Assembly (NCBI GenBank): GCA_033442325.1
Contig: JAWQFM010000003.1
Span: forward strand, 998,360 to 1,062,359
Direction: 5' to 3'
Length of the DNA: 64,000 bases
Source: Salpingoeca rosetta
Lineage: Eukaryota; Protista; Choanoflagellata
Made by a program: the position numbers and the translations under genes. Numbering within the stretch: position 1 is the stretch's first letter; the number at the start of each line of letters is the position of its first letter. The notes beneath the pieces were generated by a model. The model was not told the origin of the DNA and did no database searches. It saw only the letters and a list, made by a program, of their open reading frames with translations. Positions 1 through 64,000 of this stretch are shown here, piece by piece.

Positions 1-1785
<1,785 letters not shown>

Positions 1786-1858
1786 CGCTGGTTGCGACAC
1801 CACAAAAAGTCGCCACACATCCGCCCGTATTTTTTTTTTCTTCCGCCGCCGTTGCTGA

Positions 1859-1873
1859 GCTGCCCAAGACAAC
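1859..1873. promoter_or_regulatory. Candidate X-box (RFX site) upstream of IFT46
   Basis: GCTGCC-CAA-GACAAC is an imperfect X-box palindrome about 150 bp upstream of the IFT46 ATG. Confidence 0.35.
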
Positions 1874-2025
1874 AAACAACGTTCAACAGCTGCATCGTCC
1901 CGACTGCTGTTGTTGTGTGTGTGTTTGACGGAAGACGGAGCAGGCAAGCGAGCAAACAAGCAAACCAGGAGGCACGAAGATCGTTTGACACACAAGACCC
2001 GTGGGTGCATGGGTTTGTGTCTACT

Positions 2026-2599
2026 ATGTCCAATCAGCGTCGAGCGCAAGCAGCATCTCTCCAGCCCTCTTCAGTGCGTTGCGTGTGGATTGTGGGTGTG
2101 CGCGACGAGATTCATGTTGTTGTACGTGCGTGTTGATGTGGATACGTGCGAGGTTGATGTTGTTGGTTGGATGGTTTGTTGGTTGGCTGGTTTGTTGGTT
2201 GGTTTGTTGGTGTTGAGGCAGCCGCGGTGTGCGTCGTGTGTGTGTGTGTGTGTGTGGAATGGTTTGCTTGAGTGACGACTGCTGGAGACGTTGCTCACGA
2301 GTAGCTCTCTATGTTGTGTTTTGTTCATGCTTTCGTTCATCAAGGTCGTTGATAACCAGCCGTTTGACGAAGTCTACGAGGTAGACGATCCGGAGGAAAT
2401 TGCCAGCAACCTTGCACACTCCCCATCTCCTTCCCGCGCCCTTGTACCTGACCGCCCCGTATTTGAACCGGGCAACACCCCTCCACGTTCCCCATCCACA
2501 GCAGGCCGGAGTGAATACGACGGAGACGTTGCAGCCACCGTACGTGGACATACTCCTATGCTTGTGTGTGTGTGTGTGTGTACGTGTGTGTGTACGTGT

Positions 2600-2633
<34 letters not shown>

Positions 2634-3002
2634 TGGAGGGGAGGGGGTGTCGTCATCGTTGTGCTTGTCATGGTGCATGCGTGATGGCGACGACATGTGG
2701 GTGCGCTCGTTTTTGTGTGTATGCTGGTTCGTGTGTCAGCAACGGTTGTGCCAATCGTGGCTGTGGTGAGTCCATCATTGTTTTTGCCACTCACACTCAC
2801 GCGGGACAACGTTGACGGCTTGGCCAGGACATGGAAGACGCGCTGGGCTTGGGCAGAACCTCGCAGCCAGATGTGGCCATTGAGGACGACTCGGATTCAC
2901 AGTCGGAGCAAAGTCAAAGCAGTTCAGAGCTCGATGGATCCACATTGGGTGCGTTGTAGTTTGCGCGGCTATGCATGCGGTGCCGCGTAGCGCTTCAAAT
3001 GC

Positions 3003-3038
<36 letters not shown>

Positions 3039-4042
3039 GTGTGTGTGTGCGAGAAGTTGTGCGCTCGTGTGTTTTGGTCTGTTTATCCACAGGTGTGTAT
3101 AATGCGTTCTCACCCACGTCGCGCCACGTGATACATTTCCCTGCAATATGCGCACATGCCTCTCCTCTTTCTCACGTCTTTGCTAACTGCCACCCGCTGT
3201 CGTATGGCCAAAATCATGGCAGCCCCAAAGCTTGAGGGGGCGTATGACCCCACCGAGTACTCGTCCCTGAACGTCGGCGATGAGATCCAAGACCTCTTTG
3301 AACACATCACCAGGTCTGCTGGCACTGTCGATTGCGGTCGTTGGTTGATGCCTTATGGCTCTCTTGTTTGCTGAAAGCTTTACAACCACCGACAGGCGTT
3401 GCATCACCAAACGTTCACATACTCACGCGGTTATGAACGTGTGCGTGTGTGTGTGTGCATGTGTGTGTGCGTGTGCGTGCATGTGTGTGTGTGTGCGCAT
3501 AGCTTTGAGCCCGAGGTGCTTGAGTTGGAGACGAAGCTGAAGCCGTTCATTCCAGAGTACATCCCCGCTGTCGGCGATATTGACGCTTTCCTCAAGGTGC
3601 TGCATGTGGTGGATTGCTTGCTGTGCTCGAGCGTGTTGTGTGCATGGCTGTTCGGGCGCCCTGCTGTGGTGTGTTGTTTCTTTTACTGCGATGACGCGAA
3701 CAGGTCACGCTGCACCACTTTCATCATAACCACAATCACACCAACCACACCAACCACAATCACCAATCACCATCCATGACAACACCACTCCACCCCTCTC
3801 TTTCAGATACCGCGGCCCGATGGCGTCGACCAAGGCCTTGGTCTCGTTGTTCTCGACGAGCCGTGCGCCGCACAGTCAGGTACAGTCATGCACACACAAA
3901 CAGGCACACACACACACAAACAGGCACACACACAGACACACACAGGCACAGACAGACACACACACACACGGACAGGCAGACAGATAGACACATATGCGCG
4001 CCCTCGCTGTTTCACTCACTCGCACTCACAATTACTGTGGGC

Positions 4043-4088
<46 letters not shown>

Positions 4089-4265
4089 TGTTGCGCAGAC
4101 GCGACGGTGTTGGATCTGCACCTGCGAACGATTGCGAAGACAACAAGCAGCAAGCCGACGAAGTTGAACCAAATCAAGGACGCAGAACAGGACACAAAGG
4201 TGTGATAGGCTGGCCATCGCTCGGGCTGTCACAATAGACCTCAATGCACACCCGCACTTCAACGG

Positions 4266-4363
<98 letters not shown>

Positions 4364-5060
4364 CACACGACACCACAATACCACCTGCCAAAACGCCGGC
4401 TTGCTTGCAGGCAATTGACACGTGGGTGACGAGCATTGCAGAGGTGCACAGGGACAAGCAACCGCAGACGGTGCACTACACGGGTGCGATGCCTGATCTC
4501 GAGTCGCTGATGCAGGAGTGGCCACCACAGATGGAGGCATTGTTGGACAAGGTGCAGCTGCCGTCCGGCGACCTCAACGTCTCTCTCCAGGAGATGACAG
4601 ACATTGCATGCGGTGAGGGCGCCCGGGTGGCGAGGGAAGGATGAGATGGTTGAGGTGATAGCTGTGTGTGTGTATGTACTTTGTGTGTGTGTATGTGTTG
4701 TTTTGTGTGTGTGTGTGTGTGTTGGTTTTTTTGTGTTGTGTTGTTTTGTGTGTTGTGTTGTGAGTTGCAGTGTTGTGTGTAGTTGTGTTGCTGTGTGTGA
4801 GAGGAAGTGCATGTTGCTTGGGGTGCCCCGCTTTGCACCGCTCACGTTTCCCCCAACACGCGCACACATGTGTACACGAACCAACCACAACCCGCACAGC
4901 GCTGCTTGACATTCCCGTGCACAAGAGCCGAATCGAAAGCCTTCACCTACTGTTCAGCCTGTTTGCGGAGTTCAAGAACTCACAGCACTTCAAGGCAGAA
5001 GAGGAAGAGGACGACGATGCGGACGAAGCAGCCGGCGAAGACATTGCAACGTTCGACTAA
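2026..5060 (+). CDS. IFT46: Intraflagellar transport protein 46, about 9 exons
   Basis: Exons give VVDNQPFDE, EGAYDPTEYSSLNVGDEIQDLFEHITR, LETKLKPFIPEYIPAVGDIDAFLK, GLVVLDEPCAAQSDATVLDL, MPDLESLMQEWP, LLDIPVHKSRIESLHLLFSLFAEFKNSQHF; TAA at 5058-5060. Confidence 0.95.
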
Positions 5061-5088
5061 CCGATTACACACCCACACACCCACCCAC

Positions 5089-5136
<48 letters not shown>

Positions 5137-5276
5137 CAGTGCCTCTCTTGCTCTCCTCTTTTTTCTTGTACACAGCCAGACAAAACGCAAACACAACACA
5201 GCACGTGCTTTGTTCCTTGCACGACCAACATCTCGAATGAACCAGCGTCACAACCAAACCCGCATTCAACACGCGA

Positions 5277-5307
<31 letters not shown>

Positions 5308-5477
5308 CATTTGCTTCATCTATTGGCATGTATTGAGATGAGAGCAAGCACCACGCGCTCAACTACGAGAAATCCCTCAGCAACACGGCCCCACCACGAC
5401 AATACACGACACCAGCAGCATTGCGATATGGCCACTGGCTGAGAAATAACGACAGCAACTGTGACACAGCAATGCCA

Positions 5478-5510
<33 letters not shown>

Positions 5511-5954
5511 GGGGTGTTGCAAGGGAAGGAAAGCGAGATGCAACCAACGACAAAGCACAACGGCAACTGCAACGCAAAGGGCGCCAATATCATCCAATCA
5601 CCAACACGGTACACACAACTGGCGAAGCAAACGCAGGTGATGATGGCACAACTGAGGTCATAGTTGGGAAGAGACAGAGAGAGAGAGGCGGGGCGGTGTA
5701 GTTGTAGCAGTAGTGGTGGTGGTCGGCGATGTTGTTGCAACTAGGATGGATAGGAGAGCAAAAACGAAGGCGGAGGGGGGGGGGAGTGGTAAATCCAGGC
5801 ATGGACAGCTGCCAAAAGCATCATCTGTACCAACGTCAGCAGCAAAACAAATTAACCCAAGCAAGACATGCAGAGAGGAGAGCAGCAGAGGAAAACGGGG
5901 GGGGGGGGGAAGAGGATTGCAGAGAGAACAAGGATGGCATAGAGCGAAGGGAGA

Positions 5955-6015
<61 letters not shown>

Positions 6016-6048
6016 GTATGAAGCACGTTGTGCGCATGTGCCTGGAGT

Positions 6049-8273
<2,225 letters not shown>

Positions 8274-9300
8274 GGTGGACGTTGTACGTGTGTGCGCCTG
8301 TGTGTGGCTGTGTGTGTGTGCGCGCGATGGGAACCAAAAGACACAACTGTGCAGCGGCAAACCCAAACAAAACCCAAAAGGGAAGGCTTTCCAGTTCCTA
8401 ACGCTAGGTGCGACTGCAGTGTGTGTGCGTGTGTGTGTTTGTGTTTGTGTGTTTGTGTTTGTGTGTGTGTTGGTGGTGGGTGAGGGACTGACAGTTTCCA
8501 TCCATCCATCCATCCATCCATCCATCCATCCACCCCACTCCTTGCTCCACCAGACACAGCATGCACGCCTGTTTCCCTCCCCCTCCTCATCACACACACA
8601 CACACACACCTTCTTGTCTTCGTGGTGCTTCTTGTGCCTTTTGCTTGGTTGGCGATTTATGGCGTGCAAGTTATATACTTGCATCAGCTATCCACCACAC
8701 TCAAGGGCGCATTAGGCTGCCTTGACACAAAGCGGGACACGAATTCTTTTTTTTATTCTCGTGGCTGTGCTGTGCGGCGAGTCACGATTCTTCGCTCTTC
8801 CTTTCCTCGCTCTCTGCCCAACCTACACAGCTGACCACTTCCTTCGCTTGTGGTTGCTCGCAAGCACGCACGCACGGGACCTTCTTGTTCCTCCTTTTTG
8901 TCAAGCCACACCAATAAAAGCACGCAGTGTGTGGCGTCGCTCCAGCCAGGCGGAACAAGAAGGAGAGGCCATTTCCTTGTGCTTGCTTCTTCTCCTCTCC
9001 TTCGTCCAGCGCGCGGCAGAGCCACGCACGCAGCCAGTGAAGCGACAACCTCTCTGACGACAGCGAGCAAAGGTGAGCATGCAAGCGGGCTACGAGCCAG
9101 CACTCGCAAAGTGGCCAGAAGACCCTGGCACGAAATTTCAATCCATTTCCCGGAAGCAAGGGGGCGGATGATGGTGATCTGTGGCATTGATGTGTGTGCG
9201 TGTGTGGTTGTGGGGTTGGATTTGACTGCGATGCCGATGATGCTGCTTGCTGGGGGCTGCTGTGCCATTGTGATGTCACGGCATGTTTGCGTGGCGATGA

Positions 9301-9354
<54 letters not shown>

Positions 9355-9668
9355 ACACACACACACACTCACACACACACACACATCCACCCAAACAAGC
9401 GCGCCACACACAAAGTATGCACCCCACCCATCCACACACACATTCAAGCAAAAACACAAACACAAACACCCACCTGCTCCGCTCACCAACCAACAACCTT
9501 GCTGTTGATCCCATCTTCATCATCATCATCATCATCAGGTTGATGTGACACGGTCTGCACTTGACTTGCAATAATTCTACATACATCGTCCTCCTCCTTC
9601 GCCCACGGCATCCGCATCGCCTTCTCGCTCCACCACCAGCCCCACCAGCACACCACTAGCCCCTCTCC

Positions 9669-9714
<46 letters not shown>

Positions 9715-9792
9715 ACGCGCATCCCTGACAAGCGCGCGCGCGTGTGTGTGTGCGTGTGAGAGCATAATCAGCAGTCGAAGCGAGTCGCCGTC

Positions 9793-12565
9793 ATGCCGCT
9801 TCCCACGCCAACCTACGCTGCCCTGATTGCCGTGGCCATTGCGGGCGCGCCGGAGAAGCGCCTCGTCTTGGACGACGTGTACAGCTTTGTTGGCAAGTAC
9901 CGCCGGCTCGTGCCCGCCGCCAACGACAACTGGCGCAATTCCGTCCGCCACAACCTGAGCCTTCGCAAGTGCTTTGTCAAGGTGCCTCGCCGCAATGACG
10001 CGGGAAAGCTGCTCAGCGCGTGGTGGACGGTGGCCGAGGAAGGCCTGCCAAAGACAGCAACAGAGTACCTCAACTTCTTCCATCGCATGCGCAGGGAGAA
10101 CCCAGGGTACAGGGCAGAGGACTGCCTTGACGCCGTTGTCGCAGCGCACGGTGTGGACCTCAACTCCCCTGCCCCTCCTTCCAAATCAAAGTCAAGCTCA
10201 AAGAGCAGATCAAGGTGTGTGTGTGTGTGTGTTTTTTTTTGCACGTGTTTGGTTTGTATTTGTATTTGTGTGTGTTGTGGTTTGTGTTTGTATTTGCGTG
10301 TGTGTTTGCACTTGTTTGTATTTGTGTTTATGCACTTGTTTGTATTTGTTTATGCACTTGTTTGTATTTGTGTTTGTGCTTGTTAGCTAGCGTTTATGGC
10401 CATCGTGTGTTGCGCACTCGCACAGCCACAAACAGCAACACGCACAGCAACACGCACACCCACCCTCTCTGTTCCGTCTCTGTGCATCGAGCCATCGTGC
10501 TGCGCGCACTGCATCACGGCACCTTGGGGAGGCAGTGAACGTGTTGGCGTCGCTAAACGTATTGTGTCGCAATCCACTCACACCTTTTCGCTTTTTGTCT
10601 GCCAACCTTTGGCACCTTCATCCCCCTCTGCCTCGCCCCCCCCCCCCGCTTCAACGTTCCTGTTGGCACAGGAGCCGAAGCCGCAAGTCGAGCACCAAGG
10701 GCCGCTCAAAGTCCTTCACGGCGTCCACTGCCCCAACGGCAACGGCAACGGCGCCCGCCACCCCCGCCACCCCTGGTGTGCCCGCAGCACCCCGCGGCGA
10801 CAGCGGCATCGACTCGTCGAATGCCACGCCAGGCGCATCCCCGCCACACGAGAGCAACCGCGCAGGCAATGGCAATGGCGGCGGCCTGCCATCGTCGCTC
10901 CGGCACGCAGCGCCGCGCCGCATGCGCACATTCAGCATCGACTCTGATGCGTCGGAGATCTCAACCAACTCGTACGACACGCTCCTCTGGCCGTTTGCGG
11001 ACCGCGACAGCGAGTGCAGCGACACGGGGTCCATGGCCGACCTGCATGCTGGGGAGGACGACGTCAGCCTGCGCCTGCAGTGCCAGATGCTGCACCTTGA
11101 CCGCGCATCCCCTTCCGCCTACGACGCATACACAGACGACCCCTTTGGTCCTTCGCCAGGCCCCCACAGCGCAGGAAACAGCCGTGCAGACCCCTTTGCC
11201 GCCGTGGATGTGTTCAGCACCGTCAGCAGCAGCAGTGGCGGTGGCAGCGGTGTTGTTGACCAGCACACCATCGCCTCGTGGGTCAACTCAACCATGGCCG
11301 CCTCTCTCAACAACCAACAGCACCACCACCACCACCAGCACCAGCAGCACGAACCGCCCTCACCGCTCACGGCAGATGGCATGCAGGGCACCCTGTCCTC
11401 CTCCTCCTCCACCAACTCCTTGTCTGGCACAGTCGCCCTCTCCTCGGTGCAGGTCTTCCAGCACCACCAGCAGCACCAGCCTGCAGACCTCGACGCACAG
11501 GGCGACGTGTTTCACCAGCCGTCCTCAGGCTCCTCTCCAAACCCATGGGCAACATCAAGCCATCACCACCACCAGCACCAACAGCAGCACGGCATGACGC
11601 GCGCTCGCAGCAGCTCCGCCATTCTCCCGCAAACACATACACGGCAGCAGCAGGCCACGGCACCGCCGCCACCAGCGCCGTCAGCAACAGCAACAACAAC
11701 AACAGAGGCGGCGGGGCAGCAGAAGCGCGCTTCCCTCGAGCGGCGGCGAAACTCGCAGCCAAACCTGATCCTGGACCGTATCCGCAGGTCGCTGTCGCTT
11801 GAGGCCCGCCCGCGCTCAAAGAGCATGAAGCAGCAGCAGCAGCAGCAGCAGATGTTGATGCAGCAACAACAACAACAACAGCAGCACCAGCACCAGCACC
11901 AGGAAGCAAACGCAGCGGCAACGCACGGTGGCGACGACGGCACTGGTGTGCAGCCATTGTCCATGAGCGGGGCGACGGGTCGCGCAGGTCCCGGCCGGAG
12001 TGTGTTTGGCCGAAGCCTGTCTGCTGGGGCGGCGCAGTTGCAGCAGTACCGTAAACGCCGCCAGCAGCAGCGGCAACAGCAGCTCGCAGCCATGCAGGCA
12101 GGCCACCAGCACCACCACCTCCAGCAGCACCACCACCAGCAGCAACATCAGCAGCAATTCCAACACCAACTGCAGCAGTACAGCCAGGCAAGCCATCCTC
12201 CATCATCTTCGTCGTCATCATCATACCACCAGCACCAGCACCAGCAGCAACAGCAGCACCAGCAACAGCACCACGAGTACGGAGAGCAGGAGGGTGAGGT
12301 GCGCCCACGTCGGCATTCGCACGAGAGCGCGCCCTACATCCCGCGCATTGCGTCGCTGCTCATGGACGCAAAGCCGCTGCCTGTGCTGCAGGCGGAGGAC
12401 GTTGCCTTTATCAACATGAACGACGTCAAGATTGACAACATCAACGAGCTCCTGAGCGACCTGCCCCAGACAGACGCACAGTACCAGGACACTACGCCGT
12501 CCACCCCCTCCAGCTACCACGCTGGCTCCTACCACGGCTTTGCGCCCTCGGGCATGAGCTTCTGA
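9793..12565 (+). CDS. Forkhead-box transcription factor; exons about 9793-10214 and 10672-12565; long Q/H/S-rich tail
   Basis: Forkhead domain PTYAALIAVAI...KRLVLDDVYSFV...NWRNSVRHNLSLRKCFVKVPR...GKLLSAWW. A GT-AG intron at 10215-10671 joins it in frame to the 676-aa ORF. An upstream exon is possible. Confidence 0.92.
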
Positions 12566-13988
12566 CCGCTTCCGGCTGTGCTCGTGTATGGTACTCTTCT
12601 CTCATTGTACTCTCTGTTTCTGTGTGTGCGTGCGTGCGTGTCTCCCTTCCTCTTTGTGTCGTTATCATGTGGTGGTGACAGCCGCCATCGCCTGTTGTTG
12701 TTTTTATTGTTTGTTGCTGTTGTTACTCTTTGTCTTTGATGTTTACCGCGGTGTTGACTGTCTACTATTTCGACCGCGACTACTGTGCCACTACTGCTAC
12801 TACTGATACTGCTACTACTACTTCGACTGCTGCTAATTAACACACCACTCCGTTTTCGCATGCACATATGCACGCACGATCACACGACCACGTTAGTTGT
12901 CTCTTTTCGTTCCGCGTTCCCGTCTGTGCATCCCCGAGCAGTCGTGTGCGCTTTCTTCGTGTTCTCGCTGCCCACCGGCATAGCTGCTCCTTGCGTGCGC
13001 CCGCTGCACCCCTTTATGTCGCCGCATTTAACCTCTGCCCTCGCTTCCTTACCGCTCATGCCCAAGCTTCCCTGTTACACGAACGCGCTTCCTTCCTTAC
13101 ATTACCTATTTCCAGCCGGTCTGTGGCAACTGCAGCTGTTGCACGAAACGTGTGTGCCCCCTTTGCTGCCACCGTGACCCTGTCTGTCGCAGTTGTTACC
13201 CCATCTGCTGCTGGCGCTGTTGGCCATCCCACTTCCGGCAGACGCTGTGTGCCTGCAACGCTTGCACAGCTCGAATGTTCGCTTCGTTTTGGTTTTCTCC
13301 TGCCGATTCCCGTGTTATGCCTTACCGCACCCCTTCTTTGTTCTTCTTTGGTTGCAGTCTGGGCACTTTGAGTTGTTTTGTTTTGTTTCCTTCCTCCTAA
13401 TGCATCGGGCTTAGTTTTTTTCCCCTTGCTTGCTTACTTTGCATCGCTCTCTCCTTACCTTGCACACCTCATTGTTGCGTGTCATTATCATCCTTAGTGT
13501 GCATGTGTGTGCGTGCTCGCGAGGTACTCCGTGGTCAAGTGGTTCTTCGTGTGTTTTATGTTACATTTTTCGCTGTTTCATTCGCCTGTGGTCGCGTTGT
13601 TGTAGACAGCGCATGTAGAGTCACTGCGTGTGTTGGACGCCTTTGCCTGGGCGCTTCCACCTTGGTGGTTGGTGCCAGTTCTGTGGATGCGGCGAAGAAC
13701 ACTGCACGTTTAGGCGTTTCTTGATTCCATTTGCATGTGCAGTGTTCCTTCAGCTTCTCATCCTTGAGCTGCCCTGCCTCCTCCCCCCCCCAACCCTAAA
13801 TCTGCATCACTTGCTGTCCAGCACCCGTGATACGCCGCGCTGTTGGTGTCACTGCCACTTTGCCGCTGTGGTCGTTTGTTCTCTTGCTGCATGTAGTGGT
13901 TTGAACCAGTCAAACAATCTCTATTTCCACAACGTCCAATTAAAAAACACAAAATAGATACCACCAGCCAGCCGGCAACAGCTATGGG

Positions 13989-14077
<89 letters not shown>

Positions 14078-14271
14078 CGATGGTGTGCCACAACAACAGC
14101 AACAACAACAACAAAGCACGTGGGTGGCATCGTTGTCAATGAACAAGCCGCTGTGTTCTCGAGTACAACAACAGCAAGCAAGGGAACGCAGAACAGCAAC
14201 AAGCGTTTATGGACATGCATGAGCGAAGCAGAAAGAACACACAAAACACAAGCGGTGATCATGAAAGCGGG

Positions 14272-14466
14272 TCAACGGGCGAGGTGGGGTGCGAGCGCAT
14301 GTGTGGTGTTGATGGCGTGTCGCCAGGCCGCATGCTGCCCAACACAGATGACGAGCCGGCGTGCGCGGGTGACGCCCGTGTAGAGGAGATTGCGGTTCAG
14401 GAACGAGGCGTGCTCCATCGTCAGCGGAATCACAACAGCCGGGAACTCAGACCCCTGCCCAGAGGG

Positions 14467-14565
<99 letters not shown>

Positions 14566-14568
14566 TGA

Positions 14569-14611
<43 letters not shown>

Positions 14612-14668
14612 AGTGAGAGAGAGAGAGAGTGTGTGTGTGTGTGTGGGAGTGAGTGAGTGAGTGAGTGA

Positions 14669-14707
<39 letters not shown>

Positions 14708-15356
14708 AGTGAGTGAGTGAGTGAGTGAGTGTGTGTGTGTGTGTACGTAAGCAAGTGGAAATGTGCGTTCAGATGCGCGTGCTTGCACGCGTGCAGGAAC
14801 AAGGTAGGTTGGATCAATGCCAATCAGAGACACGCAAGCACCCAACCTGTGCCTTGTGGATGGTGATGGCATATCCGAGTGCAAGCGTATCAAGATCAAA
14901 TGGGCTGTACCCAACAATCACATCGCCCTCGTGCAGGTTTGATGTTTGTCCGCGATCGAACTGAACATCCAGCACGTGGTGCCGCTGTCATCACCAGCGT
15001 CATCATGGTGGTGGCAGCAGCGGTGGTGGTGAGTGTGTCGCGGTGACGAACGGCCCAGCAGCGTGTGTGTTGTGTGGAAACTGTGGTAACTGTGGAAACT
15101 CGTGGGGTGGTGGTCGCACGGTGGCAGCGTGTGGAAACTGTGACACACATGTGGCCCACCTTGTTGGGAATGGAGACGACTTGGCCCATTTCGCCGTTGT
15201 ACACGTCCTTCTCCCTATTGTTCACCGTTTGAATCACCTGCACCCGCGGGTTGATTTTGAGATGACAAGGGATTTGAGGTGGGAGAGCGCGATCGGCAGA
15301 ACACGAAAGTCCCGCTAATGTAAGGGCAGCAGGCACACATGCGCAAAAGGCAATCC

Positions 15357-15431
<75 letters not shown>

Positions 15432-15847
15432 TGTCTGAGAGGCGAAAGCCGTGTCTGTTGATGGTGCGCTGGTCCTTGTCCTCGGCCATGTCCACAAATG
15501 CCCCCTGCAACATCGTGTTGAGCTGACGGGAGCTTGCAAGCCCGCGCTGGCGAAGCGGCGTCAGCACCTGGTTGAGTGGAGACAACGCACGGTGGAGCAA
15601 AACAGCAGGGATGTGGGCCGAGGGCGAGGATGTTGAACGGTAAGGGGGTGGTGAACGATCAGCATGGGTTGTGGCGACGACGCAACGTGTGCTGGCATGG
15701 GAAGAAGAAGCGTTAATGCACCGTCACATGCAATGGCGTCATGACGAAATGAGACAGAATAGGGGAGGGTGCGGGGGGGGGGCGTGGTTGTCTCGCACCT
15801 GAATGTCTTTCAGAGGATCAAACCCAAACTGGTCAGGAATCTGTTTC

Positions 15848-15904
<57 letters not shown>

Positions 15905-18900
15905 ACACACACACGTGCACAGGGAACGTTGATGAGTGGGCACAGCAGTGTCATGGTGCCACATATGTATGTTTGTACAAGAGTGTGTATGTATGTGCGT
16001 GTGTATGCGTGTGTGTGTATGTATATGTGTGTGTGCCAAGCAACGCATGCTTCTGCTGCACACCTCTTGCGTGACAAGTTCAACGACGCGAGTTGGAATG
16101 TCTTTATCCTGTCATAAACAAGGTTGAGGTGAATATAGGCACGATGGACATTGGAAAGCAAAGTTGGGGGTGAGCAGAACGAAGAAACACTCAAACGTAC
16201 ATGCGCAAGCACACACACACACACACACACACTCCCCATACCACATTGGTACACATGCAAACGCACTCACGCTCACTCACGTTACAGAAGAGGAAGGCAA
16301 AGTCTGTGTGGTCGGACGGGAGGCGATCAAGGACGTCAATCTCCACGCGTCCGCTCGCAATCTCGCGCGAAACAGTCTGGATGCGCGAATTGTTTGCTTG
16401 CTGCCTGTGAACCTCTGTGAGCCTGACAGGCGAAATGTCGAGCGTTTGCGCAACATTGAAGATGCCGCACGCCCCAATCTGCATGGTGTGTATGTGTGCG
16501 TGTGTATGTGTGTGAGTGTATGTGAGCCTGTGCGTGTGTGGAGTTGAGAAGGAAGAGAAGGGGGAGCATTACGTGCAAGCAATGGAGGTATGGGTATGGG
16601 CAAGTGGGCGTTGCAAGTGGGTGTTGCATATGCTGGCGGATACCGGCGGGAGCTGGTCTGGATCACCGATGAAGTAGATGGCCGTTCGCGGGGACAGGCA
16701 CCTTTCGCATTCACATTGACACACAATGAAACCAGCACGTCTCAGTGAGGAGGGTGGGGGTTAGGCACGATGACAGCTACGGCAGCAGCAGTGAACCAAG
16801 CGCAGACACCAGCCACGTCCACAGTGAACCGCACACGCCATAACACAGTGCACGCCATCCTCACAGCACAGCGCAACCACTGACTTGAGGAGCGGGTATG
16901 CCATTTCCACGCTGAGCATCGACGCTTCATCAACAATGAGGGCGTCGACGTCATCCACTTTCGGTTTCAGTGATGCCGGTGGCTCAACGTCCCAGTACAT
17001 GCCTGCAAGTGCACATGCACGTGTCGCATGTGTTGTGTGTGAGTGTGGATGGGCATGTGTGCTCTCATGTCAATTGTAATTACATACGCATGTGTGTTTG
17101 TGTGTCCATGTGCGCGCCGACGCATGCCTTGTTGTGCTCTGCTTGTGTGTGCGAGTGAGCAATGCGGTCGCCCAAGAGCTTTGTCAGTGCAACAGGGACA
17201 CACCGAGGCGGGCAAAGGAGTGGATAGTGGTTGCCTTCTCTGAGCTGCGCATGAGGGCGGAGGTGATGCGAGTGGCAGCACGACCCGTCGGTGCAACAAG
17301 GCGCACCGTCTTGTTCGCCGCCCTGGACGTGTGTGTGAAGGGTTAAGGGTCAGCGGTGTGGATGTTTGACTTACGCAGCAACCAGACGACACGCAAACGC
17401 AAACACACACACACACACACAGAAGCGCTGGGCGTATGGACTCACTCGAGGGCGCTGACGAGGCCGGCGATGAGCGTGGTCTTGCCTGTGCCGGGGAAAC
17501 CGGTAAGAATGCCAACATTGCAGCGGAGAAGAGATTTGACGGCGTTCTGCTGCGATGGCGACAGCAGATAGATGGCAGGGTGCCCCTCTAGCCGCAGCTG
17601 TGGACGGAAAAGGGGTGTGTGTGTGTGTGTGTGTGTTGGTGTGTTGGTGTGTGTGTGTGTTGGTGAGTGAGGTTGCAACAATGGGTGAGAGAGGTGGTGG
17701 ATGACGGGCTTGAATGGCACCGGAAACGTAAGTCATCATTGCGCTCAGAACACAGCAAGCGAACACACGCGTGTGCACAGCAGAGACATGAGTGCACATG
17801 CGAGACAAATGCAGAACCACATACGTCATTGACATCCCACGGCGGTGAGAGGCTTGCACGCTTCTTCAAGTCGGAGGAGACAAAGGTGAGCATCTTGTTG
17901 AGTCGCGTGCGCTGAACGGTTGACGGCTGTGGAGCATCGAGAAGCAACATATCGTCACCACGATTGCCGATGCTGCTGCTGTCACTGATGTCCTGGTCAT
18001 CCATGTCGTCGTGGAAGTGCTCGTCGAGACCAAACGCATCGAGATCATCGTCAGCAGCAAACGGGTCGTCACCGATAGCATCATCCGCAGCAGCACCCAC
18101 GTGAGCGCCGCTTGCGTTGTGCTCATGCGCCCCCGCTTCGGCACTGCCGTAGTTGCCATCTGTCGTTGTGTCAGCAGCACTGACGTGGAAGTTGGTGTCA
18201 GTGGCGCCATTTGCACCCGTGTGGCCACGACCGCTGTCGCTGCTGGTGTGCGAGACGATGAGCTCGGCGCTGTTGTTGATGATGCGGTGGATTGCCTCTT
18301 TCGTCACGCCCTCCTGGCCATCAAGACGCCTGCAGTGGAAACAGGGAGCGTACGGTGTGCAGTGAGTGCGGTGTGAGATGCGCCGACGCAATGACATACG
18401 AAAGACATGAAGGGGAGGGGGGAACAACCATGCCGCATTCATCACCGGCCTTGCACACACACACGCACACCACACACACACACACACACCACACACACAC
18501 ACACACACAATCACCTGCACACACACGCAATCACCTGCGCACACGTACAATCACGCATGGCTCACTTCATGACGTAGGAGGTGAGCTGGCTGAGCGTGAG
18601 GGAGGATTTGCCTGCAAGCTCGTCGTGGCGCAGGGCACTGAGGCAATGCCCCTCCATGATGTCATCAAGCGAAGGGGGCGTGTCGCGGTTCATCGTCGCC
18701 AGCCGCTGCACAGCCACCATGGGCAGATAGTTGTCCAGCGCAAGCACGCTGGTGGTGGTGGTGGTGTATGTGTGTGTGGTGGTGGTGTATGTGATTGTGT
18801 GTGTGGGGGGGGGGGATGGCGTTTGGAGAGCGTTAGGAAACCGAAAACGCTTGGCGCGCATATTTAAACGTACACACAGACACACAGACAGGTAGATCGA

Positions 18901-18936
18901 CTGGCAAACAGACAGACAGACAGACACAGACAGACA

Positions 18937-18999
<63 letters not shown>

Positions 19000-19441
19000 G
19001 AGGCGGTACCAGTATGGGTTTCGCAGGAGGACGGCCTTTGCATCTTTCCCAAACTTTTCGTACAGCTCTTGCGAGCAGAGCAAGATGTAGTACTCCTCGA
19101 CACCAAGACCCGCACACGCCAGCAGCATCAGCCGCTGTGTGTAGCGACCATCGTGTGGTGTGGTGTGATGATGGATTGTGATGGATTGTGATGTGAGTTG
19201 ATGTAACGATGTGTTGTGGTGGACGTGGCACAGGGCGAGATGTAGCGTGACAAGCTCAAACGAACGCACAAAACTATGCAGCCACACACGCATAGTGATG
19301 GTCAGACAGACAAACGAACCACAAGGGAGCGAAGCGTTTTGACGCGCATCCATTTCTCCTCAATGCCCAGCTGCACACACCGCGATAGGGTGAGTGAGTG
19401 AGTGAGTGAGTGAGTGAGTGAGTGAGTGAGTGAGTGAGTGA

Positions 19442-19521
<80 letters not shown>

Positions 19522-20201
19522 TTCAAAGGGTGCTGTGGGCGATGTAGGAACGCGAAATGCGCCCATCAACCCACGAGATAGTGGCGTCATGTGCAGGGTT
19601 GCACGCACCTCCCTGACGTATGGAATGGACTGCAGACCACCGCTCTCAATGAGCTCAAACACAGACACATTCGCCTTCTGTGCTGCCTCCACAATACGCA
19701 GTGCACGACGATGCTTCACCCCCTGATGGCAGTGGTGGTGAATGGTGGTGAATGGTGGTGAATGGTGGTGAATGGTGGTGGTTGAGCGCGAAGAAGAATG
19801 GTGCTGTCAAGCAAAGCACCGGGACGCTCTCACAGGCACGCAGACGCAGACACACACACGCACACAACAAGCAAAGGGACCTTGAAGTGGAGGAGGAACT
19901 TGTACGGGTCTCCGATGGACCGATCAAGTTCTTCGAGTAGAAGATGATTCTGATCGCGCGCAGCGTCCTTCCATTCCTTTGTGCTGAACTCCCCGCCAAA
20001 CTTGTCGCCGACGTGCACGCACCACTTTGTGCCGTCCTCGCTGATCTGCCACGACCCGCGCACGCGGATGGCCTCCGACAGGTAGATGGGCGGCGACACG
20101 GCGTGGCAGTCAACCTTCTGCTCCGTGGGCACGCGGGGGGGGGGAAGCAAGGGCGCACGTGCGTATGTGTATGAGGGAGGGAGAGAGAGTGTGAATGAGA
20201 A

Positions 20202-20241
<40 letters not shown>

Positions 20242-21250
20242 TGTGTGTGAGTGAGTGAGTGAGGGAGGAGGGAGGGAGTGAGTGAGTGTGTGTGTGTGTG
20301 TCTGTGTGTGTGCGTGTGTGTGTGTGTGTGTGGGATGTGGGGCGTACACCGATATATACAGGCATCACAGGCAATGCACATGTGCCATCGTGCATGGCGT
20401 GCACAAGATCGCAACACAAATACAGCACACGCGCACATAAGCAAGCACGTCGTACCCCGTGCTCCGTGTCCAGTTCCAGTACGGTGGCGCCAAGAGCGCG
20501 CTTGGGTCGGATCACATTGCACACGCGTGCAACAAGGTCCACAGGCTCGCCGGGACGCCGCGCGACTGTCTCCTTGACCGGCGTGAGCTTGTCTGGCGGC
20601 TTTGGGGCAGCCAGAGGCGGCGGTGGCGCTTGAGGGCCCGACGATGGAACGGCGACATCTGCAGCCGCACCTGCCGCTGACACGGGCACCGCACTGCCTT
20701 GGTCGGTCTGCTTGATGCGCAGAGTAAGGTTTGCGTATGGGGCCTCAAATTGGTTGGGCTGTGCATTGAACCAGCGCACTTGCCGCTGATGGCAGTCGGT
20801 GTGGCGCTGCTGGTGTCTGTGGTGCGGTTGGTGGTGGTGGTGGTGGTATTGTTGGTGATGATGCGGGTGCAAGTGCTGTTGACGGTGGTGGTGACGAGGC
20901 AGGGCCGTCAGTGGCTGTGACAGGCGATGGTGACTGTGAAAGTGCCGTGTGTTTCGGTGATGGAGCTGGTGCAACGGTGAGTGTCGTAGACGGGCGCTGT
21001 GGCCAGGACACGCCTTGCTTCCTTGCCAAGGGTTGCCAATACCAGCTGACGTAGCGCTGGGTGCTTGAATGTGTCTGCGCAAGTGCGCAGGACCAGTGCA
21101 GGTGGTGCTGGTGCTGCTGGTTGCAAGCGCGGATGCACGGCAGTGTGCGTGGCTTCCAGCTGTGGTTCTGGCCAAGCTGCGGACAGTGCCGACCACAGGG
21201 AGGCGAAAGGCGAGCAGCTGTCCAGCTGCGGCCTGCTTCAACGCGGCCAT
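14272..21250 (-). CDS. recD2: RecD2 (YrrC-like) SF1B 5'-3' DNA helicase with N-terminal extension, about 18 exons
   Basis: Motifs in order: [19 protein letters not shown] (HhH region), [101 protein letters not shown]. Confidence 0.9.
14469..14743. repeat. (GT)n/(GAGT)n compound microsatellite in the last RecD2 intron
   Basis: Directly visible. Confidence 0.95.
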
Positions 21251-21766
21251 GGAATCGGAAGCTTCCACGTTGTTGTGTGTGCCACACGACGACAACAACA
21301 GCAGCAGCGTGGAATGAAAACACAGCACACAAGCAAGCAAGAAGCCAACGAGAGAGAACAGAGGGCAAGGCGGCGACAAGGAAAAAAAAAAAAGTGGGCA
21401 CGAGCAAGAAGGCGAGTGATGAACAAGAAGGAAGCGAGTGCAGCTGTGTGTACTCAGTCGCCCTGTTGATGCTCGGCTGGCTGCCTACTGTGTACAGATG
21501 GGAGGCGAGGCAACAGGACGTGGGGCACAGACACCCAAGCAATGCGTGGTGGAACAAAGCACACAACAGCGGCGTGTTTGTTGGCTGTGTGAAGCTGCAG
21601 TTTATGCTGTCGTGACGACCACGCCATATCCACGACGCTGCCACGTCCTTCACACACACCGCTAATTCACAACACTGTTGCTTGCTTGGCCGCGCACACT
21701 CATTCACCCACAACAACAGCCAGCCAGGTGACAGATACGACGACATCACATCAGCGAGTCGCAGCT

Positions 21767-21839
21767 ATGCTGGATTTGTTTACCATCTTCACTCAGGGAG
21801 GCCTGGTGCTCTGGTGCTTCCAGGTACCATCTCAAGCGC

Positions 21840-21918
<79 letters not shown>

Positions 21919-22313
21919 CGTGCGTGTGTGCGTGCGTGTGTGCGTGTGTGCGTGTGTGCGTGCGTGCGTGTGTGCGTGTGTGCGTGTGTGTGTGTCTGCA
22001 GCAAACTGTGTTTGAAGGTGTGGCGGTGTAAGTTTCTTGCTGGCTAGCTCGGCTGTTTGATTCAGCTTCAACGGCGTGCATGCACATGCGTTGTCACCCT
22101 TTAACTCCCACGCACACACACACACACGACTCCCAAGGGTCCGGGATTCTTGAGTGGCGACCCAATCAACGGGTTCATTCAGGACGTGCTGGTGGAGGGC
22201 CGCGGTGCCACTGCTGATTCCTACACCGTGCAGAACTACAACATCAAGTACCGCATCGACGCCAACAACAACTTGGTCTTTGCGGTGGGTCTCATATGCG
22301 CGCGCGTGTGTGC

Positions 22314-22375
<62 letters not shown>

Positions 22376-23768
22376 GCGCGTGTGTGTGTGTGCGTGATCA
22401 CTTGTTTGTGTTGTTGTATTTCGGGCTGTGAGGCTGTCCACTTGATGTGCGGTTGTGTGTGCATGTGTGCACTCGCCCTGCGTGACTACACCTGTGTTGC
22501 CTGTTCATCGCTTCTGCCTGCTTTTTTGTTTGCCACTCCAATGTGACGTGGCATTGTCTCGCGTGCTGTGCTTCATTCATGCCATAGGCGGTTTACAACA
22601 AGTCCGTCGAGAGTGAGAGCGGGTACATCGACAACCTACTGAACGTCGTCAAGAAGGACTTTGTCACACGATTTCAAGGTGGGATACCGCTGTCTCGTGA
22701 TGTTCGTGTGCATGCACCGCCAGCTGCCAGTCGGCAGCAGCATCCTGGCTACAACCCCCTTTGTACACACACCAGCATTTCCTTCACATCTGCGCCTTCC
22801 CACTCACCCATGCATCCACTATGTTTGCCCTCACACACACACACACACACACACACTCTCTCTCTCTCTCTCACTCACACACACACACACACACACTCTC
22901 TCTCCTTCTTGGTGATTGTTGCACCAATTCCCCCTGACCCCCGCGCTGTGCAGACGAGTTGCAGCAGGGCACCATTACGGGGCTTGATTACACCAACGTG
23001 TTCCAAAAGGCATTGGGAAAGGCGCAGCAAGACTACGCCGAGGAGGTAAGCACAGACCAACGAGGCGGCGGTCAACGGGGCCGGTAACAATAAGCACCGT
23101 TGCTGACACCTCCCTTGCTTGGTTGCAGTCCGTAGTCTCGTCCTCACCCTTGTGTATTGTCATCCTTCACACGTGCACACGCACATCCACGAACACACCC
23201 ATCCACTCATACATGTTCACCAACACGCGCTGCCATTGCCAGACGTCGCGCGGGATGCGCACGTTTGAGGAGACAGAGCGCTTTGCACACACAGCCAAGG
23301 GCTCCAACCTCACACGCAAAGGTGTGCACTGCCGCACTCTGGCGTTACACGATACGTCACATGTGTGCTGTGGATATGGTTTGATCACTGCTCACGCGGA
23401 CACATGTGTGTGTGCGTATGTGTGTGTGTGTTTGTGTGCGTATGTGTGCGTGCGTGTGCGTGCACAGCACGTGAGCAGCTGCGAAAGGAGCGGCAGCAGG
23501 CGCGTGGCGGGAGTCACGGAGAGGACGAGCTGTCGAGTGGCGAGGGCGACGATGATGACGGCAGCAGCGGTGGGGACGAGGACACGACGACAGGCGGTGA
23601 CGCAACCAAGACCGGCAGTGGCAATGGTCCCGCCGTTTCTGCAGAGGAACAGCGCAGACGCCGCGCACTCGCACTCAAGGTGCCCGCTCGTGTGCGTGTG
23701 CGTGCGTGTATTTGTGTGTGTTTGTGTGAGTGTGTGTGTGTGTGCGTGTGTGTTTGCGTGTGTGTGTG

Positions 23769-23803
<35 letters not shown>

Positions 23804-25721
23804 GTGTTCGCGTGTGTGTTTGTGCACCATCGTTTCGTGGTTTTGGTGGCTACATGGCTGCATCCCGTTTGTGTGATGTTCATGTCGCTAACGCCCCCCT
23901 CCCTCCGTATGCATGCCTTCTCCTTGTCAGAACAAAGGCGTGCGGGGCCGTCGCTCCGGCGGTGGAAAGAAGCCGCGATCAGCGGCGCAGCAGCCATCAT
24001 CATCATCGTCGTCGTCACCAGCCAACCCGCCGCCCCGCAGCCGCGTCAGCACACGCGTCGAGCCAACAAAGGTGAGGGGTGTGGTGTGCGTGCGTGAGCG
24101 ACTGCGTGTTGCAAGGTTCTGTGCACGTGAGTTGTGCGTTGACGAGGTTGCACCCGCGCGAATATTAGCGACACCACATTCACCCCATCCTCCCTCAACG
24201 AACGTCCATCCAATCCATGTGCGCTCCCTGCCTCTCCTCCCCCCTGCCGTACGTTCCTCGCCTCCTGTTCTCCATCATCACCAGCACACGCAGCTGAGCT
24301 ACTGCGACCCCGACGATCGGCCCGAGGCAGCAGACGCCATCAGCGCCGACGACATCGCCGAGGCCGTCAGTTCCCTGCACTTGCTGCTCCAATCTCGCTC
24401 GCATGGTTGTGCGTGGCTGCGTGTGGACGCGTGTTGAGTCCTCTGCGAACCCGCTTGTGCTTCCAATACGTGACCACCACCACCAAAATCGTCACTAGTC
24501 ACCACGATTAATCACCACCACAACCACCTCCTCCCCCCCCCCACAACCACCTCCTCCTCCGCCTCTGGTGTTGCGGGTGCAGAAGCGGCAGGCTGCGCGG
24601 ATGGCGGAGGGCGTGCAGGACGTCGACTTTGGCTTTGACGCCGACGAGGAGCTGCTTGGGCAGGAGGACGGCGATGACGACGGCAACGCAGCCAACGCCT
24701 CCGCCTCAACAACAACAGGCAGCCTCTTTACCCTCTTCAGGAAGTGAGCGCGCTGGTTGCTGGGGTCTGCGTGTGTCATGCGTGTGTGTCAACGTTGGTT
24801 CTGTTCGTTCAGGTTCTCACCACTCTTTGTGTATGTGTGTGTGTGTGCGTGCGTGTGTGTGCAGGATCACGGGCACGTCGGAGATGACGAAGGAAAACGT
24901 CCAGCCCATCCTCGATCAGGTTCGACGCGCGCGCGCGCGCGTGTGTGTGTGTGTGTTTGTACGCCGCTGCAAGCTTTGCACTCGTCTTACTACTATTCTT
25001 GCTCAACCACACATCTCTCGTATCATTAGTTCACATGCCATGTCAATGTTGTCACCATTATCGACAACAGATGCAGCAGCACCTGATGGCGAAGAACGTG
25101 GCAGCAGACGTTGCTGCAAAGGTGTGAACCACACACGCACATGTGCACACACATGCACGCACACATGTACACATTCACACACACGTGCTCGTACAGAGCA
25201 CACTATTCGTACATTTGGGTATGTGTGGCTTGTTCTGTTTTTTGCCAGTTGCTCGCTCCTGCGCAGCATTTGTTGCTCCTCATTCCATGCACTCACGCGC
25301 CCACCGTTTCCATGGTTCCTCGCGCTTTTCCAAACACAACATTGCCGCAACCATAATGCGTGTGTGTGTGTGTGTGTGTGTGCTGCAGCTGTGCGCGTCT
25401 GTGGGGGAGAAGCTTGTGGGGCGCACCAAGGGCACCTTCACCACCATCAAGTCTGTTGTGAAGCAGGCCCTTGAGGAGTCGCTCACGCAGATTCTGTCGC
25501 CCAAGCGCCAGATTGACATCTTGCGGGACGTGCGTGCGGCGCAGCAGGAGGGGCGGCCCTTCAGCATGGTCTTCTGCGGCGTCAACGGTCAGATCCCACA
25601 GCGCCACCGTCATCATCATTACGGCTTCATGGTGGTGGAGGCGGCTATGGCGGTGGTGGCGGTGGTAGTGGTGTGAAGTGAGCCTGAAGTCTTCATATTT
25701 CGTCTTACAAACGCCTGCATG

Positions 25722-25819
<98 letters not shown>

Positions 25820-27675
25820 GCGACTCACGCCCGGATGCTCGTTACATTACGCAGGCGTTGGCAAGTCGACAAACTTGTCGAAGATTGCGTTTTGGCTGCT
25901 GAGCAACAACATGCGGGTGATGATTGCGGCGTGCGACACATTCCGCTCCGGCGCCGTCGAGCAGGTCAGAAGCACACATACACACGTGTGCGTAGCGTGG
26001 CCGCCCTCTCATGTTGTGTGTGTGTGTGTGCGTGTGTGCGTGTGTGTGTTGTCGTGAATGTTTGCCTCCTCCTCCTTGGCTGGCAGTAGAGGCTGCCAGA
26101 CCACAATGCACGACTGCGCTCGTTTCCCCCTCCCTCACTCTGTTCTCACCACCACACCCTCCTCACTCCGCCCCCCCCCCTCCTTGCCTCCATTCCATCA
26201 GCTGCGCACGCACTGCCGCAAGCTCCGGACGATGCTGGACGACACGGACGATGCCCACCCGCGCGTGGTTGTGTACGACCGCGGGTACGGCAGGAACGAC
26301 GCCGAGGTCGCGGCAGACGCCATCCGCATCGGTCAGCACGCATGCTTTCTTTGCCCGTTGCGTTGTGTTGTGTTGTGTTGTGTTGTGTTGTGTTGTGTTG
26401 TGTTGTGTTGTGTTGTGTTGTGTTGTGTTGTGTTGTGTTGTGTTGTGTTGTGTTGTGTTGTGTTGTGTTGTGTTGTGTTGTGTTGTGTTGTGTTGTGTTG
26501 TGTTGTGTTGTGTTGTGTTTGCGCGCCGGTGCTTGCAAATTGCGATGCTGTGTGTTGTGACGTCATTCCAGCACCTCATATTGAATGACACCGTTCTCTC
26601 TCAAACCCCGTCCCATCCATCCATCCATCCATCCATCCCTCCATCCATCCATCCATCCATCCATCCATCCATCCATCCATCCATCCATCCATCCATCCAT
26701 CCATCCATCCATCCATCCATCCATCCATCCATCCCCTCTTGTCTCACAGCCAAATCGGAGAAGTATGATGTGGTGCTGATTGACACCGCCGGCCGCATGC
26801 AGGACAACGCCCCGCTCATGCGCTCCCTCACACAGGTGCAGAGAGTGTGTATGCCTGTGTGTATGTGCATGCGTACGTGTGTGTGTGTATGTATGTATGT
26901 ATGTAATGTATGTATGTATGTATGTATGTATGTATGTATGTATGTATGTATGTATGTATGTATGTATGTATGTATGTATGTATGTATGTATGTATGTATG
27001 TGTCATCGTTTCTGTTTCAAGTTTATTGCTGAACGTATTGCCTTCTTGTTTGTTGGAGCTCCCATCCCCTCACACCACGCACACACACACACATTACACG
27101 CGCACACGCACATACACATCCATACACACACATTGTACATTTGCTTCCTCTGGTCAATCAGCTGATTCGAACGAACAAGCCGGATCTCGTCCTCTTCGTC
27201 GGTGAGGCGCTCGTCGGTAATGAGGCCGTCGATCAGCTGACAAAGTTCAACCGGGTGCGTCACCTGCACATCCCCTCACCTGCTCACGACACAATCATGC
27301 TTGAACACGACCTTTCACAATCACAGTCACCTCATACCTTCACACTCACCCCGCCCCTCCTCACCTCTCATGACACGTCCCCCAGGCGCTGCAAGACTAC
27401 TCTGAGGAGCGCAATCCGCGCGTGATTGACGGCATTCTTCTCACAAAGTTCGACACTGTTGACGACAAGGTGGGGACTCGCATCTGCTCAGTGGTGGTGG
27501 TGGTGGTGGTGGTGGTGGTGGTGGTGGTGGTGGTGGTGGTGGTGGTGGTGGTGGTGGTGGTGCCATCGCGCTTGCCGTTGGGATAACGACACGCAACCTT
27601 TACACAGCACGCTCACCACGTGTTCACACACACACACATACACACATACACATACACACACACACACGCACACAC

Positions 27676-27732
<57 letters not shown>

Positions 27733-27882
27733 AATGGCTGGCAGGTTGGGTCGTCCATCTCCATGACATACATCACGGGCCAGCCCATCGTGTTTGTGGG
27801 AACGGGACAGCACTACTTTGACCTCCGCAAACTCAACGTCAAGTCTGTCGTGTCGGCGCTCCTCAAGCCAGTGCAGAAGTGA
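21767..27882 (+). CDS. SRPRA: Signal recognition particle receptor alpha subunit
   Basis: [16 protein letters not shown] (SRX domain), [89 protein letters not shown]; TGA at 27880-27882. Confidence 0.96.
26362..26518. repeat. (TGTTG)n pentanucleotide repeat, SRPRA intron
   Basis: About 31 perfect copies. Confidence 0.95.
26613..26734. repeat. (CATC)n tetranucleotide repeat, SRPRA intron
   Basis: Directly visible. Confidence 0.95.
26887..27000. repeat. (TATG)n tetranucleotide repeat, SRPRA intron
   Basis: Directly visible. Confidence 0.95.
27491..27561. repeat. (TGG)n trinucleotide repeat, SRPRA intron
   Basis: Directly visible. Confidence 0.95.
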
Positions 27883-28698
27883 AATGTGGAGGAAAGGAGT
27901 AGCAGGCGGAGCGCCTTGCAACGAGACGCTCACCGTTGCCTGCATGAAATGCGTGCGTGTGCAGCATGCATGCAAGCATAAGCATGCAAGAACCCTCCCC
28001 ATCTCCTCTTGTTGTTTGTGTTTGAGGGTTTGTGATACGGCGTGAAAGAACCATAAACCAGAGCAGCTGTACTGGTGCAAACGGTTAGAGACGAGGAAAG
28101 CAACGACGCAACACAAGAAAGGAAGGAGAGGCCAGGCGAGAGAAGCATAACAGCTGTTGCGTGTACATCAAGGATGGCCGTCGAAGTAAGAGAAAGACGC
28201 CTTGCATGAGGGTGCTTGTGTCTGTATGTGTATGTTCGTGTGTGGAGTCCAAAGCGCTGGCATGTGCGTGCGAGATGGGATGATGCAAAACACCACGTGT
28301 CTCCTCCCATAGCGCCTGCTTGCGTGGAGAGGCGCACACACATCGGCAGACGCATCAACACATAATGGACAAGAAACACATGCGCACGGCAAAGGGTAAA
28401 GAAAAGGGGGAGGGGGTGGAAGCATGGCAGCGGAGGGGGTAAGTGGGCCTAAGAACGAAGGAAACGAAGACAACGAAAAGATATGCAAGTGGGGTTGAAT
28501 GGGCCGCAGGAGTGGCACAAGAAGAAGGACGAGAGAAAGTGGCGTGGTGATGCTGTAGAGGAGGGGGTGCACGGAGCGTGTGCCGAGCCACGCAAAGGAT
28601 ATGCATGCATGGTGCGAGGGGGCCGAAACGAAGACACATTGGGAGGTGGTGGTCGTGTTTGCACAAGCGGCCGGTGTGTGGGGAAGGGGCGCTGGGGA

Positions 28699-28813
28699 TT
28701 ACGATGCCTTGGCGTGTTGCATGATCCATTTCAATGTGATGTCTGGAACATGAAAACACAAAAAGAAGAGGCGGGAATGTCGGTAGCGGTTGTGAGTACG
28801 CGCGCAAACAAGG

Positions 28814-28847
<34 letters not shown>

Positions 28848-28900
28848 CGGCGAGGGCACGAAGAAGAGCCGAGAAATAACAACAACAACAACAACAACAA

Positions 28901-28932
<32 letters not shown>

Positions 28933-29621
28933 GCAACAGGCGGCTGTTGCCACTGCAGAAGACCCAAGCTGCTGAAGTGCACGCACCGAGGTTGACTTTG
29001 CTCTTGCAGGAGATGCTGTAACAGCACACCTCCCGGTCTTGGATGTCCTTCAGGCCACTGCTCGGTTAACGGGATGAGGGGACACGGTGAGGAGGGAGAA
29101 GGAAGAAGAGAGCGAGAGAGAGAATGCAAGGGAATACGAGGTGAGCGCACAGCACACAAGTACACAGAAAGGTATGTACACGCACAAGAAAACGAACAGA
29201 CAGGCAAACACACTCACGCACGCACAAACACACACATATACCCACGCACACAAACACACGCATACCCACGCACAAACACACAAACACACACACATATACA
29301 CACACGTACAGGGCCTGGATGAGCTCATCGGCTTGGAGCGCCTTTGGCAGGTCGTTCTTGTTGCCGAGCACAAGAACAGGGATGCCGGCAAGGTGCGGCT
29401 TCTCGAGCAGGCTCTTCAGCTCCTGCTTGGATGCCTCAAGCTTCTCTGTGTCGGCGGAGTCAACCATGTACCTGTCAACATTGGCAGCAATCGAGAAGAA
29501 GAAGAAGCAGCCACGTGAGTCGAGAGGGCCATCATGAATGAGGTCCAAAGGGCAGCACAGAGCACACAAGTGGGGTAGCAAGACGTCCTCAAGTGATAAA
29601 TACAAGCACACACACACATGG

Positions 29622-29676
<55 letters not shown>

Positions 29677-30563
29677 GCACACACACACACACACATAACA
29701 CACATACACACACACACGCACACACACACGCATACACACATAGACACTCGCGCTCGTGCATGTGCTTACAAGATGACTTGGACTCCTCTGCAGTACCGCT
29801 CCCACATGCTGCGGAACCTGGGCTGGCCACCGATATCCCACAGCTGCCAAGCAGGCACGCAAGCGGAAAGACAGGCAGGTTATTGAGAAAACCGCAACCA
29901 TTGTACGCAGGGCCTATTCTATTCGACAGAGCGATCAGGACACTGCAGCCTTCATCGTTCACAGCGCTGTCATGTTTGGGTCTTCCTCACCTTGATTGTG
30001 ACGTTGCCTTTTGTCACCTTCCTCATGTTGAACCCAACAGTTGGCAGCATGTCCTCGTTGTACTTGCCAGACTGCAAAGCGGACGTGAAGAAGCACGCGT
30101 TAACATAAGCGCCATCATGTGCGCAGCAATGTAGGTGCTTGCTTGCTTGCACACATGCAGCATACACGCATGCATACAAACGCGCACACCCACAGATGCA
30201 CACACATGCGCGCGCACGCACACACACGCACACAACTGCTGGGCTTACCGCGATGACGTCCACAAAAGTTGATTTGCCAGAGTTCTGCAAGCCAACCAAG
30301 GTCAGCTCCATCTCCTCCTTCCAAAACAGGCTCTTGAGCCAGTCTAAAGCACACACGCACACATGCATCCACAATAGGTGGTCGACAGACAGTCAGCGCT
30401 GTGCTCGGCATTCCTGCTCACTTCTCACTTCATCCTATAAGCCGCGCAGACAGACACAGAAACACACACACAGGCACACACGCACACAGGCACACACGCA
30501 CACAGGCACACACACCATCGCTGATTAAAACTCACCGATGAACCGGTCGAACCACTCAAACAT
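28699..30563 (-). CDS. ARL8: ADP-ribosylation factor-like 8, about 7 exons
   Basis: [111 protein letters not shown]. Confidence 0.96.
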
Positions 30564-30895
30564 GGCTGTGTGTTGTGTCTGCGTGGGGGGGGGTGTTCAA
30601 AGCCGCAACAGCAGGGGCAGCAGCAGGAGCAGCAGCTGGCTGTGTGTTGTCTGGAGGTTGAGTCTCAGCTCAGGGTGAGCGACGGTCACTCGCTGTCTTC
30701 TCTTCTCCAAAACCTTGTGTTTGCAGCGTTGGCTTCTTTTGATTGATTGTGGGTGCGCAAAACAGCTCGCAAATGAGTCAACAAATATACGATTCGCTGC
30801 GCTTGGCTTGAACCGTGCGATTAGTGCGCACTGAAATTTTACAACCGTCGCTATCCACCAGATGACGGCGCTGCACGAATTCAAACAACACAACA

Positions 30896-30970
<75 letters not shown>

Positions 30971-30971
30971 C

Positions 30972-31444
30972 ATGGCCAACCCTTGGCAGTCGGACACGTA
31001 TGACTTTGCATTCGACCTTGGCAGCTCGGATCGCTTGCTGACGCTGGCGCAGGGCACGGGCCACCTCTCTCATGCGGTGCGTTGATGAAGCGAGCGGTAG
31101 TTTGTGCCCTTGTGGTTTGTGGTGGCTGCTGTTGCAGCGCCGGCAGCAACACCATGCAGCCTTTTTCGTGCGCTCACTGGCAAGCGTGACCGTTACGTTG
31201 TTGTTGTTGGCTTGCAGGAGGTGGAAGATGCGCTTGCGGGGCAGCCGGGAACAGCGCAGAGCAGAAGACAGGCTGAGCATCCATCATTGGAGATGATTGA
31301 AAAGACGGAGAGACACCTCCAATTGTTGGAGCGGCTCCACACTGCAAAGTTAGAAGCTGCGCACCAGGAGAACAGCTCTCGCTTTGCTCGCCTTCTCTCC
31401 CCAGAAGCCCTCGGTGCGTGCGTGCGTGCGTGTGTGCGTATGTG

Positions 31445-31476
<32 letters not shown>

Positions 31477-32357
31477 GAGGTGTGTGATGTGTGCAAGTGT
31501 GTGCAAGTGTGTGAGTGTGTGGTTGTTGTTATATATGTGTGTGTGCTGTTGAGAGCTGCGGAGGTTGCGCAGAGTCGCAGCTCATCCTTCCTCGGCCTTC
31601 CTCATCCTCTTCGCTTTCCCAAAACGCACACACACACACACCCTCTCTTTCTTCCAGAGGGCATGCAAGGGAAGGTTGATTCGCTGTCGGAACACCTGAG
31701 CATGCTTGTATCGAGGAAAGACGCCATTCGCACCAAGCTCGCGAAACAACCCAGCAACTTCATCGACCTCCCCGTACACCTCCACCAGTGAGTAGACATC
31801 CTCCTTGTGCGCGCGTGTGTGTATGTGTATGCGTGTGCATGTGTGTGTGTGTGTGTGTGTTTGCACACTCACACCACATCCCTTGAAACACGCGCGCGCA
31901 CACATGCGCATGCAGGGCCATGATTGACCTTGCCAAGTCCATCCTGAGAGACCTGCACCACTTTCGCCAAACGCTCGCCCAAGTCCAAGCTGCCATGTCC
32001 TTTCCCGTCAGTGACACTGTCAAGGTAGCATAAATGTGGTCTGACGCATCCCACCATCTCGCATGTGTTCGTACCTCCCCACGCCAAATATACAGGCACA
32101 CACACACACACTCACACGCACACGCACTCACACACACACGCACTCACACACACGCACTCACACACACACATACACACACATACACACATACACACACACA
32201 CGCTCACGCACTCACACCTCGTCCCATCCCCCCTTTCCCTGACCTGTGGTGGTGTCAGCAACTTGAGAGCAGGCTGTCCCGCGGGCAGGAGGAGACAATG
32301 GCGCAGCTGAACGCGCTGTTGCCGCGCTTGCTGCACCTCAGTAGCCAACACCAATGA
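30972..32357 (+). CDS. HAUS2: Probable HAUS augmin-like complex subunit 2 (Cep27), 5 exons
   Basis: MANPW start, GTGHLSHAEVE, and LLSPEALEGMQGKVDSLSEHLSMLVSRKDAIRTKLAKQPSNFIDLPVHLHQAMIDL align by eye to recalled human HAUS2 (MAAANPW...[51 protein letters not shown]). About 210 aa, helical. Confidence 0.65.
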
Positions 32358-32755
32358 CCTATTTCCGCCACTTCCACCCTCACCCGAACACACACAATCC
32401 GCACAGCAACCACCAGCAGCAGCGGCAGTATTGCTGTGTTCTTGCTTCCATCTTGTGTTGCCTTGTTTAATCATGCCTATTCGTTTATTAATCGACTACC
32501 TATGCCTGTGAGCCACATCCCCTGCTTTCACATCTGAATGCGCATGTTGGCATGCACACTGAGACCCCTCACCGAGCAGTCCACACTGCACGTAAATGAA
32601 GAAATGCACATGCAAGCGCTGACACTTCTACAGTCGTGATGTAATGTGCAACACACAATTGGACACAAGCACACACACACACACACACACACATCCATCC
32701 ATCCATCCACATCCACATGCACATCCAAACACACAAGCACACACGCACATGCATG

Positions 32756-33592
32756 TCACGTCCATGGGAGGAAAAGGGCGTGCAGGGCAGTCCCCATGAC
32801 GGCATATGCAAGCGACACGCGCAGCCACACACTTCCTTGCCACCACGCACCCGTGCGAAACACATGGGCGCCAAACCAGTACAACAGCGGCGAGGCAGAG
32901 GCGAGCAGGCGCGTGGACACTTGCACGTGCATGGTGAGCAGCGCAAAGAGCGACAGAAAGGCGTGGTACACGGCAACAACAAACACCCGCCCATCCCCAA
33001 ACCCGCCAGCGGTCGCATTGCAATGAGCACGAGTGCGGGGCGGACGCGTGATTGCAGGTGTTGTCGTTGTCGCCATCATCGTTGTGCGATTGTGGCCCTG
33101 TTGTGTCTGGCGTTTGCGCGCACCGTGGTGATGGTGCTGTGAATGCACGCGTGCGTGTGCTTGGACGGCTGAAGCTGGAGCTGTTGCTGGTGGCGATGTG
33201 TCTGTTGTTGCAGCTGCCGCGGTTACTTGTGGCGCTGGCGACTTCTGATGGCGTGCGTGGCGGAGCAGCGAGGCCAGGGGCACCATGGCGTCCGTGATGC
33301 AATCACCCACGGGCCCGCGAAGAGCGAGGGTGGATAAATGCTCCGGTTTCAACCGCACGTGCGTCCACACGGCAGCGACAGATGCAACCATCACAGGTGC
33401 AGCAAGCACAAAGTTGGGAAGCTGTGATGTGTGCGTGTGTGTGATGTGAAGTGTGTGTGTGTGTGTTGATGTGGAACGGGAAAAGGCGCTGGCAGTGGAT
33501 AGGAGGGAAGGAGTGGGTGTATGCGCGTCCCAAAAGTGAATACCCATCACCCCCAAACACACACACACACACACACACACACCCATCACCCC

Positions 33593-33629
<37 letters not shown>

Positions 33630-35599
33630 ACACAAGTAGCAGCATGGGCGTGCTCACTTGCGCTGCCTGGTACTGTTGGAGGAAGCCGACGTGCCAGTAA
33701 TGATGTTGAATGTACCCGTAGATGGAAGGAATGGTGCTGTTGCACCATGGTGGTGGCGGATCATATGCAACAGTTGTGTGACCATCATCACCCGTGCGGT
33801 CGATGCAGAACACAGTGTAGGCGTATGCCTGGAACGCAATGAAGGGAGCAACGATGATCGCTACCCCGAAACATGCACGGGCCAGCGCTCGCGGGATTGA
33901 CGAGGACGTGCACAGCGCAAAGTGGACAACGAAGCCTAAACGGAGTACATAACAGCAGCAGCAGCAGCAGACACACGCACGCACGAGAAAGCTGTCGGGT
34001 CAGGAGGAGTTGGACAAGAAGCGTTGTGGCAGGAGGGGTTGATGGGGTGTGCGTGTGGTGTGCGTTAGGTGTTGTGTGGCGAGTGGCTCTTTGTATCCAC
34101 ATTCATCAAAGTGAAACTGGCAGGTGCATCTAGACGCACCTGCAGTGACAACGCCGTTGGACCGCATGCACGTTGCCAGTGCGAAGAGAATGCTTGCAGG
34201 CAGCAGCCTGAGCAGCACAGCAGATGACGCCGGGGTCTTGGGAGGTGTCTCGACCACTGTGTGGCCTTGATCCTCGCCGTAGACATCGTCACAGTAAAAG
34301 TTGCCTCTGAACAGCCAATACAGTGCAGAGAAGACGAGCAGCGCAAAGATGGACTCTGTGTAGGCTGCGCCAAAGAATGGCAGCGCCGGATTTACAGCGA
34401 ACAACATCGCAGCAACACGCGCATCCCTCTCGTTGCCCATCACCTGTCGCACATGTGTGTGTGTGTGAGTGAGTGTGTGTGTGTGTGTGTGTGTGAGTGC
34501 ATGCGTGTGTGCGTGAGTGTGTGAGTGCATGCGTGCGTGAGTGAGTGAGTGAGTGCGTGAGTGAGTGAGTGAGTGAGTGTGTACGTCAGTCTACAAATGC
34601 ATGCGCGCTTTTACATGGGTGAGTGTCTGCATGCATTGACGCTGTTGTGGTTGTGGCTGCTTTCTTGTGTGTCTGCGTGCGTGAGTCCAGAGCCATGACA
34701 CGCTGCACTGTCTTCTTCATTGGGAACCTCACCTCGCGTGTGAGCTTGAACAACATGGCAGTGGCAAGGAAGAATGCAACCGCGTTGGCCGCCTCAATGC
34801 TGGCTGCTGCCCAGCACCGGCAAGACGGCATCCCTCGCGCCCACGAGCCAATCGCTGCGAGACCAGGGAAGAACGCAAAGTTCTGCACCAGAAGCCATGC
34901 GACACACACACACACACGCACACACATACACATACACATTATAAAGACAGTGAGGCGGTGTGATTCAAAGCAGTAGCGGCGTGGATGCCGCTGCGAGAGA
35001 ATGCGCGTGGTGCTTGTGGTTGACAAGGTATTGAAAGACATGTTGGTACTGTGGGTGCATTGTCCACACCTGCTCATGTTGATAGCCGTGGCACGCAATG
35101 TTGGCAAAGTACACGCCATCCCATGTGGCGAGCCTGTTCCAAGCACATGCCAACACACGTAAGATCCGAGCAACACGCCACTGTGCTGCGGCAGCAAGAA
35201 GTGTTGCATGACCACAAGTATCCGTGTGAACACACACCACATCCGCACACACGTCCACACATCCACACGTCCACACATCCACACACACACGTCCACACAC
35301 ACACACACACACACATTCGCACACACATACACACGCACACACACGTCCACACACACACACACACACACATTCGCACACACACACACACACGCACACATGT
35401 AACCATCAACATCAACGCACGCTTGCACGATGGACGGGCAGTGAAAGGTGTCGTTGTCGGCTGCTTCATTGTCATACTGGAAGAAGATGTCAAGGGAGGT
35501 GTCATAGGGATCAAACCAGCTCGCACACAGCCAACTGCAGCCCAACAACACCAACCTCGCTCCAAACGCAACCGCAACTGTCTCCTCCATCCATCCCAT
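32756..35599 (-). CDS. PIGV: GPI mannosyltransferase II (PIG-V/Gpi18)
   Basis: [105 protein letters not shown]-terminal FLPWT*. Confidence 0.95.
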
Positions 35600-35945
35600 T
35601 CCCCGCCGTGCACTGGCTACTGCTGTTGTTTTGTTTGTTTGTTGTTTTGTGTTGTGTCAATTGCGAAATTTCATGGATATTTTCAGCAACTTCTCTTTCA
35701 CGTGTGGATGGTGCGAGCTGTGTAACTGCTGCTGTTTGCGTGGCATGGCATGGTGGTGGTGCTGTGTGTGGTGGTGTGGGTGGCGCACACCTCTGCTTTG
35801 CTGTGCTGTGCTGTGCTGTGCTGTGCTGTGCTTGCGTTGGTTTGATTCACTTTCCTTGCTTGCTTCGCATCCACGACAACCCGCATTCACCTCGCTCACA
35901 TCACGCGCACTCCAGGTTCAGGAGCACAACGAGTACAACGACATC

Positions 35946-38155
35946 ATGACAAGTGTGGCGGATAAGCTGAAGAAATTTGGCCTCAACGACTCCAAGGTCG
36001 TCGAGGTCGAGAAGAACAAGGTCACCACGAACGCCCTCCTCTCGTTCCTCGAGAAGGTGTGTATTTGGTGTGTTGTGGTGTGTTTGTGTGCAGAAGCTTG
36101 TATCACCTCGGAGCAGCGCGTGCGTGTACACACACGTGTTCGCAAGTGCTTCTATGTTTGCCTTGGCATCTCTGGATTGTCACATGCCCAACATCGACTC
36201 ACGCACGCACGCACACACACACACACACATGCACACACACACACATGCACACACACGCACGCACACACACCTACGCACACACACACACACATGCACACAC
36301 GCACACTCCCTCACTCCCTCACTCCCTCACACAACGCGCACACACACACACACTCGCTCACTCCATTCACCCCCACAGTATGGCAAGGATGAGCTGGACT
36401 CCGGTCATGCCACGCTTCTGTTCACTCTGGCCTCCTTGCTGCCCAAGAGCAAGTTCATGACAGAGGAGTACATCAACAAGCTCTACGACGCAATCACGTA
36501 TGGTACCACGCACAGAAAGAGAGATAGTGTGTGTATGTGTGTTGGTGAGAGAGTGAGAGAGTTTGTGTATGTGCATGTTAACATGTGTCCTTCCGTTCCG
36601 GCAGCGACATTGAACAAGGCTGCCCCTTCGACCACCATCATTCGCGCCCATTCGCTCGCTCTTCTCATGTTACTTTGTGCGTTCCTTGTCCTTCTACGCT
36701 TGCGGATGTTGCAGGAACAACCAGATTACCATGAGGCCGCAGCTTGATGGTGAGCAGCTGCGCTCAAGCTTCCGTCTTCCCACATGCCTCCTTGATCTTG
36801 CTCCATTTTGCCTCCCTCTCCCCTCCTCTCCCTCACTGCCATATTGCGGCACCACCCCCACAAGCCTGCAACACAACGAAACGCCAGTGTCTTCAGCTCT
36901 CACCCCTCACTTTGCTCCGCGTTGCTTGGCTTCCCTCTGCTTCCCTTTGCTTCCCTTGGTTTTGGATGCCCTGTGCAGCTGCCCTTGCGTTTTTCCGCGG
37001 CTGCCGCGGTGACATGAGCGGATTTGAGTCTGCGTGCGGCATTGGCATCACTGTCACCGCCGAGGACATCACCGCTGCGGTGAAGAAGGTGATTGATGAC
37101 AACCTGCCGGAGCTCAAGAAGCAGCGCTACCGCTTCCCGATTGGCAAGCTCATGGGTAAGCAGCCGCCAGCGAAAGGTTGTGTGGGGTTTGGGATGGCGA
37201 TTGCGTGGTGGTCGAGAATGGTGCACGTATGCATGCATGCAAGTGGCACAAGGCGTGCAAGTCGTGCATCAGTATGAACTGCACACACGCGCGCGCACAC
37301 ACGCACACACGCGCGCGCACACACCGCACATTACGCACTGTGCGCGCACCCGGCTTACCCAACGCGCTCACTCAAGCACACACGTTCATACACACACACA
37401 TGCGCATGTGTTGGGCAAAGGTGGCGTGCGTGCGCTGCAGCCATGGGCGGACCAGAAGGCGGTGAAGGCCGAGGTTGACGCGCAGGTGCTGGCAGTGCTG
37501 GGCCCCAAGACAGAGGAGGACATGAAGAAGCCTGTCAAGACGAAGGTGAAGGATAAGAAGCCAAAGGCCGAGAAGAAGAAGAAGGACGAGCTCGCCGACA
37601 CGCCCGAGGAAGTGACGTTCAAGGGCGCCGCAGCCAAGTTCCACAGCGTGGGCGAGAACGACCAGACGGACGGGTATGTGCTGACGCCCAACACGGTACG
37701 GCTGCTGAAGGAGCACTACGACGCTGTCGGCGGCAAGGTGCACACGCGTTTCCCGCCCGAACCAAACGGTATCCTCCACATTGGCCACGCAAAGGCCATC
37801 ACCTTCAACTTTGCATACGCCCGCGACCGCGGTGGCAACTGCTATCTCAGGTGTGTGTGTGTGTGTATGTGTGTGTATGTGTGTGTGTATGTGTGTGTAT
37901 GTGTGAATGTCTAAGGGGGGGGGTGTTCTGTTACTTGTGGCGTAGTTGTGACGTGTGCTCACTGCTGTGACAAAATCATCTGGGATTGCCAGGTATGATG
38001 ACACCAACCCTGAGGCCGAGGACGAGGAGTTTTTCCGGGGCATTCTTCGCGATGTCACGTGGCTCGGACACACCCCCTTCAAAATCACACACTCCTCCGG
38101 TAAGGGCCGCACACACATGAACATGCACACGCACATACATACATGCATGCACGCA

Positions 38156-38186
<31 letters not shown>

Positions 38187-38702
38187 TCTCTCTCTCTATC
38201 TGTGCAACGGGTGCTCATGCGTGCCTGACCATGCTTGTGGTGCGCAGACTACTTCGACGAGCTGTACGCGGCCGCTGTTGAGCTGATCAAGCGCGACAAG
38301 GCATACGTCTGCCACCAGCAGGCCGAGGAGGTGTGTGCGTGGCTGTTGGTACTCCTGTTGATACTGCTGGGGGGTTGGGGTGGTGTGGTGAAGAGGCCGA
38401 ACTTCGTGCGTGTGCGTGTGCGTATTTGTGTGTGTCGCTTCCGCCACAACCAAGACACTGACGGCCAAGTATTGTACCTTTTGTCTGCTCAATGTTTGCC
38501 CACGTGTGTGGCGTGTGTGGCGTGTGCAGCTGAAAGGGTATGCAGACCGGAAGGAGTCACCGTGGCGGGACCGGCCGATTTCCGAGTCGCTGCAGCTGTT
38601 TGAAGACATGCGCCGCGGCCTCATTGACGAGGGCAAGGCAACACTCCGCATGAAGCACATCATGGAGGTGAGACATCTTCACGCACACATCCACATCCAC
38701 AT

Positions 38703-38752
<50 letters not shown>

Positions 38753-40013
38753 CTACATCCACACATCCACATCCACATTTACATGCACATCCACATGCAT
38801 ACGCACACACACATAAGCTGTGCGTGGTATTGGAGGGAGGTTGAGACTTCACTGGTGATGTTGCTGTTGTTGTTGTGTGTATGATGGCAATGTGTGTTTG
38901 TTTGTTGACGCCGCTGTCAATGCTCACGTGCGCCTGCATGGCACCCTATCATGTGCACACAATCTCCACTGCCACCACGACCCAACAGGACGGCAAGATT
39001 GATCCTGTTGCGTACCGCATCAAGTTCACGCCGCACCCGCGCACGGGCGACAAGTGGTGCATCTACCCGACCTACGACTTCACCCACTGCCTCTGCGATT
39101 CGCTGGAGAACATCACGTGCGAGCACTTGTGCCGCTGACAAAGCGAGGGAGGGGAGGGAAGAGGATGTTTGCCTCGTCTTTGCGTCTTGGCAACGAAGTA
39201 CTCGTGCAATTGTTGCTGTTGCTGTTGTTGCCTCTGTTGCCTTTGCTGCTTGCGTTGCTCAGGTCTCACTCATCGCTGTTTTGACATATGTACGTGTGTG
39301 TGTGTGTGTGTGTGCCAGGCACTCGCTGTGCACGAAGGAGTTCCAGAACCGCCGCTCGTCTTACTACTGGCTCTGCAACGCCCTCGACTGGTACTGCCCA
39401 GTCCAGGTCAGTACTTGTGTGCGCGTGTGTATCTTTGTGCGTATCTGTGTTTGTTTGAGTGTGTGTTTTGGCTTTGATTTCTTCGTCTGCGTGTTTCACC
39501 ACACCCTTGTCACTGCCACTCACGCCCTGGCTGTGCGTTGTTGTATTGTGACGTGTGCAGTGGGAGTACGGCCGGCTGAACCTGTCGTACGCGCTCGTGT
39601 CCAAGCGCAAGATTGGCAAGCTGATTGCCTCTGGCATTGTGCGCGGCTGGGACGATCCTCGCCTCTTCACCCTCGCCGCCCTCAGGTTGGAGCTGTGGGT
39701 GTGGGGGGGGGGGCGGGTCTGTGCCTGTGTGTGTGTTCTTTGTGTTTCGGTGTGTGTTCTCTGCATTGCTTTATCTCACCTGCTGCAACGGCGTTGCGCC
39801 GTCACTGCCTCGCCCAGGCGCCGCGGGTTCCCTCCCGCCGCCATCACGGACTTTTGCAACAAAGTCGGCGTCACAGAGAGCCAGTCGCTGGTGCGTTTAC
39901 ATATGACGTGCTGCCTACCATTGCTGAACCATCTCGTGTTGTTGTTGTTGTTGTTGTTGTTGTTGTCGTCGTCGTCGTTGTTGTTGTTGTCGTTGTCGTT
40001 GTTGTCGTTGTCG

Positions 40014-40083
<70 letters not shown>

Positions 40084-41345
40084 GGAAGACCATTGCACTG
40101 CACTCCGTATCTGCATCGGCGCTGTCGTTTGCGTCATCGTCATCATCATCATCAACAACAACAACAACAAATCACGGTGTCTAACCGCATTCACACACAC
40201 ACACTCACCGCCACGACCTTGTTTGTTTGCGGTGCTGTCTGCAGACGCACCCTGCGCTGCTTGAGGCGTGCGTGCGCGACCTGCTGAACAAGACGGCGCG
40301 CCGCGTCATGGCTGTGCTGGACCCAATCAAGGTGACGATTGAGGGCGACTGCGTCCCGTCAGAGGTGGCCATGCAGAACAACCCTCTTGACGAGGCCGCG
40401 GGCACGCACACCGTGCACATGTGCAACGTCGTCTACATTGACCGGGACGACTTCTCAGAGAACCCGCCAAAGGGTGCGTTGGATGTTTGGTGTGTGCGGT
40501 GTGTGGTGTGTTTGTGGGTCTGCGTGAGTTGGCTTCTCCTTCATGCCTTGATGCCGCTTGGCTGCAAACACGCGCACGTACTCTTGACACTTGCACGCTG
40601 ACCTGGTTCCCCATGTGATGTGCAGGGTACAAGCGGCTGACGCCCGAGCAGCCGGTTGGCCTCAAGGGCGCCGGCCTCGTGCTCTCGCTCAAGTCTGTGA
40701 AGAAGGACACGGACGGCAACGTCACAGAGCTCGTTGTCAGTGCAGAGCCCGCCACAAAGGAGAACAAGCCAAAGGTACGCATGTATGTGCGCGTCTGTGT
40801 GTGTATGTGTGTGTGTGTGTCAGCGTGTGAGTATCTTGGCGTGATGACTCTTTTGTTGTCTGCGCGAGTACCCGTGAGACGCTGCGCTGCGTACATCGAG
40901 TGCACTGCACCCCGCTTCCTCACACACTCACTCACGCAATCTTTCACCCACTGCTGAATCTGTGCGCAGGCATTTATCCACTGGGTGTCGTCGGCGTCGC
41001 CGGATGTGGAGCCCCGCCGCGCCCAGGTCCTCGTCTTCCACCAGCTGTACGTACACACACACACACGCACACACGCACACACACACACGCACACACACAT
41101 GTGCGGTTGTTGGCAAGTCCATGCTAAAAGGACAATGTTCTGGCTGCGTGCGCGTGTTTCGACAGTAGCACACATAATCACGCACGTTAACGCACATGTT
41201 CACCCCCATCCATGCACTGCTGCACGTTCAGGTTCAAGACAGAGAACCCGCAGGAGGGTGGCAACATGATGAAGAACGTCAACGAGGTGCGCGGACATCG
41301 GCACCACATGCAACTGCCATCTCCCTGCACCTCGCGCGTGCCCAG

Positions 41346-41386
<41 letters not shown>

Positions 41387-41790
41387 GTTCCGACGGCCAC
41401 TTTGCCTTTCACTCACTTGTGCACGTGCTCATTCCATGTCCAGAACTCGCTCGACGTCTTTGACGCCATGATCGACGAGGGCGTTAACAGTGAGTGTGTT
41501 TGTGTGCGTGAGAGTGTGTATGTGAGTGAGTGTCTGCGTGTCTGTCTGGGTCTGTGTCTGTCTCTGTGAGTGAGCGGATATGCTCGTGCAAGCTAGCAGC
41601 GCGTGCATGTCTCAACACTGAACATCGTGCCTTGTCTCACACACTTGTGCACACTTCCGTGCGCCATGCCCACCACCCACGACCACGACTTCCATGGCAG
41701 ACCTGACGCCCGGCACCGTGTACCAGTTTGAGCGCATCGGCTACTTTGCTGTCGACACCGAGACAAAGAAGGACCAGGTTTGTGTGTGCG

Positions 41791-41852
<62 letters not shown>

Positions 41853-41989
41853 TTGTGTGTGTGTGTGCGTGTGTGGCGTGCGTGTGTGTGTAACTCATTA
41901 GCCCACTGATCGTGTGCTGCTTGCCACAGATTGTGTTCAACCGCACCGTTGCCCTGCGTGAGGACTCTGGCAAGAAGAAGACAAAGTGA
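35946..41989 (+). CDS. QARS1: Glutaminyl-tRNA synthetase, eukaryotic type with N-terminal domain
   Basis: [37 protein letters not shown] (HIGH), [86 protein letters not shown]. Confidence 0.97.
39938..40082. repeat. (GTT/GTC)n trinucleotide repeat, QARS intron
   Basis: Directly visible. Confidence 0.95.
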
Positions 41990-42329
41990 GGCGGCAGCAA
42001 CGCATGAGCAGAGAAACGACGACGATGGACGCCAGCAGCAACTGATGCTTCTGTGCATGGAATTGGTGTTGATTGTTGTGTCTCTGTTCGCTGTCTTCAC
42101 CTCCTTTGCCTTGTGCCTTGTCCTTTCCCCTTCCTTTTTCTCTCTCCCTCTCTTTCTCCATTTGCTGGTGCTTGCTTGGAATAGCACTTGTCTGTGTTGT
42201 GGTTTGTGTGCTGTATTGCTCGAAAAGTAGACGTTTGTACTCGCCCCTTCCTCCTTGCACAGCAAGCGCTATGTAACATGACGGCCACTGAATGGGCCGG
42301 AAGGGTGCATCATGCACAGTAACAGGAAC

Positions 42330-44611
<2,282 letters not shown>

Positions 44612-44944
44612 TTGGTGCTTGTGAGAGTGTGATTGTGTGTGTGTGTGTGTGTGTGATTGTGTGATATGACATGATGAGGGTGCGTGTCTGTGTGACATGA
44701 CATGATTGGTGTGCCTGCGTGTGTGTGTGTGATTGAGTGTGTGTGTATGTGTCGCACACGCACCTCTCTTGCTTCTGAGCCCTCATGTTTGTTGTCATGT
44801 CCATCCATGGCTTGTTGTCTTCGTTCATCACTTACAATGTACAGGCAGGGCAGTCAATTAGCATGCAGCAATGTCACATCAGCAAAGGCATCGTCGTGTC
44901 TCACACCACACCACACTCAAGCCACATGTTCACGCGCGTTATGG

Positions 44945-45275
44945 TTATGACTTGGATGCATATGATCGGTACTGGGCGCTGTAGCCGCGGTCACGCCCGC
45001 GTCGGCCCGAGGAGGACGACGAAAGGGAAGGGTGCTGGCTAAAGCTCCCTCGACGGCTTGGTTGCGGTGTCTCCGCAGCTGTCGCCAAGGCAAGCAGCCT
45101 ACACCAAGGGAACAAGCGGTCCACAACAGAAGGCACAAGGGGGGAGGGGGTGAGGCACCAGCAGCAGCGCTCGGCAATGACAATGACCGCTGTTGTCACA
45201 ATGCACACTAACCAGTGACCCACACGCGTAGGCATACACGAGTACGCACCCACTGAAACAAAATCCCCAACACAA

Positions 45276-45350
<75 letters not shown>

Positions 45351-46037
45351 GCATCACACACAAGCATCACACACAAGCATCACACACACAAGCATCACAC
45401 AAGCATCACACACACAAGCATCACACACACAAACCCATACGTTGCGACTCTGTCGCGCTCCTGCTGCTGCCGCTGGAGCTGCCGCTGCTTCATGGTGTTC
45501 ATGCTGTTCTCGTGCTCGCCTGAGCTGTGATCAGCCTTGCCGTGATGCCGTCGCTTCTTGTCTTTCTTCTCCTTCTTGTGCTTCTTGTGCTTGTGTTTCT
45601 TGTGTTTCCTGTGCTTCTTGCTCCTCTTGTGATGTGAGGCAGCATCGCTGCCACCACTGCTGTCACTTGCACTGCCATCCCTGTCGTGGGTGCGGGGCGC
45701 AGCTGATGCTGGTGCTGTGTGCTGTGCAGCTGCAAGTGACGAGGAGGACGAGGAGAAGTGCGGCGGTGGCGGGCGATGGCCACGTGCAACAGAGGGCGAA
45801 TTGCCCAAGAGGGGCGGGGCAAGGCGGCGCTCTCGGTCCTCTTGCTTCCTGCGGGCATCTGTCCTCCTTTTCTCCATGGCGTGCAGATGCGTCTACGCAA
45901 AGGTGGGGGAGAAGGATAGAGGCGTTGGAGAGGTGAATTTGCAGAGAGGTGGCACGTTGGAGGACAGGCACAGTGTGTGTGTGTGTGATATGTGTGTGTA
46001 TGATGTGTGTTTGTGTGTGTGTGTGTGTTTGTGTGTG

Positions 46038-46116
<79 letters not shown>

Positions 46117-46121
46117 ATGAT

Positions 46122-46178
<57 letters not shown>

Positions 46179-47478
46179 GGATATGTGTGCGGTGGTTGTG
46201 ATATGCCCAGGAAGTGATGAACCATGCATCTCACCTTCATGGTGTCAAGGGGGTCAAACTCGCGGTGCTTGCTTGGCTGCGGAGGCTGTGCCGTGACTAA
46301 TGCAAGGGATCCATTCTCTCCCTGATCCTCTGGAGCCATTCCCTCGCCCGCATGCACCTGGTCCTCACGGCTGTACCACGGTTGCTGGCCTAAGCAGTGA
46401 TGTCCCACAAGGGGATGGGTGAGCATGGAAACAGGTGCGATGGAGAGAGGGGGGTGAGGAACACGGATGTTGAAGGAAGTGGATATAGCACGAGCGGGCA
46501 AAGAGAGGGCCGAGCATGCGCTATGAGTGAACGACAGAATCCAGCAGCGCTGAAAGCATTCGTACAAACACACACACACACACACACACACCCTTTGCGT
46601 CGAGGACTGTTTGGCCAAGATACTTGAGGGCGCCGACTTTCTTCTGCCATGCTTCAAGTTCCTCTTTCTTCTTCTTTTCCTTGTTGGCGGCATGTTGACG
46701 CTCCTTCTGTTGAACACCAAGTGCAAACGAAACAAATCGCCCGCCGTCCCACAACAGCACCGTGAGCGATGAATGATAGCAACCGTCACGGTTAATGTAT
46801 GCGTGTGGGCGTGGATCCAAGCTGAGCTGAGTCGCAGGAGAGAGCAGCAGGGAACGGGCAGACACGCCTGCGAACGTACGTGTGCTTGTTCCAGGTCTTC
46901 AAAGAAGTTGATGTGGCCAGAGGCCGTGGTCAGCGTCGGCTCTGGTGCTGGTATCTTGTCTTTGTCTTGTTTGCGCTGCTTGTGCTCGCGCCCATGTTCA
47001 CGCTTGTGGCGGCGATGTTGGCGCTGCGCGTCCACGTCGCGCGCGATCGCTGCCAGGTCATCCTCTTCAGCGCCAGCGCCGGCAACCTCGTCATCGCCGC
47101 GCTTGGCTCGCTTCCTCAGCACGTCCAGCCGCACTTCAGAGTCCTAACACACACAAAGCAAATCAACCACACGAGAGAAGAGGGTGGTGGAGTGGGTGTA
47201 CGCAAGGGCACGGCTATCAAAAGCACAATCACAAAACAAAAAGCACAGCACAACATCCAGCACACACGCACAAACCTATTCGTGCACATCACACAAACGA
47301 GGGCAGAAAGAGAGTGGGAGAAAGAGCAAAGTGGACGTACAGCCTTTCTGGTCCGCCTTTGACGCTCTTCCTCCTCTCGTTGGGCCTGTTCTTCATCCTT
47401 GCGGACCCGTTCCCTGTTCTTGAAGTTCCAGACGTTCCAGCTCTTGTGCGGCAAGATGCGCAGCCCACCGCCGCCCAT
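44945..47478 (-). CDS. LENG1: LENG1-like protein (Cir_N/CBF1-interacting corepressor N-terminal domain)
   Basis: MGGGGLRILPHKSWNVWNFKNRERVRKDEE, GHINFFEDLE, KVGALKYLGQ, QPWY, DPLDTMK, a Lys/His-rich block, C-terminal YSAQY. Confidence 0.8.
45277..45430. repeat. (CA)n followed by a CACACAAGCAT-type minisatellite (about 6 copies), LENG1 intron
   Basis: Repeated caagcatcacaca units with variable CA length. Confidence 0.9.
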
Positions 47479-47559
47479 CGTCGCTGTGCTTGCTTGGGTG
47501 GTCGATCGCTGACTGCAATTTATGGTGTTCTTGCTCTGACTTGGTGGACAACAACTCCG

Positions 47560-47651
47560 ATGCGTCTTGTTGTGCGGACAGCTGTGGCGGCCACAGTGGC
47601 TGTGCTCACCATCGCCTACGCGCTGTCATCTCTGCACTGCACAGGTAAGGT

Positions 47652-47700
<49 letters not shown>

Positions 47701-50597
47701 TGTGTGTGTGCGCTGTGTGTGTCTTTCTGTCTGTCCGTCTGTCTTTCTGTCTGTCCTCCCGTGTGTTACCAAAGCCGCCAAAGAAAGGATCGTGCCTTGG
47801 CCTGCTGTCTCTCTCTAGCCCTCTGTCTTGACTGCCGTTCACGCCAAGCTCGCGCTGCTTGCATGCACACGTGTGAAATGACTGCTGCCTGCAGAGGCTG
47901 TGGGCCAAAGTTGCAATGACAATTCAGCGTGTGCTCAGGACGGGAGCGAAAAATGCAAGAGTGGTTCCTGCAAGTGCAACGCAGGTTGGCATCATGCAAA
48001 CGTGGGCGCGCGTACGTGTGTTTGCGTACTGGCGTGAAGGACGCAGAAGCGAAGGTTGAGTGCACCCATAACCCCTGACCCTACTGCAATGACGCGTGTC
48101 CCCACTGATGCCCAACTCTGTTTCGTTACTTGCGCCACCACCACAATCTCCTCCCTACACGATTCAGCCTATGAGCACTATGAGATCACGGCCATTCCAT
48201 TCCTTGACTACTGCAAGAAGTGCACGTTCGGAAGGTACAAAGATTCGGTCGGCAACTTTGATTGCTACCCAACAAGACGGTGTGAGCCAGGACATCGGTA
48301 CAAGCACGTGTCCAAGAATCAAGATGCCACATGTCCCGCCTGCGAAAGTGGTATGTCAAAGCTCGCCGCGCACGTGCTTGTATCTTTGTGGCTGTGTCTG
48401 TGTGTGCATGTGTTGTGTGTTTGTGTGTTGTGTGTTTGTGTGTATATGTGTGTGCTTCGCCTCAGTGAACAGACCAAGCACTGCACCGATGGTTGTTTAT
48501 TCACCAGTGATATGACTTCACGAACCACACTACAGGCAAGTACCAAGCGAAGGTCAATCACCGTGACGACAACTGTTACACGTGGTCCACGTGTGCAGCT
48601 GGCAAGTACGTCAAGCAATCTGCAACCACGAAACGAGACCGAAGCTGCGACGCCTGCCCAGCAGGGAAGTACACGCCCAGGTCCAATCGTCTGACTTGCT
48701 CCGACTGCCCAAGCGGCAAATACCAAGACAACAGCGGCCGCTCAAGTACGTCGCTCGCGTTGTGTCTGTCTGTGTCTGTGGGTGTGGCTTTGAAAGGGCA
48801 CGCTTCGAGGGTGCAATCGGGATGATGTTGTTTGTGGTCCCTGTGTTGTTTCTCGCTTCGTCGGTCCTTGTCACACCTCACATTTTACTGTTTTGTGCGT
48901 GTGTGTGTGTGCGTGTGTGCGTGTTGTGCGTGTGTGTTGTGTGCGTGTGTGTTGTGTGTGTGTGTGTGTGTGTGTGTGTTGTCTGTTTGCTGCCTCCCAA
49001 GGTTGCAAGACAAGCACGACCTGTGATGACGGCTACTTTAGCATCTCTGAGCCGCCAACCTCGGATCGCATCTGTGCCAAGGCTTGCAGCCCTGGCAAAT
49101 ACAGCACCTTGCAGAGCCTTGACACGTGCATTTTGTGCGAACCTGGCACTTACCAAGACCAATCGGGTCAAACCGGCTGCAAACCGTGTGTGGACGCCTA
49201 TCAACCCATCGCTGGCCAATACAGTACGTCCCAGGATGACTTTGGTGGTTGGTGTTTGTTCTATCATGTCGCTCGTGTTATGTTACTCGATACCAGCATA
49301 TCACTTGTTCACGTCCACCACGTTCACGTTCACGCACCCACTGTTCCGCCATCTCCAGCGTGTCTGCGGCAGGCTGCATCACGTACAACACCTGTGGTGC
49401 TGGAACCAAGTTCAAGGCTGGCAGCGCCACAGCTGACCGCACGTGTGAAGCCTGCGAAGCCGGTAGGCGGCGTATGTCTGTGTGTCTGTGCGTCTGTGTG
49501 TCTGTGTCTTTGTGTGCACGTTTCAATTCTCGCGCGTACATCCCCGTCTGTTTCATGGTTTTCTGTGTGACACACACTGTGCCACCACCACGCCCTCCAC
49601 CAATTTGCCTGCAGGCAAATTCCGAGCGAGCCCAAGCCACAAGTACACCACGTGCCTGTCATGTCCGCCTGGCACGTTCCAGCCAAAATCGGGGCAGAGC
49701 GGGTGCTTGTCTTGTTTCGAGTGCACTATCGGCTACGCCGAGGACACGCCATGCACACCGTCAACTGACCGCACATGCACAGGTGTTGCTGATATGCGCG
49801 GGATCTTGTGCACGGTTGCACCTTTGCCTGCCTGCAAGCACGCGCTGGCTTCATCTTCTTCTGACCAACTGCTCTGCGTTTTACTCCAGACAAAGATCCA
49901 CCGGCCATCGTGCTGCGCCGTCCAGACAACAACGCCGTCATCACGAACACTTATGTCGTCGAAGCCACGTTTGCCTTTGAGCCCCCGATCTTCACCGCAA
50001 CAGACGCAGCAGCCGGCGCTGTCACCAAGACACTACCACCCAACATCGACGATATTGACACGAGTGAGTGCGTGAATGCCGTGAATTGATGTGCTGCCCC
50101 TCTGGGTGCGGCTGAATGTCCACACATGTGTGTATCTCTGCTTTGTGCACCCCCTTTCTCACAATCACCTACACAATACACAATACGCACACAATACACC
50201 ACACGCACGCACGCAACGCACGCACACAGGCACTGTGCGTTCTGACCAGATGCTGACGTACAAGGCGACGGATGCGAACATGAACACGGCAACACGCACC
50301 ATCACCGTGGTAGTCGTGGACACGACAGGGCCCGCCATCACATTTGACCCTGCAGTGCTGCAGCTGGAGGCCGGGGAGGAGGTGATGCGCAGCAACTTCA
50401 CGGTCGGCGTTTCCATCGTGGACCGCGTGGACGGAACACTGGGCATCAACCTGCTGGAATACGATGACAGCGACGTGAACGTGAACACGCTGGGCATGTA
50501 CGAGGTGGTCTACACGCTGTCTGCACCCGACTCGAACAACAACGAGGCGCCGCCCACCACACGCACAGCAGCCGTCGTCGACACCCTTGCACCAGTG

Positions 50598-50672
<75 letters not shown>

Positions 50673-52736
50673 ATGTCTGTTTGTGTGTGCATGTCTGTTT
50701 GTGTGTGCATGTCTGTTTGTGTGTGCATGTCTGTTTGTGTTTGTGTGTGCGTGCCTTCATCTACGTGGACACTCACTTACCTCCTTGCCTCCGTTTCTCC
50801 TTGCCTCCCATTCAACTCTTTTATCTGTTCACTTCCTCATCAATCCCTGTCACACATTGCCAACCAATCACAGGTCATCACCATTGGTTTTGGCGACCGC
50901 GACGTGTCGGAACACAACGTGGTTATCCACGAGGCGGCAACAGAGTTTATCTTCCCGAGCCAGTCTGCATTTGATACATTCGACACCGCTGTCAATGGCG
51001 GCGACGTGCGACGCAACGAAGAGCCGGTGCGTTGTCGCTCTTTTCCTGCGTCTTCCTTGTCGCTGGTGTGTCTTGACCACGTCATGCACTATTCCATCGC
51101 TTCCATTTCTCCCACTTCTCCCTCCCCGTCTCACGCACCCTTTTCCCTTGACACTCACATTTCCCCCGATTCCCCCCCCCCCCACACACACACACCCTGT
51201 TCGCAGACCTTCAGCTCGGTCGTGGACGACGGCACGCAGTTCACGTTCACGTACACGGCGACGGATGCGTCGGATAACACGGCGACGGTGGTGTATGTGA
51301 TTGAGGTGCGGGACACGATGGCGCCAACCATCACCATCAATGGCGAGCACAACATCACGCACGAGGCCGGGACGGAATATGTCGATGCAGGAGCAACAGC
51401 AACAGACCTGCTGGAGGATGCGATTGGGCGCGGGGTGGAGGTGGTGGTCACCAACAACGTGTTGAGCAAGCCGCCGTCTGCGCCCGCTGTGTTCACGGTG
51501 GAGTACGACGCGTGCGACAAGGCCGACAACTGTCGGCTTGCCATTCGCACCGTGCACGTGCTGGACCGCACGGCACCCGTCGTGACGCTGTATGGCGCGG
51601 AAGAGGTGCACGTGCCGTATGCGACACGGTATGTGGAGGCCGGGTACAGCGCACAGGATGTGCACGACGGCAACGTGACGTCGCAGGTGGTGGTGAGTGG
51701 GGCCGATGTGATTGACGTGCACGTGGCGGGGACGTACGAGATTGAGTACGCAGTGATGGATGCCAGTGGCAACACGGGTGTCGCGGTGCGGACGGTGGTG
51801 GTTGAGGCGCTGATGCGACCGGAGCAGGAGGATGTGGTGGTGGAGCTGGTGCTTGCAGGCATGCCAGAGACCATCTTTGGCGGGGTGTTGCAGCTTGAGC
51901 GCGATCTGGAGGAAGCGCTGAATGTCGAGATTGTGGTGGTGTTCAACGTAAAAGATGGTGGAATGAGGAAGACTGCGCCTGGCGTATCAACAAGTGCGAC
52001 AGTGGTTGAGTTTGGGGTTCGGGCGTCTGACACGCTGCAGTGGAGGGATGCGAAAGTGTTTGCGGATGACCTTGCCCAGCAGGTGGCGTTTGTTGGCGAC
52101 GTCCGGGTGTTGGGTGCCAGTGTTGCTGGGTCCATGTCGTCTTCATCGTCGCCATCAAGAGGCGGCAGCGTTGCCGGGCCCGCCGCTGGCGGTGTTGCTG
52201 GGCTTCTTCTGCTGGTGCGTCAGGTCATTCCGGTGAATGCACGCACAAGTGTGCGTGTCGGTGCGTGTTGGGGACGTGAATATAACAGTGCGTGTGTGTA
52301 TGCACTTCACTAACTCTACCTCTGTTGTGCCTGCAGGTGGTTGTGGCTGCTGTTGTGCTACGGTGTCGGTCACGAACGGCCAAGTCTCGTCTCGCAGCAC
52401 CGGTAGGCAGACTCTCTTCGTTTGCAATGCGTCGCGAGGCTCCCACTATGGTGTTTGTTTAGGTTCTTTGGTGTGCGTTGTGCGGTGTTGTGTGCTTAGC
52501 TAGCAATGCAGCTTGCTGATCGACCCCACATGCACAGAAGGCACCCACGACTTTGTGGCCTTGACCCCAACTCTTTCAACAACATGAATGTGCGCACGCT
52601 TCACAACGTAGGGTGCTGAGGGTGCTGTCACCATGAATCCGACGTTTGAGGGAGGACAAGTTGAACCGGAAGAACATGGTGGGTGGACGACCTTCGAACT
52701 GTGTTTGTTTTCGCAACTGCGGTGTGCGTGCGTGTG

Positions 52737-52789
<53 letters not shown>

Positions 52790-53078
52790 GTGTGTGTGTG
52801 TGTGCGTGTGTGTGTGATGTGGTGTCCTTGCTCTTTGTGCATTGTTTCGTCTCTGTGGCATCCTCTCCTGTTTTCACTGGACATGCTCATGCGAGCATTC
52901 ATTCAATATGTAACGCCTGTGGTGCGGTGCGTGGACACAATCTGCCCGATACCTGCCTGCTTGCAGTGTACCAAGTGCCAGCGCGCTTGCTGGCAACGAT
53001 GCCGGGAAGCGCAAAGAACACCCGCCGTCATACGCGCTGGGACCCCTCCTTTTACGACGTGGGCAAATCTGAGACGCA

Positions 53079-53109
<31 letters not shown>

Positions 53110-53424
53110 AAGCCGCCACCACAACACCAACCACAGCCACAACAACCCCTGCAGCCGCAGCGGAAGCAACGAAAACAGCACGACGGTGCTGAGAATGTAC
53201 GTGGCACGGGGGAGCGTGATGAGGATAACGGCAATCGTACACGGCCGCAGTCAATTCACGCGTGGTCCTCAGATTTGTATGACACACACGAAGGGAGTGA
53301 GCACGCTCTTACCTTTCGGGTGGCCGTGCCAACCCACTCGTCAACACTTGCGTCCAATGCGTCAAGAGATATAAGAGATGCTCCGGTGTACGACGTGGTG
53401 GAAGTTGTGCACTCGAGGCGGTGA
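47560..53424 (+). CDS. Single-pass receptor-like protein: signal peptide, Cys-rich (TNFR/ephrin-receptor-like) repeats, about 5 DUF5011/HYR-like Ig domains, TM helix, Tyr-motif tail
   Basis: [23 protein letters not shown]; repeats such as CxxCxxGxYQ and DRxCxxC; [11 protein letters not shown]...[21 protein letters not shown]...[11 protein letters not shown]...[15 protein letters not shown]; [19 protein letters not shown]; tail with NPTF, YQVP, YDV, YDT, YDV. Confidence 0.8.
50602..50742. repeat. (GT)n plus an 18-bp unit GCATGTCTGTTTGTGTGT (about 4 copies), receptor intron
   Basis: Directly visible. Confidence 0.9.
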
Positions 53425-53893
53425 CAGGCCGCCTTCTTGGTCCGTTGGACGTTACCCACCTGTTGCTTGCGTTCGTGATTCTTCATGTCTTCATGTGTTG
53501 GCACACACACACACATGCACATGCGCGCGCGCACACACGCACAAGACGAAAAGACTTCCCTTCCAGACTTCCAGACGACTTGGCATGTGCTGTGACTGGT
53601 TCTGTTCTTTCTTGTCGTGCTTGCAGGCTTGCTTGCCGTTGCTTGCCATGCTTGGGATGGCGTGTGGCAGGTGCATTACACAGCTGCTGTTACAACGTCC
53701 TCATCCTCATTCGCTCATTGTCACCACGAGACGAAGCACATCAATCAGCACAGCATCCTTCTATCCTTCATGGCCACACAAAAGACACAAAGGAGAGGTT
53801 CACAAGAGAGAGAGAGGAGAACACGAAAGTCGAGAACGCAAAAAACACGCTTCTTGGCGTGGATGGTGTCATCATTTCCGCACGCAAGAAGGA

Positions 53894-57950
<4,057 letters not shown>

Positions 57951-58619
57951 TCTGGAAGTGGGTGTGAGTGTGACCTGAAGTAACACATGGCGAGTGTGCA
58001 GCCTGTACATGCCATATGTAACCCGTGCACCCCATGCAACGCTGCGGTTTTGGGCAACGGTTCGTGTTCCTCATCGCAGTGATGTAACCAACCTGTGATG
58101 TTTGTTCTGACGCGTTGACATGATTATCACATGACATGACTGTCACATCCCATCACATCACGTCGTTTCGACTCCATCATTATTGCTTGGTCCTGTCCAC
58201 ATGTTGTTTTGTCGTAATTGAACTAAGTGACTTTGCACGATGCACGCACGCGTGTGTTTGTGTGAATGTATGTTTGGATAAGATTTTGCTCCTCTTCTAA
58301 TGCTCTTCAATGTCGCCCCCAAAAACGGCTTGCTTGTTGTTCGTGTGTGAATGTATGTCATAGCTCGCGCGTGTGTATTGCGGGGCAGGCGCCCTGCCTG
58401 CCACTTGCTTGCTCGAACAGCAACATCGAGAAAGCGAGAAAAGACAGCAGGCAACGAGTAAAAGCATGCAACACAACGCAAATGCAACACACAGTGCACA
58501 CACACGGAGAGAGCCGCGTGAAACATCTACATTCACTCATGCACATTCGCTACTAACAACGCCAAGTACGCCGCACAAACACATGACGAGGGCGGTTGCT
58601 GGCGTGGTACTGTGCGCGG

Positions 58620-58756
58620 TTACATGATGATGGCTGGTTCTGCCACGCTGGCCTTGATGGACTTGTGTGGGAGCACACGCGCCCCGTTGAGATAGAGCTC
58701 GTCCTTCACGTTCACGTCCTCACCCAGCACCGTCACGCCCTCAAGACGCGCCTGGC

Positions 58757-58817
<61 letters not shown>

Positions 58818-60704
58818 CGCTTGTATGTATGTGCGCAGTGCGCGCTTACAAAGGCATCGTCAATCCCCCCCCACACACACACACTCTCTCATCTCCTCCC
58901 CCATTCACCCCTCTACCCCAAAATCATCGTCGTACCCATGCGCCGACGGTGGACCGCCAGCCAATGATGGCCGAGTGCAGCCACGCGTGCGCCTTCACCT
59001 ACACACAGCACCAGCAAACACGGCACGAAACGACGTGAGCGCCACCACGACAGAGTGCGTGGGACATGTGGGACATGTGTGCAATATGTGTGTGTGTGTG
59101 TGTGGCATATGTATGTGTGTGTGTGTGTGTGTACGCGTAGCTGTTGTGCATGTTGCGTGTGGCATGTGCATGTGTGTGTGTGTGTGCGTGCCATGTGGCT
59201 ACTGTTTGCTGACCTGAACGCCCTCGAAGATGGCGCAGCGCTGCAGGCGGCATCCTGATGCGCAAGAACACACCAGGCATGGACCCTGTGGTGAGCTTGT
59301 CATTCACTCTGTTGATGCAGCTTCATCAAAACACACACACACACAACACACACACACACACCACACACACACACACACACCTGCGCCGATGGTGGTGTTT
59401 GGTCCGATGACAACATGTGGACCAATCTTACAGCCGCGGCCAATCTTGGCAGACGGATGCTGGCGTGGCGCGCATCGTCGTGGTGGAGGAACAGTGAGGC
59501 GCACGTGGTACGAAGAGAAGAGAAGAGAGCACTCATCCATGCATGCATGCATGCACAGTGTCATTCACAGTGTCATTCACGCGCACACACTAACACATTC
59601 ACTAACACACACACACTAACACATACACGTTCACGCACACACGCACACTCACACACGCACACACATTCACACACATTCACACACATTCACGTGCAACATG
59701 AGCCATCTCTGGTGTGCGACGACGTACAATGAGGCAGGGCCCGACAATCTCGTAGTCGCTGTTGTCTGCGGCTGCGAGCGTCTCCGGTGCGGTGGCGTGA
59801 ACGGAGCTGAGGTACAGCACCAGGCCCTTGAGGTAGTCTGGCGGCTGCCCAACGTCCATCCAGAAGCCTGCATGCACACACACGCACAACAGGAACCGTT
59901 GTGGTGGTAAAAGGGTGAGTCAAGTATTGGTAGTGTGGTTGGTTGTTGTACAACGCCAAGGAAAAACAAAATACACACACACACACACACACACACAAAA
60001 AAAAGAAGGGGGTGGGTGGGTGAAGCAAATAAACCATGTTCAGGTACACACAAACAACTCAGGAAGCGAGCGAAACAGGTGCGTGTGGGATGTGCAGTCG
60101 ACCTGGGAGGTCCATGGCGTAGAGGTTGTTGGCGGCAGCCATGGCAGGGAAGATTTCCTGCTCAATTGACGTCGGGCGCAGCTGAACACGCGTCGTATGG
60201 GGGTGGTGCCGGTATTGGTGGTGGTAGTGACAGGCGGTGGGGTGAGCGGTGGTGGTCCACGAATGCGCCGTCTGAACCGACAGCTTGGACAACATACGCC
60301 ACGACCAAACACATGGCACATGGCACATGGCACATGGAGAGTGAAGAGTGAGAGGGGGTCGTCATACCTCGATTCTGTCGAGAATCTCGGGGTTGAAGAT
60401 GTACAGGCCAGCGTTGATGCGGTTGCCAACAAACACCTGAACAGCAATCCGTGGTGGCGGCATGTGATGAGGGGAGCGCTGCTGGCATACACACAACACA
60501 GACGAAGAGGGCACACACACGCACACACACGCGCACACACACACGCACACACACACACACACACACCTGTGGTTTCTCGACGAAGCGCTGGATGCGGCCG
60601 GTTTCCTGATCGGAGACAACGACGCCATACTTGCTTGGCTCTTCAACCTTGGTCACCTGCCGATGGACACACACACGCACACACACACGCACATACACAC
60701 ACAC

Positions 60705-60749
<45 letters not shown>

Positions 60750-61952
60750 CGCACACACGCACGCGCGCGCACACACACGCACGCACACACGCACGCGCAC
60801 ACACACACACAAGCATGTATGTTTGTGAACTTGAGCGACGCGTGAGGGATGCAGGTTCAGACGGGCGGTGTGGGCTGGGAGCATGAAGCGTACCAAGATT
60901 GTTCCCTCGCAGCCGTGGTTCTTGTGGAAGGCGATGAGATCCGTGAAGGGAAAGTTGCAGATGACGTCGCTGTTCAGCACAAAGAACGGCTCGCCATCGC
61001 GCAGAATAGACTCAGCCAGCTTCAGCGGCCCAGCTGTGCACATGTACACAAACACACACACATGGTGTCAGGAGTGCAGCTGTGTCAATTGAGCATACTG
61101 GGGCTGATGAACGCACGCAGGCATACCTGTTCCCAAGGGCTCCTTCTCCTGAGAGATGGTGATTTGGATGCCAAGCTACCCGACACAAATCAATGAATGT
61201 CACACACACACACATATACACACACTGTGAGCTCATGGTCGGCAAAGCAATGGCTGAGGTGCAAGCAACAGTGACACACAAAGAGGAAACACAGTAACAC
61301 ACACACAGATGCACACATGTACACGCACACGCACACATGCACACGCAAAGCACACAAGCACACAACACACACACACACGAGATGCAGTGATTCGGCAAAT
61401 CAGCATACTCGTTCGGCGTGCTGGCGCATCTCGTCCTCCATGATTTCAGCACGGTAGTTGACGGCAAGCACGACGTGGTCAACGCCAGCCTCCTTCAGAG
61501 CCTCAACCTTGAGCCATCAACGTCATCACACCAGCATGCTGTCAGCTCGACACGCGCACACACAACGTTGTGCACGAAGTGCACAGAGAGATGCATCCCT
61601 TCCCAGAATCACCAACTCACACGAAGGAATTTCACACACATGCACATGCACACACACGCACATGCACACACATGCACACACACACACATTCACACACGCA
61701 CAGGCGACAAGGATGCATTGTTCCACGTCAGACAAGAACCTTGTACACTTGTTGCTTCTCTTTCTCACGACATCGTTAACCCTTCCCCCCCCCCAGCGCC
61801 ACTTCCCCATGAAATGGTGCTACCGCGTGCACGCCACGTACCTGATGCATGACCATGGGCTTGTTTGCAAAGGGCACCAGGGGCTTGGGCAGCGACAGCG
61901 TCAGCGGACGCAGGCGGGTGCCAAACCCACCCACCAAGATGAGAGCCTTCAT
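58620..61952 (-). CDS. GMPPB: Mannose-1-phosphate guanylyltransferase beta (GDP-mannose pyrophosphorylase)
   Basis: [93 protein letters not shown], hexapeptide repeats, [11 protein letters not shown]. Confidence 0.97.
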
Positions 61953-62118
61953 TGTTGTTGTTCGTTGTCGTTGTTGGTTGTGTGTTGTTGAAAGCGGATA
62001 CGGAAAATTTGTGTAAATCATAAACAACTTATCCGCACAACCACGGCAGAAGAGGAGGAGGACGGACACAGCTTTGCTTCTTTGTTGTTTGTTTGAGTGT
62101 TTGAGTCAACAGGGAACG

Positions 62119-62167
62119 ATGGCGACAAGGAGTGTGGCTGGGCACATCCGTGGATGGTACGTGGTCG

Positions 62168-62219
<52 letters not shown>

Positions 62220-62602
62220 ATGCAAGGAGGGGGCAAGGAAAGTGTAGTCGTGCGTGTGCGGTCTGTGCTTGCCGTGCTCGGTTGGACACTGCTTTGGTGC
62301 AAGTCAGAAGCAGCAACCACTGACACACACTGACACACCGCACACACGCACCACGCACCACGCACCACGCACACCTGCAATGCACATGAATACACACCTC
62401 AAGGCTGAGCAGGGTAGGGCAGCACTGGGGAAACATCTCGGGATCTAATGCACTCCACCAGCAGCGCAGCAACTTGAAACACGCACGAAGAAACCTCGAA
62501 CAAGCAAGAGAAAACTACGCAAAGGTCGGCGTTTCGTTGTATCTTGTGGTGATTGGGATGTTCATTCAACACACATGCACACACGCGCACACGCACACGC
62601 AC

Positions 62603-62641
<39 letters not shown>

Positions 62642-63829
62642 CACATGCACACATGACGCGCAAGGATGCAATTTATGCACCTCACGCTCCCCCCGTCTGC
62701 TCGCTCGTTGTGGCTGTATTTAGGCGCGAAAGAACTTGCACAAGGCACAGGTTGAGAAGCAGCGGGAGGTGGACACAAACACCAACTTCAAGGACAGCCC
62801 GATTCGAGGGCAGTATGAACAGGCAAAGCAACAGCACACACAAGCAAGCCGAGAGGTCAGACCAAAGGTTCCACATTCTATCCCCATTCTCGACACTACG
62901 CTGTGTTTGCGACAATGAACACCCACACGTACATGCGGTTCTCTCATCGCTTGGCGTTGGTGTGTGGTTTTGTACGTGTGTGTGTGTGTGTGTGTGTGTG
63001 ATGTTGTCTCTGCAGCAAGAGATGCGGCTGAACGAGTACAAGGCTGCCCTGTCAGCGGTGGAGCAAGCAGAGGCCACCTTTGCCAAGCTCAACAGCATGC
63101 AGAAGTCCTTCATCACCGTCACCACTTTTGCCACCACCCTCGTCACGCCCATCTTCGTCTTGTGGCGAACAGGGTATGTTGACGGATGCGCCCGCCCGTC
63201 TCGTTTGCCTACCTCGTCTGCCTGTCTGCTCGTCTGTCCCTTTTGTGTCTGTTGTGTTCTGTTTAGCTGGTTTATGGTTGTCTGTATACCCGTGTGCCAG
63301 GTGCAGACGCAAGCACGTGCACGCACATGCAACCAATCACTCCAATCACTCCAACGCTTGCTACTTGCCACTCCCAACATCGTAGCTCACGCACGCACGC
63401 GACACCCTTGATGTGGTGCTGTCTTTCAGGAGCCATACGGAGCAGGCTGTGCACGAAACACTGAGACCGTTTAAGGACAAGGTGCAAACCGTCGCATCAA
63501 CGCCAACCTCGAACCAACAACCCCACGCCCAAGCACAAGACCAACCGCCAATGAGATTACAACAGCAGCAGCAGCAGCAGCAGCAGCGAGAGCATGAGCA
63601 GACACAGCAGGAGGGAGAGTCAAGTGCCACATCATCGGCCACGGCCTCACCGCCACTCGAGGACATTCGCGCGCAGTTGCAGACGGTGCGAAGGCGCGTG
63701 GCGCAACTGCACGACGAAGCAGCACACCAGCGCAGTGCCCTTGACACGGAGCACACCACGGCGTGGGTGGCCGTCGGCGGCATGGCAGCTGCAGTGGTCC
63801 TCACCATCTTCATCCGCGCCACAAGCTGA
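62119..63829 (+). CDS. Coiled-coil protein with two TM helices, She9/Mdm33-CCDC51(MITOK)-like, 5 exons
   Basis: MATRSVAGHIRGWLSRVGQHWGNISGSNAL, a long coiled coil containing QREV, TM1 FITVTTFATTLVTPIFVLW, a second coiled coil, and terminal TM2 WVAVGGMAAAVVLTIFI. The architecture match is by eye. Confidence 0.55.

Positions 63830-64000: not shown

What the first reader, a model, noticed from the sequence alone, without database searches (positions are those of the whole stretch)
14272..21250. Intron-rich bacterial-type RecD2 helicase, probably horizontally acquired
Seen: all SF1B motifs are intact in bacterial RecD2 wording ([39 protein letters not shown]), plus the RecD2 HhH region (..KFG.DA..VL..NPY). 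These differ from my recollection of Pif1 and animal HELB motifs. About 17 host-style microsatellite introns show it is a resident nuclear gene, not contamination. Established: RecD2 acts at stalled forks and modulates RecA in bacteria lacking RecBC. Inference: a domesticated HGT gene, or a relative informative about the origin of HELB.
Basis: partly seen in the sequence, partly recalled or inferred. Interest (0 to 1): 0.75.

Follow-up and report, generated by a model that had tools for sequence, protein, structure and literature searches.

The report
Choanoflagellate bacterial-type RecD2 helicase gene
A choanoflagellate (Salpingoeca rosetta) nuclear gene with 17 introns encodes an intact, expressed helicase of the bacterial RecD2 type, probably gained from bacteria long ago and possibly sent to mitochondria; the gene and its foreign origin are already on record.

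Summary
Window 14272-21250 (minus strand) carries an 18-exon, 17-intron gene, all introns GT-AG. RNA reads and transcript contigs confirm 10 introns as splice joints and are consistent with 4 more; the last three introns lay outside the stretch. The 1092-aa product is identical to NCBI 'helicase RecD/TraA [Salpingoeca rosetta]' (PTSG_02367).

All SF1B motifs are intact. It has the RecD2 SH3 domain. Profile comparison shows a RecD2-type N-terminal OB plus helix-hairpin-helix region. The predicted fold matches Deinococcus RecD2 best. The nearest proteins are bacterial RecD2 (38-44% identity).

The only eukaryotic orthologue I retrieved is from the choanoflagellate Hartaetosiga balthica. A published table also names a Monosiga brevicollis one.

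So an ancient bacterium-to-choanoflagellate transfer, followed by domestication, is the best reading; the donor is unresolved. This is not new: Matriano et al. 2021 list the gene as 'FOREIGN'.

Added here:
- Both choanoflagellate proteins have acid-free, presequence-like leaders, suggesting a mitochondrial role.
- The relation to animal HELB stays open. Trees neither support nor reject a common clade (AU p 0.64). One intron (Q|GSE, phase 0) coincides exactly with a conserved HELB intron, but chance is about 10-15%.

The parts
20456..21250 (-). Exon 1 (coding part; aa 1-265). ATG at 21250; the 5' UTR continues upstream to at least 21399.
   Evidence: RNA contig pieces and the joint 20117/20456; frame check.
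21071..21250 (-). Presequence-like leader (aa 1-60). The whole stretch aa 1-151 (20798-21250) has no Asp or Glu.
   Evidence: Composition count. The H. balthica orthologue also has no acidic residue in its first 45 aa; the bacterial median for the first acidic residue is position 3. Targeting is an inference.
20801..20998 (-). His/Gln-rich low-complexity stretch (aa 85-150), absent from the H. balthica orthologue.
   Evidence: Translation; the pairwise alignment with P0003 only starts at aa 231.
19881..20117 (-). Exon 2 (aa 266-344). With the end of exon 1 it forms the OB-like beta-barrel (aa 236-311; 19980-20545).
   Evidence: RNA joints; hhalign to the bacterial RecD2 N-terminus; beta strands in the model.
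19609..19722 (-). Exon 3 (aa 345-382), start of the helix-hairpin-helix region.
   Evidence: RNA joints; hhalign.
19320..19370 (-). Exon 4 (aa 383-399).
   Evidence: RNA joints on both sides.
19010..19134 (-). Exon 5 (aa 400-441), holding the HHH_RecD2-like motif [15 protein letters not shown] (19012-19056).
   Evidence: RNA joint 19134/19320; 3' boundary from transcript length plus GT-AG; weak Pfam HHH_RecD2 hit, E 0.084; hhalign.
18566..18748 (-). Exon 6 (aa 441-502).
   Evidence: RNA contig piece and the joint 18328/18565.
17825..18329 (-). Exon 7 (aa 502-670), the pre-helicase region. It contains a disordered acidic insert (aa 506-638; 17921-18319).
   Evidence: RNA contig piece; pLDDT below 50 across the insert.
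17446..17597 (-). Exon 8 (aa 671-721), with Walker [10 protein letters not shown] (17475-17501).
   Evidence: RNA joints; Pfam AAA_30 and TIGR01448 positions 317-355.
17204..17322 (-). Exon 9 (aa 721-761), with motif Ia APTGRAA.
   Evidence: RNA joints; TIGR01448 positions 363-389.
16885..17002 (-). Exon 10 (aa 761-800), with Walker B / motif II VDEASM (16917-16934).
   Evidence: RNA joints; TIGR01448 positions 408-433.
16644..16701 (-). Exon 11 (aa 800-819), with motif [11 protein letters not shown].
   Evidence: RNA joint 16699/16883; GT-AG candidate 16479-16643.
16281..16478 (-). Exon 12 (aa 820-885), with motif IV (EVHRQ).
   Evidence: RNA contig piece; 100% match to P0001 residues 820-885.
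16064..16108 (-). Exon 13 (aa 886-900).
   Evidence: RNA joint 16107/16280; frame.
15799..15840 (-). Exon 14 (aa 901-914).
   Evidence: RNA joint 15563/15795; frame.
15430..15567 (-). Exon 15 (aa 915-960), start of the SH3_13 (2B) domain.
   Evidence: Pfam SH3_13. The 5' edge comes from the RNA joint 15563/15795; the 3' edge comes from GT-AG, frame and identity to P0001.
15160..15237 (-). Exon 16 (aa 961-986), the SH3 domain with VYNGEMG.
   Evidence: Pfam SH3_13, 2.1e-12; boundaries from GT-AG, frame and identity to P0001.
14847..14984 (-). Exon 17 (aa 987-1032), ending ...YAITIHKAQ.
   Evidence: TIGR01448 positions 621-649; boundaries from GT-AG, frame and identity to P0001.
14455..14846 (-). 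Intron 17 (phase 0, CAG|GG), largely a (GT)n/(CA)n microsatellite. Its position coincides exactly with the last conserved intron of animal HELB genes.
   Evidence: Chance estimate about 0.13.
14272..14454 (-). Exon 18 (aa 1033-1092 plus stop), with GSEF and motif [13 protein letters not shown] (14356-14388).
   Evidence: Pfam UvrD_C_2 1.6e-12; TIGR01448 positions 639-701, 67 bits.

Best explanation
This is PTSG_02367 of Salpingoeca rosetta, a nuclear gene that descends from a bacterial RecD2 helicase. It was acquired by an ancestor of at least the craspedid choanoflagellates S. rosetta and Hartaetosiga (and Monosiga according to the literature). Since then it has been domesticated: it gained 17 spliceosomal introns with host-style microsatellites, host-like composition, an N-terminal acid-free leader and low-complexity inserts.

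The protein keeps the whole RecD2 layout: an OB-like barrel, a helix-hairpin-helix region, a pre-helicase linker, RecA-like domains 1A and 2A with all SF1B motifs, and the SH3-like 2B domain.

The gene structure, expression, family assignment and architecture are shown. The following are inferred:
- It works as a stand-alone ATP-driven 5'-to-3' single-strand DNA translocase and helicase. No RecB/RecC partner was found in the genome.
- It probably acts on stalled or recombining replication forks.
- More likely than not it acts in the mitochondrion, because both choanoflagellate orthologues carry presequence-like N-termini.
For: Gene model and expression:
- 18 exons and 17 GT-AG introns. Ten introns are RNA joints and four more fit the contig pieces and frame. 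The product is identical to the NCBI protein.

Family assignment:
- TIGR01448 RecD2 372 bits against RecD 185.
- AAA_30, SH3_13 and UvrD_C_2 domains.
- PDB order by sequence: RecD2, then RecD, Dda, Pif1.
- Foldseek top three matches are Deinococcus RecD2 structures.
- The N-terminus aligns to bacterial OB_YrrC/HHH (hhalign 97.2%, E 4.6e-11).
- Motifs are conserved in the alignment with bacterial RecD2.

Foreign origin:
- 118 of the 120 best hits are bacterial or metagenomic RecD2-architecture proteins at 37-44% identity. The other two are the protein itself and H. balthica at 48%.
- Labelled bacterial loci from many phyla reach 32-40% identity.
- Viral relatives reach at most 36%.
- The choanoflagellate pair is monophyletic at 100/99 on the RecD2 backbone.
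- No RecC and no real RecB were found in the genome.
- Published Alien Index 138 'FOREIGN', with a Monosiga orthologue flagged as HGT.

Leader: no Asp or Glu in aa 1-151 of S. rosetta or aa 1-45 of H. balthica.
Against: - The donor is unresolved. The pair branches from an unsupported deep part of the RecD2 tree, so 'bacterial' rests on similarity ranking and on phyletic pattern.
- The protein misses the TIGR01448 equivalog cut-off (372 against 500 bits), because the N-terminus is too diverged for that model.
- The eukaryote-wide survey is incomplete. Word-based searches score only 8000 candidates and list only 120.
- The published OrthoMCL family has the last common ancestor 'Ureukaryote', which means homologues are claimed in other eukaryotes.
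- A common origin with animal HELB is not rejected.
- Mitochondrial targeting rests on composition only. No predictor or experiment was run.
Confidence: 0.6

Rival explanations
1. One acquisition before the choanoflagellate-animal split. On this reading the choanoflagellate gene is the slowly evolving co-orthologue of animal HELB. HELB then diverged fast on the animal stem: a new N-terminal domain, an RPA-binding acidic insert and nuclear regulation.
For: - HELB is RecD2-derived beyond the motor. Its WHD region aligns to the RecD2 pre-helicase region (hhalign 97.3%), and after HELBs the next hits to HELB are bacterial RecD2.
- Choanoflagellates are the sister group of animals, so two separate gains of the same rare family in sister lineages would be a coincidence.
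- The tree with choanoflagellates plus HELB held together has a log-likelihood 8 units higher than the free quick tree, and it is not rejected (AU p 0.64).
- S. rosetta intron 17 (Q|GSE, phase 0) coincides exactly with the last intron conserved in Ptychodera, Saccoglossus, Holothuria, Amphiura and Lineus HELB. Intron 16 lies about 4 residues from another phase-0 HELB intron.
- No separate HELB was found in the genome, but the test is weak.
Against: - The careful tree does not recover the clade, and all deep nodes are unsupported. Both groups sit on long branches, so attraction is possible.
- The shared intron sits at a perfect CAG|GG protosplice site. I estimate chance coincidence at about 0.13, and the other three to four conserved HELB introns are not shared.
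- There is no excess of shared rare residues.
- P0001 is less similar to HELB (46 bits) than a bacterial RecD2 is (69 bits).
- The choanoflagellate N-terminus matches RecD2 and not HELB.
- The precomputed annotation shows no WHD_HELB domain, and there is no insert between Walker A and B.
Confidence: 0.2
2. An old eukaryotic gene, for example one derived from the mitochondrial endosymbiont. On this reading it was inherited vertically and lost in most lineages, so it is not a choanoflagellate-specific transfer.
For: - Matriano et al. assign its OrthoMCL family a last common ancestor 'Ureukaryote' and therefore dropped it from their final 175 candidates.
- A presequence-like leader fits an organellar protein.
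Against: - Only choanoflagellate proteins appeared among the eukaryotic hits of two searches.
- No Alphaproteobacteria appear among the nearest labelled bacterial loci.
- OrthoMCL families of helicases are often over-inclusive. I could not inspect this one.
Confidence: 0.1
3. The donor was a virus (a phage or giant virus) rather than a bacterium.
For: - RecD2-like helicases are common in phages (Atlas clusters).
- In the trees the pair sits weakly next to a phage-context protein P0211 (SH-aLRT 97, on a long branch) or next to viral contig L073 (50/30).
Against: - The best viral identities are 33-36%, and giant-virus MAGs reach 25-31%. Both are below bacterial RecD2 at 38-44%.
- The support for a viral neighbour is weak or carried by long branches.
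Confidence: 0.07
4. Bacterial contamination or an assembly artefact.
For: None beyond the bacterial-type sequence itself.
Against: - 17 spliceosomal introns, of which ten were seen spliced in stranded RNA reads and transcript contigs of three studies.
- The gene lies inside a multi-megabase contig of a 55 Mb assembly.
- Host-style microsatellite introns.
- An orthologue in another choanoflagellate transcriptome.
Confidence: 0.01

Closest known systems
Bacterial RecD2 (TIGR01448; Deinococcus radiodurans RecD2, PDB 3E1S/3GP8/3GPL; Bacillus subtilis RecD2/YrrC)
   Same: - All SF1B motifs.
- The same domain order: OB, HhH, pre-helicase linker, 1A/2A and SH3 2B.
- 38-44% identity in the motor.
- Best sequence and fold match.
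- Stand-alone, with no RecBC partner.

   Different: - Nuclear eukaryotic gene with 17 introns.
- About 225 extra N-terminal residues: an acid-free leader and a His/Gln-rich tract.
- An acidic disordered insert of about 130 aa before the motor.
- The N-terminal domains are too diverged for Pfam or TIGRFAM thresholds.
- Scores 372 bits, below the 500-bit equivalog cut-off.

Choanoflagellate orthologues: Hartaetosiga balthica EP00055_P015418 (P0003); Monosiga brevicollis XP_001750400.1 (literature only)
   Same: H. balthica shows 46-48% identity in the motor and 35% in the OB/HhH region. It has the same architecture and a presequence-like N-terminus.
   Different: - H. balthica lacks the His-rich tract and the acidic insert (937 aa).
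- I could not retrieve the Monosiga protein. It is only named in Table S1 of Matriano et al. 2021.
Animal DNA helicase B (HELB)
   Same: - SF1B motor of RecD2 ancestry.
- A pre-helicase region homologous to that of RecD2.
- One exactly shared intron position at Q|GSE.
- About 25% identity.
   Different: - HELB has its own N-terminal domain and the WHD_HELB annotation.
- It has an acidic insert between Walker A and B, and HELB-specific motif wording (GKGGCGKT, DECSM, GDxRQLPS, TIHTFQGSE).
- Pfam detects no SH3_13.
- It sits on a very long stem branch.

RecD subunit of RecBCD (TIGR01447)
   Same: The same SF1B motor and SH3 insertion. It is the second-best family and structure match.
   Different: - Half the score (185 against 372 bits).
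- RecD has its own N-terminal domain (PF21185) and works within RecBCD.
- No RecB/RecC was found here.
Pif1 / Dda SF1B helicases
   Same: The general SF1B fold and 5'-3' class.
   Different: Only marginal sequence similarity (Pif1 about 5e-5, Dda 2e-8). There is a partial PF05970 match over the Walker region only.

Membership tests
RecD2 (SF1B, TIGR01448) | Intact SF1B motifs I, Ia, II, III, IV, V and VI | tested here: met
   [52 protein letters not shown] and [11 protein letters not shown] all align with bacterial RecD2.
RecD2 (SF1B, TIGR01448) | Whole-protein score above the curated equivalog cut-off (500 bits) | tested here: not met
   372 bits, with only profile positions 317-701 matched. 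A bacterial control (P0004) scores 851. The shortfall is the diverged N-terminus, not the motor.
RecD2 (SF1B, TIGR01448) | Closer to RecD2 than to RecD, TraA/TraI, Dda or Pif1 | tested here: met
   372 bits against 185 (RecD) and 96 (TraA). PDB sequence search: 3e1s 2.4e-36 against 1w36_D 2.7e-19. Foldseek ranks 1-3 are RecD2 structures.
RecD2 (SF1B, TIGR01448) | SH3-like 2B domain (PF18335) | tested here: met
   SH3_13 at E 2.4e-16, aa 930-995, full profile length.
RecD2 (SF1B, TIGR01448) | N-terminal OB (OB_YrrC) plus HhH / HHH_RecD2 domains | tested here: met
   Not detected at Pfam thresholds (HHH_RecD2 E 0.084). The profile-profile alignment to bacterial RecD2 N-termini is significant: 97.2%, E 4.6e-11, 197 columns. 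The model shows a beta-barrel followed by a helical domain.
RecD2 (SF1B, TIGR01448) | Stand-alone enzyme in a genome without RecB/RecC | tested here: met
   recC: no match. recB: only a 22-bit Walker-type match. The search is exon-by-exon, so absence is not strict proof.
RecD2 (SF1B, TIGR01448) | ATP-dependent 5'-to-3' translocation and unwinding | not testable with these tools
   Inferred from family membership and intact motifs only.
HELB (animal DNA helicase B) | WHD_HELB domain (PF25894) and the HELB N-terminal domain | tested here: not met
   Precomputed Pfam lists carry PF25894 for nearly all HELB hits but not for P0001 or P0003. The local Pfam copy lacks this model. hhalign of the choanoflagellate N-terminus against the HELB profile gives probability 0.1%.
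HELB (animal DNA helicase B) | Acidic RPA-binding insert between Walker A and Walker B | tested here: not met
   The alignment shows the HELB insert after Walker A with no counterpart in P0001 or P0003. P0001's acidic insert lies before the motor.
HELB (animal DNA helicase B) | Monophyly with HELB in a phylogeny | tested here: inconclusive
   Not recovered in the quick or careful trees. Not rejected by the AU test (p 0.64), and the constrained tree has a slightly better likelihood.
HELB (animal DNA helicase B) | Shared gene structure (intron positions) | tested here: inconclusive
   Of five conserved HELB introns, one matches exactly (Q|GSE, phase 0) and one lies within about 4 residues. Chance for the exact match is about 0.13.
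Pif1 | Full-length PIF1 domain match and closest similarity to Pif1 helicases | tested here: not met
   PF05970 matches only profile positions 25-117 of 223 at 30.8 bits. PDB Pif1 scores about 5e-5, against 2.4e-36 for RecD2.

The most novel reading that the evidence does not exclude
The choanoflagellate RecD2-type gene and animal HELB descend from a single bacterial RecD2 captured before choanoflagellates and animals split. PTSG_02367 would then be a little-changed 'proto-HELB', and HELB would be an animal-stem remodelling of a bacterial fork helicase. On this reading the shared phase-0 intron at Q|GSE is a relic of the common intron-bearing ancestor.
Probability: 0.2. Interest if true: 0.7.

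Novelty: already known. Interest (0 to 1): 0.35.

Why it matters
As it stands, this is a clean, well-documented case of an old prokaryote-to-eukaryote transfer of a DNA-repair motor. The gene became a normal, intron-rich and expressed host gene. However, it is already annotated ('helicase RecD/TraA') and listed as 'FOREIGN' in a published HGT screen.

Two things would make it matter more:
- If the protein is mitochondrial, choanoflagellates would maintain mtDNA with a bacterial RecD2, a helicase not known from animal mitochondria.
- If it shares its origin with HELB, it would date and explain the origin of an animal genome-maintenance helicase. Reviews still describe HELB as having no orthologues outside vertebrates or 'higher eukaryotes'.

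S. rosetta is genetically tractable, so both ideas can be tested directly.

Tried and rejected
Handling of the joined protein:
- I built the joined (spliced) protein only inside a script, to check frame and identity. It was never sent to a search tool.
- Searches used exon references, or P0001, the database's own identical protein, which I found with exon 12 alone.

Searches and tests that led nowhere:
- Exon-wise PDB searches were too weak to discriminate families.
- A HELB protein and a HELB profile against the S. rosetta genome found nothing. They did not even find the RecD2-type exons, so this says little about absence of HELB.
- PF25894 is not in the local Pfam library.
- Counting rare residues shared with HELB showed no excess: 3-4, against a median of 1 and a maximum of 7 in an unrelated pair.
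- Pairwise similarity to HELB showed no special affinity.
- Intron sharing with HELB is one exact match at a protosplice site, and overall about neutral once the unshared introns are counted.
- Viral or giant-virus donor: identities are lower than bacterial ones. P0211, which groups with the pair in one tree, lies in a phage-like PolA/HD gene row and sits on a very long branch.
- The donor phylum could not be resolved in any tree.
- The held supplement of Yue et al. 2013 does not contain the Monosiga accession.
- Literature searches found no study of a eukaryotic or mitochondrial RecD2.
- Side-check of another TIGR01448 hit (L003): it is a Dna2-like helicase, not a second RecD2 or HELB.

Not used: complex prediction, because no binding claim is made.
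Full report
**What is there**

On the minus strand of window 14272-21250 lies one gene. Open frames in the region contain pieces that match, in colinear order, positions 317-701 of the NCBIfam RecD2 equivalog TIGR01448. They also match Pfam AAA_30/AAA_19, SH3_13 and UvrD_C_2.

I laid two raw stranded RNA-seq runs and the transcript contigs of two other studies on 15400-21399. That stretch holds 14 of the 17 introns.
- Reads came only from the strand expected for a minus-strand RNA.
- Ten CT..AC (that is, GT..AG) joints were seen.
- A 3.8-kb spliced contig covered the stretch.

The contig pieces, exon lengths and frame are consistent with four more introns whose joints were dropped at repeats. 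Introns 15-17 lay outside the laid stretch and follow from GT-AG sites, reading frame and identity to the annotated protein.

The result is 18 exons, 17 introns and an uninterrupted 1092-codon frame from the ATG at 21250 to the stop at 14272-14274. Introns are full of (CA)n/(GT)n arrays.

The window is contig 3 of a 55.4-Mb, 68-contig assembly.

**Handling of the spliced protein**

I did not send it to any search tool. Instead I searched the representative library with exon 12 alone, by reference. The search returned a 1092-aa protein, P0001, with a 100% match at residues 820-885. P0001 is letter-for-letter my model and is named 'helicase RecD/TraA [Salpingoeca rosetta]' by NCBI and UniProt. 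All later full-length work used P0001 by reference.

**The observation**

There are two details:
- After splicing, motif III reads GDPDQLPPI.
- YAITIHKAQ|GSEF is interrupted by intron 17.

The count of 17 introns is exact.

**Which family**

- P0001 scores 372 bits on RecD2 (TIGR01448), 185 on RecD (TIGR01447) and 96 on TraA. A bacterial RecD2 control scores 851.
- The 500-bit equivalog cut-off is missed because only the motor (profile 317-701) matches.
- Against solved structures by sequence, the order is Deinococcus RecD2 (2.4e-36), E. coli RecD (2.7e-19), Dda, then Pif1.
- Pfam finds SH3_13 over its full length.
- The region before the motor is invisible to Pfam, apart from a weak HHH_RecD2 hit. 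However, a profile of the two choanoflagellate N-termini aligns to a profile of bacterial RecD2 N-termini (OB_YrrC, HHH_5, HHH_RecD2) with 97.2% probability, E 4.6e-11, over 197 columns.
- An AlphaFold2 model of residues 225-1092 (mean pLDDT 69) shows an N-terminal beta-barrel, a helical domain, a disordered acidic insert of about 130 residues and a confident motor. Its three best Foldseek matches are the Deinococcus RecD2 structures, followed by RecD of RecBCD, then Pif1 and Dda.
- No recC, and only a Walker-type trace of recB, was found in the genome.

So the protein is a stand-alone RecD2-type SF1B helicase with the full RecD2 domain order. It is neither Pif1 nor RecD.

**Relatives and origin**

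With the motor of P0001 as query, the 120 best hits are the protein itself, one eukaryotic protein, and bacterial or metagenomic proteins with RecD2 domain architecture at 37-44% identity.

The one eukaryotic hit (48% identity) is EukProt EP00055, Hartaetosiga balthica, another choanoflagellate. It is also 35% identical across the OB/HhH region.

A profile search weighted to the N-terminal part found no further eukaryote of this type. A scan of one genome per prokaryotic species gave 55 loci from many phyla at 32-40% identity, with no phylum standing out. These included Verrucomicrobiota, Planctomycetota, Chlorobiota, Pseudomonadota, Actinomycetota, Chlamydiota, Bacillota and others. Viral contigs reach only 33-36%, and giant-virus MAGs 25-31%.

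In maximum-likelihood trees (LG+C20+F+G4, RecD as outgroup):
- The two choanoflagellate proteins are sisters (100/99).
- They spring from the unresolved base of the RecD2 radiation.
- Their neighbours change with sampling. One is a long-branched protein from a phage-like PolA/HD gene row; another is a viral contig at 50/30.

The best reading is therefore an old transfer from a bacterium, less likely a phage, into a choanoflagellate ancestor, followed by full domestication. The donor cannot be named.

**This is already on record**

[quoted passage not shown] It gives:
- 3279 nt, 1092 aa and 17 introns;
- best nr hit Chlorobium phaeobacteroides RecD-like helicase, 40.4%;
- Alien Index 138.2, 'FOREIGN', with no metazoan hit;
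- a Monosiga brevicollis counterpart (XP_001750400.1) flagged as HGT in an earlier screen.

The same row gives the OrthoMCL family a last common ancestor of 'Ureukaryote'. For that reason the gene was dropped from the authors' final 175 candidates.

I could not inspect that family. It keeps alive the possibility that homologues exist in other eukaryotes. My own searches list only the best 120 of 8000 word-sharing candidates, so they cannot exclude this.

**Likely role**

The motor motifs are all intact, so ATP-driven 5'-to-3' translocation on single-stranded DNA is the expected activity. This is an inference from the family.

Both choanoflagellate proteins carry an extension in front of the OB domain that has no acidic residue and is rich in Arg, Ala, Ser, Thr and Leu. 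The acid-free stretch is 151 residues in S. rosetta and 45 in H. balthica (which begins 'MFSLLRGRVLVGSKS...'). In 254 bacterial RecD2-sized proteins the first acidic residue falls at a median position of 3 and at most 25. This is the composition of a mitochondrial presequence, and it agrees with a separate first-stage note on this window. No targeting predictor was available, so I rate a mitochondrial site of action as somewhat more likely than not.

**Relation to HELB**

I retrieved named HELB proteins from vertebrates, hemichordates, echinoderms, a nemertean, a mollusc and copepods. HELB carries WHD_HELB, its own N-terminal domain and an insert after Walker A. The choanoflagellate proteins have none of these.

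HELB's WHD region is nevertheless homologous to the pre-helicase region of bacterial RecD2 (hhalign 97.3%). So HELB itself looks RecD2-derived.

In the trees HELB is a 100/100 clade on a stem of about 2.9 substitutions per site, and its position is unsupported. Holding HELB and the choanoflagellate pair together gives a tree 8 log-likelihood units better than the free quick search, and it is not rejected (AU p 0.64). Both groups are long-branched, so this is not positive evidence.

I then mapped introns of five HELB genes exactly. Five to six positions are conserved between ambulacrarians and a nemertean. The last of these, between Q and G of the motif-V 'QGSE' (phase 0), coincides exactly with S. 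rosetta intron 17. Another phase-0 intron lies about four residues from intron 16. The remaining HELB introns do not match.

All these junctions read CAG|GG, the classic protosplice site. In S. rosetta 3 of 23 such sites in this region hold an intron, so chance coincidence is about 0.13. Counting the unshared introns, the intron evidence is about neutral.

Rare-residue sharing and pairwise similarity show no special affinity. I leave a common origin at about 0.2.

**Verdict**

The gene and its foreign status are already public, so novelty is low.

New here:
- the RNA-verified gene model;
- the demonstration that the complete RecD2 architecture is retained;
- the Hartaetosiga orthologue, which makes the transfer old;
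- the conserved presequence-like leader;
- an explicit but inconclusive test of the HELB link.

Noticed in passing
proteins P0283-P0309: Proteins named HELB, or carrying WHD_HELB, occur in copepods, a nemertean, a mollusc, echinoderms and hemichordates. A 2020 review (PMC7290933) states that HELB has no known orthologues in lower eukaryotes and is conserved among vertebrates.
   Followed up: partly
alignments A6 vs A4: The HELB winged-helix region (GHTY...FL..YW..E..IA) aligns to the pre-helicase region of bacterial RecD2 at 97.3% probability. A 2026 HELB preprint says the HELB N-terminal region is not conserved in RecD2.
   Followed up: partly
L065-L069 (HELB genes of Saccoglossus, Ptychodera, Lineus, Holothuria, Amphiura): Five to six intron positions and phases are conserved across these HELB genes. 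Most of helicase domain 1A sits in one exon of about 400 codons.
   Followed up: yes
L064:168-8276 (Logan contig of SRR24540822): A dense same-strand row: family-A DNA polymerase with exonuclease, a small ORF, an HD-domain protein and a very divergent 1091-aa RecD2-like helicase (P0211). It is probably a phage or other mobile replication module.
   Followed up: partly
proteins P0127-P0138: A set of 906-907-aa bacterial RecD2 proteins carries a C-terminal DUF4186 domain fused to a complete RecD2.
   Followed up: no
L118, L131, L082 (giant-virus MAG contigs): Giant-virus MAGs encode RecD-like helicases that fall near HELB in the trees, on very long branches and without support.
   Followed up: partly
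window 17921-18319 (aa 506-638): An S. rosetta-specific acidic, disordered insert with aromatic-acidic patches (for example [20 protein letters not shown]). It resembles the partner-binding acidic tails and motifs of SSB/RPA clients. It is not conserved in H. balthica.
   Followed up: no
window 14469-14744: A 276-bp (GT)n/(CA)n array with interspersed TCAC units fills most of intron 17. Similar arrays sit in at least eight other introns of the gene.
   Followed up: no
L003:178-2013 (G000 contig 14, about 574-576 kb): Another SF1 helicase exon, with Dna2_Rift plus AAA_11. This is the S. rosetta Dna2-like gene, picked up only through its Walker A region.
   Followed up: partly
proteins P0204/P0246 (soil catalogue, 1070-1083 aa): RecD2-like proteins with an extra N-terminal region of about 500 residues and unusual composition. 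They branch near the base of RecD2. The source organism is unknown.
   Followed up: no

Follow-up and report, generated by a model that had tools for sequence, protein, structure and literature searches.

A RecD2-like helicase gene of the choanoflagellate Salpingoeca rosetta with a long N-terminal extension and a candidate mitochondrial presequence

The helicase gene and its transcript

The window, by which we mean the whole stretch of 64,000 nucleotides of Salpingoeca rosetta DNA that was analyzed, carries a gene for a RecD2-like helicase on its minus strand (Table 1). This gene is PTSG_02367 (XP_004996855.1, EGD81651, F2U1Z9), which is publicly named "helicase RecD/TraA" and encodes a protein of 1092 amino acids. 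Mapping of the public protein XP_004996855.1 onto the window, from 21250 to 14272, resolves the gene into 18 exons and 17 GT-AG introns. The introns amount to 3700 nt in total with 54% GC and contain, wherever they were read, long CA/TG or related microsatellites. Exon 1 opens with the ATG at 21250, from which its first 164 codons (21250..20759, minus strand) run without a stop, and the public annotation uses the identical start codon. A previous reading of this DNA, made from the sequence only, had proposed this stretch as a mitochondrial presequence and had given its coordinates and translation correctly. When exon 1 was compared with 1.84 billion representative proteins using phmmer, the single true match was XP_004996855.1 itself (100% over residues 1-265), and the only other protein returned was a spurious repeat protein. 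Searches of exon 1 against Pfam, NCBIfam, and PDB were likewise without a match beyond His-tag noise. As far as such comparisons reach, the N-terminal extension encoded here is without detectable relatives.

Three stranded RNA-seq runs of S. rosetta (depth 1-7x) cover the region from 20350 to 21549 without a gap, oriented as reads of an RNA from the minus strand, with molecules stopping at about 21591. At this depth no joints were found inside exon 1, and RNA joints or loose ends confirm six further exon edges in the gene model (16701/16885, 17322/17446, 19134/19320, 19609, 16644, and 17825). The nearest upstream ATG on the minus strand is located at 21627, which is beyond the end of the transcript, so that the transcript has its first AUG at 21250. 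A search for other in-frame ATG codons in exon 1 found none, and the next in-frame methionine after Met1 is residue 390, which already lies within the conserved region. Full-length enzyme can therefore be made only with the extension attached, and the extension is necessarily translated and a genuine part of the annotated gene. A true start downstream of the presequence-like segment, which the sequence-only reading had itself named as a point against its proposal, was checked in this way, and the start at 21250 held.

Upstream of the helicase gene, and divergent to it, lies the gene of the SRP receptor alpha, which starts near 21767 and therefore leaves no space for an additional upstream coding exon of the helicase. 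This neighbor extends over 21767-26100 on the plus strand, with a Pfam SRP-alpha_N match at 22150-22290 and an SRP54 GTPase domain at 25848-25970 (plus strand). The two start codons are about 520 bp and the two transcript ends only about 50-60 bp apart, and the divergent arrangement of the pair suggests a common bidirectional promoter. At another site of the window (6800-8200, minus strand), stop-free pieces in the six-frame listing resemble a Rab-family small GTPase with P-loop and switch region.

Table 1. Coordinates of the features of the helicase gene within the window.
Feature	Position	Strand	Remarks
Whole coding region, RecD2-like helicase gene PTSG_02367	14272..21250	-	1092 aa; exact map of the public protein onto the window
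5' untranslated region, about 340 nt, without upstream AUG	21251..21591	-	RNA reads up to the 21350-21549 bin; molecule ends at 21591
Exon 1, residues 1-265	20456..21250	-	Ends at GT donor
Candidate mitochondrial presequence, residues 1-40	21131..21250	-	5 basic, 0 acidic residues; Ala/Leu/Ser/Thr-rich
R-3 type processing-peptidase motif, Arg24-Ser-Leu/Ala27	21170..21181	-	Regex scan, pattern match only; an R-10 pattern also fits
His/Gln/Ser/Thr-rich low-complexity tract, residues 41-156	20783..21130	-	29 His, 1 acidic residue; predicted disordered
(TGG)6 repeat in the low-complexity tract	20829-20847	+	Trinucleotide repeat
Previously proposed cleavage site R-x-x-R-W-F/N, residues 156-164	20759..20785	-	In disordered linker; not conserved; pLDDT below 50
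Ala/Pro-rich linker, residues 157-235	20546..20782	-	Outside the RecD2-homologous region
Conserved OB-like domain at the RecD2 N-terminus, first strands, residues 236-265	20456..20545	-	Continued in exon 2 (20117..19881)
Exons 8-18, residues ~671-1092: SF1B helicase core including the SH3 insert, and C-terminal domain	14272..17597	-	All helicase motifs intact

The RecD2-type enzyme and its relatives

Residues 682-1084 of the protein form a complete SF1B motor including the SH3 insert. The full protein matches the Pfam families AAA_30 (1e-34), SH3_13 (2.4e-16), UvrD_C_2 (3e-18) and, weakly, PIF1 (2.8e-07), and it matches PDB 3e1s at 2.4e-36. In the alignment with its relatives all invariant motif columns are retained, namely G706/K709/T710, D785/E786, G812/D813/Q816, and R1062. 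Against the RecD2 model TIGR01448 the protein scores 372 bits and does not reach the equivalog cut-off of 500, with the best stretch at model positions 317-701. Single exons match the same model in collinear order (positions 317-355, 359-388, 408-432, and 464-505), and in these single-exon searches the downstream exons also matched Pfam AAA_30, AAA_19 and, weakly, HHH_RecD2. The OB-like N-terminal domain and the helix-hairpin-helix region are present as well, with the invariant residues G254, L258, E280, G286, W288, G306, and F309. AlphaFold2 predicts helices at 312-399, and the Pfam HHH_RecD2 match is weak (0.032). No second RecD2 locus was found in a search of the S. rosetta genome.

The enzyme thus has the same layout as bacterial RecD2 (TIGR01448; Deinococcus radiodurans RecD2, PDB 3e1s/3gp8), in which an OB-like N-terminal domain is followed by a helix-hairpin-helix region and by an SF1B motor with all motifs, SH3 insert, and UvrD_C_2. 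In contrast to bacterial RecD2, the S. rosetta gene is nuclear and has 17 introns, and its product has an N-terminal extension of 235 residues, an acidic insert at about residues 515-640, and an N-terminal half that is too divergent for the Pfam OB and HHH models, and it scores below the TIGR01448 cut-off. The insert is encoded by exon 7 (17900-18290, minus strand), is of low complexity with 26 Asp+Glu vs. 3 Lys+Arg in 126 residues, and separates the helix-hairpin-helix region from the motor. Bacterial RecD2 has no such insert, and the orthologue from the choanoflagellate Hartaetosiga balthica has another insert at the same site.

The best relatives of the protein are bacterial RecD2 proteins with 40-44% identity over the core, with the one exception of a protein from H. 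balthica with 48% identity (937 aa, EukProt EP00055_P015418). In two core-domain searches, with length windows of 600-1911 aa and 238-758 aa, the top 120 hits included no other orthologue from a eukaryote. When the first 330 residues of the H. balthica protein served as the query of a word search, the protein retrieved only itself, and in a feature search of the ESM Atlas all clusters returned were RecD2 clusters of bacteria and phages. In a quick tree with long branches the S. rosetta and H. balthica proteins form one clade (SH-aLRT 100), the branch lengths of both being 1.5-1.9 changes per column. Both choanoflagellate proteins lack the N-terminal Pfam OB and HHH matches, which are present in all bacterial relatives. 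The low TIGR01448 score, the loss of the N-terminal Pfam matches, and the long branches indicate fast evolution of the choanoflagellate RecD2 after its acquisition.

Eukaryotic PIF1-family helicases are also 5'-3' SF1B enzymes and RecD-related, and the S. rosetta protein has a weak Pfam PIF1 match. The two are nevertheless separate families, and the best models for the S. rosetta protein are those of RecD2. The PIF1 family comprises mitochondrial and nuclear isoforms, and the mitochondrial form arises via an N-terminal targeting signal. Since exon 1 has no second in-frame AUG, there is no sign of a counterpart of these dual isoforms in the S. rosetta gene. Mitochondrial RecA and similar proteins of protists and plants are encoded by bacterial-type nuclear genes with an N-terminal targeting peptide (PMC7050145). 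In contrast to such organelle-imported recombination proteins of bacterial type, which originate from the mitochondrial endosymbiont, the S. rosetta helicase is listed as a candidate for a later transfer. In Table S1 of Matriano et al. (2021; PMC7971027), PTSG_02367 appears with 17 introns, an Alien Index of 138, and the label "FOREIGN", with a Chlorobium RecD-like helicase as best hit, and the M. brevicollis protein XP_001750400.1 is paired with it in the column "HGT in Mbrev". Despite this entry, neither core-domain search had any M. brevicollis protein in its top hits. The helicase and its localization are not discussed in either Matriano et al. (2021) or Yue et al. (2013), and the literature searched gave no description of a eukaryotic or mitochondrial RecD2 and no localization or proteome data for PTSG_02367. 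The sequence-only reading had known of no such helicase described in holozoans. Novelty holds for the targeting, which is not discussed in the literature searched, but not for the gene, which is already annotated and a published horizontal-transfer candidate.

The N-terminal extension and the candidate presequence

In the alignment with the H. balthica orthologue and bacterial RecD2, the first conserved columns of the S. rosetta protein are L239, G254, and L258. A BLASTP alignment with the H. balthica protein starts at S. rosetta residue 231 and H. balthica residue 85 (E = 3e-20). AlphaFold2, run with an alignment of 20 sequences, gave residues 10-201 a pLDDT below 50 and predicted that strands begin at residue 236, those at 236-300 having a pLDDT of about 80-90. 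Since homology starts at 231-239 and the predicted fold at 236, the extension comprises about 235 residues and not 160. An assignment of residues 158-180 as the opening strand of this domain was rejected because alignments, BLASTP, and fold prediction all put the start of the domain at 231-239. The sequence-only reading was thus right in describing a long and acid-poor extension, but placed its end too early. Asp and Glu are completely absent from residues 1-151, the first acidic residue being at position 152, and residues 1-156 contain 18 Lys+Arg and 31 His.

The first 40 residues contain 10 Ala, 5 Leu, and 6 Ser+Thr besides their 5 basic residues, so that the true translational N-terminus of the protein is net positive, acid-free, and rich in Ala, Leu, Ser, and Thr. 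As positive controls, the first exons of the S. rosetta MnSOD and citrate synthase genes were inspected, both of which open with 22-28 acid-free residues including 4-5 Arg, and residues 1-40 of the helicase are similar to these two presequences. About the first 26-40 residues of the protein are composed like a matrix-targeting signal. The R-3 match at residues 24-27, although a pattern match only, falls within the usual range of 15-70 residues for processing-peptidase motifs. The amphipathic helix signal of the N-terminus is weak. The highest hydrophobic moment is 0.63 over 11 residues in segment 18-29, which is broken by Pro18 and Gly21, and the only helix that AlphaFold predicts in residues 1-40 comprises residues 2-8 with a pLDDT of about 61.

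For comparison, 184 full-length members of the family were used, nearly all of which are bacterial. The first acidic residue at position 152 in S. rosetta and at position 46 in H. balthica are the top two values of this set, with a median of 2 and the next best protein at 23. The net charge of the first 30 residues is +4 in both choanoflagellate proteins, which is the top value among the 184. A basic and acid-free start is therefore common to both choanoflagellate proteins and is not found in the other 182, mostly bacterial members. The H. balthica sequence, which is acid-free over its first 45 residues, is a transcriptome ORF with further methionines at positions 16 and 40, so that its true start is uncertain. 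Like the S. rosetta protein, it has a divergent N-terminal half. In contrast to S. rosetta, its extension is only about 85-90 residues long and has no His/Gln tract, and no sequence similarity was found between the two extensions.

The DNA itself contributes to this charge pattern. The sense strand of the extension region consists of 41% C and contains a trinucleotide repeat. In dinucleotide shuffles, 7% of the trials gave at most one acidic residue in 156 codons, and 11% gave no acidic and at least five basic residues in the first 40 codons. The charge pattern is consequently not far beyond chance for such DNA, and base composition accounts for much of the presequence look.

Import into mitochondria and its alternatives

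We consider it about evenly balanced, from the sequence features described above, that the protein consists of a short mitochondrial presequence (about 26-40 residues) and an intact RecD2 enzyme, joined by a disordered linker that derives from repeats. In such an arrangement, residues 1 to about 26-40 alone would act as a conventional matrix-targeting presequence, positively charged and free of acidic residues, and cleavage would take place after Leu26, where the processing-peptidase motif puts it. Residues 41 to about 235 would form a disordered, His/Gln/Pro/Ala-rich linker, which has probably lengthened as repeats expanded in a C-rich exon and would be tolerated where it separates the signal from the folded enzyme. 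The putative mature protein would then have its OB-like domain from residue 236 on, next the helix-hairpin-helix region, and at 682-1084 the intact SF1B motor, and in the matrix it may serve as a 5'-3' single-strand DNA translocase or helicase that presumably acts on mtDNA in replication or repair. The wider proposition, that the choanoflagellate RecD2 has gained a mitochondrial presequence and serves as an mtDNA maintenance helicase, is tentative and in our view falls somewhat short of an even chance. Weighed against import are the occurrence of the charge pattern in 7-11% of the shuffles, the weak helix, the unlike extensions of the two orthologues, the uncertain start of the H. balthica protein, and the fact that no RecA or SSB partner was found. 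Such a partner had been suggested by the sequence-only reading, but a genome search gave no bacterial-type RecA (PF00154). The suggested SSB is equally unsupported, as the genome search with PF00436 was without candidates; a small, intron-split domain could escape this search, so that absence of an SSB is not implied.

The main alternative is a nuclear or cytosolic helicase, in which the extension is merely a disordered low-complexity tail from repeat expansion and its charge a by-product of base composition. This is a serious possibility, though a good deal short of probable, and it agrees with the shuffles, with the trinucleotide repeat in the exon, with the predicted disorder of residues 10-201, and with the lack of conservation of the extension sequence. 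The 31 His in residues 1-156 would fit as well, since a link exists between His tracts and nuclear speckles, and through its His-rich tract the protein may associate with nuclear bodies or condensates. On the other hand, no classical nuclear localization pattern was found in either the S. rosetta or the H. balthica protein, the two orthologues independently hold the most basic, acid-free starts among the 184 family members, and the N-terminus is similar to true S. rosetta presequences. The charge pattern also underlies the original form of the mitochondrial proposal, according to which the whole acid-free stretch of about 160 residues is one presequence that is removed at R-W-F/N (residues 159-162). 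The motif is indeed present there and the stretch contains just a single acidic residue, but this version is improbable. The control presequences are only 22-28 residues long; the canonical, better placed R-3 motif is at 24-27; about 75 more disordered residues follow between the proposed site and the first conserved and folded part, which puts the site inside the linker reaching to about 235; and the R-W-F/N site has no counterpart in H. balthica. Cleavage at this position is therefore not upheld.

Least probable of all is that the annotated start is wrong, with translation from a non-AUG codon, for example near residue 230, or with a splice that removes the tract and went unseen. Over residues 1-156 the reading frames cannot be told apart by their codon log-odds, which makes codon statistics uninformative for this part, and with RNA depths of 1-7x a minor splice form could escape. 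Against this, the frame is open over 265 codons, its GC dip at codon position 2 is in phase with the remainder of the gene, and the public annotation agrees with a start at the first AUG of a transcript that offers no in-frame AUG before residue 390 and no joint inside exon 1.

If import does not take place, the extension is an ordinary low-complexity N-terminal tail on a gene that is already annotated. If the short presequence is functional, the sister group of animals would have recruited a horizontally acquired bacterial DNA helicase to its mitochondria, and a RecD2-type enzyme would join the few mitochondrial DNA helicases, which include Twinkle, PIF1, DNA2, and SUV3. As S. rosetta is transfectable and editable, this gene would then be a tractable model for the gain of targeting signals by acquired genes from C-rich, repeat-prone first exons.
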